Shown here: in pieces, positions 1-64,000 of the stretch
Layout of the letters: the number at the start of each line of letters is the position of its first letter
Position numbering within the stretch: position 1 is the first letter of the stretch
NCBI GenBank assembly: GCA_965213685.1
Contig: CBDBZY010000064.1
Location: 352,001 to 416,000 of the forward strand
Origin: a bacterium
GTDB lineage: Bacteria; UBA8248
Reading direction: 5' to 3'
Length of the DNA stretch: 64,000 nt
The notes under the pieces: model-generated
What the model saw: the letters and a program-made list of their open reading frames with translations, nothing else
Told to the model about the DNA's origin: nothing
The model's database searches: none
Position numbers and translations under genes: made by a program

Positions 1-289
1 CTCCTGGCCCGCAGCCTATCAGAGTGGGTGCAGTGCGTGGAGGGATGGCATGTACAGTACATACTGCTACCGTCACAGAGAGATGGTGGCACTTCATATT
101 AACTGCCAGGGACTCAGGCAGGGTCATGTGATGGGGTCACATGACAGAATGGGATACGTGTACACATATATGTGCAGATGGTGTGTGTGGATGGGATGTG
201 AGTGTGGGTGGACACAGGGGGCATTTTTATGGCCAATTCATGAACTGATCAGCCTAACCATGAATTCTCTATATACACAGTGTATACAG

Positions 290-830
290 TATATGTGTAG
301 TTACATGTATATGGGTATACCTGTATAATATACGTGTAAATACGTTTGTGTAGTGGCAGGTGCAGTGGTGTAAGAAAAGTGTTCATAGTCTACACAGCTC
401 ATAAGTACACGTGTACAAACCTCAAATCTACTTGTACATGTACATGTACATGTACTGTACATGTGTGCGTACATGTACATGTACATGTACACTACAGCAG
501 CCCACACATATCAGAAACTCTTCTAACACGATGATCAACAGTTTGTGTTCAACTGGTGCCTGTTAGACCATTCTGCAATGGACTATGGGTGTGTCGTGCA
601 GAAGTACAGGTAATATGCACACTCTATAGCATGTACATGTACTTGTACAATGTACATGCACTATACATGTACATGTACTTGTACATGCATGTACACACAC
701 TTGTACACATGTGTACATGTGCTGTCAGCAGTTCAGGGTCACTAGTTACAAGCACAGTGCAGTGGAGTGAAACGTCCACACAACTGCTGCCCACAGACAG
801 CAAATACATGTACGTACATGTAGCTGCAAT
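290..830. repeat. Low-complexity (TGTACA/ACATGT)-rich region
   Basis: Dense runs such as tgtacatgtacatgtaca at 433-490 and 630-720. These produce the spurious YMYM/CTCT ORFs. Confidence 0.85.
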
Positions 831-1867
831 TGGACCCACTTACCACAGCCATTTGCACTGAGTGCTCAATTTCCACTATGCCAGTGTGTGCTTAAGACTA
901 AGCATTGCAACACAAAATGTTTGTCCTGCCTTGTACGCTGACAAAGTAAACTGAAGATATTTAGAATACTATATGCAAGTACATACATGTAAGTACCAAT
1001 TATCCCTCCTCCCTCCCTCTCTCTCCTTTCCTCCCTCCCCCTGCTCCCCTTCCCTCCCCCTCTCCCCTTCCCACACACATGCTAGGTTCCAGCTAGGCTA
1101 GCTCAACACCCAGCAGTGATCCATACCCAGTGACTAGCCACACAGAGCACATCATGAATAGAGTTACTGATGAATGCCTTCACTGAAATGTCTGAAATAG
1201 TGTACTCTATGAAAGGTCATGTAATCAATTATCATAAATTCACTACAGAGTGTTCATCAAGAGCTACATGTATGTACATCCATTTGAACAGAAAGCCAGA
1301 CGAGCCAGGAAAGCACATGTTTGTTATGCTGCTGGATGGCCGGGAATGGCCCTCTCCCCACCTCTCCACCTGCTGACAGACACCGCACACCCACAGCTAG
1401 TGGAGGGGCTGGCTTGGTTTACTCACACTCCACAACAATACATTCCCCACATTCCCCACCTCAGTCAAAACACTGTGATTCTCAGAGAGCACTCGTGGAA
1501 CACACTGTTTGCTGCAGTCCATGTTCAGTCCATGTTCAGGGAGTATGTGTTGGGAGGGAGAGCTCGGACACAAAGGGAGGCATTGGGTATTTGTATATAA
1601 ACTCATTTGAAGGTCACAAGGTTTATTATCCGGGTGCAAGCAATGCCTTGTGTGTGCCTGCCTGCCTGCCTGCCTGTTAAAGGTGCTCTATAGGGAAGTG
1701 TCTGCTGGCGAGCAAGCTGCTGCATCAGCTAGCACACAGCTGAGCACTGTGAGTGTACCTTTCCTCCCCTCTCTTATCTATCATCTGTTTGTACATGTTG
1801 TTATCATACTCCCTACATTTCCATAAAAGTATAGAGTGTGAGTGCCAAGTAATGAACATGCACCTAC

Positions 1868-1978
1868 GCACAACCCATAGCACAACCCATAGCACAACCC
1901 ACAGCACAACCCATAGCACAACCCATAGCACAACCCATAGCACAACCCATAGCATGGGGACATGCACAACCCATAGCA
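1868..1978. repeat. 12-bp minisatellite (gcacaacccata)n
   Basis: About 8 near-perfect tandem copies, translating as STTH / VVLW / YGLC repeats. Confidence 0.95.
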
Positions 1979-3627
1979 CTGCTACAACTACTCTATGTAA
2001 ATACTACTCCAGACATTTATCTGTGCAATCTTTTGAAGGTCCCTGTACATGTACACACATGTACATGTACAATGCAGATGCATGAGTATATACATTTGTT
2101 GGAAGTTGCTTAGCAACTGAAATTTTAAAGGGCACATATCTTGAAGCTGAAGTGGTAGAGGAGGTCATGGGGTGGCTAGGGTGAGTAGGCCCGAAACTTC
2201 CAACAAAATGGTTACATGACCCTAATGGGGACGCATTCGCCCATGCAACTCATGCATCCCAATTAGGGTCATGTAACTATAATGAACATGTACAATGCAG
2301 GTGCAGGCGTATATACATGTACACTGCAGATACATGTAGCTGTACTAGTTTGGCTAACACATTGAGAGGTAGTCTAGACTATGGGCTGTGTTTGACATGT
2401 ACATGTAGCTACATACGTGTGTATGTTCCACCACCAGCCACACTGCTACCACATACACTGAACCTCATGTGGTGCAGGGTGCAATGCTCTGTGGTACCCA
2501 CACACATTCTACAGACTTTTCATTTCAGACAGGAATTCATAGTATACACTGTGTGGCTTGAGAGCCCAAATGAGTTTATCAGCTTCCTGATATTGCAAGC
2601 CACTTCAATATGGTAGCTATTACTTGGGACACTCTACACCATTCCGAAGGGCTAGGGAAGTGTACATAGAGAGTAGTGCACAAAACGGTAGCGTCCATGT
2701 GCCATACACCCACATACAAATACAGCAAATAATAAGAGCGGCACTCAAATATTGGGTGGGGAATCAACTTGGCTCCAAATGGTTGATAAATTGAGTTAGT
2801 ATAATAATCTTTTGTGGCATCATTTAGAGCAGTCCGGCCACCAGTGAAATATTATGGCAGTCAAAAACTAGAAATACATACCACAAGTATAGCACGTGCA
2901 AAGAATAGCTACGCAGCATGTTATTCTTTTCATAGGATGCTTTTTTTCCTGCCCATACTCCTCCACTGTCCTTCCAATTGGACTGTGACCACTTTGGCAA
3001 GGAGCTTGGCTATGTCTCACAACTGAAGTGTTCGTTGTCACCTTACAATGAGGTAACATCACTCAATTATCACAGTGGCTTCTGCATGCTTTCCTAGTCC
3101 TTGGATAACACGTTTTCAGTGATCAGCTGCTCATTTCCTGCTGTGAGGGCATATTCGGACAGGTGGGCCTAGATCACTGGTGTAATGTACATGTACTTGC
3201 ATAGTTATAATATGCATGTACAGCATTTGTTGGGGGTGTGCTGTGCTAACTCTCTAACTACACACATCTATTGAGATATGCATATACTGACAGGCTATAC
3301 ATACACCTCAAAGCATGTAGTGTGCATACGCATACTGTACATGTGCTTGGAACTCATATCCAAACCAATATTTCTGAGAGTTCGCTGTACTCATAAGCAT
3401 ATAGTTGTACATATATGCTAGTACCAACTGTGTACATTCGTAGTACACAGACTAGCATGCAGTTCGAGGAAAGGAAAATATATTAGCAACTCTCCTCGGT
3501 AAGAAACCAAATGTACACTTATTTCATAGTAGATGTACCGGCAGCAATACACCATGAGGGACTGGACCAACAGGGCACTGTGAGCACAAGCAACAGTCAG
3601 CACCCTCCACCATGAATCATGCAAAAC

Positions 3628-3845
3628 ATCCTTGTTTGCTATGAGACTAAGTAGACCCCCCTCCATGCCAGGGGTGCATACTTAGGTTAGCATCCTTGTT
3701 TGCTATGATGCTCCAGGCTTGCTATGATGCTAAGTAAAGCCCCATGCCAGGGGTGCATACTTAGGTCAGCATCCTGGTTTGCTATGCTGCTCCTTGCTTG
3801 CTGTGATGCCAAGTAGAGTCCTCTTCCCTCAATGCCAGGGGCTAG
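3628..3845. repeat. Degenerate ~60-80 bp tandem repeat
   Basis: catccttgtttgctatg...ccatgccaggggtgcatacttaggt recurs about 3 times. Confidence 0.75.
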
Positions 3846-4002
3846 AGCCACCTCCTCCTCCCTCCATGGCTAGGGGTTAGCCCCCTCCATATCAGGGGTG
3901 CATACACAGGTCAGTTGATAAACATGGTACAGTGATAGTATGTGTCCATGTTTCAAAACAGGCTCTGAGGTTTGCAGAGAATAGACAAGCAGGTCTGGCC
4001 AT

Positions 4003-4215
4003 GGGGTGGGCACAGGGTGGGCACAGGGCTGGACACAGGCTGGGCACAGGGCTGGGCACAGGCTGGGCACAGGGCTGGGCACAGGCTGGGCACAGGCTGG
4101 GCACAGGGCTGGGCACAGGCTGGGCACAGGGTGGGCACAGGCTGGACACAGGCTGGGCACAGGGCAGGGCACAGGGCAGGGCACAGGGCTGGGCACAGGG
4201 CACAGCACAGGGTTG
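4003..4215. repeat. 11/12-bp GC-rich minisatellite (gggcacag(g)gct)n
   Basis: About 17 tandem copies, open in all six frames. Confidence 0.95.
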
Positions 4216-4910
4216 GCCATAAAGCTTCGCAAGAACATGGAATGCACACACTGTACTGTCATAAGTGTCTCTGCAGTAAAGAAAACTTTGACTTGCAAAC
4301 ATTGCCTTCCAGGGGTCAGTAGCTCAACACACATACATGTAGCTACTGATAGTGTTGCATGTTTAGTTGTTCCAAATATCTCACAAGGCTAAAAACTTTT
4401 GGAAACTGCTGTTCTGTGGTGGGAGATGAGAAGGGAATGGAAGAGGGCGGAGGTAAAAGAGGCAGACCAACTAGTCCTAGCATAACTTGAAAGGGTGAGC
4501 ATCTTTCTTCCCCGGTAGAGTGCGTATGGGTTGTGTTGTGACAGTTAACAGAACAGTGCGTGTGGTGCTCCATGCGCATGTGAATCCTAGGCTAGCGCAC
4601 TGTAACAAACAACAAACTGAATACTCTCCCCCCCCCCCGGTTGAAGAAGGCTTGTCAGTGGCGATTCACTACAACCCAATGTGCAGGAGACACACAATAC
4701 GGCAACCGTCGCTCCACTACAGCACAGTTTACGCAGACTTACAATATCTGCGTGGTCTCCAGATCCTTCCAACGTGTTTGTCTAGCGGTAGGCCACTGTG
4801 CACTTGCCTCCAGATTCTCTGCACATTGACATTGGACGTGTTTTGCTTCAATGGAAAAGTATTTGCATGTAACTCCACCTACTATGTCCCGGATGCGGAA
4901 ACCTATATAG

Positions 4911-4958
4911 TAGTCTGGCGAAGCCACGCCCGCGCTCGGGTGTGGCTTCGCCAGACTA
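4911..4958. mobile_element. Tiny hairpin MITE-like palindrome
   Basis: tagtctggcgaagccac...gtggcttcgccagacta: perfect 17-bp arms bounded by TA. Confidence 0.7.
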
Positions 4959-5099
4959 GTACGTGCTCCATGAATTCATTACGAGCAAAACCTCGAGATA
5001 GGAAATCAAGCCACAGGCATTACATCAGCAGTTCTAGGGCCCGCCATGCATAACCCTCTTATTACCACCCTCCCTCACAAGTTGTACAGTGACATGCTA

Positions 5100-6525
<1,426 letters not shown>

Positions 6526-7405
6526 AAACCACCTCATCCCACCCCCATGTCTCCATGATGTATGTATAATTATATAAAACTCATGCTTCATTTTCACCAG
6601 TTGTACATACATGTAGGCGTAGGAACCTTCCAAAAAGTGGGGGGACCCAAGTTTTGTGACGTATTACTGAAAATCCGCATAAATGCGCGCAAACTGTGTA
6701 GACTATGCGCGCGAGCGCACACACATGCGACTATGCCGCTCTTTGGAGACAGACGTTGTCGTATGTGTGATGGTTCTATACCTGAGGATACTAGCTTCTT
6801 CACACACCTATCTCAGGACCATACTCCCAGTTCTGTTGACATCGAGAGTCTTCTAGTCAACCTCAGCTCTCAAGACTCTGATCCCAGCACAAACTCCTTT
6901 CACTGGATGAGGTCAGTTGTCTCTGTATGTCACTCTTCCTCCTCACCTTCATAATCTTATTACATATCACTGCATCTGCATTGTCAGCCACTTATTTATC
7001 TATCCCCTTCATTGGGGGCAAAGTACATGAACTTTGACATTTGCGATAGTGTAGCCGCCCTTGGGTATTACAGTCAAGAATAAAAGACAACATTATATGG
7101 TAGAATTTACAGTTGCCGTGTCAAATAGTGGAAGCCATGGCCTTCTTGGCCCCCCCCCTCCACTTCCTAATAGTGCCCCTGGCCCCACCCCTGCTTCCAA
7201 TGCATAATTATGGTTTAGAGAAAATTAATACCCCCAACACAATACATTGCAACAGACAATAATTATTTCAATATCACAATTATTGGTTTATTGCAAGTAT
7301 ATTCATGATCATGACAGCCAGTAAATCATTTGCTTCTAGGGGAAATCTGTTGCTTCTAATAGGTGTGTACAAATTAGATGAGGTGAAGGACCAGTACTGG
7401 CTAGT

Positions 7406-9632
7406 TTAAGAGCATGGGCTTTGGTTGGCCAGTAGAGCTGTGGCTGATGTCCTGCCACGGATGACTTGCAGAAGCTGCATACAGTGTATCCTACTGGACA
7501 CTCCAAGATCTTCTACAAGGATCTTCTCATCACATTCTGTGAGGATTTCCCCTGTAATATGCTCTGAAATGAATCTCTCACAGTACTGAGACAGGTTCAT
7601 AGCCTGCAACAGCTCTGCCACCTGCATATTGGTGAAGATGAATAAATCATCAGAGTACCATGTTCCAACACAAAGAGTTGAATCTATTTTCTAAAGGTGA
7701 TTGATAAGCGGGTAATAATATGTGCAGACTACACAAATCTAAAATCTCACATAACCTGACCCTTTTGATGGAGAATGTTTTCAAGTGTTGTATATTTTCT
7801 TTCTGAAGTGCTTGTTCTTTGGACATAACTGTGCCAGACCCACCTGTGGTGTTGTGTGTGATACATGCATGAAAATCTACTTACCCTGAAATTATTATGT
7901 ACGTACTTTCCTTCCCCCCCCCCCCTCCTCCCTCTTCTCCCCTTGTCTCTTGTTCCCCCCCTGCTGGTAAGTCCCTCAATTATGGTGATATGCTGGCAAT
8001 AACAATACTAGCATGTAGTCATGGTTGATGTTTATCCAAATACAGCATGTAAGAGTAAGATCCTCACCAGTTTGAAAAAAAAAGGCTCATAGTGGCTTGC
8101 CTAGCGTCATGGCTTACTACACTCACTCAATGCACATAAATAAAGTTCACTAGATACTTAGACATACCCTGTGACTTGAGTGTTGCTATTTCAGAACGCA
8201 ATGCATACACTTCTCTCTCCAACATTTCCACTCGAGCAAGTAGTTTCCTAAATTCAATCAAATTAGTTGTGGTGCCCATTTCACTGCTTTTAGTGGTTGT
8301 GAGGCTACCACTGGGTCTGACTGAAGAAAGATTGGGCCTACACGTCTCATAAGATTTTCTCTTAGTAGGCGTTAGTATGTTCAATGGCGTGTAATTATGG
8401 CGGACACCTTTTTTTGAATCTTTTGCTGGAGCACTACCTGTTTCAGCTTGTGGTGACTGCTGCTGCTTGCTGTGGAGCTTAGGTTTGGGTGTTGGATGTA
8501 GAGGAGTACTGGGTCCACTTCTATTGTGGGTAGCTAAGGCATTCACACGTTGTGGTATTACGGGGGATTGGGAGGGGATAAGGGTATCGTAGACTGAGTC
8601 TGGTTTTTGCAGCTCAAAGCCTTCCCTCTCAAACCCACTCCTGACTGCTGTGCATAGCTTAGAGGAGCTTGTTTTGATGGACAGAGTGCTGAATGCATCA
8701 AACCTCTCATAGAGCTTTCTCGTGTAGGCATACAGTCTCTCCAGCTCTGCCTTCTCCAACTGTATGACTTTCACATCTATTGGAAGGTCAACTGGGATCT
8801 CAATAGGCTTCTGATCTTCGTCTTCTTTCAAGGTGGTAGAAACAACAAGTGATGTTTCTGTATGCACTCCTGTCAAAAAGGATGCTTCAGATGTGATTTC
8901 GTAAGGTATATTCTCTGGCATGCTTGCCTCTTTCATAACCACTTGCACTTCTAGCGGAAATTCATTGGAAAAGTGCTCAATAATGTCAGGCAGGTGAAGG
9001 CAGCTTCCATAGGGATCTGTTGTGAAACGTCCCAGACAATCGCTATCCAGCATTTTCTGCTCCCTTCTTGTGATGCTGTACACTTGCAGTGCTTTCTTTT
9101 TCATTGGAGTTTGCACAATCTTTTGCACAACCAAAATTTCGTACTGCTCAACAGAAGATTTGGGGTTGCTCCGGATGTGTGGTTTTGTTGCCAGAATAAC
9201 CTTTGGCAGTTGTATCTGAGCCATTACGTCGGATACCCGCTCAAAGCGATATCCCTGCATAGCTGCTTTTAGATCACCCTTGGGGTTGAAGATTGGCCCA
9301 AACTGAATGGCTGAGTTCAGTGGAATATTGTAGACCTTATCGCCTAAATCTCTCAGCAAAGCCACCTTATTGCGCTTCACAAAGTGAACATTGTAGACAT
9401 CTCCTGTGGCTATGGAGCATCGCTCGTCACAGACAAAGTAACCCTTCTCCACGACGATCCGAAGGGGCAAACTGTGCACACACTTCAACATGAAATTGTC
9501 CAGCGTGAGTGTCTCTTCAGCTTGTCTGTTTGGAGAACTGTGTTGTTCTTCTGAGCACTGAGACCTCCCTGGTGAGTGACATTGGGACGATGATGCTCTA
9601 GGGTACATGGGGACATAGCGGTTTGCAAGCAT
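7406..9632 (-). CDS. CABIT-domain + Pro/Tyr-rich linker + coiled-coil + SAM adaptor (GAREM/THEMIS-like), paralogue A; exons 9632-8168, 7843-7761, 7621-7406
   Basis: CABIT-like LPLRIVVEKGY...YNVHFV...IPLNSAIQF...FERVSDV...LPKVI; coiled coil LLARVEMLEREVYALRSEIATLK; SAM exon VAELLQAMNLSQYCERFISEHITGEIL...LGVSSRIH. GT-AG junctions with matching phases (1, then 0). Confidence 0.85.
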
Positions 9633-11855
9633 ACTGAATACCCTGTGTAGTGAAGGAAACAAAGACCTATGATCCTGCTTGTCTTTTTAAGAGTACACAA
9701 TACCACACTCAGTGGCATAGCAATGAATACTACACACAGGAATGGGTATAACACAGAGGAGTAGGAAGCATAACAGATCTAGTAAGGCCAGACGCACCAC
9801 TTTGCATACATGTCCCCACCCACTTTGAACATGTATCTCAATAGTACAGTTCAACTTGCATGTGCCTAGTAGTAGGCTAGTAATGTGCATGCGTAAGCCC
9901 AACCCAGCACTATTGACGCTAAAGAGCTGATCTTGTACATCTCACTCGGTGACAAGGACTGCTTCACTGTTTAAGGATGGTCAGACATCATGAATATTAA
10001 TGAGGTGGCTGGTTGCTATGGGATTATATTTCGGGAAGTATGCTAGCTATACACAGTGCGATTGCACCATTATAATGCCTGCATGCACTACTGCTGATAT
10101 ACAAAGCTTCTCTTGATTACCCGCAGATCAGATGCTGAAGTAGTCAAATCTTGGCCATTTTTTAATAAAACTTCCTAATGAAGTCACCTACCTCTTTGAA
10201 ACTCAGGTACTAGGGCTATTCACACTAGTGGAATTGATTAACGTGGCCATTTTCGCTATAGCATACGCATAAGCATGAGTTTTTGAATGTTTCTCAGTGT
10301 TGGAGTGTTGAATTTGGAATAACTCCACATTACGGTCTGCGTCACCTGCTTAGGATGACGTAAATGGCTGAAAATCCCATTCCCAAACAACCTGGAAGTT
10401 TTACAGAGTTATGCACGTTTAATTGCTATGACATGCAAGGATTCCGTAGTTTTCATGGCGCAAGAATGTATGTTAAGTACCAATTAACCTTGTATGCGGA
10501 CCGAGCCCAATACGTCATCTGGCTGTGTGAGCGAGCTAGGAGCAGGCAAAGGGAAGCTTTTGTACATGCGGTGGCTTTTAGAAAAGCCGGTTAGAGAGAA
10601 AGAAAAGGAAGAAGAGGCAGGAAAGTGGACCCCGAATCAACAGCGCGGCATGATCTCTCCCTTAGTGGCTGATTAGGGCAGGAAAGCAGGACCCCGAATC
10701 AACAGCACGGCATGATCTCTCCCTTAGCGGCTTGCTCCGTACTCCCTGTTGCCAAAGAATGCTCTGGAACTCATTACTTGTCTCACACTGAGACGACCTC
10801 AGTTCACATACGGCTGAATACGTCAAGTGAAAGGCACCGCTCCAGGCGCTTGGCTTGGGTAACAGTGACACGCTTTCCCAGAGACTGAAGAAGAGCACAC
10901 ACATGACCTCTCTGTTCCTTATGACCATAGACTGCAAGCAAGCCTATAGCATGCACTCGTAGCTACTAACAAGCCCATAGCATGCACTCGAAGCTATGTA
11001 CTAACAAGCCGCACTCTAGCTCCTAAGGAACTGCAATGTAAATGTGCCCAGCTGTTGCATGTTTGTGGCTTTCACTAATTAACCCATGAAGCCCTGCTGT
11101 GCACATTCCTTTGGAGCCACATAGTATCCATGCTGGACCACCCTTAAGGTGGTGGGGTATGAAATGGATAATTAAATTTTATGTAGCGCTACTGACCAGA
11201 ATAATTAAGCAACAGAGCTTTGTAAGGCATCGTTCGAAAGGTCAAGGAATGCACTTTTATACACACACCTTCACAAGGCCTGTTCACAACACAGGGATGT
11301 AGAATTGAAGCATGAAAAGCGAGTAGTGAGAAGTGTTTTCCACATCAATTTTAGCCACAGTCACACTGTGGTAGCTGCACAAACCAACACATACCATATG
11401 CTGTTGATCTCCACCAGGGCTAGAATCACTTCATTCGCTTTATATGCAAGCAGTGGCTACGTGAGGGTCTCGTTTCCCCCGTGCGCACTGATTTTCTTCA
11501 TGATCTTTACAGTTCAGCAGCGTGTAGCTGCTAAACCGTAGTTGTATTGATGGAATTTTTACATTCCTGCCCTAGCCCTGTGTCCTTATAATAGGAATAC
11601 GAGCAATATACAGTCCAAATTTGTCTGAAGTGAACGAAAAGTTGTTGCCCATAAACCGCATTAAGCGGTAGATACGCCCGCGCAACACGCAACACTACCT
11701 CGCCACCTTAAGGTGAACATCTGACTAGAGCACTTAGAGAAAAGTTTAGTGCTAGGGGGTATGCTGATATAGTTAGTATTACACGATTATCATTGTTTCC
11801 TTATCATCATGGCAAAGTACGTAGAAACATCTCAATATCGCTATGACAATAAATA

Positions 11856-14580
11856 TACGGTCAGTGTATTTTTCGGCCATTCTGTTTTTAGCTTTTCTTT
11901 CATGCCTGGTTACCTGAAACGTATATACTGATTTCAGGATTTGGCTTTCATCGCTCACCTGAAATACGCTTCAGCTTTCAGCTCTCAGCCATTTGCCCGA
12001 TGAGCTCAACCAAAACGCTATGACACTCCTACTTGAAGGTACTATTCGGCCAACGTGTTTCCAGTCCCTCTCTCCTATCTACTTGAACTTGCATTGCAAC
12101 TTGCTTAGATCACTAACCTAAAACCTGAAATACGCTCAGTTTTCAGCTTTCAACTTTTCAAATCGGTGGACTACACAAAGCACGGTATTCTGTGCAGTAC
12201 TTTTCGGCCAAGCGCTTTTAAACTCGCAGGATCATATGGCATCAGCTAATCTAGCCCTGCCTCCTAATTCTCCACAGTAGGTTTAGCTCTAGAACTAGTG
12301 TCTATAGCAATCCCATACTACGTTTTATTACCCATAGTTCTAGACCTAGTGTCTATAGCAGTCAAAGTGTCATTTAAAAGGACTGAAAGTCATTTTAAAA
12401 AATGTCAAGAGAACCAAAGGGCTTGGAGGACAGCACATGAAATAGTTTTGAAGAAGAGTTACAAAAGACTGAGTTAAGGAAAAGAAGTGTCTCACTGCTT
12501 GTTTAAAGGGTAAACCATCACTATACTGCACATTTTCGAAAAGTTCCTCCATACTTGGCATGTGCAAATAGAAATCACGCTCTCTTAATAGCTTGAGTTG
12601 CTCATGGCCTTCCAGTGGGTCTTGGCCAAACACATGTTCTTGCACTAAATTTCCTCCTCTTTCTTGATGCATGTGAATTATTTCGGCTGTAGATGGCACT
12701 GTTGTAGGCATCAATGTGCTAGTCTGTGGAGCACAACTACAGAGCAAAAAAGAGAAGGTTACTTTAACCTTGCTAAGGTTATCTCAGTTGCAACTATCAC
12801 TCCCCTATTGAGTTTCTATTTCTTCTATACCCCTGAGACTGATAGCATGTGTACGTCACCAGGTGCAGATATCATGCGTACATTGTGTAGGGTGTCCCCA
12901 TGCAGAGTGTAACCAGAGTAATGCTCACTATGGTAAGAACTTCACATGTGACATGTAAACAGCTCATAGGGATGCCACAGCTAGGCCATGCTAAATGATT
13001 AAAATTACTCTATCCCTCAATCCTCCACATTTCTTGAAGGATATCCTACACATTCTTTATACCACTTCAGTGCCAGATGTTGAGAGAGCATATGTGCAAC
13101 TGAGATAACCATACCAATGGTAAAGTAACCATGACATTTTTGCAGTGTAGCCAGAGCATTAGGCATACCTCCACATACTCCTGGAATCCTGTGTGCATTC
13201 CAGGCTGCTACAAACTTCAATAGGTGATCTTAGCACATTTACAGTTATCCATGATACGCAAAATGTTACTGTCTCATCAGTCATATTGATTTCATCATTT
13301 CCCTCCATTTCAACTAGTATTCCCTTGACTGGATAATTAATCCTTTGATTAACCTCAGGCCACATTCTCTCCACACGATGGTTCTGGCAGGAAGTGCTTT
13401 GTAGGACTGGAAGACTATTTTGCCACTCTCGATAGTGTGCTAGATGCTGCTGTGCTTCTAGCACTAAGACAATTCTGTTCCATGGTCCACTCGAACTTGT
13501 TGCCAGAGAGTATAGTGAAGCAGCAAGGGTTTCATCGGGACATTGTAGATGGCAATGGAGTTCTTCACAGGAATTGTTTTGCAGCTGAATCCGTCAATTG
13601 CCATGACATGTGTTAGGTCATACATAGCTAACTTTTCATTTTGATCGAAGTGCAGTTTATCTCCGAAAAACCTAGCTGTGTACGGAGGAGGGTTTAGGTG
13701 GCGACATGCTCTTTGTCTTCTTCCCAGTTGGACTGCTATAGGTACTAGAACTATGGGTAATATAACGTAGTATGGGATTGCTATAGACACTAGAGCTACG
13801 AGTATCTGTTCCATACAGAACAGAAAGATTCAGACTCAGATTTTGAAGAGCTACCACCATTCTCTATGAGTAGGAGTGATCAAAAACACACAGTGAGACG
13901 GAACACTTCATATTCTATGCTGACATGCAAAACATAACTAGCTGTCATCTAAAACACATCATTCTTTGTTCTTCAGAGTATCTGTACTTGAGTTTTCACA
14001 GATCTTAATTATTGTCACCTCCGATCATTAGTTTCATTTGACACTTGGACTGCTATAGATACTAGCACTAGAACTATGGGTAAATAAAACATAGCATGGG
14101 ATTGCTATAGACACTAGAGCTACGAGTAATAAATCTACTGTGGACAATTAGGAGGCAGGGCTAGATCAACTGACGTCATGTGATCCTGCGATCGTGCAAG
14201 TGTGCAAAAGTGCTTGGCCAAAAAGTACCGCATGGAATATCGCGTTTGTGTAGTCCACTAAAGTCGTCAATTTGAATCAAGCTGAAAACTGGAGCGTATT
14301 TCAGGTTTTAGGTTAGTGATCTAAACAAGTTGCAATGCAAGTCCAAGTAGATAGGAGAGAGGGACTGGAAACACGTTGGCCGAATAGTACCTTCGAGTAG
14401 GTGCGACATAGCATTTTGGTTGAGCTCATCGGGCAAATGGCTGAGAGCTGAAAGCTGAAGTGTATTTCAGTTTTCAGGTGAGCAATGAAAGCCAAATCCT
14501 GAAATCAGTATACATGTTTCAGGTAACCAGGCACGAAAGAAAAGCTAAAAACGGAATGGCCAAAAAGTACACTGACCATA
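11856..14580. mobile_element. IS3EU-like DNA transposon with ~520-bp terminal inverted repeats
   Basis: 11856-12372 is the reverse complement of ~14040-14580. Termini TACGG...CCATA (TAY...RTA type). Flanks taaata/tacaca could be a decayed 6-bp TSD. Internal integrase-core relic. Confidence 0.75.
12370..13730 (-). pseudogene. Degenerate integrase-core (DDE) transposase
   Basis: ARFFGDKLHFDQNEKL...HVMAIDGFS, QVRVDHGTE, QNHRVERMWPEVNQRINYPVK, WNAHRIPG, VFGQDPL, spread across several frames. Confidence 0.85.
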
Positions 14581-14689
14581 TACACACACAATTAGCACAA
14601 TGTGCATGCACATGCTAGTTAATTAAAGCTTAATGCACAAGTGAGCATAGTTCATGAGTTTTCTGCAGCAAATTGAACTGCACTATATG

Positions 14690-15380
14690 GGAGACTGTAG
14701 TTTTCTCCAGAGCTCCTACTCCCGTAAACCTCAATGATGCAGGTAAAAACAAGTGCCTGGGTTATTGGTGGAGAAGTGATCTCTATGCTACTCGTGCAAT
14801 TGATAAAATGAGCACGCCAGGCCCTTTTTCTCTTTGGAAGTGTTAGAGCCATCTAAGCCTAAAGGTGATCCTTCCCCACTTCCATCTGTCTGTCTCTATA
14901 GTAGAAACCTGTCTTTGTCCCCTCTTATTGTATGGTTCTGAGAATTGGATTCTCACTGATCCTTAGTGAAGAGATTGGAGTCGTTTCAGAAGGGAATTGG
15001 GTACGTGAATTTCTGAGATGACTGAAATCTCATTCCAACACAGCAGCGGTAGTAGTTCTTGAATTGCCATCCATGAGGTGCAAGCTGTTGCTGTGAAAGT
15101 TTTTTGAGGAGGTTGTTGAAGTATGGGTGCAGTTGGGGTTGGGGGCTGAATTGCATGCATGTGCTGATAATGTTGTGGGGGAAAGATGTTGATTTCTGAT
15201 CTATGAAAAAGGTTATTATGCAGAAAGATCGCAACATGTCCATTCAAAAGTGTAAGGCCCCTCTGATTGTTGAGGTATCAAAAATGGCCCAGATGTTTTG
15301 ATGGAATTCTGGAGCATGGTGGAAGGTACACTGCCGGGTTGTAAGCCTCATAAAACTGATGTCACACCATGGCAGAGGGA
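14690..15380 (+). mobile_element. Highly decayed LINE 3' fragment
   Basis: Plus-strand relic motifs LGYWW, IVETCLCPLLLYGSENWILTD, similar to the LLYGCELW segment of the LINE at ~53730. Confidence 0.6.
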
Positions 15381-15639
15381 GGAGGCCTTGCCCCTTCTGT
15401 GATGACTATGACTTTGATGTAACAATCCTGGAACAATAGCTTTGTCATTTTGGTCGTGTGAGTTGGCGAAGCTAGACTTTGAGATAGGAAGAACTACTGT
15501 GTCACTTGCCTCTGAGTCCAAGAGGGATATGGCAGTCAAGGTGGGAAGGTCTGGTAGCAAAGCTGAAGTGTGTATCAAGAGTGTGGATACTTTGGGTTCC
15601 AAATGAGGACGGCCAGCCACAGAACATCAACAAGGCCAT

Positions 15640-16660
15640 CTGTAAGCTACGTATGTGATAGATCTACTGGTCACTTACCAAAGGCTGTAGCAGTCCATGC
15701 TGGCAATACCTCGAATTTTCCACCTCCAAGTTCGTCATGCTGAATTCCACTCCCAGGTGAAAGCAGCTATGGCTGAAAAAGACACCAGCAAAAACGACAT
15801 TCAAGGCACCACACGAACAAACAACAATCACTGACCCCTTCTCAAAGGTTCAAGCTTACCCCCATGGATAAAAGAATTGGTGGAGTGTGACGCACTCTAT
15901 TGCAAAGGATATGATGTCATTTCATACAGTGGAAAGGGAGGGCTTAAAGATACCAGCACTACCAGCCCTACCAGAGAAACTGTCATAACTGAAGTCAGTA
16001 AGGCTCAGTTCTTCTCGGATACAACTGATATGTGGTCCAGCAACACCATGAACTCTCACATAAGTTACACAGCTTACTGATGACTGGAAACTGATTAGCT
16101 ACTGTCCGGAGACCTTCTTTCTTCCTCAGGACCACACAGGCGAGAACATCACAGAATTTCTGGACTCTATCCTTAAGTCCTGGAATCTCAGAACAGATCA
16201 CCAAGTGTGCATCACCACAGACAATGGAACAAAACATCATCACTGTGACATCCAAACTTGGATGGACACAACTCTCCTGCTTTGGTCATAACTTGAATCT
16301 AGCTGTGACAAATGCTACCAAAGATCATTTGAGAATCTCAAGAGCTGTTGGTGTGTGCAAGAAAATAGTCACATCATTCTTGCACAGTTGGGGAAAAAAA
16401 GCATGAGCTAACACTGGCCCAAATTAAGAAAGGGCTTCCAGAATACTCATTAATCACGGATTGCCCTGCCCGATGGGATTCACAGCTGAAGGTGGTTGCT
16501 TGTTGAATCCTTGAACAAGATATGCTGCCATTCGTCAGGTGCTAAGTGAGGACAGGTAACTTCACACCTGATTCCTGCCTGGCAGGATACAATGGTGCTA
16601 AAGTCCATTAGTTCTGCCCTCACTCCTCTCCATGACTTCACTGATGTCAGAGGAGGACAT
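15640..16660 (+). pseudogene. hAT (ZBED1-like) transposase relic, N-terminal/central part
   Basis: TTDMWSS, DHTGENI, TTDNG.NI, LSCFGHNLNLAV, HSW, DCPARW motifs in broken frames. Confidence 0.8.
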
Positions 16661-16671
16661 GCACTAGTTAT

Positions 16672-16790
16672 ACCATGGCAGTCTGGGCTGTGTGGGTCTG
16701 ACATACACTGAGGGCAGGAAGTAATTAGAGCCTGAGGGCTGTAATTACTTCCTACATGAGGTGATCCCATACAGCCTGGACTACCATGGT
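16672..16790. repeat. ~120-bp imperfect palindrome at the left edge of the insertion that splits the hAT relic
   Basis: accatgg-cagtctgggctgtgtggg...aggaagtaatta / taattacttcct...cccatacagcctggact-accatggt. Confidence 0.7.
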
Positions 16791-17439
16791 TTGAAAAGTC
16801 TCAAACCGCTGTTTTTGCCTCCTGCTGCCTGTGCTACTTGTCCTTTGCTACATGCATGAGCCACACACATAGCACTGCTAATTGGTGATTGTGTAAACTG
16901 TCAAAGCCACAGGGTATAGGTATATTGCCCTCACCACAGGGTACAGCTGATTTCCTACCGTTGCAACACAGCTCTTATTCAAGGCTAAACCACATGCACA
17001 TGCATACATGGCTTCTGTGTTTACTTAGCCTGCCCACCACCCTAGCAGTACTGCTAAAGAAACACGTGTGATGTGCTTGGCAGACTTTCACTGTGCCAGT
17101 CTGTGAGTGAGGACTTAGCAAGCTAAGGCAGACTCAGTGGGATCTGGATGGCTCACTATAACCATTTCTACGCCACTGGAGACACTAACGCCTGTCAATT
17201 GAGCATCAGCCATGTTCATCGTTGGTCAGCCCTGATGTTGGAGCAAATATGGTAATGTGATGGGATACACATGGGTTAGACATCAACTTTGTTTAGGAAT
17301 GGTGTATGTATCCTTGCAGAGCAGTAAATGTGGGGCTCTAAATAGAGTTCTTCCTTTGTATGTATCTGTATAGGGATTTGATTGCCGGTATGTCATTATT
17401 TACAGGATCCACACCTCAGTCCACATCCACAACCCTCCC

Positions 17440-18165
17440 CATCTCCCCACTACCAATATTTAGTACACATTATTAACCCTGAACAGAAAAGTAAGCATGT
17501 CAATAGAATATGGCACGGCATTCATACCCAATTTAAACATGCAAATGAAATAAAAAAGAAACTCATTGAAGATTTTGAAGATAAACTTCTTGAGCTTGCT
17601 GAGTTTGAATGTGGTTATATGCGTAATACCTCAAAAAGATGGATTGAAAATGATCAAGACCTGGAAGCTATGTATAAGGCATTTAACAGTGGTGATGAGA
17701 TTACAATTTGGTGTGAAGGAAAGAAAGATACTACAAGAAACAGTTGCAAAAGAAAAGCAGAAGAACCTGACATAACACCATCTACCAAGCAAACTGATGC
17801 AATTGATGAACTGGCCCACGAACTATATGAAAAACACACAGTCCTATAGTATGCCCCAGTTGCGTCTCTGGGCCCGGATGGTGCTAAACAAGCAATATAA
17901 AAGTATGGATATAGCTCCCCCATATCGGTCACCAAAGCGTGACAGTCTAACTGATGCACTTACCTCAGCTGCAACTGCTGTAGTGAATTTGCTAAACGGG
18001 CGTGACTCACCTGTCTCAACTGCTAGAAGTATGTCACCTGGGAAATGGCTCGTGTTTCAGGCCAGTATTTGGAGCACCTGGAGAGGCTCAAGGGCCTCCA
18101 CCAGTCTGGAGTTCTATCTCTTACAGAGTTTGAGGAGCAGAAAATGCTTATACTGGAAAACCTAA
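17440..18165 (+). pseudogene. Transposon-associated accessory ORF with C-terminal SHOCT-like motif (frameshifted)
   Basis: YLVHIINPEQK...ECGYM...KRWIENDQDLEAMY...ITIWCEG; frameshift to YSMPQLRLWARM; second shift gives QYLEHLERLKGLHQSGVLSLTEFEEQK (SHOCT-like). Confidence 0.6.
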
Positions 18166-18181
18166 TGATTAGAATACAGCA

Positions 18182-19210
18182 TCATGTATAACTGAGACAA
18201 ACAACTGCTACATTTATATATATGACATAGTACATGTGTTGTTGTTCATATTTATCCACAGTCCCATAACAGCCATCTGCCGTGATGCTTGCAAATGCTG
18301 ACAGTATCAGTTCTTCCATTTCTGACTCATGCAGTATCCCGACAAGAGGATCACAACTCCTCAAATAACTCTTAACATTTGAAAAGCATTCTTCAATTGG
18401 CATGTAGTCAGGAGACTAGGGTGGGAGAAACACGGCAAGAGCTCCTGTTTCTTCTATCAGTTCTGTGGCTGGGTGTGCATGATGAATTGCAGCATTGTCA
18501 AGAATGACAACACTTCTGGGGTTGGTACCATTGAATGGTAGCAACTGAGGCTGTAGATAGCGTTTGATGAAGTCACAAAATGTGTCACCATTGATACTCC
18601 CTGTGGTAATTTGCACATCAATAATCCCATCTATACACATTGCTGCAATAGCCGAGTATCTCTGTCCCCTAATCAGTGGCTTTTCTGATAGTGCACGCAT
18701 TCCTTTAAAAGAATATCCAAATTTACGAAGTGTGCTACGTTTGTCTGAGCCAGTTTCATCGACAAAGATGAACATGTGTGGCTCAAACAGTGAAATATCA
18801 GACAAAAATTGCCTTCTAAGGTCCTCTGTTGAGCTGTAAGTCTTAATTTTTTTCGGGAAAATCCCTGATGGTATAAGAATTTGCAGATGGTTGCTGTGCT
18901 TAGTTCCTGTTAACTGTAGAAGAGAGGTCTGTATCTCATGGAGATGCATAGATGGGCAGTCTAAGATCATCTGAAGTATAGCCATTTCATCAGAAGAACT
19001 CAATTTTTTGTTGGTATTTTCATGACAGCCTTGAACACTACACACTGTGCCTGTTTCTTCAAAAAGTTTTACAGTTCTGTACACATGCAGTAGAAGGATC
19101 TACATTTAGGTTCCCACTGATCTCCCTGTATGACAGCCCCAGCATGCATCGTTGATGGACCATTCTCCACCGCAACTCACTGGAGTAAGCTTTGGAGTCG
19201 ATGGAGAACA
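18182..19210 (-). pseudogene. IS630/Tc1-like DDE transposase (HTH + DDE_3), disrupted
   Basis: AYSSELRWRMV...ISGNLNVDPST (HTH), FIFVDETG, VILDNAAIHH, FLPP*SPDYMPIEECFS. Frameshifts and a stop. Confidence 0.88.
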
Positions 19211-19409
19211 TAGTAGCTATACTCAGATCAAATTTCAAAACAAGCTCATACACTCGCAAGTCTGAACTAATTACATCACTGCATAAACAGAAGCCTTCCA
19301 TGTACAGTAGTACTTCAAGTGTGGTTTAGCATTCTGTTTGCAAAGGTACAGAAATACACTGTATGAATGCGATATAGTGCCCTGGTGGCGCCTTTGAATG
19401 TAAACAGGC

Positions 19410-20490
19410 CACAAGTGTCTGTTTCATTGACAAAACCACTCACACGACATACTCCTCACTGGGGAAGAGGGTACGTGAATCGGGATCTGACAAAAGACAT
19501 CAAGTGAAATGTCTTTCATTACCTTGAAGAGAAGTACAACAGTCCAGATACTGCTAAGCTTCTGGATGTTTGTATTTTCCTGGATCCTTGCTTCAGAGTA
19601 GACCATCATCTGGAGGGTCACTGCGCTAATGTTAACAGTAGAAGCAATGCTTATTGCTGAGAAGAGGGGTAGCATATCCACCACCGCTCAGCAGCAGCTA
19701 ACAGCTGAAGACAGCATGCCACAAGGGCCACCATCTAAAAGAGATTGTTTGCAGATACTCTAAAGAAGCCCAGAATCAGCAAGGGCGTAGGAGCTGCAGC
19801 GGCCGGGGCAACCATGGCCGCTGCACTTTTTGCTGCTTATTGAATATTCATGACCACTTTTGGCGGCGTGGGCCTGGCCACGAGTCTGCGAACAGCATAT
19901 AGTAAACTAAACTATGACGTTATCGACGCTCAGGCTAATATCCGCGACCATCATCCTTACCAACCGAGTGAATTCAAGTTCCCCAAAAGAGAATTCGATT
20001 GGAAAATGAAAGTAAAGCGGTCTTTCCACACAGGTTCCACGGCGTGGTTAAAGCAATTGAGTTGGCTGAAACAGGCTCAAAAACCACCTCAGAAGAGCTG
20101 AAATATAAAATTTTTCTGGGGGGGGGGGGGGGGGCACCCCAGACCCCCCCCTAGTAAGTGCGTGCTTAGCACGCACAATCATATTTCTGTATGTCGCTAT
20201 TGGCCTCTCCACTTTTTACTTGCTTCCTATGGGCCTGATCAGTAAATCTGAATGACCATATCAGGTGGTTGAAAGAGAGGAAGACAGATACTTGCAGTCT
20301 CCCCAGCCTGAAACAGACACTAAGCCCTTAGAATGAAAGTTCACAGTGAACACTATCCTCATTTAGCTATTCTCGCAACCAGTTTAATGTCGGAGAGGGT
20401 TCTAGTTTAGCTGGCTACGTTGTGTCTGACAGGAGGCCTTGCCTAAAACCACACAGGGTTAACATGTAGTCTTTTTAGGTAAGAACTCTG
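19410..20490 (+). pseudogene. hAT transposase relic, C-terminal part including the hATC dimerisation motif
   Basis: LTKDIK...YLEEKY...LLDVCIFLDPCFR at ~19485-19600; SER...LAGYVVSDRRPCLKPHRVNM at ~20390-20470. Continues the relic at 15640-16660. Confidence 0.75.
19783..20237 (+). mobile_element. Non-autonomous hAT-type element nested in the hAT relic
   Basis: Termini gggcgtaggagc...gcttcctatgggcctg; 8-bp TSD atcagcaa/atcagtaa; internal HPYQPSEFKFPKREF...KRSF resembles the N-terminus of ZMYM/TTF-type hAT transposases. Confidence 0.7.
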
Positions 20491-22186
20491 AAGTACATAT
20501 TTTGTTATGGTATGCTTTTCATGAAACACTGTTGTGTTGTATTTCTTGTTAGTTCAAAGATGCAGTGTAAATATATCGTGATGTCTAGCTCATATTATTG
20601 GAGTATTTACTTATGTCGTCATAGGCCTATACCACCCAGCACTAAAGTCTGGAAGTAGCAGCAATACCCTTCACCGATAACACATAGTTGTGCACTGCTA
20701 GAGGAACAAGACGTAGCTCATTGACCACAACCACAAAGAGCCCTTTTGACACTGTTGGTGGGTATCAAAATTAAACTTTAAGACAAAATTCATTGCCATC
20801 TCTACATGTCCATTATGTTGCAGGCACTCACTATGTACAAACAGTGTCTCTATAAGCTAATTGGCCACACTACCACTAATCACCTGTTGGCTGACTTCTG
20901 CTTGCCCCCAGTGTTCAACATTCCACTAGTATTGGATCCTGGCTTTGATGAGGGTGTCACCTCGGCTTAACTAGGTACCTACACCATCCAAAACAAGACT
21001 GAATGCTGAGCACAAACATGAAAGCTAACCACCTACCAGTAGGGGGGGGGGGGGGAGTGGACACTATTATGCTGTGACAAGCACTAATGAATAAGCATTG
21101 CTATTCCAGGCACAGCAAAGATAAGCTAGGGAGAGATAACAGAGATGCACTAAGGAGACAGTAATCCTATTAGGGGTGAAGTGTCAAAAGTACCTTTTTT
21201 ACCTCATGTGTAATCCAGACCTTGAGAGCAATGAGTTAGTTAAGGCTAATTGGTTCTCCAGTGTCTATACAACAGTGTGTACAAACAAACACCAGGTCAG
21301 AAAGTGGTCCCCCTATGGCTCATGCAAGCACCCCACGAAAGCAGAAGGAAGTAGTGGATGCAGTGAACGAGCGGCAGTCACTCTGTCCCGCTTCTAGCTC
21401 GACAATCATTAGAGTGAGTCTGCGACAACTCCCTACTTTCCCAGACATGGAACTGGATACCTGAATATATTCAGTCCTTCATTCACTTGTAACTAAAGCC
21501 CCTGACCTCAAAGTTCCTTGGACTTCCAGTATGCCCAAACGGGTACATTCATAGGCTCAGGACGCTCCTACGCAAACGATGTACCGTACCACTGTAGAAA
21601 CAGCTAATCAGGGTTTGCATTAAAGCTCCAGAATACACACACTGAAACGCACGCTTGTTTGGCAACCCGGCCCACCCTGCAACACGTGACGGCCCTACAG
21701 CTATCACTCACTGCCACCCAACCATCACCTTTTGAAAGCAGGAGGGATATCCAGGAGGAGAAATCGACTGGGCGACTCGTGCAGTTGCAGATCACACACA
21801 CGGCTGGAGCCCTGACCCTGATAGACCTTGACCACTATTAATTGCACAAAGGGGCGCCCGCTATAGCGCCAGCGGGTTAGTAAAAAATCCTTATCGCATA
21901 GCTTAGTCTCCGCCTACCGTAAGCTATAAGCTTACGTCACTGGGGTACCCGCCGCCCAATAGGCTTGTGCACATCATTCCATGAATTCTGCCTATTATTC
22001 TATTCCAGTATTCCCACTTCTTCTACAGATTATTCCCCATATTTCACCTCAGTATTATTCCCATGAATTTTACGTATTATTCTTATACGACGAAAGATCT
22101 AGAAGAGCATATGCAAGTGGGTGAAGTAGGGAGAGTGCAAAGGTAGAGAATTCTAGGCACTTCCTTGACTCCACTACGTTCTTCAC

Positions 22187-23826
22187 TTGCAAAAAGGAGT
22201 AGCAGGGCTTAATAGAGTGAGGAGTGAGGATAAAGACCTACTTTGCAGTGAGGAGGAGGTGGAATTTCTTCTTTCATCTGTTGACCCCAACAAAGCCACT
22301 GGCCCTGATGGCATATCAGCTAGAATGCTGAAGTCAACTGCTGCTAGTATTGCACCTGCAGTTATGGCAATCTTCAATTTGTCTCTGATTCAAGGCCAGT
22401 TGCCTATGGAGTGGAAAGTGGCTCAAGTCATACCAATACCCAAGTCTGAACAACTATCTAATCCTACTAACTACAGACCAATTTCCTTGCTCTCCATTCT
22501 GAGTAAATTGTTAGAAAGGTATGTGCAAACCCACCTCCTCAACCATTTTTGCTTCTCAAAAGAAAAATCCACTACTGGTGCTCTCTTACCTGCAACGCAT
22601 ATGGCTCTTGAAGCTGGAGAGGATGTTTGTTGTGTATTTTTGGACTTGACAAAGGCTTTTGATAAGGTTCCGCATTTACCTCTCTTACAAACACTTGCTG
22701 AACGTGGAATTAATGCACACCTATTGAATTGGTTATATGACTACTTAAGCCAGAGGTCCCAGTTTGTAGTTGCAAATGGTGAGAGGTCAAAGTGCTCAAA
22801 TGTCATTTCTGGAGTACCTCAAGGATCTGTGCTTGGTCCTCTTCTCTTCATCATCTACTTGGATGGCATAACAAAACGTCCACTTCATGATGGATCTTGC
22901 TTATTGTTATATGCTGATGACATCCTACTGTATCACTGGACACAACATCATGAGGACTATCTACTTCTGCAACAGGATATTGCTACTCTGGAATTATGGC
23001 TGCAGCAAAAATACTTGCAGTTGAATGTTACCAAATGTAAGTACATGGTTTTGACAAGGAAACGCCATCCCATCGATCCCTCACATCCCTTAGCAATCCA
23101 AGGAGCTCCTATTGAGAGAGTTTTTGAGTTTAAATACTTAGGAGTATACTTGACTCACAACTTATCTTGGAAATCTCATATACTACAGATATCTAAGAAG
23201 GCTAGGAAGCAGGCAGAAATTATTTACAGAACCTTCTATAAGTATTCAAATCCTGACTGCCTGAAGCAATTGTATCTGTCATTAATTTTGTGAGACCTCA
23301 TCTTGAATATGCTGCACCTGTGTGGGATCCCTACTGTTCCTCTCATGTTGATATTCTAGAGAAAGTCCAAAAGTTTGCTCTTCGTATTTCCTACAAGGCT
23401 TGGAAGGAACAGTACACATCTCTTCTTGAGAGATCTGGACTGCAGCCTCTGGCTATACAAAGGAAACTTTTGAAACTCTGCTACCTATATCATCTCATAC
23501 AGGATGATGTCACTTTTTCTGAGGCTCCAATTATTCCTAGGAACCTTGATCCCCGGCTCAGAAACTTCTACCCACAACTTCTTTGCCAGCCATATTGTAC
23601 ATCCACCTCATACATGTTCTCATTTTTTCCGCATGTTATTGCATTATGGAACGCTTTACCTTCTGCATTGCATTGTGTTGATACATTTTCTGAGTTTAAA
23701 TGTAATGTTTTGTCCTTCCTGCAGGCTGATTGTGTTGTGTTGGTGTAATATGGGTGCATTGTTTATTAGCAACATGTTACTAATGTATCCTTGCGTGTAT
23801 GTGCAAACTTTTCATAGAAAAAAAAT
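22187..23826 (+). mobile_element. 5'-truncated LINE (CR1/L2-group) RT, nearly intact, with short A tail
   Basis: KATGPDGI, NYRPISLL, FLDLTKAFDKV, SGVPQGSVLGP, YADD, KYLGV; one frameshift to RPHLEYAAPVW...SFFPHVIALWNALP; A-run at ~23818. Confidence 0.93.
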
Positions 23827-26800
23827 GATATAAATGTACGTGTACACACACATTGTAAGAACTGACTTAATAATTGACTGCTAGTTACACAACCTTGGGC
23901 CTTAAAATTCATCTGGCATTACTACTCAAGCGTATACTGGTTTCCTGCCCAAAACCTTCCGATCATTCCCGCATAATTCTCGCTGATAAACTGTACCTAT
24001 TATTCTCAGAATCATGCAGGCATAATGTGCACAAGTCTACCGCCCAAGCTCTTGTTGTGAACACTTTAAAAAGTCATGATGGACTGCACTGCATTCACGC
24101 CGGTTTATTGTGTACCCGATGCTCGAGAAATCCGTGCACGAGAAAAATACGGTTTTTTGTTATGCCAGTGACGCAAGGGAGTTTGGCGCGCGCCGCTACA
24201 AGTGACTTGTATGTAAGCCCCGCCTGCTGTGAATTAGTAGTATCGTAGTAATCTCTAATCAGCCTGCAACAACTTGAAGCGAGCTGCAACTTGAGAGGCA
24301 GTAAAAAGAAGGTGAGTGTGTGCGTGTGTGTGTGTGTGTGTGCATCTTCTGTCAGCATATAGCGACTGATTGTGCGTATAACTGCGTGCCAGGCCTCCAA
24401 ACACCAGCAGTGATTATTTTGCGCTTACGTCAGTGTCACTGTGTAAGTGGGCTCTGCGGGCGCGTGGGTATGCTTTAATGGCCTCGCGCTGCTTACCTAT
24501 ACGCTTACGATCTATTTGTCTAACATGTTCATGCACTGGAGGCGTGTTGCCAGTGGGTAACATGACCACTGTCTGCTCAGATTACCAGCCGTTGTAGGCG
24601 AACCTGCGCAGTAAGAATCTCATTATGATTCACCACAAATCCACGACCAGTTGTCGTTCTGACCTTGCATTGATCAGTGATGGTGACGAGGTGGCCACGT
24701 TTTCGGCAAACGCTGTTTGAAGCGGAAGAGCACCTGTGATAAACAGTGGTGTATGGGGCACTCCCAGGTTTACATATACAGGAGGTGTTTGCAACTGGAT
24801 GCAAAGTTGTGAATCCCATTCATCTGGTTACCAAACAACGAGGCCTGGTGAGGTTAAAAGCCTCTGCTTGGGTTGGGATGACAGGAGAGCACCAGATATA
24901 GAGATGTGAGATGAAACCAGTAGCATACTCTTGTGACAGTTTTGCCTGTGAATCTGCATGGCAGCATCTCATGCATGATTTATGTATATGCCACACAAGC
25001 TCAATGCCATGCCGTAATCAATCTCCTGGAATGCACATGATTTCTTGCGGTTACTCACTACCTCCTGTGTGCATGTATGTAGTCTAAAAGAAGGGTCAGT
25101 ATACCTACACATGCAATGCACCCTCCTTTGCCTCATGCCAGGCTTGCTGTAACTACAGCTGGTGCTCAGAACTATGCAAACAGGCCATATGTTAGCACAT
25201 GATGTCTCACTACTCTGTCTTCTGTTGTGGCAGATATCAGAGATCAGTGAAGCAGTGGCTGATGCAGTACATACCTCTGAGGTAAATGGATAGTCTTGTT
25301 GACAAACATATTGCTTGCTTAGTAATATAATGAGAGGAACGTATGATTGGGTTCGTGGGTAGTCATCAGGTTCAGTAGCCCTGTTGCCAAAGTGTGGAGC
25401 CACCTGCACAGTCCTAATCCTTCAGGAAACACCGCTGGTTGTTTCTCTGGTCCCTTGTACTGTATCCAAGCATTACATACATGTTTGTGTGTGGAGTGTT
25501 GAGATGAAATTAATGATTGTGTATTCTAGGAACAAGTTCATGTATTCATTAGCAATACATGCAGAGAGCCATACGTTTTGAGCCAACATTTGTTGTACCT
25601 GTGTCAATATTGTGAGCATACATTTGCCCTCATTGTGACTATGTTCTGTGTGTGTACCCTTTATCCCTTGGGAAATCATTAACTATTCTGACCACTTACT
25701 CAGTAATCCCTCAAGTGGAGCAAGGAATTCACTGAACCTTTGATAAAATCTCTAATGAGTATATATTCAGTAAACATGATAAATAGATGCTACAGAGAAT
25801 TAGGAACGCACACATTATTCGGGAAACTCTTTGGAAATAATAGGCCCTTCTATGTTAAAAATAGGTCCCACATTAACGAACATGCCTCCTTTACCACGTC
25901 ACCACACGGTCCCTCATTTGTAATGGCCAACCTTAACAACTGCAAAGACTCTAGGGAGGGCAGCAGTGGAAGCTCAGCTTGTATGCTCCTCGCTGATGCC
26001 ACAGGAGTCGTCAGGGCCTAACGCCTTCAGTGACAAAGATCACCGTGCTGCTGTTTTTGATTGTTTTCCAGAGCTTTTTATACGCTTTTAATTGAAAATA
26101 ATAGGTTGATGTCGAGAGGATAATGGGCAACAATCATGGGAGTTTAGGAATGGAATTTTGGGCCATTTGAAGAGCATAATGTGCGTGTCCCTACAGAGAA
26201 TTGTACTCTCTGTATGAGGATGGAAACATATTGTACTTTGTGTTACATCAGAGATGTCCTTGTAGACCAGCATACATATTATGTGCACATGTACATAGTT
26301 TTCTCCCAATTGTTGGCATGGAAATACTGTGTGCTCCTCTGTTTTTGCATTGATCCTATCACTTCACCATTGCTGGGGGGGGGGTTAATAAATGTTTGTG
26401 GTATACTTGTAACAGTGCCTTAACAAGACCACGCTTGCAGTTCTGTACACTACCAGTACATTGCTGAAAGTGAAAGACAGAAGTTCCATTGCAGCCTACC
26501 ACCATGCCACTTCTATGGTACTTTCATGGATGGCTCTGCAGAAAAGGAGAGAGTGAAGATAGTCAGCCTCTCTCAAGTGTCTGTACATGCAATAGCTTGC
26601 ACACGAGTGTGACAGTTGCCAGCTAGAGCCTTCATCTGCACCCTTTCTTTCCCCTGCTTTTGGCTATCTCCAGGACCAGTGTCCATTACCCAAACACTGT
26701 AGTATGCTATCTAGTTTCATCAGGCTTGGCCTGCAGTGTTGTGCTTGTCTATTGTGCGTTTATTTTCACTATCCCTGTGATAGGTCTTCCGATTCTGTTT

Positions 26801-27422
26801 CAAGGTGGTGGAGTCGTTGTGTAGGACGCACCCACCATATGATGCAAGCACAGATCAGAAATGTGCAACTGTGCAACTGTGCACTGCTTTGTATGTGAGT
26901 GTACTAGACTTTGTAGAAAGAGGTCTGCAAGACCTGGCACTCACTCCTAGGGTCTCATGGCAGTGTGTACGCATCATTGTTCCTCTCTGAGGGTGGCTCA
27001 AGTTACAGCCTCACCTGGATAATGAATTTCAAAACCTGCATGTGGGAGGGGTCTAGTCTGAGTGTACTGTACTTTGGCTGTCATAAACATGGTAGACATG
27101 TGGCATGAGTGACTGCACTAACAAAGAGCAGCTTGTTGAACAGCTATTACTCTATTCATGTATGTACATAATCATGTGTGAATGCACCTTGACAAACCTG
27201 TTAGTGTGAGTGATTCAGAAGTACTCAGGCTGTGGTATGGTGGCCATGCATCACAACTGACTGCACAAACAGAGGGCACTCTGACAGCTTGTTGAACAGC
27301 TATCACTCTGTGCATATGTAGAAGGTGGGTACTCTGGGTTTCATATCTACATTCATAGCACTCCTGCATGTGCTGGGGACTGCTCTCCTGCAGGTGCTGG
27401 GGACTGCTGGGTGCTGTTCCCT

Positions 27423-27695
27423 GACCTCTGTAGCACTATAAAGAATGATAGTAGTACACAACTCTTCTTCACTAAACTGTTTTGAAATGAGGTTGTAAAC
27501 AACTCTTTTATCAATGGTTGCTGACAACTACAGAGTTGGTGTGTGTGTCTCACTGGTGGCAGTTGGGACTAGACCTCTGTAGCATTATATGAATGATAGT
27601 AGTACACAACGTTTGTTCACTGAACTGTTTTGAAATGAGGTTTGTAAACAACTCTTGGTCGCTGACAACTACAGAGTTGGTGTGTGTCTCATTGG
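27423..27695. repeat. ~150-bp direct tandem duplication
   Basis: gacctctgtagca...aatgatagtagtacacaac...aactgttttgaaatgagg...gctgacaactacagagttggtgtgtgt occurs twice (from ~27423 and ~27572). Confidence 0.8.
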
Positions 27696-30600
27696 GACTA
27701 GGAGGTTGTTTGCAGTTGCCTTTCTGGGAGCACACAGTGCTCATGTGTTGGGGTTTGTTTCAGTTGCCTTACCTCTTTCCTTCCTCCTCCCTTCCTCCTC
27801 TCTCTCCACCTTCAGTGGAGTGGCTGTTTTTTTGCCCCATCTGTAGACACATGGCATTGCTATGCTTTTCACTTCCCTATTTCCAGGCAGGAAAGGGACT
27901 GACCAAGAAATGAATACTACGAGACATGAAGGAAAGGGACTATGAAAGCCCACATGTAGGGAAGCCAGTTGGTGGAGGGGATTCCCCTTACCATCCCCGG
28001 GCTTTGCTGGTGGCCTGTTACCTTCCCTCCCTTTCCTTTTCCTCCTGCTAATCTTCCCAACCTTTGCCCTATTACTTGTTATACTCAGCAGATGGCTGAT
28101 ATGATAGCACACAAACAAAACAATGTGGTCTTGCTCTGGCCCCTTCTGTTGCCATAGGATACCACAGCTTCTTGTTTCTAAACTTTTCTTTCAGAAATAC
28201 ATGTTATTTTACTCCATTTGCTGGGACCACAAGGCTACTACTGTATGGCCATAAGCTATACCTATGGGCAAGCTCCCCTGACATATATTATATCTCTCCT
28301 CGATCTCCCTTTCCTACCTCCTTCCATTCCATTGTCCCTGACTGAACTGTCTAGGCATCCATTTATCCTATCCCTATGCATGGCCTTGTTTCATTGCTCC
28401 TATCCTCGGGAGAGAGAGGAATATTCACACACAAAGAATAACCTAGTATTCTCTGCCTTGTAAGTGATCCATGTATATATGCATGTGGCTCCTGGTTTTT
28501 CACCATTTCTCTAAAAACTCCCTAAGCCTTTTTCATCATATATCAGAGAGTCGGTAGACTCTCTATAATATATAATAAGCAGGTCTATAATAATTATAAA
28601 TAGCAATAGAAGGAGCACAGAAGGTACTACACTATCACATCAGCTATCTACCCAGTTGATTTAAACCACACATGATGAGGGACAAGGGAGGGAGCGAGGG
28701 AGGGAGAGAGGCAGAGAGGGTACTATTGTCTCATAATCATCCAGAGAACTTTCCAACTAGTCACAAGACTAGGGGAAGGATGGCAGGACAGGGGAAGGCA
28801 AGAGGAGGGGGCTGGGTGGTTGGGGGTATGTATGCTGTTGGGTAGACTAAACACGACTTGCACTCAAGTAACTATAAAGGTGCTGTGATGTAATAGAGGG
28901 GAAGAAGGGAAGTTACTGACTACATAAGTAGTGGGGATGTTCCCTTCCATGGGGGGAGGGGGGGGGGGGGGGGGGGGGGGGGGTGGGAGGTGACGTGTGC
29001 CACACACACACACACTCTTACTCTATCACACCTGCTATCTACTGCCCGGACAAACCCTTTCCCCCTAGTACCAAGAGAGTGTATAATAAGTGAGTGAGTG
29101 TAAGTCACTTGTTATGTACTCTTGCTAGTAGTGTTTGACTTTGGCTCTCTACAGCCTGAGCTATTCACAGAAGCATAGCAATGTCAGGATCGGGTGTGCA
29201 TAGGATTATGTGTATGTATATGCACAAGATTATGGAGTATGGGATTGGAGAGCTAGGTACAGTGATAGGAGAATGCACTGCTCTTCTGCCGTAAAGCAGG
29301 AGAGATGTTGCTCCATCTCTTAGCTCCCTCAATGTATGTCATCTCCACCATCCTATAATTATGTATTGTCTCGCTCACTCCTGATACATGTACATGTACA
29401 TACTTTGCATTGCATCTCCCATGAAGTTTGTGTATTGAATGCAGTATCAAAATGTGTAGTTATTCAATGTGTACGAGTCGTGTCCCCCACCATGCCCACA
29501 TCTCCATGCTGTATCTAGACTCTCCACCAGTAATTCTTTGTGCACTGTTGCATGTGATGCAGATAGGTGTACATGTATATGTACATACTAGCCCCAGGAA
29601 GGAATGTGTGTACGACAAACATTGTAATGTGTGGGAAGTGGAAGGAGGAGGGCTTAGGGAGGTCATTGCTAAAGTGGACTGCATTAGACGCTGAGGCCAA
29701 TTAGTGGAGCAGTTGTCCTCGGTCTAATGGAAACCACTCACTATCTGATCCATAACAGTGATGTAGTGGAGAAGTAATTTGGATGAGGTAGCTAGGCCCA
29801 CCCTCCAACAGGAATCTCCCATTAGCTCATGGGATTACTCATGTTTACTTTCAATTCCGGTTCTGTGGCTATCAGATCATGGCCCTCATGGGGTGGGGTA
29901 GGTCTGGTGTGGTGGTGGGTAGTTAGGGGGAGGTAAGGGGAGGGGAGGGAGTACTGTGGAGGGTCAGTTATGATGTATATTCTTGGAACTATTATCTGAT
30001 GAGGTCAGACCATCTGCCCACAGAATTACTAACAAGTACTTAAAATTGGATAGGATGTGATGGGTGTGAGTGTGGGGGGAGGGGAATTATCAGTTGAGTA
30101 CAGTCCATCACCATTAAAAGGAATGTGACTCTTGTGGCTTCCAAGATTCTGCAAGTCCATGCAGTCTATAATGGATCATAAGAAGGAACCCATGGAAAAG
30201 AGCAAGCAAACTATGTATGCTAGTGGAATGCTGAGCATTGTGGGCAAGCGGGAGTGAGTTTCTGCACAGAAATAGTGTGTGTAGCCTGCTAAGCTATATA
30301 GTGATCCATGAACGCAAACTACATGCATCTCTACAGCCACGTCACAATATGATATCTGTAGCAACATTTGCAAGAGCAGTCAAGTACAATTTTGGATCAC
30401 TAGCTGTAGTGCGCACTAGACTGGCCTCTTGGAAACAAAGATAATGTCCATGCTTACCGAGAAATATAGTTGCCTGCTAAGCTATAAAGTTATGTGTAAA
30501 CACATGGCACTGCATGTATACCAACAGCCAAGTCATATTCTCAGCATGTTGGAATCGAGTAGAATCATCGATGAGTACACCAACTTCGTATCTATACAAG

Positions 30601-32355
30601 CTAGTCGCAGTCTTTAGTCTAGCCCTAGTCCCCCCTCTTTACACTACCAGTGAACTAGTCCCTAGCGTGGGCCCCAATCTAACTAGCCTTTACCACATGT
30701 AACGACTATGTACCATGTCTACAAGCTAGTCGCTGTCTCTAGTCTAGCCCTAGACACACGACCAGTAAAACTACAGCAACCAGTAAACCTACAGCGTGGG
30801 CCCCAAGCCAACTAACCTTTGCCGCGCGTAACAACGCAGCAAATGGTAGCTGCCCTCCGAGCGTTGATGAGGTAAGGGACAGGGGTAGTCTGAATCGTGA
30901 GTCGCAATACCCGAGCCAAGGCTTGGTTGTGACCCGTAGAGCTAGCTCACTCCATTTGCCCTCTCTCCCCGTTTTACCAAGTAACTGGATGTGATCAAGC
31001 CGGCTTTATGTTTGCCCGTAGCGTGGGGGCCTGCGGGGACCAAAAAGGCCTCATAGCCGGATGAATATATATAGAAATCCGCTCCAGCATAACGACTAGG
31101 TGGGCTCACTCCCACTCGCCCAATAAGTGGAGAATGCCTTGTAGCTATAGTCTGGTATCTGAGCAATGGCTTCTCCAGGCTCTCCACCCTCACTCTGCTC
31201 ACCCAGTCACAAGTAGGCCTGACTGGCTTACGCAGCACTTCACCAGGTGGCCCCACCAATTGAATTTGAGCAGTGGGATTACTTGGCTCTACACTTCACA
31301 AGTACTGGTGTTTGTGCAGAGGTGTTGGATAGTTAGGAAAAGTGTGTGTGGGGAGCAAGGGTTGTGCGTTCAAGGCATGTGCCACTTCTGAGCTCATAAT
31401 TATTAATAAGGATTGGCATTTCCTTTGCATACTGAGTAACAGAGCATGTAGATCCATACTACCATCGCTAGCAATGTTTTGTGACCTCTGCCCGCGGTTC
31501 TTCCCGGCCATCCACTACATAGACATGAAGTAGTTAAGCTGGAATGTGTGTTGCTTTCAGGTGGTCTGGGAACAAGACTAGGCACAAAGCAAACAGCCAC
31601 CACATACGAAGGCAAAACCTCACGTCAGGCCACTCCCCTCAGTAAACAGCCAGCGAGTGCACTGAAACATGTGGCCAGGAGTTACGTTTGACTTATCATT
31701 GAAATTAGTGGGTTACCAGTACTTTTTGATTTCATAGGCAGTGTACTGACTCTCTGATACCGTCTCTCTGATAGACGTCGTTATGCGTAGCGTCTAGTCT
31801 TTACATACAGCTCATTTGAGTAGCATGTGTCAGCGCTATTCCCACAAGAGAGTCATTCGAGCAGCCAGACAACAATAGGCTTAGGCACTAGGCGTGGTCT
31901 CCATGCAAGTTATCTCTCATGTACTCAAAGTTATCCCACGTGACATGTCTTCTATAGACCAAGCATGGGAAAGCGAGTTCACCAAGGTTTGCCAAGATAC
32001 CATCGATTTGTTAGTAAAAGGCACTGCGCACACACGAATGAAGGTGATTGGTTGGAAAACCATAGTTAAAACTTCAGCCACTTCTGACATAGGCTGTTTG
32101 ACAAAATCTCTTAAGAAGAAGAAGATGAACAATTTGACCTTTCGGCAGTTTTCTGTCAGCAAGTGTGGCGATGCATTCGTGGGGGGTATCGTTGAATAGA
32201 GAAACATTGGAATAGGCTAGCTATGTACCTAGAAAGGCTTAGAATGTGAGCACTAAAGAGCTTAGAAGCTAGGCTTTCTAATGTACGCACACTATGGGTG
32301 TGTCAGTGAATAAAGTCTACTGACTCTCTGATATTTATGTATTTATTACATGCAG

Positions 32356-44597
<12,242 letters not shown>

Positions 44598-45667
44598 TGT
44601 TTAGTATATGCATATACATGAGTGATAAAATCGACTACTACTTTATTTTTGTAAAGACAACTTTTCTGTTCTGTATATATGCATTTTGGTATTCAGTGTG
44701 AGTCATGTTGATAGTGTATTGGTTCAGCAGTGTAATTATAAAATTTTTTGTCCTGTTTCCAAACTTAGGAACTGCAATCTTGACCTGGAAGAGTCACTTG
44801 TTGTAGAAACTGGTGGAGTTGCTCTTCCTTTCCCTTCCCTAAAAGGAGATTTTCTTCATGGCACATTACTATTGTTACTCCAATGCAGTAATCTCAGAAT
44901 AGTTTAGATGAGGATGTCATGCGAAGATGTAGGGATGGGGTTACTTGTGTAGTAGTCATCTGGTATTTAGGCTGCTTCTTACCTGCTCACTGTAACTAAT
45001 CAGGGAATTGAGCGCGCTTATCGAGGACCGGGTACGCGATCCGTAACAAAATTAATGCAAAACCTTATTATATATACTGGGCGAGCGGGAGCGAACCATG
45101 GCCAGCTGCAATAACTTAACGTACCTGGAATGATTGATGCACTATTGTTTTACATGCATAACAGAGCTTATTAAAAAATAATAACAATCACAAAGCACAA
45201 TGTTGGATCACTGGCTGTAATGTATATCCCCTAAGACTGGCCTCTCAGTGATTTCATATCCATGCTTATACTGTGTGCATAGCTCGCTGAGCTATAAAGT
45301 GATGTGTGATGCGTGAACGCACACCTGCATGCTTTCCAACAGCGCAATTGATGCCCGATTTGCGAACAAAATATCAGTAGAGTCCGCCGTATGAAGAAAC
45401 ATTGTTCACTTCGTATACTTTATCCGTTCACTCCGCGTACTTTATCCGTATACTTGCAGTACGTAGTACAGAGCCACTTAAAAGCCGCACACCCGTGGCC
45501 GTAGAGATTCAATCCGTGTACGCAAGGTGTACGGATTCCGTATACGCTACTCGCCCGCGTGAAAATATTGTCGCGTTTGAATTTCGTCGGTGTGCTGGAA
45601 TATATTAAATTTTCGCGTAACACACGAAGGTTTCTACAGCCGAAAATTTCCCGATCTACGGTATGTT

Positions 45668-46210
45668 GCCGAGCGCCTTAGCGCGAGGCAAATAATCGCG
45701 ACGTGTGGGCATTTGATCTCGCCTTGAGTTTCTATGTATGTATGTATGTATGTATGTATGTATGTATGTATGTATGTATGTATGTATGTATACGTACGTA
45801 CTTCCGGTGTCGCACGTGTCTGCGCGTTTGTGCACGTGTGCATGTACGTACGTAAGTATGACGTACGTACGTATACGCACATGCGTACTTGGGTTCATGT
45901 GTCTTGCACGCGTTAGGCCAGCCATGAGAGCTACACGCGCTTACATACACACATACGATGTTGCTGCACATTGTGCTACTGTTGGCACGACGCCATCGCT
46001 ACTCGGGCACGATGAGTCCGCACGTACTACTTGGGTTTTCTTGCATGCGTTGGGCTAGCCATGAGAGCTACGCGGGCTTACATACGCACAAACGATGTTG
46101 CTGCACATTGTGCTACTGTAGCAGGACGCCATCGCTACTCGTACGCGATGACACGGTCCGCACAAAACTGGCTAGCTCTGCAAACTGATTCATCCGCGCT
46201 AGGCACTCCT
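45668..46210. repeat. Repeat element with (TATG)n and an internal ~140-bp tandem duplication
   Basis: (tatg)n at 45733-45790; gccatgagagctac...cgatgttgctgcacattgtgctactgt...gacgccatcgctactcg at ~45921 and ~46058. Confidence 0.6.
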
Positions 46211-46383
46211 TGCGTACTCCTAGTATAATATATTATGATGTACATCGTAACATTCTGAACCATTACAAAATTTACATGACGAGAGAATTATGAGCCATAT
46301 CTTCCTACAAGTTGCCCAGAGGAAGGAATTACAGTTCATAACCTTCTCCCACTTTATGGCAGTAATGTACAAGGTGGGATATA

Positions 46384-46909
46384 CAGTAAACTCTCTCTTA
46401 ACGGACACTCCGAATAGCGGACTTCTACCAAATAACGGACGAGCCTTCATCTCCCGGCGAAATTCACTATAGACATATACATTACAAACATCCGAATAGC
46501 GGACAGGGGGAACTGCACCGACTGATCCAGCTCCGTAGAAAAGTTACCCTGAATAACGGACGGTGTGCGTGGGGCTAGCCCTAACCACACCCAACAACTG
46601 CCGCCGCCATCTACGGTGCGCAAGCTCGGCAACATTAGGGCGTTAAATAGAATCCTGACTTGCTCCGCTGACATTCATCTAGTAAATATTATTCTCTGTC
46701 CACTAAAGATTGGATGTACTCTCGTAGCCTTGCGATATATTCACGCGGCTCACATAGCCTGCATTTGCAAGGAGCTTATGTTATTGGCTCCAGTGTATCA
46801 TCATATTCAACGTTAAATGTGGATACAATAATTCCTCAATAAAGGACATACACCGAATAACGGACAGTAGGCCTTGCACCAAAGTGTCCGTTATTCGGAG
46901 AGTTCACTG
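46384..46909. mobile_element. Tc1/mariner-pogo (Tigger-like) MITE
   Basis: TA-cagtaaactctc...taacggacact / agtgtccgtta...gagagttcactg-TA; internal repeats of aataacggac/aatagcggac. Confidence 0.82.
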
Positions 46910-47784
46910 TAATCCCGTAAATACCCGTAAATAAAACACAATGCATGCCTACAAATGTTTCCACTCCCATACCTATACACAGCTTGGAAACCTGGAACTG
47001 ATTCAGTGACATGTTTGTATATGTGGGGGCGCCCACTATAAGTAATGATATGTTGCTTGGTTAGCAACTTTGTCTATCTGTAATCTTTTCTGCAGTCTTT
47101 AGCTACACGAAAACCTATGCATTGGGAGTGATACTGTTGAAGTCTCCTTCAAAATGAGAGTGCCCCAGCAAAGTCCTCAGTCAACTGAGGCACCTATTAA
47201 CATGCAGCTAACACTCCTCCTCCTCTCACTATGGTCACTACATGCGGGGGTGCAAGCGCCACTCCGTTACGTAAACAACACTTCATTCCACAAGTGTAGA
47301 GTGCTCTTTACTTTAATTTCTTTACTTGTTTGCAGTACACTGGCCTGCATGCAGATGTATATCAGTGTTGATTTATTTGGTGACATCACCCATAATTTGG
47401 CTTACTTAGTGGGCTTTGACAAATTATGCTAGCATAATTTTGAGCAGAATAGGTACTCAATAGCATAATACTTGCTCTAGCCCTTCCGAGAAAATCAATA
47501 CATGTAGGGGTACTCTTAATTACCGTGTATGACTATAAAACTGATACAGAGGGCATGCAATGAATCAAGTAATGGTTAACTTTTTGCAATTTTTAGAAAC
47601 CATAATGGGGCAACTTTGATGCACATCATGATTATAAGAGAATACCATAATAGGTAATTAATTTTATCAAGGCGCATTGCTTAGTACATTCCCACTTGTT
47701 TGCTAGTCGCTAAGGCCGGCGGCTGTGGTGACATCACTCATAGCTTAGCTTGCTTAGTACACCTGGTTGTTGGCTCCTATCGTG

Positions 47785-50151
47785 ATGGCTCAACAGCAGT
47801 TCCGCTTCGGCACTCTCCGTCTGATGCGAGACGCCACCCTCGGCACGGGAGCGTACGGACAGGTGTGTAAGGCCACGCTCGACGAGCTGCCCTGTGCGGC
47901 CAAACTCCTCCACCCCATCCTGGTGGATCCCAACAACCCCAGGAACCGGACAAAGTTCGAGCAGGAGTGTCGCTTCCTCAGCGATATTCGGCACCCCAAC
48001 ATAGTGCAGTATCTGGGCGTAGCGCAGTATGGAGAGACGGGCCTGCCCGTTCTGCTGATGGAGTTGATGGACGACTCCCTCACTCACTTTCTGGAGCGAT
48101 CGGAGGAGCCTCTGGCCTACCACGTGCAGGTGAACATCAGCCACGACATTGCCCTTGCTGTTGCCTTCCTGCACTTGAATCGCATCGTTCATCGAGATTT
48201 ATCCAGCAACAACGTGTTGCTTATCGGTACTGGCAGCAAGGCAAAGGTGACCGATTTCGGGATGAGCAAGTTGACCGAACTGAATCCTCGCATGACTGGC
48301 CTAACCAAGTGCCCAGGTACCCCAGCCTACATGTCTCCTGAGGCTTTGCTTGACCCTCCTGTTTACACAGAGAAGCTGGACTGCTTCCAAGCAGGAGTGC
48401 TTATGATCCAAACCATCACTCGCAAGTTTCCTGACCCAGGCCCAGCAATGAACAGAGTGAGAGATGCGAGGTACCCAACAGGGTGGGCTAATATTCCAGT
48501 ACCTGAAGTGGAGCGGCGTCAAAACCACCTTATTCTTATCCCCCAGACTCACCCGATGTTGCGTATTGCTGTGGACTGCTTGAAAGACACGGACAGTGAA
48601 CGTCCCTCAGCCCAGCAGATTTGTCAATACCTGTCAGCTCTGAAAGAGGCTCCACAATATGGCCAGAGCCTTGAGGGAAGGGGAGGAGAAAGGGATGGAG
48701 AAGTCATAGAAAAGGAAGAATTGATTCAGCAGCTGAAAAAAGAGAACCAGGAGAGAGAGAGAGAGGTTAGAGAAAGGGAAAGGGAGGTTAGGGAGAGGGA
48801 GGGAGATATCAAATGTCTTCAGAACCAGCTGCAGCAAAAGGAGGGAGAGGTGAGGGATAGGGAGAGGGAGGTTAAGGAGGTGAGGAAAATGGCAAGAGAG
48901 AGAGAGAGGGAGAACATTGAAGAAATCCATCGTCTTCAAACGGTCATTCAGGAGAAAAACCAGATGATTCATCAGCTGCAGCAGACACAGCAGTCTGCCC
49001 CCTCCTACACTTGCCTGGTCAGTGGCCCAGGCCTACAGTCAGCCACTGCCAACCACCCAACACATGTCATAGTTGAGGCGAGTGAGTCCAATGGTAGGCC
49101 ATTGTCACGCAAACAGAATGTCACTGCTGAGCTAGTGCCACTGCCCACCTCACAAGCCACACCCACAAGTGGTCGATGGCCATGGTCCAAAAAGGTCAGA
49201 ATCTCAGTAGCCATGATATCTCCCTCCCGATATGAGGTGTCCTACATAGCAGTCAGACGAGGCCAACACAAGCTCCATGTTCGAGTCAATGGTAGTGAAA
49301 TCAATGGCAGTCCCTTCACCATGACCGTGTACCCTGACCCCACTCAACTAGGCTCCCCAGTGAGGGTTGTGACAGGCCTAATCAGTCCATATGGTATTGC
49401 TGTCAACAGTCGTGGTGAGATGGTGGTCACTGAATCTGATGGTCATCGAGTTTCTGTGTTTGATGTCAGAGGACAGAGGGTTCGAACATTTGGGTCACAT
49501 GGTGACAGACCAGAGCAGATGATCAGCCCTAAAGGCATGGCAGTGGATGATGTGGACAATATTTATGTGAGCAGTCATGACAAGCTGCAGAAGTTCACTA
49601 GCAGTGGTGAACTGATCAAGTGTGTCGGTCAGAGGGGCAGTAAGGAGGGGGAGTTTGATGATCCACATGGAGTCACCATACACAGCAATCAAGTGTATGT
49701 ATGTGATTCATATAACCATCACATTCAAGTGTTTGACCTGGACTTGAACTTCATTCAATCCATTGGCTCACATGGCAAGGGAAGAGGAGAATTTTATTGG
49801 CCACATGATGTTGCATTCGACACTGCTGGGAACATGTATGTAGCTGAGTATGGAAATGAGAGGGTGCAAGTGATGGACAGCAGTGGACAGTTCATAAGAG
49901 CATTTGGTCAGGAAGGAGAGGGAAAACTGACTTGGCCAACAGCTCTTCACATTGCTGACAAGTATGTGTATGTATCTGACTACAGTCAACACCGTATTGT
50001 GGTGTATCAGACCTCAGGTCACTTTGTCACCTCATTTGGGAGGTATGGTGATGGGGAGGGAGAGTTGAGTTATCCATACTGTATCACCTCTTGTGCCAAT
50101 GGGTTTATACATGTGTGTGATTGTGTAAACAAGCGAGTCCAAATATATTGA
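47785..50151 (+). CDS. Single-exon protein kinase (TKL-like) + coiled-coil + filamin/Ig + NHL beta-propeller fusion protein
   Basis: GTGAYG, CAAK, HRDLSSNN, DFG, MSPE; EREREVRE coiled coil; filamin SGPGL...YEVSY...GQHKLHVRVNGSEINGSPF; about 6 NHL repeats (PYGIAVN, PKGMAVD, PHGVTI, PHDVAFD, PTALHI, PYCITS). Uninterrupted ORF. Confidence 0.93.
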   Translation: MAQQQFRFGTLRLMRDATLGTGAYGQVCKATLDELPCAAKLLHPILVDPNNPRNRTKFEQECRFLSDIRHPNIVQYLGVAQYGETGLPVLLMELMDDSLTHFLERSEEPLAYHVQVNISHDIALAVAFLHLNRIVHRDLSSNNVLLIGTGSKAKVTDFGMSKLTELNPRMTGLTKCPGTPAYMSPEALLDPPVYTEKLDCFQAGVLMIQTITRKFPDPGPAMNRVRDARYPTGWANIPVPEVERRQNHLILIPQTHPMLRIAVDCLKDTDSERPSAQQICQYLSALKEAPQYGQSLEGRGGERDGEVIEKEELIQQLKKENQEREREVREREREVREREGDIKCLQNQLQQKEGEVRDREREVKEVRKMARERERENIEEIHRLQTVIQEKNQMIHQLQQTQQSAPSYTCLVSGPGLQSATANHPTHVIVEASESNGRPLSRKQNVTAELVPLPTSQATPTSGRWPWSKKVRISVAMISPSRYEVSYIAVRRGQHKLHVRVNGSEINGSPFTMTVYPDPTQLGSPVRVVTGLISPYGIAVNSRGEMVVTESDGHRVSVFDVRGQRVRTFGSHGDRPEQMISPKGMAVDDVDNIYVSSHDKLQKFTSSGELIKCVGQRGSKEGEFDDPHGVTIHSNQVYVCDSYNHHIQVFDLDLNFIQSIGSHGKGRGEFYWPHDVAFDTAGNMYVAEYGNERVQVMDSSGQFIRAFGQEGEGKLTWPTALHIADKYVYVSDYSQHRIVVYQTSGHFVTSFGRYGDGEGELSYPYCITSCANGFIHVCDCVNKRVQIY

Positions 50152-50770
50152 GTGGATTATATATTTAGTGTTCATGTACATGTCATTATATTTTGGGTTC
50201 ATGTACATGTCGTAGTTTTTTAATTCCAAGTTTTGTCCTCTTATGATTGTATGGGCTTCATATGATACTAGACCAAGTGTTGTTATGTAATCAGTGGTAA
50301 TCATATCATGTACAATGTGAGTTGTGTGCATGTGTGTGCTTCAATGGTTAGAATGCAGTTTCTCTTTGTATCACCTAATTGCCACAGTCATGTGATATGG
50401 TTCAGCTGCTCATGATTGATGAAACATGAACTTTTCCTAGTACCACAATTCACCTCACGATACTCACATAAATACTCAAGCCTGCCATTGACCATGTACC
50501 CAGTGTAGGTAGAACCAGTTGGAAATCTTAGTCCACCTGGAGATGGTATGGTAATAATTACTCAGTTGACACAGGTGAGGAAGGAAAAGAATGGAAAGAT
50601 AAACTTCCATCCGGGCATCGAACCCAGCACTCAGAGACAGCACCAGGCCATTACCCAGGACAAAAGTTTATATCCCCATTCTTTCCTATGTACTGCCAGT
50701 GGTCGTTGGCGAATCTGCCAACCTCACACTGACAGACCCCCCAGTTTTACATGAACGTACACATAACAAA

Positions 50771-50900
50771 CCGTCATCTGTCACCCGGTGGCCATAGCTC
50801 AGGTGGTAGAGCACTGACAGCTAAAGTCAGAGGCCCCCGGTTCAATCCCGGGTGGCTGCTGGTTTTTCACAGTTCTCTAAAATATTCCCAAGCCTTTCCT
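50771..50900 (+). mobile_element. tRNA-derived SINE-like repeat (cloverleaf 50788-50860)
   Basis: A box TAGCTCAGGTGG, B box GGTTCAATCC; 11-bp direct repeat cacataacaaa at 50760-50770 and 50901-50911; 3' tail similar to 28490-28540. Confidence 0.75.
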
Positions 50901-51229
50901 CACATAACAAATTGTCAGTTATACATGGAGATGACTGGTCACTCTCCATGAGTGACTGAACTTGCCAAACTTACCTCTTCTCTGCCCCCCCAACCACAGT
51001 GGCATCCCTCAGATCCCCAGCCAAGGGACTGAGACTGGGGCTGGGTAGAGCAATATAATTTAACCTCCCACAAATCAATTTTGTACTCCTTCACTAAAGC
51101 GCAATGCTCTCTTAGTCAAAAAACAGTTTCCCAGCACCATGTTGTGTCACACACTCACACAATGCAAAGAAACACAACACAGACAGCCTCTATAAAGTGT
51201 ATAGGACTAGAGTCTGGAATGTGTGCATC

Positions 51230-52103
51230 TCATTTGAAGTTGAACTGCACTTTCACCAGATACCGCATCCTAATCTGCAGAGGGAGGAGTGAGAAGGGGC
51301 AGGGAATCAGTGAGAGGTGGGACTGCATAATAAGGAAAGGAGGAAGAGAGAGAGAGGTGGGGGGTAGTAAAATGAATAGGGGTATCCCCTACCCCTTATA
51401 TACCTGCTTCGTATCATACACCACAAACTCTGGGAGAAAAAGAAAGACATTAAAATCACATCATGAATATTCATCAGCAGACGTAATAGACTTCTGTTAT
51501 GAATATTATGTACTGTTGTAGTTGAGGGTGTAGCCAGAGGGTTGTGGACTCCTGTGTTGATACTGGTGCTGAGAGGAACTACACAGCCATCAGGACTGGG
51601 GAGGAGGGAGGAGGGGGGGGGGGGGGGGGGGGGGAGGGGGGGGGAGAAGGTAGGAGAGATGGGGCAGGGAAAGAGGAAGAAGTTAAGGGTGAAAGGAGGA
51701 AGGGGAGAAGGAAGGTGAGGTAGATGAAAAAATATGAACAGTCTGACAAAGAGGATTTCCCCTCCCTTCCCCACTTACCTCCATCCCCCCCCTCCCCCCT
51801 CCCCCCTTCCTCCCCCTCCCTCCCCCCTCCCTCCTTCCCCCTCCTCCCTTCCCCCCTCCCTCCCCCTCCCCCCTCATACAGGGTCTCCTACTGGGCAGGA
51901 TCTGGTGCCACTTTGCCCAGTCCTCTCGTACTGTGCTTCCCCCTTGGCAGCTCATCAGCCAAGTAGTCTGCAGCAAGAAGATCATTGGTCTGTCCCAGGG
52001 CAACATCACACAAGACAAGCAGCCCCTCCTTCCAAGATGGAGAGGCAAAACAGTAGTTTGCACTGTTCGAGCACATGTCGGCAAAGTAGACACCCTTGCC
52101 AAA
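51230..52103 (-). pseudogene. PARP2: PARP2-like catalytic-domain 3' exons (52103-51880, 51595-51514, 51429-51404, 51274-51230), disrupted
   Basis: FGKGVYFADMCSNSANYC...LCDVALG...GKHSTRGLGKVAPDP; PDGCVVPL...GVHNP/SGYTLNYN; FVVYDTKQ; IRMRYLVKVQFNFK*. In-frame TAG and a 1-nt frameshift; no upstream exons seen. Confidence 0.85.
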
Positions 52104-52930
52104 CTGTGATAGGAGGAGGGGGGGAGGGGAGGAATGAGGGAGGAATGGAGGGAACAGGGAGAGTATCCTAAAATCTGTGTTGTTTCCTTTTCAATTGCAT
52201 GTGCTATACCTATTTTCATGTATAATTATTTCATAATATCTATGTTTTTGTGTATATTACATAGATGCTTATTGCTATTTGTTTCTGTAATATATAGACT
52301 TTCATTCCTTGTATATTCTCTATGGACAATTTAGTCACACCCACTGAATATTGCAAAGTCGAACCCTTTTTGTTGGATTCCCGAAATACAGACATCACAA
52401 TCATTCTGCCAAACACGCAGAGTCTTAAACGCATGACCATATAAACTTGCACATATCAACACTTCAGATCCTCTATATGTCGCATTACCAACATCCACCT
52501 CTTTAGGCCTACCTCCCAATACAACGTACTGTAAAATATCGTGGACACAATGGATAACAAAGCTCGCTAGGCTGTAGCTACAACTATAATAAGTTCAAAA
52601 AAGTCACTTGACTCTAGTCTCGTAAGCCACACCTCTTAAAGGGAGTCTGATTCATGAGACTAGCTCAACTTGGCAGGTACATGTTCATGTATATGCATTC
52701 ACACTACTGATCTTCACATCAAGGGTGGTCCTAGCTTTGGTGTCCAGTACACATGGCAGCCTCTCATGAACGATTGGATTAGCAGCGAAGTAAGATCTCT
52801 ACTAGCTGGCCTACGGGCTGACTTGCCGTCTACAGCACAGACGGCTGGTCTCAGGTCTCCAAGTCCCCACAGCTTGGTACGTGGACTGGCCACCTGCACC
52901 AGCTCCACAGAGCCAGCTCACTCCAGCCAC

Positions 52931-53345
52931 CCAAGTCCAGACAGTCCTTGATGGTGAGGTGGGTCATCATCTTCATGCACAGGAGCAGGTCCTCACACAG
53001 CTCCTCCTCCTCCAGGGACAGGCGGCTGTACTTGCCAACACTGGACTTGGCGTATGCCTGTATGAGACTCAGACACACCTCATCAGTAGAGCTGCAAAGT
53101 GTGTGAGAGAAAATTAGCTATTAATAACCCTGCCTGCTGGCATGCCTCCCTCCCTCCCTCCCTCCCTCCCTCCCCACTCTCCCACTTTCTCTCTCCCACT
53201 CCTGAAATGGAGAGGTATGTTAGAATCAGCCATCACCTCCTCCTCACCATTCTGGAGTCCACTGCCCGCAGGTGGGATACAGTGGTGAAGACGGAGTCAA
53301 AGAGTTTCCATCTGTTAGTCTCCAGAGTGGCCGTCTTCACCAGTC
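52931..53345 (-). pseudogene. XPO4: Exportin-4-like internal exon fragment(s)
   Basis: EVCLSLIQAYAKSSVGKYSRLSLEEEELCEDLLLCMKMMTHLTIKDCLD resembles the recalled XPO4 segment EACLTLLQVYSKNNLG...EEEQYQDLLLIMELLTNLLSKEFID. Isolated and frame-broken. Confidence 0.6.
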
Positions 53346-53349
53346 CAAT

Positions 53350-55130
53350 TGATGGTGCAGTAGAGAGTTAGTTTTCAGCAAACACTTAACAAATTTCTTC
53401 CATGATTTGCAAGTCCAGGGGCTATCCATAAACTGCATGACTCAGGTCAGGTAGATCGAGAAGGTCTGGCCACACTGGGGTGGAACCCTTTTTGGCATTA
53501 GACAAGACTGGCATTGAAAATCATCTCGGGCAGAGCATCATTAGCCAAAGGAATGGACAAAAGTGAGCTGTCTCTGTTGTACAATGTCATACATACAGGT
53601 TGTTCCTATAGAGAATACAGCAGATGTCCTACATCAAGTTGGTAGCCCCTGGATTGTATGAAGGATTTTGTGGTGAACACGCTCATGGATGCTAATCTCT
53701 GTGTCTTGGTAACGGACCAGAGTTCACAGCCATACAACAGGAAGACCTTGAATATACTTCTTGCTTCTGGCAGTCTTCCAGGATAAAGGTGATTTACCAA
53801 GAACTAAACACTTGATATCTGTGCATTGAATTCATAGCACCAAGATAAGGCATATGATGATACAATATGTTTGCAGATCAGTGTCTGAGGCAGCAGTGAG
53901 AGCCAGATTGTCAGCATACATTGGTGCACCACAGTAGATTGACTCTATTTTTACACCACAGCAAAGAAGCCAGTATATCAAGAAGATTGTCCACATACAC
54001 TGAGTGGAGAAGAGGGGAGAGAATAGCTCCTTGCCTCACACCTTGTTTTATAGGGAATGGTCAAGAACTCTTGTTGTTCCATCAAACTAGTGCTGGGGAG
54101 TTGCTGTACCAAAAATTAAGAAATTATATATATATATACAGTGGGATGTTCTTGTGATAGAGCTTCACCATAAGTCCGATATGCCATACTGTGTCAAAAG
54201 CCTTCTAGCATCAAGAAATGCAACACAAACTTTCTTCTTCATTTCACGCTGAGATGCAATAGCTTCCTGTAGAACAAAGGCAGTATGTAGGCAGCTGAAA
54301 CATGAGTGAAATCCACTCTGTAATGGATTGAGTGACTCATGAAGACGAGAGAGGAGAAGCTTCTCAAAAACTTTGCTAATGGCGGATAGAAGAAAAATGC
54401 CTTTGTAGTTAGAAGGATTAGAAGGATCTTTATTATGGCTTTTCAGAATTGGTATCACATAAGCATGTCGAAAGCACTTTGGAATACCGGTATCTACAAG
54501 GGAGTATAGAGTTAAATATAAAGGTGGGCAAACAGAGGCCAGTGAACCACCAAAGATGAGATGTTCATTATCTATTTCATCAGGCCCACTGCTTTCCGAC
54601 ACGGGAGGGAGCAGATGGTGTTAGTGACTTCATCCAGTGCAAACACATCAGAACATACATGTATACTATCAGAGGAACAAATTGAGTTGTACTCACAGAT
54701 AAGGTCTAGCTGGGCTGGAGTAAATGGAGTGTTATATGGAATGCTGAGAGATTCAAAGTAATTAGCCCAACCATCCAGTATAGAGTCCCCTTGAAACACT
54801 GGACAATTCACAATGAGTTTGGAGGTACTAGAGGCAGCATTAGCAGGGTTTGTGTGGTTCCTTATAGAGACGATGTGGATCAGAACAGTGCTTATTCATA
54901 AAATTCTGTGTTGAGGTCTCTTCTATGTTGACGGAGGCATGCTCTAAACTTGTTCTTTGCTTCATTAGCTATATGCCAATCGAGCAGGATGATCCATGGA
55001 ACGGGGGCGACCGGCAGCGACCCACTCCCTGTACATATACACACCCGTTGTGCTTCCTTGAGGTAACGATTCCACTTCGGGACCTTGTTTTTGGTATTAC
55101 TTTCTTGGAATATTCATGGTACTAGCTTTC
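53350..55130 (-). mobile_element. Decayed LINE RT, minus strand
   Basis: GWANYFESL, GPDEIDNEHL, PSNYKGIFLLSAISKVFEKL, LQSGF, VAFLDA, QGAILSPLL, YADNL, LLYGCELW. Confidence 0.88.
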
Positions 55131-55377
55131 AGACATTTCCCAAAAGAATGAAGAATATTGTACTGTGAGGTTTATTATCCATGCTACATGTATACCCGCT
55201 GAATTCAGTGCCGAATACTGGAAAGGGGACATAGAAGTTGGTTTCAGATGAGTAGATATAAATATTAATCTACTCAATAAGGGCTTTCGAATGATATGCC
55301 CATCTGGATGATTGCAGTGGGTTCATCACACTGGATGTTCATGCATAAGGAAACCTAATAAGTGAGGGTGCACGTAC

Positions 55378-55472
55378 AGTCTCGTACCCAGACCCCACCC
55401 CCACTCACAAATTTAAATGCGCACGTGCGCGATTAAATTTGTGGGTGGGGGTTGAGGTCTGGGTACGAGACT
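55378..55472. mobile_element. Hairpin MITE just upstream of the sulfotransferase ATG
   Basis: agtctcgtacccagacc...acaaatttaa..gcgcacgtgcgc..ttaaatttgt...ggtctgggtacgagact: a near-perfect palindrome. Confidence 0.75.
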
Positions 55473-55544
55473 AGGCACGTACGTGGGTGTGCCTGTCAGT
55501 GGAACAGACCATTCCAGCCAGTGTTCATCTCATCAAAAGTAGTC

Positions 55545-57318
<1,774 letters not shown>

Positions 57319-58820
57319 GTTCCTATTTTTGTTGTTCAGAATAATATATACATGTAAACATAGATTGGAAATAGAACATTTTTACCACAAGGGGTCTAAT
57401 CATATGCATATAGTCAGCACCATTAGCAGGAGAGCTGCTCAAGTTGCACTGTCCGATGACACAGAGGAGGATAAGATGCATGATGGCACGCCAGATTCAT
57501 AAGATGAGCTATCAAACATTGCATAGGTACCTGGTGATGAATATATTAAGTTTGTTTGGTGACTCAGGCGAAGAAAGGACAAACTTCTGTCCCGAGCATC
57601 AACGATCACTGGCAGCATAGAAGGAAGAATAGGGAGACAAACTTTTGTCCCAAGTAATGACTTCTGCCTGATTCACCTGGTTCACTTACTGGAATCAAGA
57701 AAGACTAATAGTGGTAGTTTGGGAGGGTAGATAGCTTTGTTGCTTCCCTAGCAAGCCATGGTCCTGCAAAATTGTAAGTGGAGTGAGCTTGAACTTTCAA
57801 CTTTTATCCACTGACCAATCAAAATGACCCACCCCTCTTGTAAAGCTGGCTACGGGCCTGTGATATGTACACAATCATGCAGCATGTACTGTGGACCTCT
57901 CCCCACCAAAAAAGGTACTCATGCACTGACACCATGCAACTGCAAGCCAGGTGGAAGCTTCTACAAAACCCTGAAAATTTGAAGAAAGTGTGGGTTGACC
58001 TTTGAAGTGATTATGTCATATATGCATGGTTGCCATAATTACACATTTCGCTACTTGGAGGATGTTACTAGGGTTACCAAAGGGTGTGTGTATGTTTGGT
58101 CCAATTAAAAGCCAATATTATTGAACATTGAAAGTAATCAATTTTTGGTAATTATGGCCTCCAACATACATTGAATATTAATTTCAAACTGCAATTTTTG
58201 ATTTTTGAGATCCAAATTATTTTGGATTTTGAATACTCTCAGAGCACGGTACGTTTGGTCCATGCTAGTTTCAATCCTCAATAGCAAATTAGATATTCAT
58301 TTTGTGATTGATTATTGATTTTAAGCTCCACCTTTTCATTTCAGAGATCCAAATTATATTGAATATTGAATAATGACAGAGTGTGGTATGTTTGGTCCAT
58401 GCTACATTCAATTTTCATAAGCAAATTAGAAATTGGTTTTGTGCTTCATATTCAATATCCAATACAAATTGAAAATTGAATCACGATTCAATATTCAATA
58501 TCCAATATTCAATTTTGAAAAATGAAATTCCTGCAAAGGGCCTACTTTTATTCCCAATTTGTCGAGTTGTTGGAGAACATCCAAAATGAACTAATGTGCA
58601 TTTATTCACCAACTCCTCATAGAGAAGTTATAGGCCAATGCATGGTAGTTATGATGCAATAAATATGATGTAATATAATGACATCATTTATTATCATGCA
58701 GCCTGAGCGAGTACCTCGTACCTCGTACCTCGTACCCAGGCCCCTCCCCGAGGGGCCTGGGTGTGAGGCTAAAGTCAAAGGTCACCAGCTGGGTGCACGT
58801 GCTGTGGCGAAATCGCAAGG

Positions 58821-58892
58821 TAATCAAGTAGCAAGTTGACAGCAGTAATCAAGTAGCAAGTTGACAGCAGTAATCAAGTAGCAAGTTGACAG
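58821..58892. repeat. 25-bp tandem repeat x3
   Basis: taatcaagtagcaagttgacagcag repeated three times. Confidence 0.9.
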
Positions 58893-58945
58893 GAGGTAGG
58901 GGCATGCAGTTCAGTTTTGTGCTACTACTAGACCTATACTACAGT

Positions 58946-60064
58946 TCAGTTCTCTGCTACAGCCCTGCTTGGCCCCTCTGATCCTTGGACCAGTGGCTGG
59001 ATGGTTGTAAGGAAGTCGTCTAACCCTTTGAAGATGCAAGTGCCGGCATACCCACGCTCAGCACGACATCTTGGGCAGCTCTGCATGAGGCCTGATTCGC
59101 CTCTATACCACTGGTCCACGCAAGACTGACAGCCAATCAGAGACTTGCAGCACCGACCAAATATAACTGGAGGAACCATGATGGATTGGCATATGACTCA
59201 TCTAAATGTGCCATTTAGAGCTTTCCGCAGTCCCATCGGAATGGGTAGCTGTTTGTCCACTTCAAAGAGATGGCCAATGCTTTTCCTGAGTCCCCGCACT
59301 TCAGAGAGAAGCTCCTCAAACTCATTCGGCTGTTTGCTGGGCGCAATCCTGCTTCTCTTGGGAAGAGGCATGAACTCATCATCACTGCTGTCTGAATCAA
59401 TAGAGATAGTGGTCTTGTTGGTCTTGGTTGATCGACCTGGTTTCAGGTCAGTCTCTCTGACAGCATATATTCTTCGACTACCAACCTTCTAGAACTGGAT
59501 ACCTGTGTTGTGGTGGAAGACGTACGTACCGTGATAGAGAACATGATGGTGTCCTAGCATACATGCATGTGTAGTGTCACATGGACGCATCCACAGATGC
59601 CTAGTACATGCTGACATTCCTCAATTGCATACGTACCTTGAGCAGAATCGTCAAGTTTCAGACCATCAGAAGTAACCAACACATACCCTGACCCCCATTT
59701 CCTCTGAACCACCTGGCTGACATAATCAAGGTTTGCTGTCCCTTCAGTGACTGTGATGTAGGTCTGGTTTTCATTGTTGAACTCATATTTGCCATTGGAG
59801 AGTTTCTTCATTGTTGCCTGGACCACTTTGACCTTCACAGATACCTCCTTCTTACTGGAGGAGATGGGTTTGCCACCGTAGCTTGGCCCAGGTGTACCCA
59901 ATACCACACTTGTAGAGGGAGGGCGAATATTTACATGCGAACCCTCAACAATGAGAGAGAGAATTGTTACTCCCACACTGGTGGGCAACTGAAAATCGTT
60001 GTCTGCATCCTGGAAGAAGGCTCTCTGACCAAACTTCCCTCAAATAGACCGTATCAGGATCCAC
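58946..60064 (-). pseudogene. Spliced gene with DP-x-x-V-[WY]-L N-terminal domain and C-terminal atypical RING finger
   Basis: VDPDTVYLRE/FGQRAFF...LSLIVEGS...LVTSDGLKLDDSAQ|GIQF*KVGSRRIYAV...FR*VICQS...CCKSLIGCQSCVDQWY...CPRCR. Two stops and a frameshift. Confidence 0.72.
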
Positions 60065-62053
60065 CTGGGTAGACAAAGCATATCAGCACTTGTGACATAG
60101 TACATTTTTAATCTTGTGTTCACAGCTATGAAACAGGGCAGGGCGTTAATGATTCTACATATTGCTGTCACACCATAAACATGCAGTCTGGGCCAAACTT
60201 GTGTGAAGGACAACATTGTTGTTACTTTTTCCAATAGCTCCACCGCATCGCAAACGCGCCCGTGGGAACATGCAGATTTGCACAACTGCTGTGGCTATGC
60301 ATGCAGCTGTAGCCTGTGCATGGGCCTCTTGTATCACTAGGATGCATGTGTGGCGAGCATGCAGCTAACGTGGCCACGTGCTTACACCATTTATATGACA
60401 CAGCCGTAAACCTCTCCCCCCCCCCCCCCAAAAAAGATGCAAAAACCTCCGCTGACAGAGCTGTATATACAGTACGAGGTACGCGGTACCCACTCGGGCT
60501 GCATGATAATAAATGATGTCATTATATTACATCATATTTATTACATCATAACTACCATGCATTGGCCTATAACTTCTCTATGAGGAGTTGGTGAATAAAT
60601 GCACATTAGTTCATTTTGGATGTTCTCCGACAACTTGACAAATTGGGAATAAAAGTAGGCCCTTTGCAGGAATTTCATTTTTCAAAATTGAATATTGGAT
60701 ATTGAATATTGAATCATGATTCAATTTTCAATTTGTATTGGATATTGAATATGAAGCACAAAACCAATTTCTAATTTGCTTATGAAAATTGAATGTAGCA
60801 TGGACCAAACATACCACACTCTGTCATTATTCAGGTGGAACTTAAAATCAATATTCAATATATATTGAAGGTCATCGTCACCAAAAACTGTCATTATCAG
60901 CTAGCAATCCATTGGACTTGGACCATGCATACACACACTTTACAGACATTTCATTCTTTTTTCAAAATTGATTATCGGACAATGAATTTGATTGGATATT
61001 GAATATGAAGCACAAAATGAATATCTAATTTGCTATTGAGGATTGAAACTAGCATGGACCAAACGTACCATGCTCTGAGAGTATTCAAAATCCAAAATAA
61101 TTTGGATCTCAAAATCAAAAAATGCAGTTTGAAATTAATATTCAATGTATGTTGGAGGCCATAATTACCAAAAAATCGATTACTTTCAATGTTCAATAAT
61201 ATTGGATTTTAATTGGACCAAATATACACACACCAAAATGGTGAGTGGACATTGTGGCCATTAAATTTTTTAATAGAATGAACAATGGAAATCACTCTCT
61301 AATTACATGATTCCAAATTTCTATCCCATGAAATAGTGATGCACAGCATGAATTTATATTTGAATTTTTTCATTTTATACTGGATGATGGCTTGCATTGT
61401 ATTTTTGCATTCAATGTTTGTATTTCATGTTTCTTGTTTATGGGTGGGGTAATGTGGCCATTTCACTTGCTAAACAATAGATTTTGAATGTACTCTGTAT
61501 TCCTATTACATCAACTTTCTATATTCCAAAGAAGTAGTGAAGCATGCTCCCGACACAATCTCCCACTTTGATTTTTCCCAAAAGGTTCCGTTTTTTTCAT
61601 CTCTATCACGCTTTCAAATTTCAGAGTTTACTGTGTGCAGGTGGGGTACTATGGCCATTCAATTTGCAAAGAGCATTGAAATCTACCATCACTACTTTAA
61701 TTATCCATTCAGGAAGTAGTGAGGGATGGCCCAACTCATTTATTGTCTGAAGGTTGTAGGTGGTGGCACTGAGGGAAGCCCTAACAATCCATTGTTATCA
61801 AATTGCTGAGGAACTGAAATGATTCATTAAGTACTTGTTTGGAGTGTCTTACACCTTTCAGGGTTCTGTTGTCATACATGTGTTTACAGCAGAGGTTACA
61901 TGCTTGCAATTGGATTTGAAATTCATACATGTATGCAGAACTTGCATAGTCATCAAGCACAGAGTAATGATTACGCACAATCACTTGCAAACTATCTAAA
62001 TGTCATAAGAGGCCATACAGGTATAGCTAACACCAGGAGTCTAACATGGGCAG

Positions 62054-62443
62054 TTACTGAAGTGATACAGAAAGAAACTCCTCTTCCTCCTCCTCCTCCT
62101 CCCCCTCAGATTGATTGGCCTTGTTACTGATCAGAGGAGCAATGCTAGCCAGAAGGTTATCCAACCTTTTTAGCACACTACGTACTTGTTCATCATAACA
62201 ATGAGGACAGCCATGGATCATTATTGGAGCTTCAGAACATCGCTTCTTTCTTACTTGTTGAGCATTGCCAGATTCTGATACTCTCTTGCGTGTGCCAGGC
62301 ACTGCTGGATCAGATCCCTCCACAATTAAACTAAGTGACACCTGGGCAACATCTGGAGGGAGGTCAAACTTCACATTCATTGTGTATGGGAAAAATGCAT
62401 GGCTTCCATACTGCTCCCGTAACCACACAGTGGATGGATCAAG
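62054..62443 (-). pseudogene. Paralogous N-terminal fragment of the gene at 58946-60064
   Basis: LDPSTVWLREQYGSHAFF...FDLP...LSLIVEGS, preceded by an acceptor AG at the same position as in the paralogue. Confidence 0.6.
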
Positions 62444-63414
62444 CTGTGTATGAACACATAGCACATGTTGAATGTTGGATAACGTGGTACACTTCACTTC
62501 CAGCAAGCTATTAATCACATGCATGTACAAGGCATCGAACGCACTAAGCCAAGTAACCTCTCCACAGAAAACAGTGGTTCTAAGAAGGTAGTATGGACTA
62601 TACAGGTGTGTCTATGCTTATCAGAGAGTCGGTAGACTCTCTATGTAGGGATGGCGCCGACACGCCCATAGTGCGTGTACATAGGAAAGCCTTCTTAACT
62701 CGCGAACGCTCGCGTTCTAAGCCTTTCTGGGCCCTTAGCCAGTCGTTCTCTACCCAACAATACCCCCCAAGTAGCTAAAATGCATCCCTTGACTTACTAC
62801 CAGAAAACTCTCCAAAGGTCGTTTTGTCTTTCTTCCTATTCTTCTTCTTAGAGATTTCTTTAGACTAACGTATCTCAAAACTGGCTGAAGTAATCACCGT
62901 AGTTCTTTCACGGATCCACTGTAATCACTACAAAGTACGATCTGCGCTAATAAAACTCTTAGTACGTTCCCAAATGGGCAGAAACTAGAAGTCCCCGACA
63001 ACTTCCCATATTTGGGAAACCATTTTGTAATAGTTATTGTCACTTGGCCCAAATGGTAAGCACGTGAGGGCGGGCCTCGCAAAGCCACGCCTATTAATTA
63101 TAGGTTCGCAAGACGTAGCAAAGGGTGCTCATATCTGATGGCGCGTTCGAACAGCGTCTTACTTCACTATACTATTATGTAGCGGGGATGCGTTGGCCAG
63201 TTAGATACAGTGAGGTACATATGTAGCTACTCTAGCTCAAGAGGTTTTAGAGGGGCTCAGCCCCCAACTTCAGAAATGATGATGTTCAAGCTCCTCCCTA
63301 CCCACCTTAGCAATGGCTGTTATGACCACTGATTTGTTTGCTGGACTTTGAAAGAAGCTTCAGTGGCAAGAACAATACTGTTTATTGGTACTTTTGTGCA
63401 AAAAAAAGGGGATG

Positions 63415-64000
63415 CAAACAAGTATGAAAAACATTTTCAAAAAATGTATAGGGATGTAGGGATGGCTGTGCCAAAAACTACAGAAACTAGGTGTAGGGAT
63501 GGTAGTGTGCAGGCAAGACATGTTATACAAAGACTACACAACTAACCCCATCCCTACATCTTTTTTTTGGCTCAAAAATTGCTCTTCCCAGTAATCTCGT
63601 AGCATAACTCACAGAATGATTTCAGATATAAAAAAGATGAAGGGATGGGGTTAGTTGTGTAGTCTTTGTATAACATGTCTTGCCTGCACACTGCCATCCT
63701 TACACCTAGTTTCTGTAGTGTTTGGCACGACCATCCCTACATCTCTACAAGTATGAAAAACATTTTCAAAAAATGTATAGGGATGTAGGGATGGCCGTGC
63801 CAAAAACTACAGAAACTAGGTGTAGGGATGGCAGTTTTTGAGCCAAAAAAAAAAGATGTAGGGATGGGGTTAGTTGTGTAGTCTTTGTATAACATGTTTT
63901 CCCTGCACACTGCCATCCCTATACCTAGTTTCTGTAGTTTTTGGCACGGCCATCCCTACATCCCTATACATTTTTTGAAAATGTTTTTCATACTTGTTTG
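63415..64000. mobile_element. Foldback/MITE-like element built from alternating direct and inverted ~90-170-bp modules
   Basis: caaacaagtatgaaaaacattttc at 63415 is mirrored at the window end; internal inverted copy ~63640-63745 and direct copy ~63748-63835. Confidence 0.8.

Follow-up and report, generated by a model that had tools for sequence, protein, structure and literature searches.

A protein kinase joined in one reading frame to a coiled coil, a filamin-type repeat and an NHL propeller is encoded within a 64,000-nucleotide stretch of DNA (the window) belonging to an assembly that is filed as a prokaryote genome. Whose gene is this, how did its parts come together, and what might a protein so assembled do? 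The original prediction described the protein as a TRIM-NHL body carrying a kinase in place of the RING and B-box domains, and proposed that it might be a cytosolic sensor kinase belonging to a modular innate-immune repertoire. The features of the locus, all on the forward strand, are as follows.

47726..47758, +: second copy of a 33-nt direct repeat (first copy at 47378-47410, 85% alike)
47785..50151, +: complete single-exon ORF (P0001), 788 aa plus stop; start backed by Met1 conservation
47830..48630, +: protein kinase, residues 16-282, TKL-like (Pfam Pkinase, E 5.7e-37; IRAK4 is the best solved relative)
48691..48990, +: coiled coil, residues ~303-402 (one predicted helix, a dimer model and internal repeats)
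49012..49320, +: Filamin/ABP280 Ig-like repeat, residues 410-512 (Pfam, E 6.8e-14; Foldseek match to 6fq3)
49342..50148, +: six-bladed NHL beta-propeller, residues 520-788 (Pfam NHL, 9.7e-25; PDB matches)

A sponge gene in an assembly filed as prokaryotic

The 788 codons run without an internal stop and form the longest of only 13 stop-to-stop frames of at least 180 aa in the window. The open frame extends back to 47758 and includes a TTG at 47767; conservation of Met1 at 90% or more in an alignment of 85 family sequences supports the ATG at 47785 as the start. The uninterrupted frame and the Pfam domains listed above bear out the prediction of an intact, single-exon kinase-coiled coil-filamin-NHL gene. 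The highest 19-residue hydropathy of the encoded protein is 1.19, with no transmembrane segment, and the protein is predicted to be soluble. Upstream, the second copy of the 33-nt repeat stops 27 nt short of the ATG; its 12-nt core occurs five times across 4.9 Mb of host contigs, where ~0.6 occurrences would be expected, and no link between the core and other kinase genes was found in these contigs.

The window's contig has a GC content of 44%, a CpG o/e ratio of 0.46, and ORFs of at least 200 aa over 15% of its length, whereas in the assembly's ~45 bacterial contigs the GC content is 61-69%, the CpG o/e ratio ~1.07-1.23 and the long-ORF cover mostly above 0.9. A bacterial origin was rejected on these three measures. 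Some of the sequencing runs containing the stretch are labelled as sponge metagenome, and the nearest Atlas clusters are from Porifera. In addition, the window contains transposable-element relics (DDE_3, RVT_1 and gag-protease-RT-integrase), in agreement with the decayed elements noticed around the gene. The 788-aa ORF is a nuclear gene of a sponge, and this host DNA has been mis-binned into the MAG of a bacterial symbiont. Animal DNA accounts for ~4.9 of the 7.97 Mb in the "prokaryotic" record, and was missed by the marker-gene quality scores under which the assembly is filed (completeness 94%, contamination 3.7%).

Searching the 4.9 Mb of host DNA for relatives of the ORF gave 19 matches, of which one is full length, this being the copy at 47785..50151 itself. 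A genome scan for family members yielded L024, a fragment of 850 bp, together with 13 kinases from planctomycetes that are 23-27% identical, and a metagenome scan returned four loci, none of them in the family (kinase at best 42% identical, short NHL fragments at 40-57%). None of the listed sequencing runs containing the stretch is recorded as RNA. The contig pieces listed for runs X17 and X19, which we guessed to be RNA, are at most 254 nt long and none of them bridges the kinase to the NHL part; bins across the ORF are covered and the flanks are not, which is equally expected from another species sharing only the coding sequence.

From the first to the last quartile of the ORF, GC3 falls from 0.72 to 0.44 and CpG o/e from 0.75 to 0.15. 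The 5' part is indeed richer in GC and CpG, as had been noticed, but this gradient cannot be taken as a sign of mixed origin, since the same fall is seen in all four kinase-coiled coil-only genes and in two of the four RING-headed TRIM-NHL genes of the host. The 5' excess is positional, and a trace of mixed origin was rejected on these grounds. Retroposition was also rejected: there is no AATAAA or ATTAAA within 1.2 kb on the 3' side, the longest A run is 6, no target-site repeat flanks the gene, and the sampled host relatives of both families are all single open frames as well.

A large family built from two modules

Pkinase, Filamin and NHL domains occur together in 120 of the 120 best relatives, which are 62-85% identical to the protein. 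Fifteen of these relatives share a longest-contig figure of 680,751, taken here as one contig, and 1116 contig pieces from run X1 lie on the ORF at a likeness of at least 90%, a figure that reflects many related sequences rather than copy number. By these sequence comparisons, the gene is a member of a large, uncharacterised, sponge-associated family of single-exon genes and not a one-off chimera. Our literature search found no paper on sponge kinase-filamin-NHL or kinase-Kelch families; the supplement on the Amphimedon kinome, which lay outside that search, may mention fusions. Because the gene is neither single-copy nor characterised, the concern that it might be a widespread single-copy orthologue already described elsewhere does not apply. 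The accessible part of one report credits sponges with the largest reported animal kinome and with unusually many NHL-repeat proteins (PMC3538665). Moreover, the accessible parts of two studies of sponge immune challenge describe Kelch-motif genes along with responsive kinases that carry Sushi, DEATH or LRR domains, and make no report of the kinase-filamin-NHL architecture (PMC8242945, PMC6208332).

The kinase head matches 1323 cluster representatives at E<=1e-30. Over residues ~3-297, the nearest 150 (representatives of 50%-identity clusters) are mostly 51-80% identical, five of them falling below 50%, and four domain probes assign Kelch tails to 88, filamin and/or NHL tails to six, and neither to 56. 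Pfam scans of 29 representatives then identified AIG1, an autophagy-receptor zinc finger, C2 and PARP in one each, so that the modularity envisaged for this kinase is indeed found, with Kelch, filamin/NHL, AIG1, PARP, C2 or zinc-finger tails, or with no tail. The same host DNA carries kinase-coiled coil-Kelch, kinase-coiled coil-only and RING-2xB-box-coiled coil-filamin-NHL genes, all as single open frames. The gene itself has the features that define the sponge kinase-coiled coil head clade, namely a head that is at least ~50% identical, a coil directly after it, and a single open frame. Kinase-coiled coil-Kelch proteins, one of which is encoded in this host, have the same head at 52-60% identity and also continue into a beta-propeller, but theirs is a Kelch rather than a filamin-NHL propeller, and they are more numerous and more diverse. 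Some Porifera Atlas clusters of these Kelch proteins have been auto-named "kelch-like protein 4".

On a kinase tree of 157 rows, the gene lies within a 15-row clade (local support 99) that includes an AIG1-tailed protein, with a head 80% identical, and three other rows without filamin-NHL. The filamin-NHL label requires four changes on this tree, at least two of them forced by well-supported branches, although the tails classed as "OTHER" include truncated gene models. A tree of 43 filamin-NHL rows groups the 17 kinase-linked tails together (SH-aLRT 99) and places the 23 RING/B-box-linked tails in a clade of their own (97). Since the kinase-linked tails make up one clade apart from the sampled RING/B-box-linked tails, their history is consistent with one old fusion and a later expansion, on trees that are quick or FastTree builds from samples picked by similarity and without bilaterian TRIM-NHL rows. 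The protein has two modules, a head of kinase plus coiled coil and a tail of filamin plus NHL.

In the coiled-coil region, AlphaFold predicts one helix at residues 308-398, and the coil, which is partly built from 21-nt and 63-nt internal repeats (ERE/VRE heptads), is the family's most length-variable part, with an entropy of 1.18 bits. Residues 286-405 match the post-kinase coils of the wider sponge kinase clade, at the same place in the protein, and the same query finds none of four host TRIM-NHL coils at E<=10. A dimer model of the coil reaches an ipSAE of 0.56, compared to 0.00 for the best of three controls; this mark is reached by 20 of 30 solved one-chain pairs and by 1 of 23 solved single chains, counts that hold only roughly because our own alignment was used. 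Contact agreement between runs is at least 76% and partner pLDDT at least 78. The lowest-error contacts pair residue i with residue i from 335 to 388, and the coil is therefore modelled as a parallel, in-register dimer. TRIM coiled coils, including those of TRIM-NHL proteins, are antiparallel dimers. A TRIM-derived coil was rejected on the kinase-clade matches, the failed search for host TRIM coils and the parallel model, and the sequence matches place the coil with the kinase head, the module joint lying at about residue 400, between coil and filamin. The view of the protein as a TRIM-NHL body (coiled coil, filamin and NHL) with its head exchanged does not hold, in that only the filamin-NHL part is TRIM71-like.

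A conserved kinase with an unusual catalytic loop

The best solved relatives of the kinase by sequence are IRAK4 (E 5.7e-24), BRI1 (~4e-20) and TAK1 (~1.5e-18). Its likeness to IRAK4/Pelle and to other TKL-group kinases (BRI1, BIK1, TAK1, DLK, Raf and LIMK) is one of kinase sequence, at group level only: IRAK/Pelle proteins have an N-terminal death domain, whereas the sponge kinase starts at residue 16, gives no Death match in Pfam and has no other IRAK feature. AlphaFold models this domain poorly. When aligned to IRAK4 and EGFR, the kinase has a glycine loop (GTGAYG), the VAIK-type lysine (in CAAK), the HRD aspartate and catalytic-loop asparagine (in HRDLSSNN), DFG, and an APE-type motif (SPE). 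To this extent, the claim that all catalytic motifs are intact is correct. The catalytic loop is the exception, however, because HRDLSSNN, unlike the IRAK4 (HRDIKSAN) and EGFR (HRDLAARN) sequences, has neither the lysine of Ser/Thr kinases nor the arginine of Tyr kinases, and so lacks the basic residue that an active ePK has in this loop. As a result, catalysis may be weak, unusual or absent.

Among the best 120 relatives, HRDLSS[NS]N is found in 113, KVTDFG in 109, CAAK in 101 and YMSPE in 118. More distant cousins in the host DNA have the catalytic loop HRDLSARN or HRDLTAKN, and in a sister kinase-Kelch gene of the same host HRG and DFA replace HRD and DFG. The family alignment gives the kinase the lowest mean entropy of any domain (0.56 bits), and the 788-aa copy matches the family consensus at the invariant positions of the 85-sequence alignment. 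With a dN/dS of 0.16 against L024 (221 codons, dS 0.71), a value from one pair only, these measures indicate that the kinase domain is under constraint.

A propeller that varies on one face

The tail is of the TRIM2/3/71 kind, as predicted, resembling TRIM71, TRIM2 and Thin in both sequence and fold. AlphaFold models the filamin repeat with a pLDDT of ~85-89 and the propeller above 90. PDB sequence matches of the NHL part include Thin (1.6e-49) and TRIM2/3/71 (e-41 to e-38), and the best Foldseek match is the RNA-bound filamin-NHL structure of Danio Lin41 (6fq3; E 2.7e-35, TM 0.78 by target), with the Thin NHL domain (rmsd 1.7 A, TM 0.88) and the TRIM71-RNA and Brat-RNA complexes also matched. 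The protein thus shares its filamin and six-bladed NHL module with the TRIM-NHL proteins (TRIM71/LIN-41, TRIM2, TRIM3, Drosophila Thin/TRIM32, Brat and Mei-P26). It differs from them in having, by Pfam, the kinase at residues 16-282 instead of an N-terminal RING, and no zf-B_box match in place of their B-box zinc fingers, whereas host TRIM-NHL genes scanned in the same way yield a RING and, in each, two B-boxes. The coil also differs, being modelled as parallel and unrelated to host TRIM coils. Moreover, the output of TRIM-NHL proteins is that of an E3 ligase, whereas the head here is, from its sequence, a kinase, and the tails fall in their own clade.

Mean entropy within the propeller is 2.23 bits in the B-C loops and 1.22 in the D-A loops, compared to 0.80 in the A-B loops, 0.57 in the C-D loops and 0.63 in the strands, where blades and loops were delimited by DSSP on the predicted model and protein-level entropy mixes paralogues with orthologues. 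The B-C and D-A loops lie on one face, and top and bottom loops differ at p = 6e-6 (Mann-Whitney), a comparison with the bottom loops as its sole internal control for the greater tolerance of loops than strands to change. Thirty-one NHL sites are hypervariable (at least 2 bits), mostly in the B-C and D-A loops. Their residues are 22.4% aromatic (12.6% elsewhere), 16.9% basic and 15.4% acidic, with higher shares than elsewhere of Y (10.0 vs 3.7%), W (3.0 vs 0.1%), R (11.2 vs 6.6%) and D (11.0 vs 6.4%); the variable face is rich in Tyr, Trp, His, Arg and Asp. The RING-headed host family varies on the same face, although less sharply (B-C 2.07, D-A 1.46, A-B 1.01 and C-D 1.12 bits), with a per-site Spearman correlation of 0.57 to the kinase-linked family.

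A candidate recognition repertoire with a phosphorylation output

Taken as a whole, the best explanation in our view, with a probability of roughly 0.6, is a diversified set of intracellular recognition proteins whose output is phosphorylation. The coiled coil would dimerise in parallel, bringing two kinases next to each other with a pair of filamin-NHL units at the opposite end, and the variable propeller face, which is not basic overall, would bind a ligand specific to each paralogue, a protein or glycan being likelier than RNA. Ligand binding, or the clustering of dimers on a multivalent ligand, might then lead to trans-phosphorylation by the kinases, or might deliver the kinase to the bound target. 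Such a kinase repertoire would act in parallel with the TRIM-NHL family of the same host, whose output is that of an E3 ligase. What hints at an immune role is only the size and diversity of the family and the company of AIG1, PARP and zinc-finger tails.

A kinase followed by an NHL propeller, taken as ligand-binding, is also seen in PknD (Mbk), a Ser/Thr receptor kinase of Mycobacterium tuberculosis, for which the accessible part of the report gives a kinase-TM-NHL propeller order (PMC1262709); the PknD sensor (1rwi) matches the modelled propeller with a TM of 0.80. PknD is bacterial and spans the membrane with its propeller outside the cell, whereas the sponge protein lacks a transmembrane segment, has a coil and a filamin repeat between kinase and propeller, and is the product of an animal gene. 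The two architectures are convergent, not homologous.

The alternative that fares best is a substrate-targeting kinase, in which the dimer would be constitutively active and the variable face would recruit different substrates, much as Kelch or NHL domains bring substrates to E3 ligases, nothing being "sensed". We regard this as unlikely, yet deserving of serious attention: the TRIM-NHL family of this host bears the same kind of propeller, with the same variable face, on an E3 head, and the parallel dimer model puts the kinases together without a ligand. The present data do not separate this explanation from a sensor, however, and the sharper face contrast favours neither. An RNA-binding regulator, whose NHL face would bind RNA motifs as do TRIM71/LIN-41 and Brat while the kinase acts on RNP components, is improbable. 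The RNA-bound state of the best fold match, the further matches to TRIM71-RNA and Brat-RNA complexes, and the sequence matches to TRIM71 and TRIM2/3 speak for it, but RNA-binding NHL faces are strongly basic, whereas the NHL domain of the 788-aa copy has a net charge of -9 and its family's hypervariable sites show the balance of basic, acidic and aromatic residues given above.

We also strongly doubt that the gene is an inactive or decaying copy, be it a scaffold with a pseudokinase or a duplicate that lies silent and dispersed from an arrayed family. Such a copy would account for a catalytic loop without lysine or arginine, and for the presence of a sole full-length copy in 4.9 Mb of host DNA when relatives share contigs elsewhere. 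Nevertheless, 788 codons have stayed open where long frames are rare, the odd loop is conserved in nearly all of the best relatives, DFG, CAAK and SPE are kept, dN/dS is low, and the family consensus is present at invariant positions. Hardly any credence can be given to a "eukaryote-like protein" of a bacterial symbiont, even though the assembly is filed as a prokaryote genome with the scores quoted and NHL-, ankyrin- and TPR-repeat proteins are a known feature of sponge symbionts, given that the contig departs from the bacterial contigs in GC, CpG o/e and long-ORF cover, that the window has reverse transcriptase, integrase and DDE transposase relics, and that the bacterial kinase matches are only 23-27% identical.

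The recognition repertoire that we favour might be part of a wider arrangement, which we offer tentatively and would not ourselves bet on: a germline-encoded and highly diversified intracellular receptor repertoire of sponges in which one filamin-NHL scaffold serves two outputs, E3 ligase or dimeric kinase. The kinase head would also be combined with further tails for recognition or effector functions (Kelch, AIG1, PARP), the whole being an animal counterpart of the diversification of plant receptor-like kinases and NLRs, and perhaps helping the sponge to distinguish or manage the members of its dense internal microbial community. On the same reading, the conserved HRDLSS[NS]N loop might mark an unusual catalytic mechanism or substrate class.

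For sponge biology, these findings show that the kinome and NHL expansions are partly one family, with a conserved kinase head, dimeric in our models, and a propeller that is variable on one face. The swap of E3-ligase and kinase outputs on the same recognition scaffold would provide a natural experiment. Moreover, should the variable face prove to bind ligands of microbial or self origin, the family would become a candidate, open to testing, for the means by which sponges discriminate between symbionts, food and pathogens without adaptive immunity.

Domain organization of the protein

Window positions 47785-50151 on the plus strand form a single uninterrupted frame (788 codons and the stop), which is the longest of the 13 frames of at least 180 amino acids in the 64-kb window and is far longer than expected there by chance. 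Three domains are recognized in its product:

Residues 16-281 (+), protein kinase domain (Pfam E 5.7e-37)
Residues 410-512 (+), filamin repeat (Pfam E 6.8e-14)
Residues ~520-788 (+), six-bladed NHL propeller (NHL repeats by Pfam, E 9.7e-25)

An AlphaFold model computed from 85 family sequences contains a single long helix at residues 308-398 and renders filamin confidently and the propeller very confidently (pLDDT >90); its kinase part is of poor quality, probably because the alignment was restricted to close relatives. The top Foldseek match is the filamin-NHL structure of Danio rerio Lin41 (6fq3, E 2.7e-35, TM 0.78 by target), followed by the NHL domain of Drosophila Thin (rmsd 1.7 Å); in sequence searches, the NHL part hits Thin at 1.6e-49 and TRIM2/3/71 at e-38 to e-41. 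IRAK4 is the best sequence match of the kinase (E 5.7e-24 with the kinase searched alone), and no membrane segment is found in the 788-residue protein. Frame, Pfam, AlphaFold and Foldseek results together confirm the kinase-coiled coil-filamin-NHL chimera of the original prediction, encoded without interruption. Upstream of the frame is a 33-nt direct repeat (47378-47410 and 47726-47758, 85% alike), the second copy of which stops 27 nt short of the ATG. Its 12-nt core occurs five times in the host contigs against ~0.6 expected, and the repeat may belong to a promoter or a UTR.

Animal DNA in a bacterial genome record

The assembly (GCA_965213685.1), recorded as a prokaryotic genome of 7.97 Mb in 71 contigs, is a mixture of bacterial DNA and DNA resembling that of an animal (sponge) host, which its scores (completeness 94%, contamination 3.7%) leave unrevealed. 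About 45 contigs have a GC content of 61-69%, a CpG observed/expected ratio of ~1.07-1.23 and long ORFs covering nearly everything. Another 22 contigs, totaling 4.90 Mb and including the 1.64-Mb contig (C64) that carries the window at 352001-416000, have GC <56%, and nearly all of these show CpG ratios of 0.18-0.47 and long-ORF cover of 0-55%, so that the set looks like methylated animal DNA. Several observations point to a sponge as the host. Sequencing runs containing the stretch include some labelled sponge metagenome, the closest Atlas clusters are Porifera, and a fragment 81% identical to kinase residues 1-221 lies on an 850-bp scaffold (L024) filed under the sponge symbiont MAG Candidatus Entotheonella sp. 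TSY1, itself a further example of sponge host DNA within a symbiont genome record. The animal-type setting that had been assumed for the gene is therefore borne out, and "intronless" has to be judged against an animal genome. The decayed transposable elements reported for the window are also present, as relics of an LTR-type element (gag, protease, reverse transcriptase, integrase), a second reverse transcriptase and a DDE_3 transposase; a 519-residue frame among the four listed has a weak CABIT domain match:

Window 39559-42848 (-), 22169-23290 (+), 18419-19099 (-) and 8130-9686 (-), transposable-element relics and the CABIT frame
Window 50787-50861 (+), tRNA-like element, anticodon CTA (ARAGORN)

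Just 5' of the tRNA-like element, at 50492-50700, summed contig depth in the DNA sequencing run X1 is ~36,000-44,000 versus ~120-140 in unique flank, and the two together probably represent a SINE of tRNA origin or some other high-copy repeat.

A family with relatives in the host

The gene is a member of a family rather than a one-off chimera. All 120 best protein matches, query included, combine Pkinase, Filamin and NHL domains, at 62-85% identity and sizes of 721-1009 amino acids. The longest contig is 680,751 in each of 15 of these relatives, with smaller groups coinciding at other values, a pattern suggestive of tandem arrays. In run X1, 1116 contig pieces match the frame at 90% likeness or more, a figure that indicates many related sequences and not copy number. 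Within the 4.9 Mb of host DNA the gene is the sole full-length copy (one of 19 matches). The partial matches include four canonical RING-2xB-box-coiled coil-filamin-NHL genes (Pfam was run on three of them, and the fourth is a near-copy of one of these), one kinase-coiled coil-Kelch gene and several genes with kinase and coiled coil only, all of them single open frames of 428-824 amino acids:

C41:348376-350559 (+), kinase-coiled coil-Kelch gene (L003), by Pfam, same head clade
C41:408861-410144, 531593-532876, 374469-375773 and 568087-569514 (-), four near-identical kinase-coiled coil-only genes
C7:290794-295817 and C52:4533-7676, canonical TRIM-NHL genes in tandem

The Kelch protein is likely to be a pseudokinase, judging from its degenerate glycine loop and the replacement of HRD by HRG and of DFG by DFA; an in-frame TH repeat encoded by (CA)n precedes it. 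The four kinase-coiled coil-only genes share the catalytic loop HRDLSARN. Three encode a short hydrophobic C-terminal tail and might be tail-anchored, and the fourth has an in-frame TGA. On C7 two TRIM-NHL genes are arranged head to tail; the short contig C52 carries near-identical copies and is probably allelic to this stretch or a duplicate of it.

The joint lies between coiled coil and filamin

The gene had been described as a TRIM body, coiled coil included, on which a kinase replaced the RING and B-box, a view that the coiled coil does not support. A search with residues 286-405 retrieves the equivalently placed coils that follow the kinase in other proteins with such a head, Kelch- and AIG1-tailed ones included, and retrieves no coil from the four TRIM-NHL genes of the host. 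As coiled-coil matches are possibly compositional, residues 290-520 were also modelled as two copies, giving an ipSAE of 0.56 versus 0.00 for the best of three controls; as a rough guide, with our own alignment used, this level is attained by 20 of 30 one-chain-pair solved proteins and by 1 of 23 single-chain ones. At least 76% of contacts are shared between runs, and partner pLDDT is at least 78. Contacts join residue i with residue i over the interface 303-402, so that the coil is modelled as a parallel, in-register dimer. TRIM coils are antiparallel. The matches and the parallel model place the joint between coil and filamin, and the protein therefore reads as [kinase + coil] + [filamin + NHL]. 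Imperfect repeats of 21 and 63 nt, GAGAGAGAGG-rich and encoding ERE/VRE heptads, make up the coil-coding DNA at window 48688-48906, which fits the wide variation in coil length among relatives (721-1009 aa).

Listing the C-terminal domains to which this kinase clade is fused, a check proposed with the original prediction, yields Kelch, AIG1, zinc-finger, C2, PARP and filamin-NHL tails. The kinase head alone retrieves 1323 cluster representatives (50% identity clusters, E ≤ 1e-30), and probing the best 150 with the window's own domains and a host Kelch domain gave 88 kinase-Kelch forms, 6 with filamin and/or NHL, and 56 with none of these. Pfam was applied to 29 proteins: 25 from the group of 56, all having tails of ~200 amino acids or more, one protein extended at its N terminus, and three long Kelch forms. 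It returned AIG1, an autophagy-receptor zinc finger, C2, PARP and an N-terminal DUF4581 once each, Kelch three times and kinase alone in 21.

A 157-row kinase tree places the gene in a clade of 15 (support 99) comprising 11 filamin-NHL forms, an AIG1 form with a head 80% identical, and three others. The filamin-NHL label requires four changes on this tree, at least two of them being forced by well-supported branches, and truncation of gene models surely accounts for some of the "other" rows. The filamin-NHL tree (43 rows) separates the 17 kinase-linked tails (SH-aLRT 99) from the 23 RING/B-box-linked tails (SH-aLRT 97), each group being a clade of its own; when a host TRIM-NHL tail was the query, its 120 best relatives all lacked a kinase. 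On the simplest reading of these trees, a kinase-coil head would have captured filamin-NHL once, long ago, and then expanded with occasional later exchange of tails.

Retroposition, the other route suggested originally, is neither shown nor needed: no AATAAA or ATTAAA lies within 1.2 kb downstream, and there is no run of more than six A and no flanking direct repeat. The reported 5' excess of GC and CpG is real, GC3 falling from 0.72 to 0.44 and CpG observed/expected from 0.75 to 0.15 between the first and last gene quartiles, but it fails as a trace of domain origin. A like fall occurs in all four kinase-coil-only genes and in two of the four RING-headed TRIM-NHL genes of the host, and thus tracks position in the gene; in a methylated genome, genes would be expected to be rich in CpG at the 5' end.

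State of the kinase

Glycine loop, CAAK lysine, HRD, DFG and SPE are all present, as predicted; the claim that every catalytic motif is intact nevertheless does not extend to the catalytic loop, HRDLSSNN, which lacks both the K that aligned IRAK4 has at the first S and the R that EGFR has at the first N. S-S-N or S-S-S is retained in 113 of 120 relatives, and more distant host cousins have HRDLSARN or HRDLTAKN. CAAK is kept in 101, KVTDFG in 109 and YMSPE in 118 of the 120, the misses being partly truncated models. Conservation is highest in the kinase (mean entropy per site 0.56 bits, versus 0.72 for filamin, 0.91 for NHL and 1.18 for the coil), and comparison with the L024 fragment gives a dN/dS of 0.16 (221 codons, dS 0.71, a single pair). 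Low entropy and low dN/dS therefore show constraint on the head.

Variation on one face of the propeller

NHL strands were taken from the DSSP string of the predicted model, and entropy over 120 family members was sorted by structural element. Strands (mean 0.63 bits), A-B loops (0.80) and C-D loops (0.57) vary little compared with B-C loops (2.23) and D-A loops (1.22), variation in the latter being concentrated in the two residues preceding strand A (top versus bottom loops, Mann-Whitney p = 6e-6). A four-stranded antiparallel blade has its B-C and D-A loops at one end and its A-B and C-D loops at the other, which puts the variable sites on a single face; conventionally this is called the top, and it is the side on which Brat and LIN-41 bind RNA. 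At the 31 sites of at least 2 bits, Tyr, Trp, His, Arg and Asp are over-represented, and the NHL domain of this copy has a net charge of -9. In the RING-headed family the same face varies, less sharply (B-C 2.07, D-A 1.46, A-B 1.01, C-D 1.12; p = 0.04), and per-site entropies of the two families correlate (Spearman 0.57). Such one-sided variation looks like a diversified binding surface, short of proof of positive selection.

Relation to known systems and possible role

Kinase-propeller joins, the large kinome and NHL abundance of sponges, and TRIM-NHL proteins themselves are already known. According to PMC1262709, bacterial PknD joins a propeller to a kinase (kinase-TM-NHL), and its structure 1rwi is among the Foldseek matches of our model; PMC3538665 reports a large kinome and abundant NHL repeats in sponges. 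The full-text literature searched contains no description of the kinase-coil-filamin-NHL family, its parallel coil, its odd catalytic loop or its one-sided variability; the Amphimedon genome paper and the kinome supplement lie outside that literature and may bear on these points.

We propose that the variable propeller face binds paralogue-specific ligands, protein or glycan being likelier than RNA, and that ligand binding or clustering would activate the paired kinases or steer them to the bound target. The kinase-linked family would then be a recognition repertoire beside the TRIM-NHL family, with a different output. Family size, diversity, and the presence of AIG1, PARP and zinc-finger tails on other members of the clade lead us to guess at an immune or symbiosis context.
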